A stretch of DNA of 896 nucleotides, from NCBI RefSeq assembly GCF_003334765.1, contig NZ_QOWT01000094.1; one strand, 5' to 3'. The translations under genes and the position numbers were made by a program. This document shows positions 1-896 of the stretch, piece after piece. How positions within the stretch are numbered: position 1 is the first letter of the stretch; each line of letters begins with the position of its first letter. Under the pieces are notes generated by a model, which was given only the letters and a program-made list of their open reading frames with translations, ran no database searches and had not been told where the DNA came from. The stretch is from Escherichia coli (lineage in GTDB: Bacteria > Pseudomonadota > Gammaproteobacteria > Enterobacterales > Enterobacteriaceae).

Positions 1-18
1 GGTTTAATGCGCCCCGTT

Positions 19-94
19 GCCCGGATAGCTCAGTCGGTAGAGCAGGGGATTGAAAATCCCCGTGTCCTTGGTTCGATTCCGAGTCCGGGCACCA
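19..94 (+). tRNA. pheV: tRNA-Phe (anticodon GAA), complete 76 nt with encoded 3' CCA; enterobacterial pheV/pheU type
   Basis: Read directly: GCCCGGATAGCTCAGTCGGTAGAGCAGGGGATTGAAAATCCCCGTGTCCTTGGTTCGATTCCGAGTCCGGGCACCA. The 7-bp acceptor stem GCCCGGA/TCCGGGC pairs, the D-loop has AGCTCAGTCGGTAGAGC, the anticodon loop is flanked by stem GGGGA/TCCCC with GAA at 52..54, and the T-arm has GGTTCGATTCC. From memory this matches E. coli tRNA-Phe. pheV and pheU are identical in sequence, so the symbol is ambiguous between the two loci. Confidence 0.95.
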
Positions 95-105
95 AATTCA
101 TATCA

Positions 106-131
106 ACGGACCTCCACGGAGGTCCGTTTTT
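106..131 (+). terminator. Rho-independent terminator of the tRNA-Phe transcript
   Basis: A perfect GC-rich inverted repeat, CGGACCTC (107..114) pairing with GAGGTCCG (119..126) around a 4-nt loop, is followed immediately by TTTTT (127..131). It lies 12 nt downstream of the tRNA 3' CCA. Confidence 0.7.
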
Positions 132-137
132 CATTCC

Positions 138-161
138 AGGACGCCACGATTTAAGCGTCCT
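138..161. repeat. Inverted repeat (7-bp arms, 10-nt spacer) in the tRNA-integrase intergenic region; possible protein-binding site or RNA hairpin
   Basis: AGGACGC (138..144) and GCGTCCT (155..161) are exact reverse complements separated by CACGATTTAA. No T-tract follows, so it is not a typical intrinsic terminator. Confidence 0.35.
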
Positions 162-223
162 GCCTCCAAATCAATTCTACCGAACTCAACCAGATTCCCC
201 CCACATCAACCTCATTGTGTGGG

Positions 224-229
224 TATAAT
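224..229 (+). promoter_or_regulatory. Candidate sigma70 -10 hexamer (TATAAT) for the integrase gene
   Basis: A perfect TATAAT at 224..229 lies about 62 nt upstream of the integrase ATG. No convincing TTGACA-like -35 is seen at 17-bp spacing (CCACAT at 201..206 is a poor match). The call rests on the -10 element only. Confidence 0.3.
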
Positions 230-280
230 TGTGGGCATACCCCAGTTCGACAGAATTTGTACCCTCTTTAACGCATTCAG

Positions 281-285
281 AAGGC
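281..285 (+). promoter_or_regulatory. Ribosome-binding site (Shine-Dalgarno-like AAGG) for the integrase
   Basis: AAGG at 281..284 sits 7 nt upstream of the ATG at 292, which is acceptable SD spacing. Confidence 0.5.
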
Positions 286-291
286 TGAACT

Positions 292-896
292 ATGGCACTG
301 ACTGACGCAAAAATCCGGGCAGCAAAGCCTACTGACAAGGCTTATAAACTCACTGACGGGGCTGGCATGTTCCTGCTGGTACATCCTAATGGTTCCCGTT
401 ACTGGCGTCTCCGTTATCGTATTCTGGGTAAGGAGAAGACTCTGGCACTTGGTGTGTATCCAGAAGTTTCTCTCTCCGAAGCTCGTACAAAACGGGATGA
501 GGCCCGAAAACTGATTTCAGAGGGGATTGACCCTTGCGAACAGAAAAGAGTTAAAAAAGTAGTCCCTGATTTACAGCTCTCTTTTGAACATATTGCACGA
601 CGCTGGCATGCCAGTAATAAACAATGGGCACAATCACACAGCGATAAAGTACTCAAAAGCCTCGAGACACACGTTTTCCCCTTTATCGGCAACCGGGATA
701 TCACAACACTCAATACCCCGGACCTGCTTATCCCTGTTCGTGCTGCAGAAGCAAAACAAATTTATGAAATCGCTAGTCGTCTGCAGCAAAGAATATCTGC
801 TGTAATGCGTTACGCCGTACAGTCTGGCATCATCAGATATAACCCGGCTCTGGATATGGCTGGTGCATTGACCACGGTAAAACGCCAGCATCGCCC
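292..896 (+). CDS. int: Site-specific tyrosine recombinase, P4-type integrase (phage integrase family), N-terminal ~201 aa; 3'-partial, continues beyond the window
   Basis: Hand translation in frame 1 from ATG 292 has no stop through 896: MALTDAKIRAAKPTDKAYKLTDGAGMFLLVHPNGSRYWRLRYRILGKEKTLALGVYPEVSLSEARTKRDEARKLISEGIDPCEQKRV...ARRWHASNKQWAQSHSDKVLKSLETHVFPFIGNRDITTLNTPDLLIPVRAAEAKQIYEIASRLQQRISAVMRYAVQSGIIRYNPALDMAGALTTVKRQHR. The N-terminus (LTDxxIRAAKP...Y.L.DG.G.L.V...GS..W...YR) is the hallmark arm-binding domain of P4-like integrases such as the E. coli CP4-57 IntA type; the Y..R.R motif (YWRLRYR) and the SLS.AR and RLQQR...MRYAV segments also fit that family. Position directly downstream of a tRNA gene on the same strand is the canonical arrangement. 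The ORF is missing from the supplied track, most likely because it has no stop inside the window. Confidence 0.9.
   Translation, partial: MALTDAKIRAAKPTDKAYKLTDGAGMFLLVHPNGSRYWRLRYRILGKEKTLALGVYPEVSLSEARTKRDEARKLISEGIDPCEQKRVKKVVPDLQLSFEHIARRWHASNKQWAQSHSDKVLKSLETHVFPFIGNRDITTLNTPDLLIPVRAAEAKQIYEIASRLQQRISAVMRYAVQSGIIRYNPALDMAGALTTVKRQHR

Follow-up and report, generated by a model that had tools for sequence, protein, structure and literature searches.

The 896-nt stretch of DNA analysed here (the window) is, with a probability of roughly 93%, attL, the left junction of a genomic island that is integrated in a tRNA-Phe gene of E. coli. In the proposed mechanism, the P4-family integrase encoded beside the junction would once have recombined the attP site of the element with the final 23 nt of the tRNA gene, and because the element brings its own copy of this 23-nt stretch, the tRNA gene remains intact. 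Element DNA would then start at window position 95 and run, in order, through a replacement terminator hairpin, tandem 12-nt repeats over the likely int promoter, and int itself, and the cargo would lie beyond the window (110 kb in strain 55989) and close at attR, where the tRNA 3′ end recurs in imperfect form. What was observed directly is the anatomy of the junction, the boundaries of the insertion, the cargo, the existence of an empty site and the polymorphism among genomes. The window is a textbook island junction with little significance alone, and it serves as a signpost to the DNA that flanks it rather than as a discovery.

The window and its tRNA-Phe gene

Many complete E. coli chromosomes contain all 896 nucleotides without a difference, among them those of 55989, UMNK88 and the O104:H4 lineage of the 2011 outbreak; the 100% identity to 55989 was confirmed by string comparison. 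The features of the window are collected in Table 1.

Table 1. Features along the window, in window coordinates
Feature	Position	Strand	Basis
Chromosomal flank upstream of the tRNA	1–18	+	Identical at K-12 pheV and K-12 pheU (alignments)
tRNA-Phe(GAA) gene, complete, encoded CCA (pheV or pheU)	19–94	+	ARAGORN, Rfam RF00005, identity to K-12
attL core, the final 23 nt of the tRNA, TTCGATTCCGAGTCCGGGCACCA	72–94	+	Copy at the distal boundary of the island
Island-borne left arm (P′ arm of attL)	95–291	+	Starts at the point where the match to the empty pheV site of K-12 stops
Perfect hairpin followed by a T-run, resembling an intrinsic terminator	105–128	+	Terminator scan, repeat finder, fold
Second inverted repeat, perfect 8 bp, CAGGACGC / GCGTCCTG, 10-nt loop	137–162	+	Repeat finder
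Two tandem 12-nt direct repeats, TGTGGGTATAAT / TGTGGGCATACC, candidate arm-type Int sites	218–241	+	Repeat finder, 12-nt spacing
intP4 (P4-family tyrosine integrase), first 201 of 420 codons, runs off the window	292–896	+	Open frame, Pfam, identity to P4 Int

ARAGORN identified a single tRNA gene in the window, a tRNA-Phe with the anticodon GAA at 19–94 on the + strand, and the Rfam tRNA model (RF00005) matched the same interval with 68.3 bits (E = 1.3e-14). The gene is complete with an encoded CCA and, in alignments, the same base for base as K-12 pheV and pheU, so that the complete tRNA-Phe described in an earlier note on this DNA was borne out. A permissive Rfam scan of the window found no RNA besides tRNA-Phe; an 18.7-bit antisense match to a plastid RNA family in that scan was regarded as noise. 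Other open reading frames of the window (20–99 aa) were dismissed as well, as they overlap the tRNA, run antisense to int, or lie out of the int frame.

The integrase

The open reading frame that follows on the strand of the tRNA begins with an ATG at position 292, has the sequence AAGG at 281–284 ahead of the start, and remains open for 201 codons up to the window edge. The gap between the end of the tRNA and this ATG is 197 nt. According to the annotation, the full-length integrase is a protein of 420 aa (WP_001218809.1) in all of the sampled genomes that match the window exactly. The Pfam domains Arm-DNA-bind_3 (PF13356, residues 3–86, E = 1.9e-29) and Phage_int_M (PF22022, residues 98–192, the central domain) are encoded inside the window, and Phage_integrase (PF00589, residues 211–383), the tyrosine-recombinase catalytic domain, is encoded outside it. 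An NCBIfam scan gave one match only, to a domain model and below the cutoff (251 bits vs 434), which is uninformative.

Over 410 aa, the integrase shares 55% identity with phage P4 Int (E = 2e-175). Its motifs RSSELR, GHGFR, SHQERN and AAYIH align with those of P4 Int, and the Arg/His/Arg/Tyr active-site motifs are present. Judged by its sequence, the protein is a member of the P4-family tyrosine integrases, with the arm-binding domain, the catalytic motifs and the full-length similarity of the family all found. The earlier note had described a co-oriented P4-type integrase about 200 bp after the tRNA, which is accurate in strand, distance and kinship; the words P4-type integrase hold as a tested statement because of the 55% identity to P4 Int together with the aligned motifs of the catalytic region. 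In terms of allele, the gene falls within the intP4.5 group (less than 1% divergence, a group that includes 55989) over the part that can be compared, its first 605 nt.

Boundaries of the island and the empty site

The limits of the insertion were read from a three-way alignment, in which the window follows K-12 pheV through the terminal A of the tRNA (position 94) and is unrelated to it beyond. In 55989, identity to K-12 resumes after a 22-nt repeat, which gives an inserted segment of 110,434 bp. This repeat is the attR core, TTCGATTCCGAGTCCGG-CACCA, the 3′ end of the tRNA minus one G (3,450,329–3,450,350 of the record). It reads TTCGATTCCGAGTCCGGCACCA, that is, the 23-mer with one G deleted (L003 40330–40351), and it is followed by the sequence found downstream of pheV in K-12 and then by yghD. 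A mismatch-only search downstream in 55989 for the 23-nt tRNA 3′ end, at 3 mismatches or fewer, returned no copy; attR was located by reading the sequence before yghD, and it differs from the 23-mer by the 1-nt deletion. In K-12 MG1655, the order is yqgA-pheV-yghD with no insert and with 148 nt between the tRNA and yghD. The 55989 locus is pheV because the tRNA there comes after yqgA.

The steps that the earlier note had proposed all led to the outcome that it anticipated: extension downstream along 55989 uncovered about 110 kb of accessory genes behind the integrase, the far boundary in that genome is marked by the tRNA 3′ end in a second copy (22 nt, one G missing), and the pheV site of K-12 provides the island-free reference. 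The cargo and the far boundary assigned to the window were derived from genomes with the identical 896-nt stretch. An intact tRNA at the boundary, an adjacent integrase, an attR (in the window-identical 55989) and an empty site elsewhere were all found. In 55989, they are joined by a mosaic accessory cargo, mobile-element debris and an atypical composition; the GC content of the island is 48.1% compared with 51.6% and 56.1% in the flanks, and it falls to a trough of 39.6% over the aai T6SS.

The deletion in the attR core has a bearing on the mobility of the element. Defects of this kind can greatly reduce excision (discussion in PMC11537424), and in its own lineage the 55989-type island, with its 1-nt deletion in the attR core, may therefore be fixed in effect. 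Competence for excision at the present day is an inference.

The left arm between the tRNA and int

The interval between the tRNA and the integrase contains two stem structures and one pair of direct repeats. The hairpin at 105–128 has 10 pairs (6 of them G-C), a loop of 4 and the tail TTTTCATTCC in the terminator scan, with TTTTC after the hairpin, and perfect 11-nt arms (105–115 and 118–128) in the output of the repeat finder. Its fold has an energy of −17.6 kcal/mol (z = −5.0). The native pheV terminator hairpin, AACCCGCC...GGCGGGTTTTT, is located after attR in 55989 and after pheV in K-12. Because the insertion displaced this native terminator by about 110 kb, we infer that the hairpin at 105–128 is a substitute, a terminator for the tRNA transcript that is supplied by the island. 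The second inverted repeat, at 137–162, folds with −13.1 kcal/mol (z = −4.5), and the remnant at K-12 pheU keeps this repeat with a mismatch in one arm.

By analogy, the tandem repeats at 218–241 are probably binding sites for the N-terminal arm domain of Int. A TATAAT hexamer lies inside the first of them at 224–229, with no recognisable −35 element, and it could, again by analogy, possibly be the int promoter. The promoter scan reported no sigma-70 promoter that reached its thresholds anywhere in the window, and the hexamer is for this reason weak evidence of a promoter. In 55989, a second pair of repeats, TGCGGGTATAAT / TGAGGGTACATT, is found 52 nt before the attR core, and 123 nt separate the int-proximal pair from the core. 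The scan for arm repeats allowed 2 mismatches, and at 2 mismatches or fewer the background is 0.6 hits per kb. An inverted third arm repeat at 197–208 (CCCCCCACATCA) was considered by reading; it departs from the repeat consensus at 3 positions and is not claimed.

This arrangement resembles that of phage P4, in which the annotated arm repeats of attP are tandem 12-mers, TTGGGGGCATAA / TTGGGGGCATCT, located just upstream of int. The distances from the arm repeats to the core at the two ends are 123 and 52 nt for the island compared with 112 and 53 nt for P4. Since pairs of arm repeats flank the core on both sides at P4-like distances, the island retains a complete P4-style att architecture. 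The two elements are also alike in their integration in a tRNA 3′ end, in their integrases, and in the possession of a Vis-like gene. They differ in the core, as the annotated attP core of P4, GAGTCCGGCCTTCGGCACCA, is not the tRNA-Phe 3′ end used by the island, and in the repeat consensus, which is TGTGGGYATA for the island and GGGGGCAYA for P4.

Cargo behind the integrase

In 55989, the cargo comprises an ietHAS and type III R-M operon, pic, two T6SS clusters, Ag43 and a CbtA/CbeA toxin-antitoxin pair. After a few small open reading frames, the operon opens the island with five genes that PADLOC models identified as a DrmD-like SNF2 helicase, IetA, IetS, and the type III Mod and Res proteins (L001 23765–34528, 3.5–14.5 kb beyond the window). 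The intergenic gaps within it are 2–25 nt. The trio of SNF2 helicase, IetA and IetS has been validated as ietHAS, with the helicase mutations K65A and D165A (NAR 2026, gkag308); the IetH-like helicase of 55989 has its Walker A lysine at Lys65 and the aspartate of its DEAH motif at Asp165, a numbering that matches the residues mutated in that study. RM III and ietAS have also been reported to co-localise in E. coli (bioRxiv 10.1101/2022.08.21.504612), and we found no literature test of ietHAS and the type III Mod/Res genes, all five together, as one unit. It is rather improbable that the five genes form one integrated defence system, and the same holds, as a separate matter, for undescribed cargo in the genome from which the window itself comes.

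The enteroaggregative virulence genes of 55989 come after the defence operon. They include pic, the aai T6SS (aaiC) and a second T6SS with Tle1/Tli1. Fragments of IS3, IS30, IS66, IS110, IS4, IS630 and IS1 are present in the island, with IS debris behind the defence operon. A group II intron reverse transcriptase/maturase gene, ltrA, lies just beyond pic and before the aai T6SS (L002 6117–7625), and an AL1L frameshift pseudoknot is annotated in an IS fragment between pic and the aai T6SS (L002 8640–8755). The earlier note had placed the cargo outside the window and expected virulence and anti-phage genes in it, and both kinds occur in the accessory DNA of 55989.

The full 420-aa integrase is followed by accessory genes in all seven of the sampled exact-match genomes, and in six of the seven the cargo opens with the ietHAS and type III R-M operon. 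The DNA behind an intP4.5-type allele thus usually begins with this module in the sampled genomes. UMNK88, which has an identical integrase protein, carries a different cargo that includes a restriction endonuclease and a PLD anti-phage protein (L005 25156–32896) together with anti-phage-associated DUF1156 and DUF3780 proteins. Because the cargo of UMNK88 differs from that of 55989, the same integrase allele carries at least two different defence modules. Taken as a marker, an intact tRNA-Phe followed by intP4 reliably indicates tens of kilobases of accessory DNA.

Relation to published islands at pheV

The island is already known, having been published and mapped as 55989_GI-pheV, with a length of 110,510 bp (3,339,841–3,450,350) and the attR TTCGATTCCGAGTCCGG-CACCA (Nhu et al. 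2024, PLoS Genet 20:e1011459, PMC11537424, Table 1). All 896 bases of the window, the start, the end and attR are the same in that island, and the boundaries were derived independently here; the published length counts from the start of the tRNA, in contrast to the inserted segment of 110,434 bp given above. In that study, intP4 is the only conserved gene of GI-pheV, five alleles of it are defined, and 55989_GI-pheV, with pic, T6SS and a gene for a helicase, is given as typical of intP4.5 (PMC11537424). Its first cargo genes are listed there only as a "putative DNA helicase" (PMC11537424), and they resolve here to ietHAS and type III R-M. Copies of the island at pheV show no differences from the window, which is likewise indistinguishable from pheU copies of the same module. 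There is nothing new in the window, and the statement of the earlier note that nothing in it is itself novel was correct.

The islands OI-122 / SpLE3 of O157:H7, also at pheV, use the same site and integrase family, have a junction that is 97.6% identical at the nucleotide level, and are mosaic and IS-rich. Their cargo differs and includes espL2, nleB, nleE and efa1/lifA fragments. They carry a different allele, intP4.4, and most copies of the island are without attR (PMC11537424).

Alternative origins of the junction

An intact-looking junction could in principle be an old scar, and K-12 provides an example of one. Between pheU and cadC of K-12 MG1655 (L009 2436–3051, minus strand) there is a decayed copy of the left arm of the island, in which window 95–208 is nearly identical, including the terminator-like hairpin, and the remainder to about 320 is degenerate; the integrase start codon reads ATA in place of ATG, and the copy is followed by the yjdQ pseudogene and then by cadC. 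This decayed left arm means that K-12 bears the scar of a lost pheU island, which shares the left-arm sequence and its hairpin with the window but has its integrase destroyed and its cargo gone. It corresponds to the remnant that the earlier note had put forward as its counter-case. That the window is itself a fixed integrase remnant without cargo is hardly credible, as its reading frame begins with an intact ATG and stays open for 201 codons, the seven sampled exact-match genomes all continue into a complete integrase and accessory genes, and the arrangement is polymorphic among genomes and not universal. The yqgA-pheV-integrase junction was found in 3,055 of 5,426 complete E. coli genomes, and the empty yqgA-pheV-yghD site in 1,509 of the same 5,426. 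The occupied fraction (56%) is in line with the approximately 52% of PMC11537424, in which 1,242 of the 2,382 complete genomes screened were GI-pheV-positive. As the counter-case to its own proposal, the earlier note had named an arrangement that is fixed in all relatives and lacks both cargo and the tRNA 3′-end repeat; because the pheV junction is occupied in some genomes and empty in others, this scenario does not describe the locus. A P4-like satellite prophage (int, alpha primase, sid/psu/delta and a defence hotspot) in place of a large pathogenicity island is also very unlikely, although the integrase, the att architecture and the Vis-like gene each resemble their P4 counterparts. When all 13 P4 proteins were compared by tblastn with the 110.5-kb island of 55989, the matches were int and vis only, and alpha, sid, psu, delta, epsilon and cI were absent from the island. 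The element measures 110 kb compared with 11.6 kb for P4, and no P4 genes are annotated downstream in any of the seven sampled exact-match genomes. Since only int and the Vis-like gene resemble P4, the element is not a P4 satellite; it is a pathogenicity/defence island. The earlier note had spoken of pathogenicity islands and P4-like satellites at pheV/pheU, and the former half of that expectation stands while the latter does not. The Vis-like helix-turn-helix gene (34% identity to P4 Vis over 82 aa by tblastn, approximately 3,434,154–3,434,396 of the record) is a candidate for the recombination directionality factor of the 55989 island; P4 Vis is the excisionase. It encodes 68 aa and lies about 94 kb into the island (L003 24206–24412, 3,434,205–3,434,411 of the record).

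With the window read as the left junction of a pathogenicity/defence island, the alternative concerning its chromosomal site is that it comes from pheU, where the same kind of island would have been inserted by the same mechanism, possibly with a different distal cargo. The two loci share the 18-nt flank and the tRNA without a difference, and in the strains TW10690 and H3 the same 896 bases come after dicD, which places them at pheU; the locus is for these reasons unassignable from the window alone. The earlier note was right to name a tRNA-Phe site, pheV/pheU, and the window does not permit narrowing to one of the two. An origin at pheU is nevertheless unlikely, and pheV is very probably the locus of the window. 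Among the exact-match genomes whose flank was examined, 6 of 8 have the sequence at pheV (after yqgA) and 2 of 8 at pheU (after dicD), and in the O104:H4/55989 lineage, which is dominant among these matches, the site is pheV. With 3,055 genomes at pheV and 1,319 at pheU, the integrase type is over twice as frequent at the former; with 3,397 genomes that have it at either site, inclusion-exclusion gives approximately 980 genomes with both. The pheU copies fit the use of both identical tRNA-Phe genes by one integrase, or recombination between islands.

In TW10690, the window sequence at pheU (L006 16001–16896) is followed by the same ietHAS and RM III module. Few matches fall outside the pheU and pheV loci; one of them is a 69-nt match to window 140–208 with 97.1% identity, at 94171–94239 of NZ_CP048307.1, an E. 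coli record of 94 kb. It lies at the very end of this record, in a stretch annotated as uvrA.

Follow-up and report, generated by a model that had tools for sequence, protein, structure and literature searches.

An island-borne terminator-like hairpin between the tRNA-Phe gene pheV and a P4-family integrase gene at the left junction of GI-pheV in Escherichia coli

Introduction

Genomic islands with P4-like integrases, other than the one considered here, also occupy tRNA-Phe genes, where they are bounded by 22/23-bp imperfect repeats of the tRNA 3' end and differ in cargo. The island at pheV in E. coli 55989, 55989_GI-pheV, has been described as a 110,510-bp element (3,339,841-3,450,350) of the intP4 type, and its attR sequence, TTCGATTCCGAGTCCGG-CACCA, is published (PMC11537424 Table 1). 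Elements of this general kind carry the segment of the target gene that lies 3' of the crossover, and crossover subsites have been placed in the anticodon loop, in the T-loop and at the T/acceptor junction (PMC4383910; bioRxiv 10.1101/2020.11.02.365908). The consequences for transcription have been described for ICEKp1 of Klebsiella pneumoniae, whose integration at tRNA-Asn displaces the tRNA-asn terminator to the far end of the element and affects int transcription; the tRNA promoter also drives int, in one transcript with the tRNA, and 5'-UTR stem-loops only attenuate this transcription (PMC13023037).

Here we analyze an 896-nucleotide stretch of E. coli DNA (the window, to which all positions refer unless a locus record is named) that runs from a tRNA-Phe gene into an integrase gene. 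We conclude with high confidence that the window is the attL of GI-pheV, made when a P4-family integrase joined the attP of the element to the 3' end of pheV. The exchange probably took place within positions 88-94, and the island terminator at 105-131 would now end the pheV transcript and shield int, which would be expressed from its own weak promoter.

Results

E. coli 55989, O104:H4 outbreak strains and some others contain the window at 100% identity. Because the gene order in 55989 is speC, yqgA, tRNA-Phe and a 420-amino acid tyrosine integrase, the tRNA gene is pheV and not pheU; the window is the yqgA-pheV-integrase junction, the attL of GI-pheV in E. coli 55989/O104:H4. The complete tRNA-Phe(GAA) gene, with encoded CCA, occupies 19-94 on the plus strand (ARAGORN; Rfam tRNA, 68.3 bits), and a scan of the window against Rfam detected nothing besides this tRNA. 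It is preceded by a chromosomal pre-tRNA leader (1-18, plus strand) that is identical in alignments with K-12 pheV and pheU. The integrase gene is co-oriented with the intact tRNA gene directly upstream (tRNA end at 94, int start at 292, both on the plus strand); its 5' part, 201 codons at 292-896, runs off the window, and the full gene in 55989 is found at L002 6292-7554. The encoded protein is 55.4% identical to P4 Int over 97% of its length and contains the Arm-DNA-bind_3 (PF13356), Phage_int_M (PF22022) and Phage_integrase (PF00589) domains. It matches NCBIfam PRK09692 with E = 1e-74, yet remains under the curated cut-off of that family.

Alignment with K-12 pheV, where there is no integrase and yghD lies downstream, gives identity from position 1 through A94 and unrelated sequence from 95 on. 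The native terminator of K-12 pheV, AACCCGCC-CACAA-GGCGGGTTTTT (-19.5 kcal/mol), differs from that in the window. At the far end of the island in 55989, 110.5 kb away, there is a 22-nt partial copy of the tRNA gene, TTCGATTCCGAGTCC-GGCACCA (L007 10530-10551), which corresponds to window 72-94 minus one G (22 of 23 nt) and is directly followed by the K-12-type native terminator and then by yghD. These far-end coordinates and the attR sequence agree with PMC11537424 Table 1. The break at 95 relative to K-12 pheV, together with the native terminator at the far end, therefore sets the chromosome/island boundary at 94|95, and the DNA from 95 on is island. The native pheV terminator has been displaced by 110 kb, together with the far-end repeat. 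The attL copy of the 23-bp repeat, TTCGATTCCGAGTCCGGGCACCA (72-94, plus strand; identified from the far-end copy in 55989 and PMC11537424 Table 1), spans the T-loop, the 3' strand of the T-stem, the 3' acceptor strand, the discriminator base and the CCA, and its start coincides exactly with the first base of the T-loop (72).

A sequence-only reading of the same DNA had described a complete tRNA with CCA followed by a strong terminator, and this description holds (tRNA at 19-94 by ARAGORN and Rfam, stem at 105-128, T-run at 127-131). It had also predicted an att core at 70-131 overlapping the tRNA 3' end. The core is real; its extent is 72-94 only, as the interval 70-131 merges the repeat (72-94), a 10-nt spacer (95-104) and the terminator (105-131), and only 72-94 recurs at the other end of the island. 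Positions 95-131 are island arm, not core. The suggestion that the tRNA 3' end and the terminator are element-derived is borne out for the terminator, which is absent from empty pheV; for the tRNA it would apply to at most ~7 nt. The comparison that this reading had proposed with an island-free pheV places the end of identity with K-12 at A94, with another terminator from 95, so that the stretch 95-290 is not identical to the native downstream region, and the matching partial tRNA copy that it had expected at the other end of the island is the one at L007 10530-10551. Overall, this earlier interpretation is supported.

Of 5426 complete E. coli genomes, 1580 show pheV empty and arranged as in K-12, and in 3041 the window-type island left arm is joined to yqgA-pheV; many of these genomes are related, so independent events are fewer than such counts suggest. 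Along its 110 kb, the island of 55989 contains pic, Ag43, two clusters for type VI secretion, defence genes and toxin-antitoxin genes, CbtA/CbeA among them. The tRNA genes of pheU and pheV are identical, including the 18-nt leader, and the block at 95-208 is ~97% common to pheV in the window and pheU in K-12, a similarity that might also be produced if pheU-like sequence had come to pheV from the other tRNA-Phe locus by gene conversion or segmental duplication, and not by site-specific integration. We give this explanation next to no credence, as the two repeat copies are separated by the 110-kb insert with pic, the type VI clusters, Ag43 and the toxin-antitoxin genes, the repeats are precise fragments of the tRNA, the empty site is equally precise in the 1580 genomes, a full-length P4-family integrase is present with P4-like repeats on both arms, and the structure of attR contradicts it. 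This is the arrangement expected from recombination, by a P4-family tyrosine integrase, between an attP carried by the element and the 3' end of chromosomal pheV.

The first island-borne bases, delimited by sequence comparison, form the 10-nt spacer (95-104, plus strand) between the tRNA end and the terminator. The island-borne intrinsic terminator occupies 105-131 (plus strand), with a stem at 105-114/119-128, a loop at 115-118 and a T-run at 127-131. Folded as RNA, it gives a 10-bp stem with 6 G-C pairs and a 4-nt loop at -17.6 kcal/mol; 200 shuffled sequences folded at a mean of -7.0 kcal/mol (z = -5.0), and none of the 200 was as stable. A G+C-rich hairpin directly before a U-tract, here the five T's at 127-131, is the sequence pattern of an intrinsic terminator. 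The hairpin is missing from empty pheV and accompanies this integrase module everywhere the module was found, even after non-functional partial copies of the tRNA. Hairpin and T-run are thus part of the P' arm of the island, along with the arm repeats at 217-240 and int at 292. With the native terminator 110 kb off, the pheV transcript would need a new end, and the island hairpin would supply one 10 nt past the CCA. We infer that the island hairpin now ends the pheV transcript and would shield int from the strong tRNA promoter, and that int would instead depend, like that of P4, on a weak promoter of its own that overlaps the arm repeats. Just past the terminator there is a second perfect hairpin, CAGGACGC/GCGTCCTG, with an 8-bp stem and a 10-nt loop (137-162, plus strand), also in the island arm and without a T-run. 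Like SL1-SL3 of ICEKp1, it may be one more stem-loop of the int leader.

The pheU locus of K-12 was considered as an island-free reference and rejected. At pheU, sequence ~97% identical to window 1-208 is present in K-12 and most E. coli, and in K-12 the match extends to position 227 (94.7% over 1-227) and then jumps to the last ~200 nt of int at 69% identity. This int 3' end is the annotated pseudogene yjdQ. The remnant has ATA in place of the ATG, an internal deletion and a deletion of one arm repeat (L004 1935-2551, pheU to cadC). Because a decayed integrase of the same type is present, K-12 pheU is not an island-free site. The sequence-only reading had named pheU beside pheV for comparison, and a match of ~97% over 95-208 at a site with such a remnant does not speak against an island origin of this sequence. 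A search of K-12 for an exact second repeat between pheU and cadC found none.

Two observations could nevertheless be taken to mean that 95-208, including the terminator, is the ancestral downstream region of a tRNA-Phe gene, and that the junction lies further right (at about 208-290) or that the integrase does not mark an island edge: the ~97% match of window 1-208 at pheU in K-12 and most E. coli, and the K-12-type remnant block adjoining cadC in 5218 of the 5426 genomes, a set in which many members are related. We regard this as highly improbable. The window is pheV, and its sequence parts from that of empty pheV at 95; at attR, the native pheV terminator is intact; the K-12 pheU block itself continues into the decayed int/yjdQ; and in strains with a large pheU island the block is preceded by a partial tRNA copy that begins at window position 72. 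The boundary is accordingly kept at 94|95. In K-12, the window-type hairpin is the only terminator-like element after pheU, and the pheU terminator is probably the same element-type terminator, present as a fixed fossil.

The record of phage P4 has a 20-bp core ending at the CCA of tRNA-Leu, tandem 12-nt arm repeats 54-77 nt to the left and 113-136 nt to the right of the core (TTGGGGGCATAA, TTGGGGGCATCT), and the -10 hexamer CATAAT on the junction of the right pair. In the window, the tandem 12-nt repeats GTGTGGGTATAA and TTGTGGGCATAC (217-240, plus strand) are candidate arm-type integrase-binding sites that lie 123-146 nt to the right of the core, and TATAAT (224-229, plus strand) is in the place equivalent to the P4 int promoter -10, CATAAT. 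The right arm in 55989 contains CTGCGGGTATAA and TTGAGGGTACAT (L007 10455-10478), 52-75 nt to the left of the repeat. A P4-derived arm pattern had 3 matches in the window against 0.94 expected, a number equaled by 9 of 200 shuffles, and the statistic for a window-derived pattern is circular, the pattern having come from the window itself. Because the motif statistics are circular or modest, the case for the candidate arm sites is made by the tandem register, the position and the matching right-arm pair. A sigma-70 scan of the window found no promoter and no good -35 hexamer, and the putative int promoter is therefore placed solely by the positional homology of TATAAT with the P4 -10. Judged by its sequence, this organization is a P4-type attP split into attL and attR.

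Further repeats were found in the same region. A 14-nt inverted repeat (173-186 and 244-257, 86% complementary) flanks the arm repeats and the TATAAT. There is also a core-like direct repeat, 83-97 GTCCGGGCACCAAAT against 157-171 GTCCTGCCTCCAAAT, with 80% identity, and a weak minus-strand match to the P4 arm pattern at 158-169 overlaps the second core-like copy. This copy at 157-171 may be due to chance or may be a vestigial site.

The missing G of the far-end repeat bears on where strands are exchanged. The same right arm together with the one-G-short repeat is present at pheV (55989, BL21) and at pheU (Z1323CEC0017, 2013C-3513, OkiPb01679, DE17), where the flanks of the pheV and pheU sites are unrelated, and the short repeat is also found in a right-arm sub-family that is ~10% diverged. 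The first arm family occurs in 1808 genomes; of 57 full-length matches in a sample spread over these, 55 had the short repeat length, and the exceptions, with a full GGG on the same right-arm family, are the attR copies of NIPH17_0036 (L019) and Z247 (L020). A second arm type has the repeat variant TTTCATTCC...GGGCACCA, at pheU and in a tandem junction at pheV, and a third has ACGATTCC...GG-CACCA. What varies in the left part of the far-end repeat is thus tied to the element and not to the locus.

The usual overlap length of this enzyme class is seven base pairs. The largest block common to the one-G-short core and the native pheV attB is GGCACCA (88-94, plus strand), which begins after the indel and ends before the A/C difference at 95. 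The repeat variants suggest that strand exchange takes place within this block, the putative overlap region. With exchange within 88-94, at most 7 nt of the tRNA would therefore be element-derived, and the tRNA body to ~87 would be chromosomal. The full GGG in NIPH17_0036 and Z247 counts against a model in which the element core is always short. Slippage in the G-run, or selection for mismatch-locked islands, could be a repeated source of the short repeat.

A crossover further left, at the T-loop or the T-stem/acceptor junction (about 72-87), would make the 3' part of the tRNA, up to 16-23 nt, island-derived, in line with the sequence-only reading, and the missing G would then be a later decay of attR. 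The identity block does start exactly at the first T-loop base (72), two attR copies of this arm family retain GGG, and a G-run is prone to slippage; published subsites place exchange to the left of the G-run (Islander, PMC4383910), and mismatched repeats have been argued to stabilize islands (PMC11537424). We consider this placement a serious but unlikely alternative. The one-G-short repeat is tied to one right-arm family at two loci with unrelated flanks and to the ~10%-diverged sub-family, and the second arm type has its own multi-base variant at both loci. Moreover, with such a crossover, excision would leave a defective tRNA with GG, and the variant could not travel with the element. Exchange within GGCACCA remains our preferred placement. 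A synthetic attP (right arm, core and left arm) was searched against E. coli genomes; no circular or plasmid-borne attP was found, and the search recovered only arrangements of attR beside a remnant and tandem-array junctions.

Other arrangements at the tRNA-Phe genes were also seen. At pheU of strain SW07164, identity ends at the CCA and a distinct hairpin with a T-run follows within ~10 nt (L009 3095-3140), with an unrelated integrase ~1.6 kb downstream (L009 4743-5927), which is consistent with a different inserted element. At pheV of FDAARGOS_1253, the native K-12-type hairpin follows the CCA, and divergence from K-12 begins only past the hairpin (L008 3095-3300), where there are an IS110 fragment and kps capsule genes and no integrase. 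Strain 23CRST017 has a tandem island array (L010 3880-4230). In tandem arrays, the window-type terminator and a full-length integrase come after a partial tRNA copy, with no tRNA gene there. In MSB1_1D, the K-12-type remnant at pheU comes after a longer partial tRNA copy, which begins in the anticodon region at window position 46 (L011 4001-4163); by its sequence, this copy implies that another integrase class, presumably with an anticodon-loop site, also uses pheU.

Discussion

Annotations should place the island boundary at 94|95, after the last base of pheV. The hairpin that follows pheV in island-bearing strains (~56% of complete E. coli genomes, a share to be read with the relatedness of the sampled genomes in mind) is mobile-element DNA and not the native terminator, which in these strains is found after the far-end repeat. 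K-12 pheU, with its decayed integrase module, is unfit as an empty reference. Elements at tRNA-Phe genes each appear to bring their own terminator, which would probably set how much transcription from the tRNA promoter enters int.

Much of this anatomy was known. The island boundaries and attR have been published (PMC11537424), as has the displacement of terminators by tRNA-integrating elements (PMC13023037). The word terminator does not occur in PMC11537424 (0 occurrences), and the exchange of the pheV terminator is thus not stated there. The terminator exchange and the 7-bp exchange site are modest refinements of a well-known kind of junction. As a generalization that could fall either way, we tentatively propose that P4-family islands at tRNA-Phe genes carry a portable terminator 10 nt past the 7-bp exchange site GGCACCA, so that the host terminator is swapped, no tRNA body is given by the element and int is insulated, the opposite of ICEKp1, and that the pheU terminator of K-12 is an element fossil fixed across E. 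coli.

With the GI-pheV of PMC11537424, the window shares the locus, strain lineage, island size and attR, and it represents the attL end of that island, with no difference in anatomy. The resemblance to the attP-int region of P4 at leuX (tRNA-Leu) includes the end of the core at the tRNA CCA, 12-nt arm repeats in tandem that share the consensus TTGxGGGCATAx and lie at nearly equal distances on both sides of the core, an int promoter -10 on the junction of the right-arm repeats (here TATAAT, by position), and int directly to the right of the core, co-oriented with the tRNA. The two differ in target, which is tRNA-Leu for P4 and tRNA-Phe here, in cargo, which is an 11.6-kb satellite phage for P4 and a 110-kb pathogenicity island here, and in the gap from core to int, 151 nt in P4 and 197 nt here; there is no terminator-like hairpin between core and int in P4, whereas a strong one lies 10 nt past the core here. 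As in ICEKp1, the native tRNA terminator has been moved to the far end of the element, and int lies ~160-200 bp past the tRNA, co-oriented with it, with stem-loops between. Unlike ICEKp1, a canonical hairpin with a U-tract directly follows the tRNA here, which predicts near-complete termination.

Follow-up and report, generated by a model that had tools for sequence, protein, structure and literature searches.

Probable integrase arm-type sites between pheV and int in a P4-family genomic island of Escherichia coli

The pheV–int junction

The DNA analysed here (the window, 896 nucleotides of E. coli contig NZ_QOWT01000094.1, assembly GCF_003334765.1) spans the yqgA–pheV–int junction of a pheV genomic island. 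The tRNA-Phe gene pheV, target of the integration, was located at nt 19–94 of the plus strand by ARAGORN and by Rfam (tRNA, 68 bits), and in the annotation of strain 214-4 a tRNA-Phe follows yqgA. Rfam detected no known RNA family in nt 95–291, the tRNA being its sole match in the window. Island-free pheV sites match the window up to base 94 only, thus making the interval 95–291 island DNA in its entirety; roughly 3,400 genomes of E. coli carry this island arm. Over nt 60–300 the window is 100% identical to PAI V536 of strain 536, and the attL arms of the two islands are likewise 100% identical.

A 23-bp block, TTCGATTCCGAGTCCGGGCACCA (nt 72–94, plus strand), constitutes the attL core, as indicated by the empty sites and by a second copy at the far end of the island, where the attR core (TTCGATTCCGAGTCCGG-CACCA; L003 5097–5076, minus strand) was found again with a K-12-type flank, 65.7 kb downstream. 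This same repeat is also tabulated for GI-pheV (PMC11537424); a recent GI-pheV survey gives 19–23-bp direct repeats only, and the words 'promoter' and 'arm-type' are absent from it. On the other side of the interval, the int gene (annotated at L001 20292–21554) is preceded by the ribosome-binding site AAGG (nt 281–284) and starts with the ATG at nt 292–294, both on the plus strand. The preliminary description of this region placed all its features correctly, and its end at nt 291 is exact because the int ATG begins at nt 292. The integrase (Int) contains the domains Arm-DNA-bind_3, Phage_int_M and Phage_integrase, the first of them (Pfam PF13356, E = 1.9e-29; residues 3–86, nt 298–549, plus strand) being the N-terminal arm DNA-binding domain that we propose as the reader of the repeats described below. 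Isolated domains of this type are available as structures without DNA (PDB 3ju0 and 3jtz).

Two other readings of the junction were considered and dropped. The portion 1–208 of the window was at first taken for core chromosome, as suggested by many genomes matching nt 1–208 only; this match derives from what is left at pheU of a decayed island in K-12-like strains, with an int pseudogene retained, and true empty pheV sites stop at nt 94. A degenerate copy of the tRNA 3' end was also seen at nt 157–171 (80% over 15 nt); its interpretation as a relic att core was rejected as unsupported, because the distance from the CCA to the int ATG is equal in lineages without that copy. A 14-nt inverted repeat (nt 173–186/244–257) is weakly kept in other lineages.

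Downstream of the tRNA gene, the terminator originally placed at nt 106–131 proved to be real, with a stem of 11 bp (nt 105–115/118–128) and a T-run to nt 131, both terminator scan and RNA fold supporting it (nt 105–131, plus strand; −17.6 kcal/mol, z = −6.2). This island-borne intrinsic terminator is near-invariant in elements at tRNA-Phe and tRNA-Thr genes, changes falling in the loop or occurring as G-U pairs. A hairpin followed by a T-run is universal in this position, with lineage-specific sequences; it was scored after the CCA in 77/94 related loci by a strict rule, hence in at least 77. Such a hairpin would end the tRNA gene rebuilt by the insertion and would shield int from tRNA read-through.

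A second inverted repeat, previously given as the 7-bp AGGACGC/GCGTCCT (nt 138–144/155–161), is also real and extends to 8 bp (CAGGACGC-N10-GCGTCCTG, nt 137–144/155–162, no strand assigned), but it is confined to one lineage, being absent from the other tRNA-Phe lineages, and is unlike the arm word. It might represent a lineage-specific functional hairpin or palindromic protein site, either as a hairpin for pausing or processing of the RNA read through from the tRNA gene or as a site for a bending protein replacing a missing IHF site. We regard this as possible but rather doubtful. In its favour, the 137–162 hairpin is stable on either strand, and two compensatory double changes (G140:C159 to A:T and G143:C156 to A:T) distinguish the window from L006/L087, with a G-T intermediate in the stem of the K-12 pheU remnant. 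Against a function stand the small sample of three haplotypes, the lack of the repeat in all other lineages sharing the overall layout, the lack of a T-run after it and the occurrence of an 8-bp hairpin in 2% of the shuffles of nt 95–291.

The IHF sites that had been envisaged for this region were not found: the consensus WATCAANNNNTTR has no match in nt 95–291, even with one mismatch. IHF words with one mismatch are present between pair and core in the other arm, both of this island and of P4. On the int side, 124 bp separate the core from the arm sites without an IHF consensus.

Repeats on both arms of the attachment site

Within the intergenic region, TTGTGTGGG occurs at nt 215–223, TATAAT at nt 224–229 and TTGTGGG at nt 229–235. 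The pair of TTGTG(TG)GG repeats recognised in the preliminary description is therefore present, but it covers only the 5' part of two adjoining 12-bp units, and a third, inverted copy had been missed. The first unit, P'1 (TGTGTGGGTATA, nt 216–227, plus strand), includes the core TGTGGGTATA (nt 218–227), and the second, P'2 (ATTGTGGGCATA, nt 228–239, plus strand), the core TGTGGGCATA (nt 230–239), the two 10-mers being 9/10 identical and spaced by 12 bp. P'3 is the inverted copy (nt 255–266, minus strand; reverse complement GAGGGTACAAAT). Homology with P4 and conservation support P'1 and P'2, homology with P4 and the co-varying word support P'3. The word common to the arm repeats, of roughly 10 bp, is TGNGGGYAYA; the portion of int included in the window contains no further copy of its GNGGGYAYA form. 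A conserved box, TTCGACA (GGTTCGAT in most lineages; nt 246–252, plus strand), is located between P'2 and P'3 and copies the bases with which the att core begins.

An equally good tandem pair was obtained in 2.5% of the dinucleotide shuffles of nt 95–291, and a pair with an inverted copy in 1.4%. On the window alone a chance origin of the direct repeats is thus possible, and the caution originally expressed, that repeats so short could arise by chance, was fair; the comparative data settle the matter otherwise, as detailed below.

The far end of the island, where a search for the same motifs had been proposed, provided part of these data. When the 65,969 nt of the island were searched on both strands, the 22-mer TGNGGGYAYANNTGNGGGYAYA, allowing up to two mismatches, gave exactly two matches, at 218 and at 65,674, in the same orientation; apart from the window, the tandem pair is therefore confined within these 66 kb to the far end, where it precedes the attR core by 52 nt. 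The single word is otherwise at background in the island (6 matches versus 5.6 expected; L003). The attR arm pair of the pheV island reads TGCGGGTATA / TGAGGGTACA and is retained by PAI V536 as well as by four diverged E. coli islands. In PAI II536, inserted at leuX, the attL carries TGTTGGTACA / TGATGGTATT plus an inverted TGTTGGTACA, and the attR, 102 kb away, carries GTGTTGGTATCT / GTGTTGGTATAG. The same word thus flanks the core on both arms in this island, in PAI V536, in PAI II536 and in P4, and the concordance between arms is seen in three lineages, represented by this island, PAI II536 and P4.

Several other elements offered no far-end copy to compare. The pheV island of strain 81, 75% identical, has lost its attR by a deletion next to an IS1, and two E. 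coli leuX islands of the GAGTATA and TTGGTA classes are decayed and have no attR. A pattern scan of viral contigs for attR-type junctions of these two classes gave no matches, and no far end was found in any viral-contig locus encoding an Int relative, up to 10 kb downstream of int. Tandem arrays were revealed in these viral-contig loci.

Arrangement and sequence of the repeats agree with those of satellite phage P4, so that their initial designation as candidate P4-like arm-type sites is borne out by positional homologues that are conserved and co-vary. In the P4 record (NC_001609), 'attP arm sequence repeats' of 12 bp are annotated: one tandem pair is placed between the core and int, one inverted copy is at the beginning of int, and the opposite arm carries a further tandem pair at 54 nt from the core. 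Aligned with the window are the P4 sequences ATTGGGGGCATA / ATTGGGGGCATC, followed by TTCGAT and by an inverted TTGGGGGCACAT; P'1 corresponds to P4 3965–3954, P'2 to P4 3953–3942 and P'3 to the inverted P4 3915–3926. Both elements have an integrase of the same family with the same N-terminal arm-binding domain, a core in a tRNA 3' end, and the same order, orientation and 12-bp period of the repeats. In both, the int-side tandem pair is about 113–124 nt and the other-arm pair 52–54 nt from the core, the inverted copy is found at the int start or immediately ahead of it, a TTCGAT box stands between pair and inverted copy, and the best −10 straddles the junction of the tandem units. Window P'2 (TGTGGGCATA) and the P4 word TGGGGGCATA are 9/10 identical.

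Differences were also evident. The word is GNGGGYAYA in the window and GGGGGCAYA in P4; the target is tRNA-Phe in the former and leuX in the latter; an extra copy is annotated within the int gene of P4, whereas the int part of the window has none; a strong terminator follows the core in this element, while none is obvious there in P4; and the island measures 66 kb against the 11.6 kb of the satellite phage. The attP arm repeats and the int promoter of P4 were reportedly described by Pierson and Kahn in 1987 and by Piazzolla et al. in 2006, and the P4 repeats were assigned to Int largely by inference from sequence. Arm repeats are thus a known kind of feature, real but ordinary for this family of mobile elements.

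Conservation and co-variation in related elements

The proposed alignment across independent islands showed the repeats to be conserved and co-varying in about 100 homologous elements. These related loci, from other species and from viral contigs, have Int identities of 55–99% and keep the arm layout at six kinds of tRNA gene, with loci at Phe, Thr, Leu (CAA, TAA, GAG), Arg and Asn, and with a distance of 112–126 nt from the CCA to P'1 and of 179–203 nt from the CCA to the int ATG. Within each lineage the word differs in step at every copy, P'3 included, leading to five word classes: GGGTAYA, TTGGTAYA, GAGTATA, GGGGTCAA and the GGGGGCA of P4. The most conserved part of the repeat unit is GGGYAYA, running into TATAAT. 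The anatomy of the arm, its homology with P4, its conservation and co-variation, and the concordance of the two arms are demonstrated here.

These data bear on whether the repeats have a function at all. They could be chance matches, or a neutral duplication of 12 bp generated by slippage: within the window alone they are marginally unusual (p about 0.01–0.03), and the number of units varies, exactly one 12-bp unit having been lost in the K-12 pheU remnant, which retains one, whereas L070 has three. However, the layout recurs in about 100 loci at 55–99% Int identity with coordinated changes at all copies, and the pair recurs at the correct far-end place in three lineages. On sequence grounds, the comparative data already contradict a chance or slippage origin, to which we give next to no weight.

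Hardly more credible is that the repeats are promoter parts only, i.e., a −10 and its near-duplicate read by RNA polymerase and by no protein of the element. It is true that the TATAAT at nt 224–229 is a perfect −10 and that P4 has a good promoter at the same place. Nevertheless, conservation across lineages resides in GGGYAYA and not in the −10 hexamer, which is replaced by TACAAC, TACAGA or TCAAGA; the attR pair has no gene to drive and reads TACAAA in other islands; and the inverted copy would be left unexplained.

The class of the repeat tracks the Int N-terminal domain. Integrases with the same repeat class have N-domains more alike than those of different classes at matched identity of the remaining protein: among pairs with 80–90% C-terminal identity, N-domain identity is 0.89 within the same class and 0.67 between classes. 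This link is in part physical linkage, because less than 100 bp separate the attL repeats from the region coding for the N-domain; the evidence free of linkage is given by the three attR concordances.

An alternative partner would be an excision helper, a small protein like Vis, AlpA, Rox or TorI, binding the repeats in place of Int. TorI (PMC2951348) and P4 Vis (PMC7286903) do bind short direct repeats in att arms and repress int promoters, a helper would co-evolve with the element as well, and a gene for a 68-aa helix-turn-helix protein was found inside the island. On the contrary, helper sites usually form clusters on one arm, while here the word is present in both arms and has an inverted copy, the classic arm-type pattern; the P4 record labels the homologous repeats attP arm repeats; the class of the repeat follows the Int N-terminal domain; and the phased TCAAY words at nt 171, 186 and 206 are better candidates for helper sites. 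We consider this alternative unlikely. Judging from the sequence comparisons, the repeats are very probably binding sites for the N-terminal arm-binding domain of Int.

The candidate int promoter and the proposed action of Int

TATAAT (nt 224–229, plus strand), spanning the P'1/P'2 junction, is the candidate −10 of the int promoter, and sigma-70 scoring indicated CCCACA (nt 200–205, plus strand), which is also the reverse complement of the TGTGGG of the repeat, as a weak −35 candidate adjoining a conserved ACATCAA box (nt 203–209). The best sigma-70 candidate, CCCACA-18 nt-TATAAT (9/12), overlaps P'1 and P'2, CCCRCATCA being conserved in tRNA-Phe elements and ACATCAA in most other lineages. 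A standard sigma-70 scan of the window returned no promoter because the −35 is poor, and TATAAT as a −10 is not conserved in other lineages, where TACAAC, TACAGA and others take its place. The best P4 promoter, TTGAAA-18 nt-CATAAT (10/12), has CATAAT at the TATAAT position and a good −35 (TTGAAA), which the window element lacks. The int leader (nt 236–300) folds no better than shuffles (z = +0.8), giving no indication of a structured RNA.

Since the repeats overlap the best promoter candidate, self-repression by Int is plausible: with arm sites covering the candidate promoter and the transcript start, bound Int would damp its own transcription. The physical binding of Int, the position of the promoter and the self-repression are inferred. 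P4 Int represses its own promoter, and so does IntI of PAI I536 (PMC7286903). In KplE1, where int likewise adjoins the tRNA gene and is read away from it, the intS promoter (PintS) lies inside the attL arm and arm-type sites of IntS overlap its −10 (PMC2951348), whereas the window contains a candidate promoter. Panis et al. (2010) predicted that the intS-type organisation, including that at Phe tRNA genes, is accompanied by negative self-regulation (PMC2951348); over the N-terminal 200 residues, the window Int shares only about 37% identity with the IntS-type integrase of phage HK633. The KplE1 arm word is different, consisting of TAAA-containing sites, and binding and repression were measured in KplE1, whereas the window is known from sequence.

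IntI of PAI I536 (Chittò et al. 2020, PMC7286903), a P4-like integrase from an E. coli pathogenicity island, acts as the repressor of its own promoter, but that promoter is controlled by a high-affinity IHF site (PMC7286903), while the window arm has no IHF consensus. Chromosomal yfp fusions of the int promoters of PAI II–VI536 in strain 536, in contrast to PAI I536 intI, gave no readily detectable signal (PMC7286903). Each of these fusions was built by replacing the own int gene (PMC7286903), and among the fused promoters PAI V536 carries the exact upstream sequence of the window. Near-silent fusions lacking their own int indicate that low expression does not need this Int; the contribution of self-repression may therefore be small, or this Int may be replaced by other integrases of the cell.

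In our interpretation, nt 95–291 belong to a P4-family island inserted at the pheV 3' end and form the int-proximal P' arm of its attachment site (attL in the inserted state), with Int arm sites, an overlapping candidate promoter and an island-borne terminator, and we assign to this reading as a whole a probability of about 0.8. The arm sites would be gripped by the Arm-DNA-bind_3 domain and the core, in the tRNA 3' end, by the catalytic domains, and this two-handed hold would fold the DNA into the complex for integration and excision. PAI V536 has been reported to be excised by its own integrase (PMC4891358).

The P' arm of phage lambda attP (core, H', P'1-P'2-P'3) resembles the window in having several int-proximal arm-type sites, with more on the other arm, and in lambda, as in the scheme proposed here, a two-handed tyrosine integrase uses a separate N-terminal domain to read the arm sites. 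The window domain, Arm-DNA-bind_3, belongs to a Pfam family other than that of lambda, the third site is inverted, unlike in lambda, and no IHF word lies between the core and the sites. Transcription of lambda int does not start from inside the arm.

A further, rather improbable idea concerns the TTCGACA box at nt 246–252, which could act as a decoy core-type half-site. Int bound to the flanking arm sites would also clamp this pseudo-core through its catalytic domains, and int would be shut off by the small complex, dead for recombination, thus formed on its promoter or leader. The first bases of the att core, repeated by the box, are the start of the tRNA T-loop, and the box tends to follow the target tRNA: it reads TTCGA in P4 and in elements whose target is a Phe, Thr, Leu-CAA or Asn tRNA gene, is altered to TTCAAT or TTCTAT in two Leu-TAA lineages and is absent at Leu-GAG and Arg-CCT. 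If true, the decoy, together with a one- or two-base 'arm code' and Int residues 42, 48 and 49, could explain integrase cross-reaction such as that of the PAI II536 Int acting on PAI V536.

The reading of nt 95–291 as a P' arm leaves the known picture of P4-family integrase action unchanged. Its relevance lies in the pheV and pheU islands, which harbour numerous virulence and phage-defence genes of pathogenic E. coli and rely on this recombination module for their stability. With the arm sites fixed, the minimal attL and attR for excision or integration vectors are defined, which also helps explain why an island becomes fixed in place after losing about 75 bp within its far end, while the co-varying 'arm code' provides a testable rule for integrase cross-mobilisation or cross-repression between islands.

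Origin of the junction and its arm repeats

The window was found to be identical to the reverse strand of E. coli 214-4 (NZ_CP025840.1, 2685948-2686843) and carries, in order, yqgA, pheV (tRNA-Phe, 19-94) and the gene of a 420-aa tyrosine integrase (Int) starting from the ATG at 292. Window 60-300 shows 100% identity with the PAI V536 junction of the uropathogenic strain 536 (NC_008253.1 3128125-3128365; locus L118). Matches to window 1-208 alone, present in many genomes, were set aside, being a decayed island remnant at pheU, with an integrase pseudogene, in K-12-type strains. At empty pheV sites (e.g., K-12 DH1) the match stops at base 94, the final tRNA base, followed by a different sequence carrying its own terminator. 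Since true empty sites match to base 94 only, the entire 95-291 interval is island DNA. The 214-4 island spans 65.7 kb, reaching yghD, and terminates in the direct repeat TTCGATTCCGAGTCCGG-CACCA, beyond which lies a K-12-type flank; the same direct repeat is given in a GI-pheV table (PMC11537424). As to cargo, the 214-4 island (66 kb) carries Qat and other defence genes together with Ag43; PAI V536 (49 kb) has the same arm at attL, the int-side junction.

Every feature that the preliminary description had listed in 95-291 lies where it was placed. The direct repeat TTGTG(TG)GG is present in both reported copies (TTGTGTGGG at 215-223 and TTGTGGG at 229-235, with TATAAT at 224-229), but it had been only partly delimited: the two words are the 5' portions of tandem 12-bp units, P'1 (TGTGTGGGTATA, 216-227) and P'2 (ATTGTGGGCATA, 228-239), whose 10-mers are 9/10 identical, and a third, inverted copy exists at 255-266 (reverse complement GAGGGTACAAAT). 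Three occurrences of GNGGGYAYA, a pattern built from these very sites, were counted in the window versus 0.09 expected. Dinucleotide shuffles of 95-291 produced the tandem pair in 2.5% of cases, the pair together with an inverted copy in 1.4% and an 8-bp hairpin such as that at 137-162 in 2%. Within the window, the short repeats thus stand out only marginally, and the original caution that they could be due to chance was fair; comparison was needed to decide.

Conservation, phage P4 and the far arm

The sample comprised 80 loci, one genome per species, with Int 56-98% identical, and 22 viral-contig loci, located at tRNA-Phe, Thr, Leu-CAA, Leu-TAA, Leu-GAG, Arg-CCT and Asn genes. Conservation among homologous islands, left open at first, was observed: the tandem pair (12-bp period) and the downstream inverted copy are kept in the loci with readable upstream sequence (~97), with 112-126 nt from CCA to P'1 and 179-203 nt from CCA to ATG in related loci. 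The arm word varies by lineage, with joint change at all three copies, examples being TGNGGGTAYA, TGTTGGTACA / TGATGGTATT / TGTTGGTACA, GTGAGTATAC / ATGAGTATAT / GTGAGTATAC, TGGGGGTCAA / TAAGGGTCAA / TGGGGGTCAA and, in P4, GGGGGCA; just one or two positions of a common theme differ between classes. The number of 12-bp units also varies, the K-12 pheU remnant (L002 3200-3460) lacking exactly one and a Serratia locus (L070) having three in tandem upstream of int, which suggests slippage inside the tandem repeat.

The six 12-bp 'attP arm sequence repeats' annotated in the phage P4 record (NC_001609) comprise two tandem pairs, one in the core-int interval (3965-3942) and one in the other arm (4174-4151; 54 nt separate it from the core), an inverted copy where int begins (3915-3926) and a further copy within the int gene. 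In the direction of int, P4 reads ATTGGGGGCATA ATTGGGGGCATC ttaacTTCGATtagaa ATGTGCCCCCAA and the window TGTGTGGGTATA ATTGTGGGCATA ccccagTTCGACagaatt TGTACCCTC, in agreement as to order, orientation, period and distances, and also in the TTCGA box in between. From this correspondence, the window repeats are the pheV-island version of the P4 feature, which was reportedly described in 1987. Judged by sequence, they belong to the known P4-type att arm architecture, here in a pheV island.

A scan of the far end for the same motifs, as initially suggested, was performed on the whole island and flank (65,969 nt, both strands) with the 22-mer TGNGGGYAYANNTGNGGGYAYA, allowing ≤2 mismatches. Exactly two matches were obtained, at 218 and at 65,674, the latter being a tandem pair (TGCGGGTATAATTGAGGGTACA) in the same orientation as 218 and 52 nt before the core of attR, the far-end junction (L003 5171-5150, minus strand). 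Single arm words inside the island are at background (6 versus 5.6 expected in 50 kb). The attR pair is likewise retained by PAI V536 and, as CTGAGGGTACAAAAGAGGGTACA, by four diverged E. coli islands whose neighbouring genes differ. In PAI II536, at leuX, attR is 102 kb from int and carries GTGTTGGTATCT GTGTTGGTATAG 52-55 nt ahead of a degenerate core, and a scan of 45 kb around attR gave no other pair of this kind; both arms of PAI II536 have words of the TTGGTA class (strain 536; L117 45356-45404 and L120 22318-22415). In all three elements checkable at both ends (the 214-4 island with PAI V536; P4; PAI II536), the class of the far arm is that of the element itself. Tandem-array junctions at leuX and pheV gave additional far-arm pairs, of P4 class and of TTGGTA class, at the expected place.

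Tandem arrays were observed upstream of int in six loci (L051, L053, L066, L089, L090, L093), where a second island, of different arm class, comes directly after a far arm of P4 type (GGGGGCA pair) plus a partial leuX core; E. coli Z1002 (L115) has a tandem at pheV. Just left of the far-arm pair, a conserved inverted repeat TCCCTTT-N-AAAGGGA was seen (L003 ~5196-5174, minus strand). The pheV island of E. coli strain 81 (NZ_CP088131.1; L109, L110), 75% identical in the int region, harbours a Tn7-like element together with the heat-resistance locus (clpK and neighbours), its far end and part of pppA being gone next to an IS1.

Terminator and accessory motifs

The terminator previously placed at 106..131 is real, with the T-run extending to 131, and its 11-bp stem (105-115/118-128) begins one base earlier; the predicted fold reaches -17.6 kcal/mol (z = -6.2). 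Among tRNA-Phe and tRNA-Thr elements it hardly varies, changes being confined to the loop or G-U pairs, and other lineages have different hairpins and T-runs at the same place (77/94 by a strict rule, most of the remaining by eye). The element thus supplies its own terminator for the rebuilt tRNA, and this terminator shields int from read-through as well. The second inverted repeat, described as 7 bp, is likewise real and measures 8 bp (137-144/155-162), but as a feature shared by these elements it did not hold: it is confined to this sub-lineage and absent from other tRNA-Phe lineages. It gives a stable fold on either strand, no T-run accompanies it, and two loci (L006, L087) show two compensatory double changes, with K-12 as a G-T intermediate. 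At 157-171, overlapping the 3' arm of this repeat, the tRNA 3' end and flank (83-97) recur in degenerate form (GTCCTGCCTCCAAAT versus GTCCGGGCACCAAAT, 80%); this copy is probably due to chance, because the int spacing equals that of lineages without the copy.

Contrary to the expectation of an IHF site, no IHF consensus was found in the int-side arm. In the other arm, a one-mismatch IHF word (TATCAATATGATA; L003 5119-5107, minus strand) lies between pair and core, and P4 has one at the same far-arm place (TATCATTAACTTA; L086 4121-4109). A box GGTTCGAT(A/T), TTCGACA at 246-252 in the window, separates the tandem pair from the inverted copy and has the same place in L006-L105 and in P4 (L086 ~3936-3931). 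It repeats the first att-core bases (T-loop) and may be a pseudo-core site. P4 and the elements at Phe, Thr, Leu-CAA and Asn tRNA genes have the box; in those at Leu-TAA, Leu-GAG and Arg-CCT it is TTCAAT/TTCTAT or missing. TCAAY words were also seen between core and arm pair (171-175, 186-190, 206-210). ACATCAA (203-209), just upstream of P'1, is kept in nearly all lineages, and leuX elements of the GAGTATA class have four TCAAC words at 10-11 bp spacing; all these words might be bound by an excision helper or a bending protein.

The integrase as putative reader and regulator

Int residues 3-86 form an Arm-DNA-bind_3 domain, whose solved structures (3ju0, 3jtz) are DNA-free. Integrases with the same repeat class are more alike in the N-domain at matched identity elsewhere in the protein: when the C-terminal regions of a pair are 80-90% identical, the N-domains have an identity of 0.89 within a class versus 0.67 between classes. 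Residues 42, 48 and 49 (window nt 415-417 and 433-438) separate the classes (GGGTA, Y/E/K; TTGGTA, Y/Q/K; GAGTATA, F/Q/H; P4, Y/E/D) and are candidate specificity residues. This association could partly be linkage, because the attL repeats adjoin the DNA coding for the N-domain; linkage-free evidence comes from the concordant far arms. Reading of the repeats by an excision helper protein, and not by Int, is a minor alternative, against which stands the both-arms-plus-inverted arrangement, typical of integrase arm sites. The initial proposal that the direct repeats are integrase arm-type sites is thus supported, at the sequence level, by P4 homology, conservation, co-variation and the far-end pair.

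Among promoter candidates, CCCACA (200-205), 18 nt, TATAAT (224-229) scores best, at 9/12, compared with TTGAAA, 18 nt, CATAAT (10/12) at the homologous place in P4. The candidate -10 spans the P'1/P'2 junction and transcription starting near 236, as we infer, would fall in P'2. P4 Int is stated to repress its own promoter, as shown for IntI of PAI I536 (PMC7286903); arm sites of IntS overlap the PintS -10, and self-regulation was predicted wherever the int promoter overlaps attL, Phe tRNA genes included (PMC2951348). By analogy, arm sites overlapping the putative promoter might mediate self-regulation of int. A standard scan found no promoter in the window, TATAAT is not kept as -10 in other lineages and, in strain 536, yfp fusions to the int promoters of PAI II-VI536, with the own int replaced each time, were essentially silent (PMC7286903), PAI V536 being the carrier of the window's exact int-upstream sequence; these observations count against strong self-repression. 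Cross-repression may occur through related integrases. Excision of PAI V536 by the PAI II536 Int has been reported (PMC4891358), and the TTGGTA-class words of PAI II536 differ from the GGGTA words of the pheV island by about one base; that such near-identity underlies this activity is speculation.

The recombination module is common to islands with different cargo. The arm architecture is modestly useful for island biology and would not surprise a specialist.

What the first reader, a model, noticed from the sequence alone, without database searches (positions are those of the whole stretch)
292..896. Integrase reading frame is uninterrupted and has its own expression signals, so the element may still be mobilisable
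Many island-associated integrases at tRNA loci are decayed by frameshifts, stops or IS insertions. Here the first ~201 codons are intact, preceded by an SD-like AAGG and a perfect TATAAT. The catalytic C-terminal domain (R-K-H-R-H-Y residues) lies beyond the window, so functionality cannot be concluded.
Basis: partly seen in the sequence, partly recalled or inferred. Interest (0 to 1): 0.35.

Follow-up and report, generated by a model that had tools for sequence, protein, structure and literature searches.

The report
Known intact pheV-island integrase gene
This is the start of the well-known P4-type integrase gene next to the pheV tRNA gene in most pathogenic E. coli; it is intact and probably active at a low level, which is normal for this gene and already published.

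Summary
ATG 292 opens a stop-free frame of 201 codons to the window end (chance about 4e-5). AAGG lies 7 nt upstream and TATAAT at 224-229.

The window is 100% identical to the pheV junction of E. coli 55989 and O104:H4. There the gene runs to 420 aa, has all three P4-integrase domains, and keeps R238, K277, H341, R344, H368 and Y378.

It is the published intP4 gene of GI-pheV (Nhu et al. 2024). It differs by 1 nt in 896 from the left end of PAI V of UPEC 536, whose integrase (418/420 aa identical) is reported to excise that island at 1e-5 to 1e-6.

The 110.5-kb island keeps attL (23 bp), attR (22 bp), paired 12-bp-phased arm-type repeats on both arms, and an AlpA-family gene. It has no annotated transfer genes.

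The TATAAT sits at the junction of two arm repeats. It aligns with the annotated -10 of the P4 int promoter, and no good -35 is present. I infer a weak promoter that Int itself represses.

About 61% of complete E. coli genomes carry the gene, and dN/dS among alleles is 0.05-0.07, so an intact copy is the rule. Verdict: interpretation supported, ordinary and already known.

The parts
19..94 (+). pheV, the tRNA-Phe(GAA) gene
   Evidence: ARAGORN and Rfam tRNA at 68.3 bits. The flanking gene yqgA identifies it as pheV in 55989 and K-12.
72..94 (+). attL core: the last 23 bp of pheV (TTCGATTCCGAGTCCGGGCACCA). It is repeated as a 22-bp attR, lacking one G, 110.5 kb downstream.
   Evidence: attR lies at L006:40329-40350 and is followed by the native K-12 sequence downstream of pheV. 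The same boundaries are published.
105..132 (+). Island-borne intrinsic terminator (10-bp GC-rich stem, 4-nt loop, T-run). It replaces the native pheV terminator and insulates int from tRNA read-through.
   Evidence: Terminator scan. The fold is -17.6 kcal/mol with z = -5.0. K-12 has a different hairpin after pheV. The hairpin is invariant in 5 alleles.
200..205 (+). Position equivalent to the -35 (CCCACA, 3 of 6 to TTGACA, 18-bp spacer). It aligns with the P4 Pint -35, TTGAAA.
   Evidence: Alignment with P4 and the P4 annotation. It fails the promoter scan. This part is inferred only.
218..239 (+). Two tandem, 12-bp-phased arm-type repeats (TGTGGGTATA at 218-227 and TGTGGGCATA at 230-239), the presumed P' arm binding sites for the Int N-terminal domain
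   Evidence: The pattern matches twice against 0.09 expected. A similar phased pair (TGCGGGTATA, TGAGGGTACA) lies 53-74 bp from attR. They align with the annotated P4 attP arm repeats. Int binding was not tested.
224..229 (+). TATAAT, the candidate -10 of the int promoter, formed by the junction of the two arm repeats
   Evidence: It aligns exactly with the annotated -10 of the P4 int promoter, CATAAT. It is invariant in 5 alleles.
258..267 (-). Inverted arm-type repeat (AGAGGGTACA, 1 mismatch). Its position matches the inverted P4 repeat just upstream of int.
   Evidence: One search found 4 matches at up to 1 mismatch against 0.69 expected, reached by 1 of 200 shuffles.
281..284 (+). Shine-Dalgarno-like AAGG, 7 nt upstream of the ATG
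   Evidence: invariant in 5 alleles. It is a weak 4-nt match; its function is inferred.
292..896 (+). 5' 605 nt (codons 1-201 of 420) of the intP4 integrase gene of GI-pheV. The full gene is 1263 bp in 55989.
298..549 (+). Arm-type DNA-binding domain (Pfam PF13356, aa 3-86)
   Evidence: Pfam E = 1.9e-29. PDB 3ju0 and 3jtz match.
583..867 (+). Core-binding central domain (Pfam PF22022, aa 98-192)
   Evidence: Pfam E = 2.4e-27. PDB 2kkv matches at E = 1.2e-31.

Best explanation
The window holds the left junction (attL) of the pheV genomic island GI-pheV and the first 201 codons of its P4-family tyrosine integrase, intP4. This is the 55989 / O104:H4 allele, group intP4.5, and it is nearly identical to the PAI V integrase of UPEC 536.

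Shown here:
- The gene is intact (420 aa) in genomes identical to the window.
- It has the arm-binding, core-binding and catalytic domains and the conserved active-site residues.
- It is under strong purifying selection.
- The island still has both core repeats, arm-type repeat pairs on both arms, and an AlpA-family gene.

Inferred mechanism: int is transcribed separately from pheV, because an island-borne terminator lies between them. Transcription starts from a weak promoter whose -10 (TATAAT) is built from the junction of two tandem Int arm-binding sites. Int occupancy would therefore repress its own promoter, as described for P4 and for other tRNA-adjacent integrases. The resulting low Int level, together with an AlpA-type directionality factor and host bending proteins, would recombine attL with attR at low frequency. 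Near-identical PAI V536 does this at about 1e-5 to 1e-6, releasing a circle and restoring an empty pheV. The island has no annotated transfer genes, so moving to another cell would need a helper such as a conjugative plasmid.
For: - Identity: the window is 100% identical to 55989, O104:H4 and other genomes.
- Intactness: the CDS is 420 aa and annotated intact.
- Domains: PF13356, PF22022 and PF00589.
- Relatives: 54-55% identity to P4 Int.
- Active site: R238, K277, H341, R344, H368 and Y378 are conserved with P4 Int and IntA. K277 aligns with lambda K235 and H368 with lambda H333.
- Selection: dN/dS is 0.05-0.07 among five alleles.
- Island ends: attR is a 22-bp repeat followed by the K-12 flank, and the boundaries are published.
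- Arm repeats: phased pairs lie on both arms, collinear with P4 attP.
- Promoter: the P4 Pint -10 aligns with the TATAAT. The intergenic signals are invariant in five alleles.
- Insulation: a terminator lies between pheV and int.
- Directionality factor: an AlpA-family gene lies in the island.
- Experimental relative: the window differs from PAI V536 by 1 nt in 896, Int is 418/420 identical, and the attR core is the same. PAI V536 is reported to excise through its own integrase at 1e-5 to 1e-6.
- Autoregulation precedent: negative autoregulation of P4 int and of same-orientation tRNA-adjacent int genes is reported.
Against: - No excision or expression data exist for this island in 55989 or O104:H4. 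The literature search returned only the comparative paper.
- The promoter has no recognisable -35, and a lone TATAAT is not beyond chance.
- attR lacks one G relative to attL.
- The island is 110 kb, riddled with IS elements, and has no annotated transfer genes.
- intP4 alleles track phylogroups and are said to co-evolve with the chromosome, so inheritance is mostly vertical.
- Int binding to the repeats and a role for the AlpA-like protein are inferred from homology only.
Confidence: 0.8

Rival explanations
1. The integrase is intact, but this island is effectively fixed in the chromosome. The gene would persist for another reason: recent common descent, action in trans on other islands, or serving as a landing platform for new modules. 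This 110-kb island would not excise at a meaningful rate.
For: - intP4 alleles follow phylogroups and the islands are said to co-evolve with the core genome.
- attR has a 1-nt deletion.
- The island carries many IS elements and pseudogenes and no transfer genes.
- int is equally conserved in Sakai SpLE3, which has no attR at all.
- Cross-talk between integrases of different islands is reported.
Against: - The same 22-bp attR is present in PAI V536, which is reported to excise.
- The arm-repeat pairs on both arms are still intact.
- dN/dS of 0.05-0.07 shows the protein is kept functional.
- The attR lacking one G is shared by several allele groups, so it is more likely the native attP sequence than decay.
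Confidence: 0.15
2. The TATAAT is only the junction of two Int arm-binding sites and is not a promoter element. int would be transcribed from somewhere else, or only when an activator is present.
For: The scan finds no sigma-70 promoter. A hexamer alone is expected by chance in about 28% of shuffles. The position equivalent to the -35 reads CCCACA. AlpA activates intA transcription in CP4-57, as cited.
Against: The hexamer aligns with the annotated -10 of the P4 int promoter and is invariant in five alleles. A strong terminator blocks read-through from pheV, and no other candidate promoter was found in 95-291.
Confidence: 0.25
3. The gene is a decayed pseudogene beyond the window, with a frameshift, a stop or an IS insertion in the catalytic half.
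For: None found. It was a legitimate possibility from the window alone.
Against: In every genome examined that matches the window, the CDS is full length (420-421 aa) and not flagged as a pseudogene. All catalytic residues are present. The exact 420-aa protein is on record on at least 1000 contigs.
Confidence: 0.02

Closest known systems
intP4 (allele group intP4.5) of GI-pheV, E. coli 55989 / O104:H4 (Nhu et al. 2024, PLoS Genet, PMC11537424)
   Same: The sequence is identical across the whole window. The island boundaries, 110,510-bp size and attR are the same as published.
   Different: Nothing differs; this is the same object. The paper does not discuss the promoter or the arm-site layout.
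Integrase of PAI V536 (pheV island of uropathogenic E. coli 536)
   Same: It differs by 1 nt in 896 across the window, and Int is 418/420 identical. The attL and the 22-bp attR core are the same, and the attR arm is 95% identical. It is reported to excise at 1e-5 to 1e-6 through its own integrase.
   Different: The cargo and size differ (48.8 kb against 110.5 kb). The 536 protein has K277R and K405R. One attR-side arm repeat differs (TGCGGGTACA in 536, TGCGGGTATA in 55989).
Satellite phage P4 Int and attP
   Same: The three-domain architecture is the same, with 54-55% identity. It also attaches to the 3' end of a tRNA gene. The order core, conserved spacer blocks, tandem 12-bp arm repeats, inverted repeat, int is collinear. 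The -10 of Pint lies at the junction of the tandem repeats. Negative autoregulation by Int is reported.
   Different: P4 integrates at leuX rather than pheV. Its repeat consensus is TGGGGGCA rather than TGNGGGYA. P4 has a good -35 (TTGAAA) where this element has CCCACA. P4 is a replicating, helper-exploiting satellite with Vis as its directionality factor. This island has none of those genes annotated.
CP4-57 IntA and AlpA (E. coli K-12, ssrA)
   Same: IntA belongs to the same integrase family (36% identity, catalytic residues aligned). The island encodes a 68-aa AlpA-family protein (Pfam PF05930, E = 5e-9; 25% identical to AlpA).
   Different: The attachment site differs. In CP4-57 alpA lies about 1.2 kb from intA, whereas here the AlpA-like gene is about 94 kb from int. 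Its role in excision is untested.
[quoted passage not shown]
   Same: From the literature and my own recall: it is inserted at pheV, has a P4-type int next to the tRNA, carries pic and an Ag43-like gene, and excises site-specifically with an AlpA-like factor (Sakellaris et al. 2004, cited). The 55989 island also carries pic and agn43.
   Different: It was not compared by sequence here, because no Shigella genome is in the collections used. It is much smaller, about 46 kb from recall.

Membership tests
Tyrosine recombinase (Pfam PF00589 catalytic domain) | Catalytic residues R...K...H-x-x-R...H...Y | tested here: met
   These lie beyond the window, so they were tested on the full gene of the 100%-identical 55989 locus. 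R238, K277, H341, R344, H368 and Y378 are invariant against P4 Int and IntA. R238, H341, R344 and H368 are also invariant against lambda Int, and K277 aligns with lambda K235. PF00589 matches aa 211-383 at E = 5e-17. The assignment of K277 rests on a 22%-identity alignment.
Tyrosine recombinase (Pfam PF00589 catalytic domain) | Uninterrupted full-length reading frame | tested here: met
   The window holds 201 open codons. The full CDS is 420 aa and is not flagged as a pseudogene.
P4-type (arm-binding, DUF4102-type) integrases | N-terminal arm-type DNA-binding domain followed by the central core-binding domain | tested here: met
   PF13356 matches aa 3-86 (E = 1.9e-29) and PF22022 matches aa 98-192 (E = 2.4e-27). 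Both lie inside the window. The PDB domains 3ju0 and 2kkv match.
P4-type (arm-binding, DUF4102-type) integrases | Clear full-length sequence similarity to P4 Int | tested here: met
   tblastn gives 55.4% identity over 97% of the query, E = 2e-153. MAFFT gives 54%.
P4-type (arm-binding, DUF4102-type) integrases | Attachment core is the 3' end of a tRNA gene, with int next to it in the same orientation | tested here: met
   pheV lies at 19-94 and int starts at 292, both on the + strand. The 23-bp core is repeated at the far end of the island.
P4-type (arm-binding, DUF4102-type) integrases | Arm-type repeats on both sides of the core that bind the Int N-terminal domain | tested here: inconclusive
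   Phased repeat pairs are present on both arms and are collinear with the annotated P4 repeats. The search pattern was derived from these same sequences, and protein binding cannot be tested with these tools.
NCBIfam NF007246 (PRK09692 integrase) | Score at or above the curated cut-off of 434 bits | tested here: not met
   The score is 251.5 bits, E = 1.1e-74. The protein is related to that specific model but is not a member of it.
GI-pheV intP4 (Nhu et al. 2024) | P4-type integrase gene immediately 3' of pheV, at least 94% nucleotide identity to the intP4 alleles | tested here: met
   yqgA-pheV-int synteny is present. The window is 100% identical to 55989. The protein is 97-99% identical to the CFT073, Sakai, H10407 and S88 alleles. 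55989 is named as a typical intP4.5 island.
Excision-competent genomic island | Flanking direct repeats (attL and attR) | tested here: met
   attL is 23 bp and attR is 22 bp with one G missing. The same attR is found in PAI V536, which excises.
Excision-competent genomic island | A recombination directionality factor is encoded | tested here: inconclusive
   A 68-aa AlpA-family protein is encoded at L006:24205-24411 (PF05930, E = 5e-9). Its function is untested.
Excision-competent genomic island | Detectable circular form and empty attB site | not testable with these tools
   This needs PCR or read-level data from cultures. No report for 55989 or O104:H4 was found.
Self-transmissible element (ICE or satellite phage) | Conjugation genes, or replication and packaging genes | tested here: not met
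   No relaxase, type IV secretion, capsid or P4 alpha/sid/psu genes are annotated anywhere in the 110-kb island. Only a ColE1-type RNAI remnant is present. This test relies on annotation alone.

The most novel reading that the evidence does not exclude
The int promoter -10 is built from the junction of two Int arm-binding sites, an arrangement kept from phage P4 to every intP4 allele. The integrase is the only gene conserved in all pheV islands. It stays under strong purifying selection (dN/dS about 0.06) even in lineages such as O157:H7 Sakai that have lost attR and so cannot excise. That would suggest selection keeps Int for something other than moving its own island. One option is a standing capture platform that recruits new modules at pheV, such as the defence cluster next to int. 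Another is action in trans on other islands.
Probability: 0.15. Interest if true: 0.35.

Novelty: already known. Interest (0 to 1): 0.08.

Why it matters
GI-pheV carries major virulence cargo in the O104:H4 outbreak lineage: the Pic protease, two type VI secretion systems and Ag43. An intact integrase with intact attachment sites means the island can in principle be lost, or passed on with helper elements. This is established knowledge for this island family. A near-identical integrase in UPEC 536 has been shown experimentally to excise its island, so the finding adds nothing new. The one modest addition here is the sequence-level reading that the -10 hexamer lies at the junction of two arm-type repeats, as in P4. 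That predicts self-repression of int and can be tested directly.

Tried and rejected
- The sigma-70 promoter scan of the window found no promoter, so the promoter call rests on homology with P4, not on consensus.
- A PDB sequence search with the single protein and with a profile found only the arm-binding and core-binding domains of relatives. No catalytic domain of a close relative is solved. The catalytic lysine was therefore assigned from an alignment with lambda Int, not from a structure.
- I did not run structure prediction. It would not give residue-level superposition with these tools, and the question is peripheral.
- NCBIfam gave only a below-cut-off match.
- A literature search for excision of the 55989 or O104:H4 pheV island returned only the comparative genomics paper.
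- The primary papers on she PAI and SRL Rox are not held. Hochhut et al. 2006 was used only through papers that cite it.
- An upstream alternative start was rejected because an in-frame TGA lies at 286-288.
- The pseudogene hypothesis was rejected.
- Read-through from pheV as the source of int transcription is unlikely because of the terminator at 105-132.
- The Rfam scan of the window found only the tRNA.

Full report
**Observation**

The window holds tRNA-Phe(GAA) at 19-94 on the + strand. An ATG at 292 opens a frame with 201 sense codons to 894, plus two more bases to the window end. An in-frame TGA at 286-288 makes this ATG the first possible start, and the other five frames of 292-896 carry 3-17 stops. 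The chance of such an open frame is 3.6e-5 from base composition, and 6 of 200,000 shuffles were open.

AAGG lies at 281-284, 7 nt before the ATG. TATAAT lies at 224-229. A lone TATAAT is not beyond chance, since 57 of 200 shuffles contain one. The sigma-70 scan reports no promoter because no acceptable -35 exists.

**Identity**

The window is 100% identical to the pheV junction of E. coli 55989, the O104:H4 outbreak strains and others. At least 80% of it is present in 3397 of 5426 complete E. coli genomes.

In 55989 the order is yqgA, pheV, then a 1263-bp CDS annotated as an intact tyrosine recombinase. Its 420-aa product has the Arm-DNA-bind_3, Phage_int_M and Phage_integrase domains. The first two domains lie inside the window.

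It is 54-55% identical to P4 Int over its full length and 36% identical to K-12 IntA. R238, K277, H341, R344, H368 and Y378 are invariant in that alignment. In an alignment with lambda Int, K277 pairs with K235 and H368 with H333. That alignment is only 22% identical, so the lysine assignment is tentative.

**The island**

Island DNA runs from pheV to just before yghD. At its right end is TTCGATTCCGAGTCCGG-CACCA, the last 23 bp of pheV minus one G. The native K-12 sequence downstream of pheV follows directly.

This matches the published 55989_GI-pheV: 110,510 bp with the same attR. The same paper names intP4 as the only gene conserved in all pheV islands and cites 55989 as a typical intP4.5 island.

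The cargo includes pic, two type VI secretion clusters, agn43, many IS fragments and a defence cluster. No conjugation, replication or packaging genes are annotated.

A 68-aa AlpA-family protein is encoded about 16 kb from attR (PF05930, E = 5e-9). It is a candidate directionality factor.

**Attachment-site anatomy and the promoter**

Two 12-bp-phased repeats, TGTGGGTATA and TGTGGGCATA, lie at 218-227 and 230-239. The pattern was expected 0.09 times in the window. A similar phased pair (TGCGGGTATA, TGAGGGTACA) lies 53-74 bp inside attR. An inverted copy with one mismatch lies at 258-267.

Phage P4 has the same layout in its annotation: tandem 12-bp arm repeats on both sides of the core and an inverted copy at the int start. 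A direct alignment of pheV-attL-int with P4 attP-int is collinear.

In the P4 record the int promoter -10 (CATAAT) lies at the junction of the two tandem repeats. It aligns base for base with the TATAAT here. The P4 -35 (TTGAAA) aligns with CCCACA.

The whole 197-bp spacer is 98% identical among five intP4 alleles, and the repeats, the TATAAT and the AAGG are invariant.

A strong island-borne hairpin with a T-run at 105-132 replaces the native pheV terminator. It should block read-through from the tRNA.

P4 Int is reported to repress its own promoter by binding there. Integrase genes in the same orientation next to a tRNA gene, with promoters overlapping attL, were shown to be negatively autoregulated. 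A PAI I536 integrase behaves the same way.

I therefore infer a weak, self-repressed int promoter. This step is inferred, not shown.

**Is the integrase functional?**

Pairwise dN/dS among five alleles is 0.05-0.07, so the protein is maintained by selection. At least 80% of the gene is present in 3297 of 5426 complete genomes. The exact protein is on record on at least 1000 contigs. An intact copy is the norm for this gene, not a surprise.

The window differs by a single synonymous base from the left end of PAI V of UPEC 536. The two integrases are 418/420 identical, and the attR core is the same. Papers citing Middendorf 2004 and Hochhut 2006 report that PAI V536 deletes at 1e-5 to 1e-6. [quoted passage not shown] This is the strongest available support that the protein encoded here is active.

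The attR lacking one G is shared across several allele groups. It is therefore probably the native attP sequence rather than decay. Since attL keeps GGG and attR has GG, strand exchange must lie 3' of the G run, within GGCACCA. This is my inference.

**Limits**

No excision or expression data were found for the 55989 / O104:H4 island itself. The alleles track phylogroups, which points to mostly vertical inheritance. The island has no annotated transfer genes. 'Mobilisable' is therefore supported as low-frequency excision only.

**Verdict**

The object is the published intP4 of GI-pheV, so it is already known and of low interest. The only small addition is the reading that the -10 hexamer is formed by two arm-type Int sites, as in P4, which predicts self-repression.

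Noticed in passing
window 105-132: The island brings its own strong intrinsic terminator for pheV (-17.6 kcal/mol, z = -5). It replaces the native K-12 hairpin, which now sits 110 kb away behind attR. The hairpin is invariant in five intP4 alleles.
   Followed up: yes
window 314-326 versus 84-96: TCCGGGCAGCAAA, inside int codons 8-12, matches the 3' end of the attL core plus 2 nt (TCCGGGCACCAAA) at 12 of 13 positions. It may be chance or a secondary core-like site.
   Followed up: no
L012 (E. coli 536 PAI V int), codon 277; same codon in L001:20292-21554: The 536 integrase has Arg where 55989, four other alleles, P4 Int and IntA all have Lys277. This residue aligns with the lambda Int catalytic K235. 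Yet PAI V536 is reported to excise through its own integrase. Either the lysine assignment is wrong or Arg is tolerated.
   Followed up: partly
L001:22401-22730 (55989, about 0.9 kb downstream of int): This is a remnant of a ColE1-type plasmid origin inside the island. Rfam RNAI matches at 59.9 bits at 22582-22687, next to a 48-aa 'replication initiation protein' fragment.
   Followed up: partly
L001:23765-34528: An anti-phage defence cluster lies close to int. It holds a DrmD-like SNF2 helicase, IetA and IetS, and a type III restriction-modification pair (PADLOC E-values from 1e-105 down to 0).
   Followed up: partly
window 95-896 and the full int gene (L001, L008-L011): Divergence between alleles rises with distance from pheV. 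The spacer differs by about 2-5%, synonymous divergence is 0.035-0.15 in codons 1-201, and it is 0.14-0.27 over the whole gene. This could reflect homologous recombination seeded in the conserved tRNA flank, or constraint on the att arm.
   Followed up: partly
L006:40255-40276 versus L013 (536 attR arm): In 536 the junction of the two attR-side repeats reads GGGTACAAAAGAGGG, against GGGTATAATTGAGGG in 55989. The repeat cores are kept but the TATAAT-like junction is not.
   Followed up: no
window 374-383: A fourth, weaker arm-type match (TGCTGGTACA, 1 mismatch) lies 83 nt into int. P4 also has an annotated arm repeat inside its int gene.
   Followed up: no
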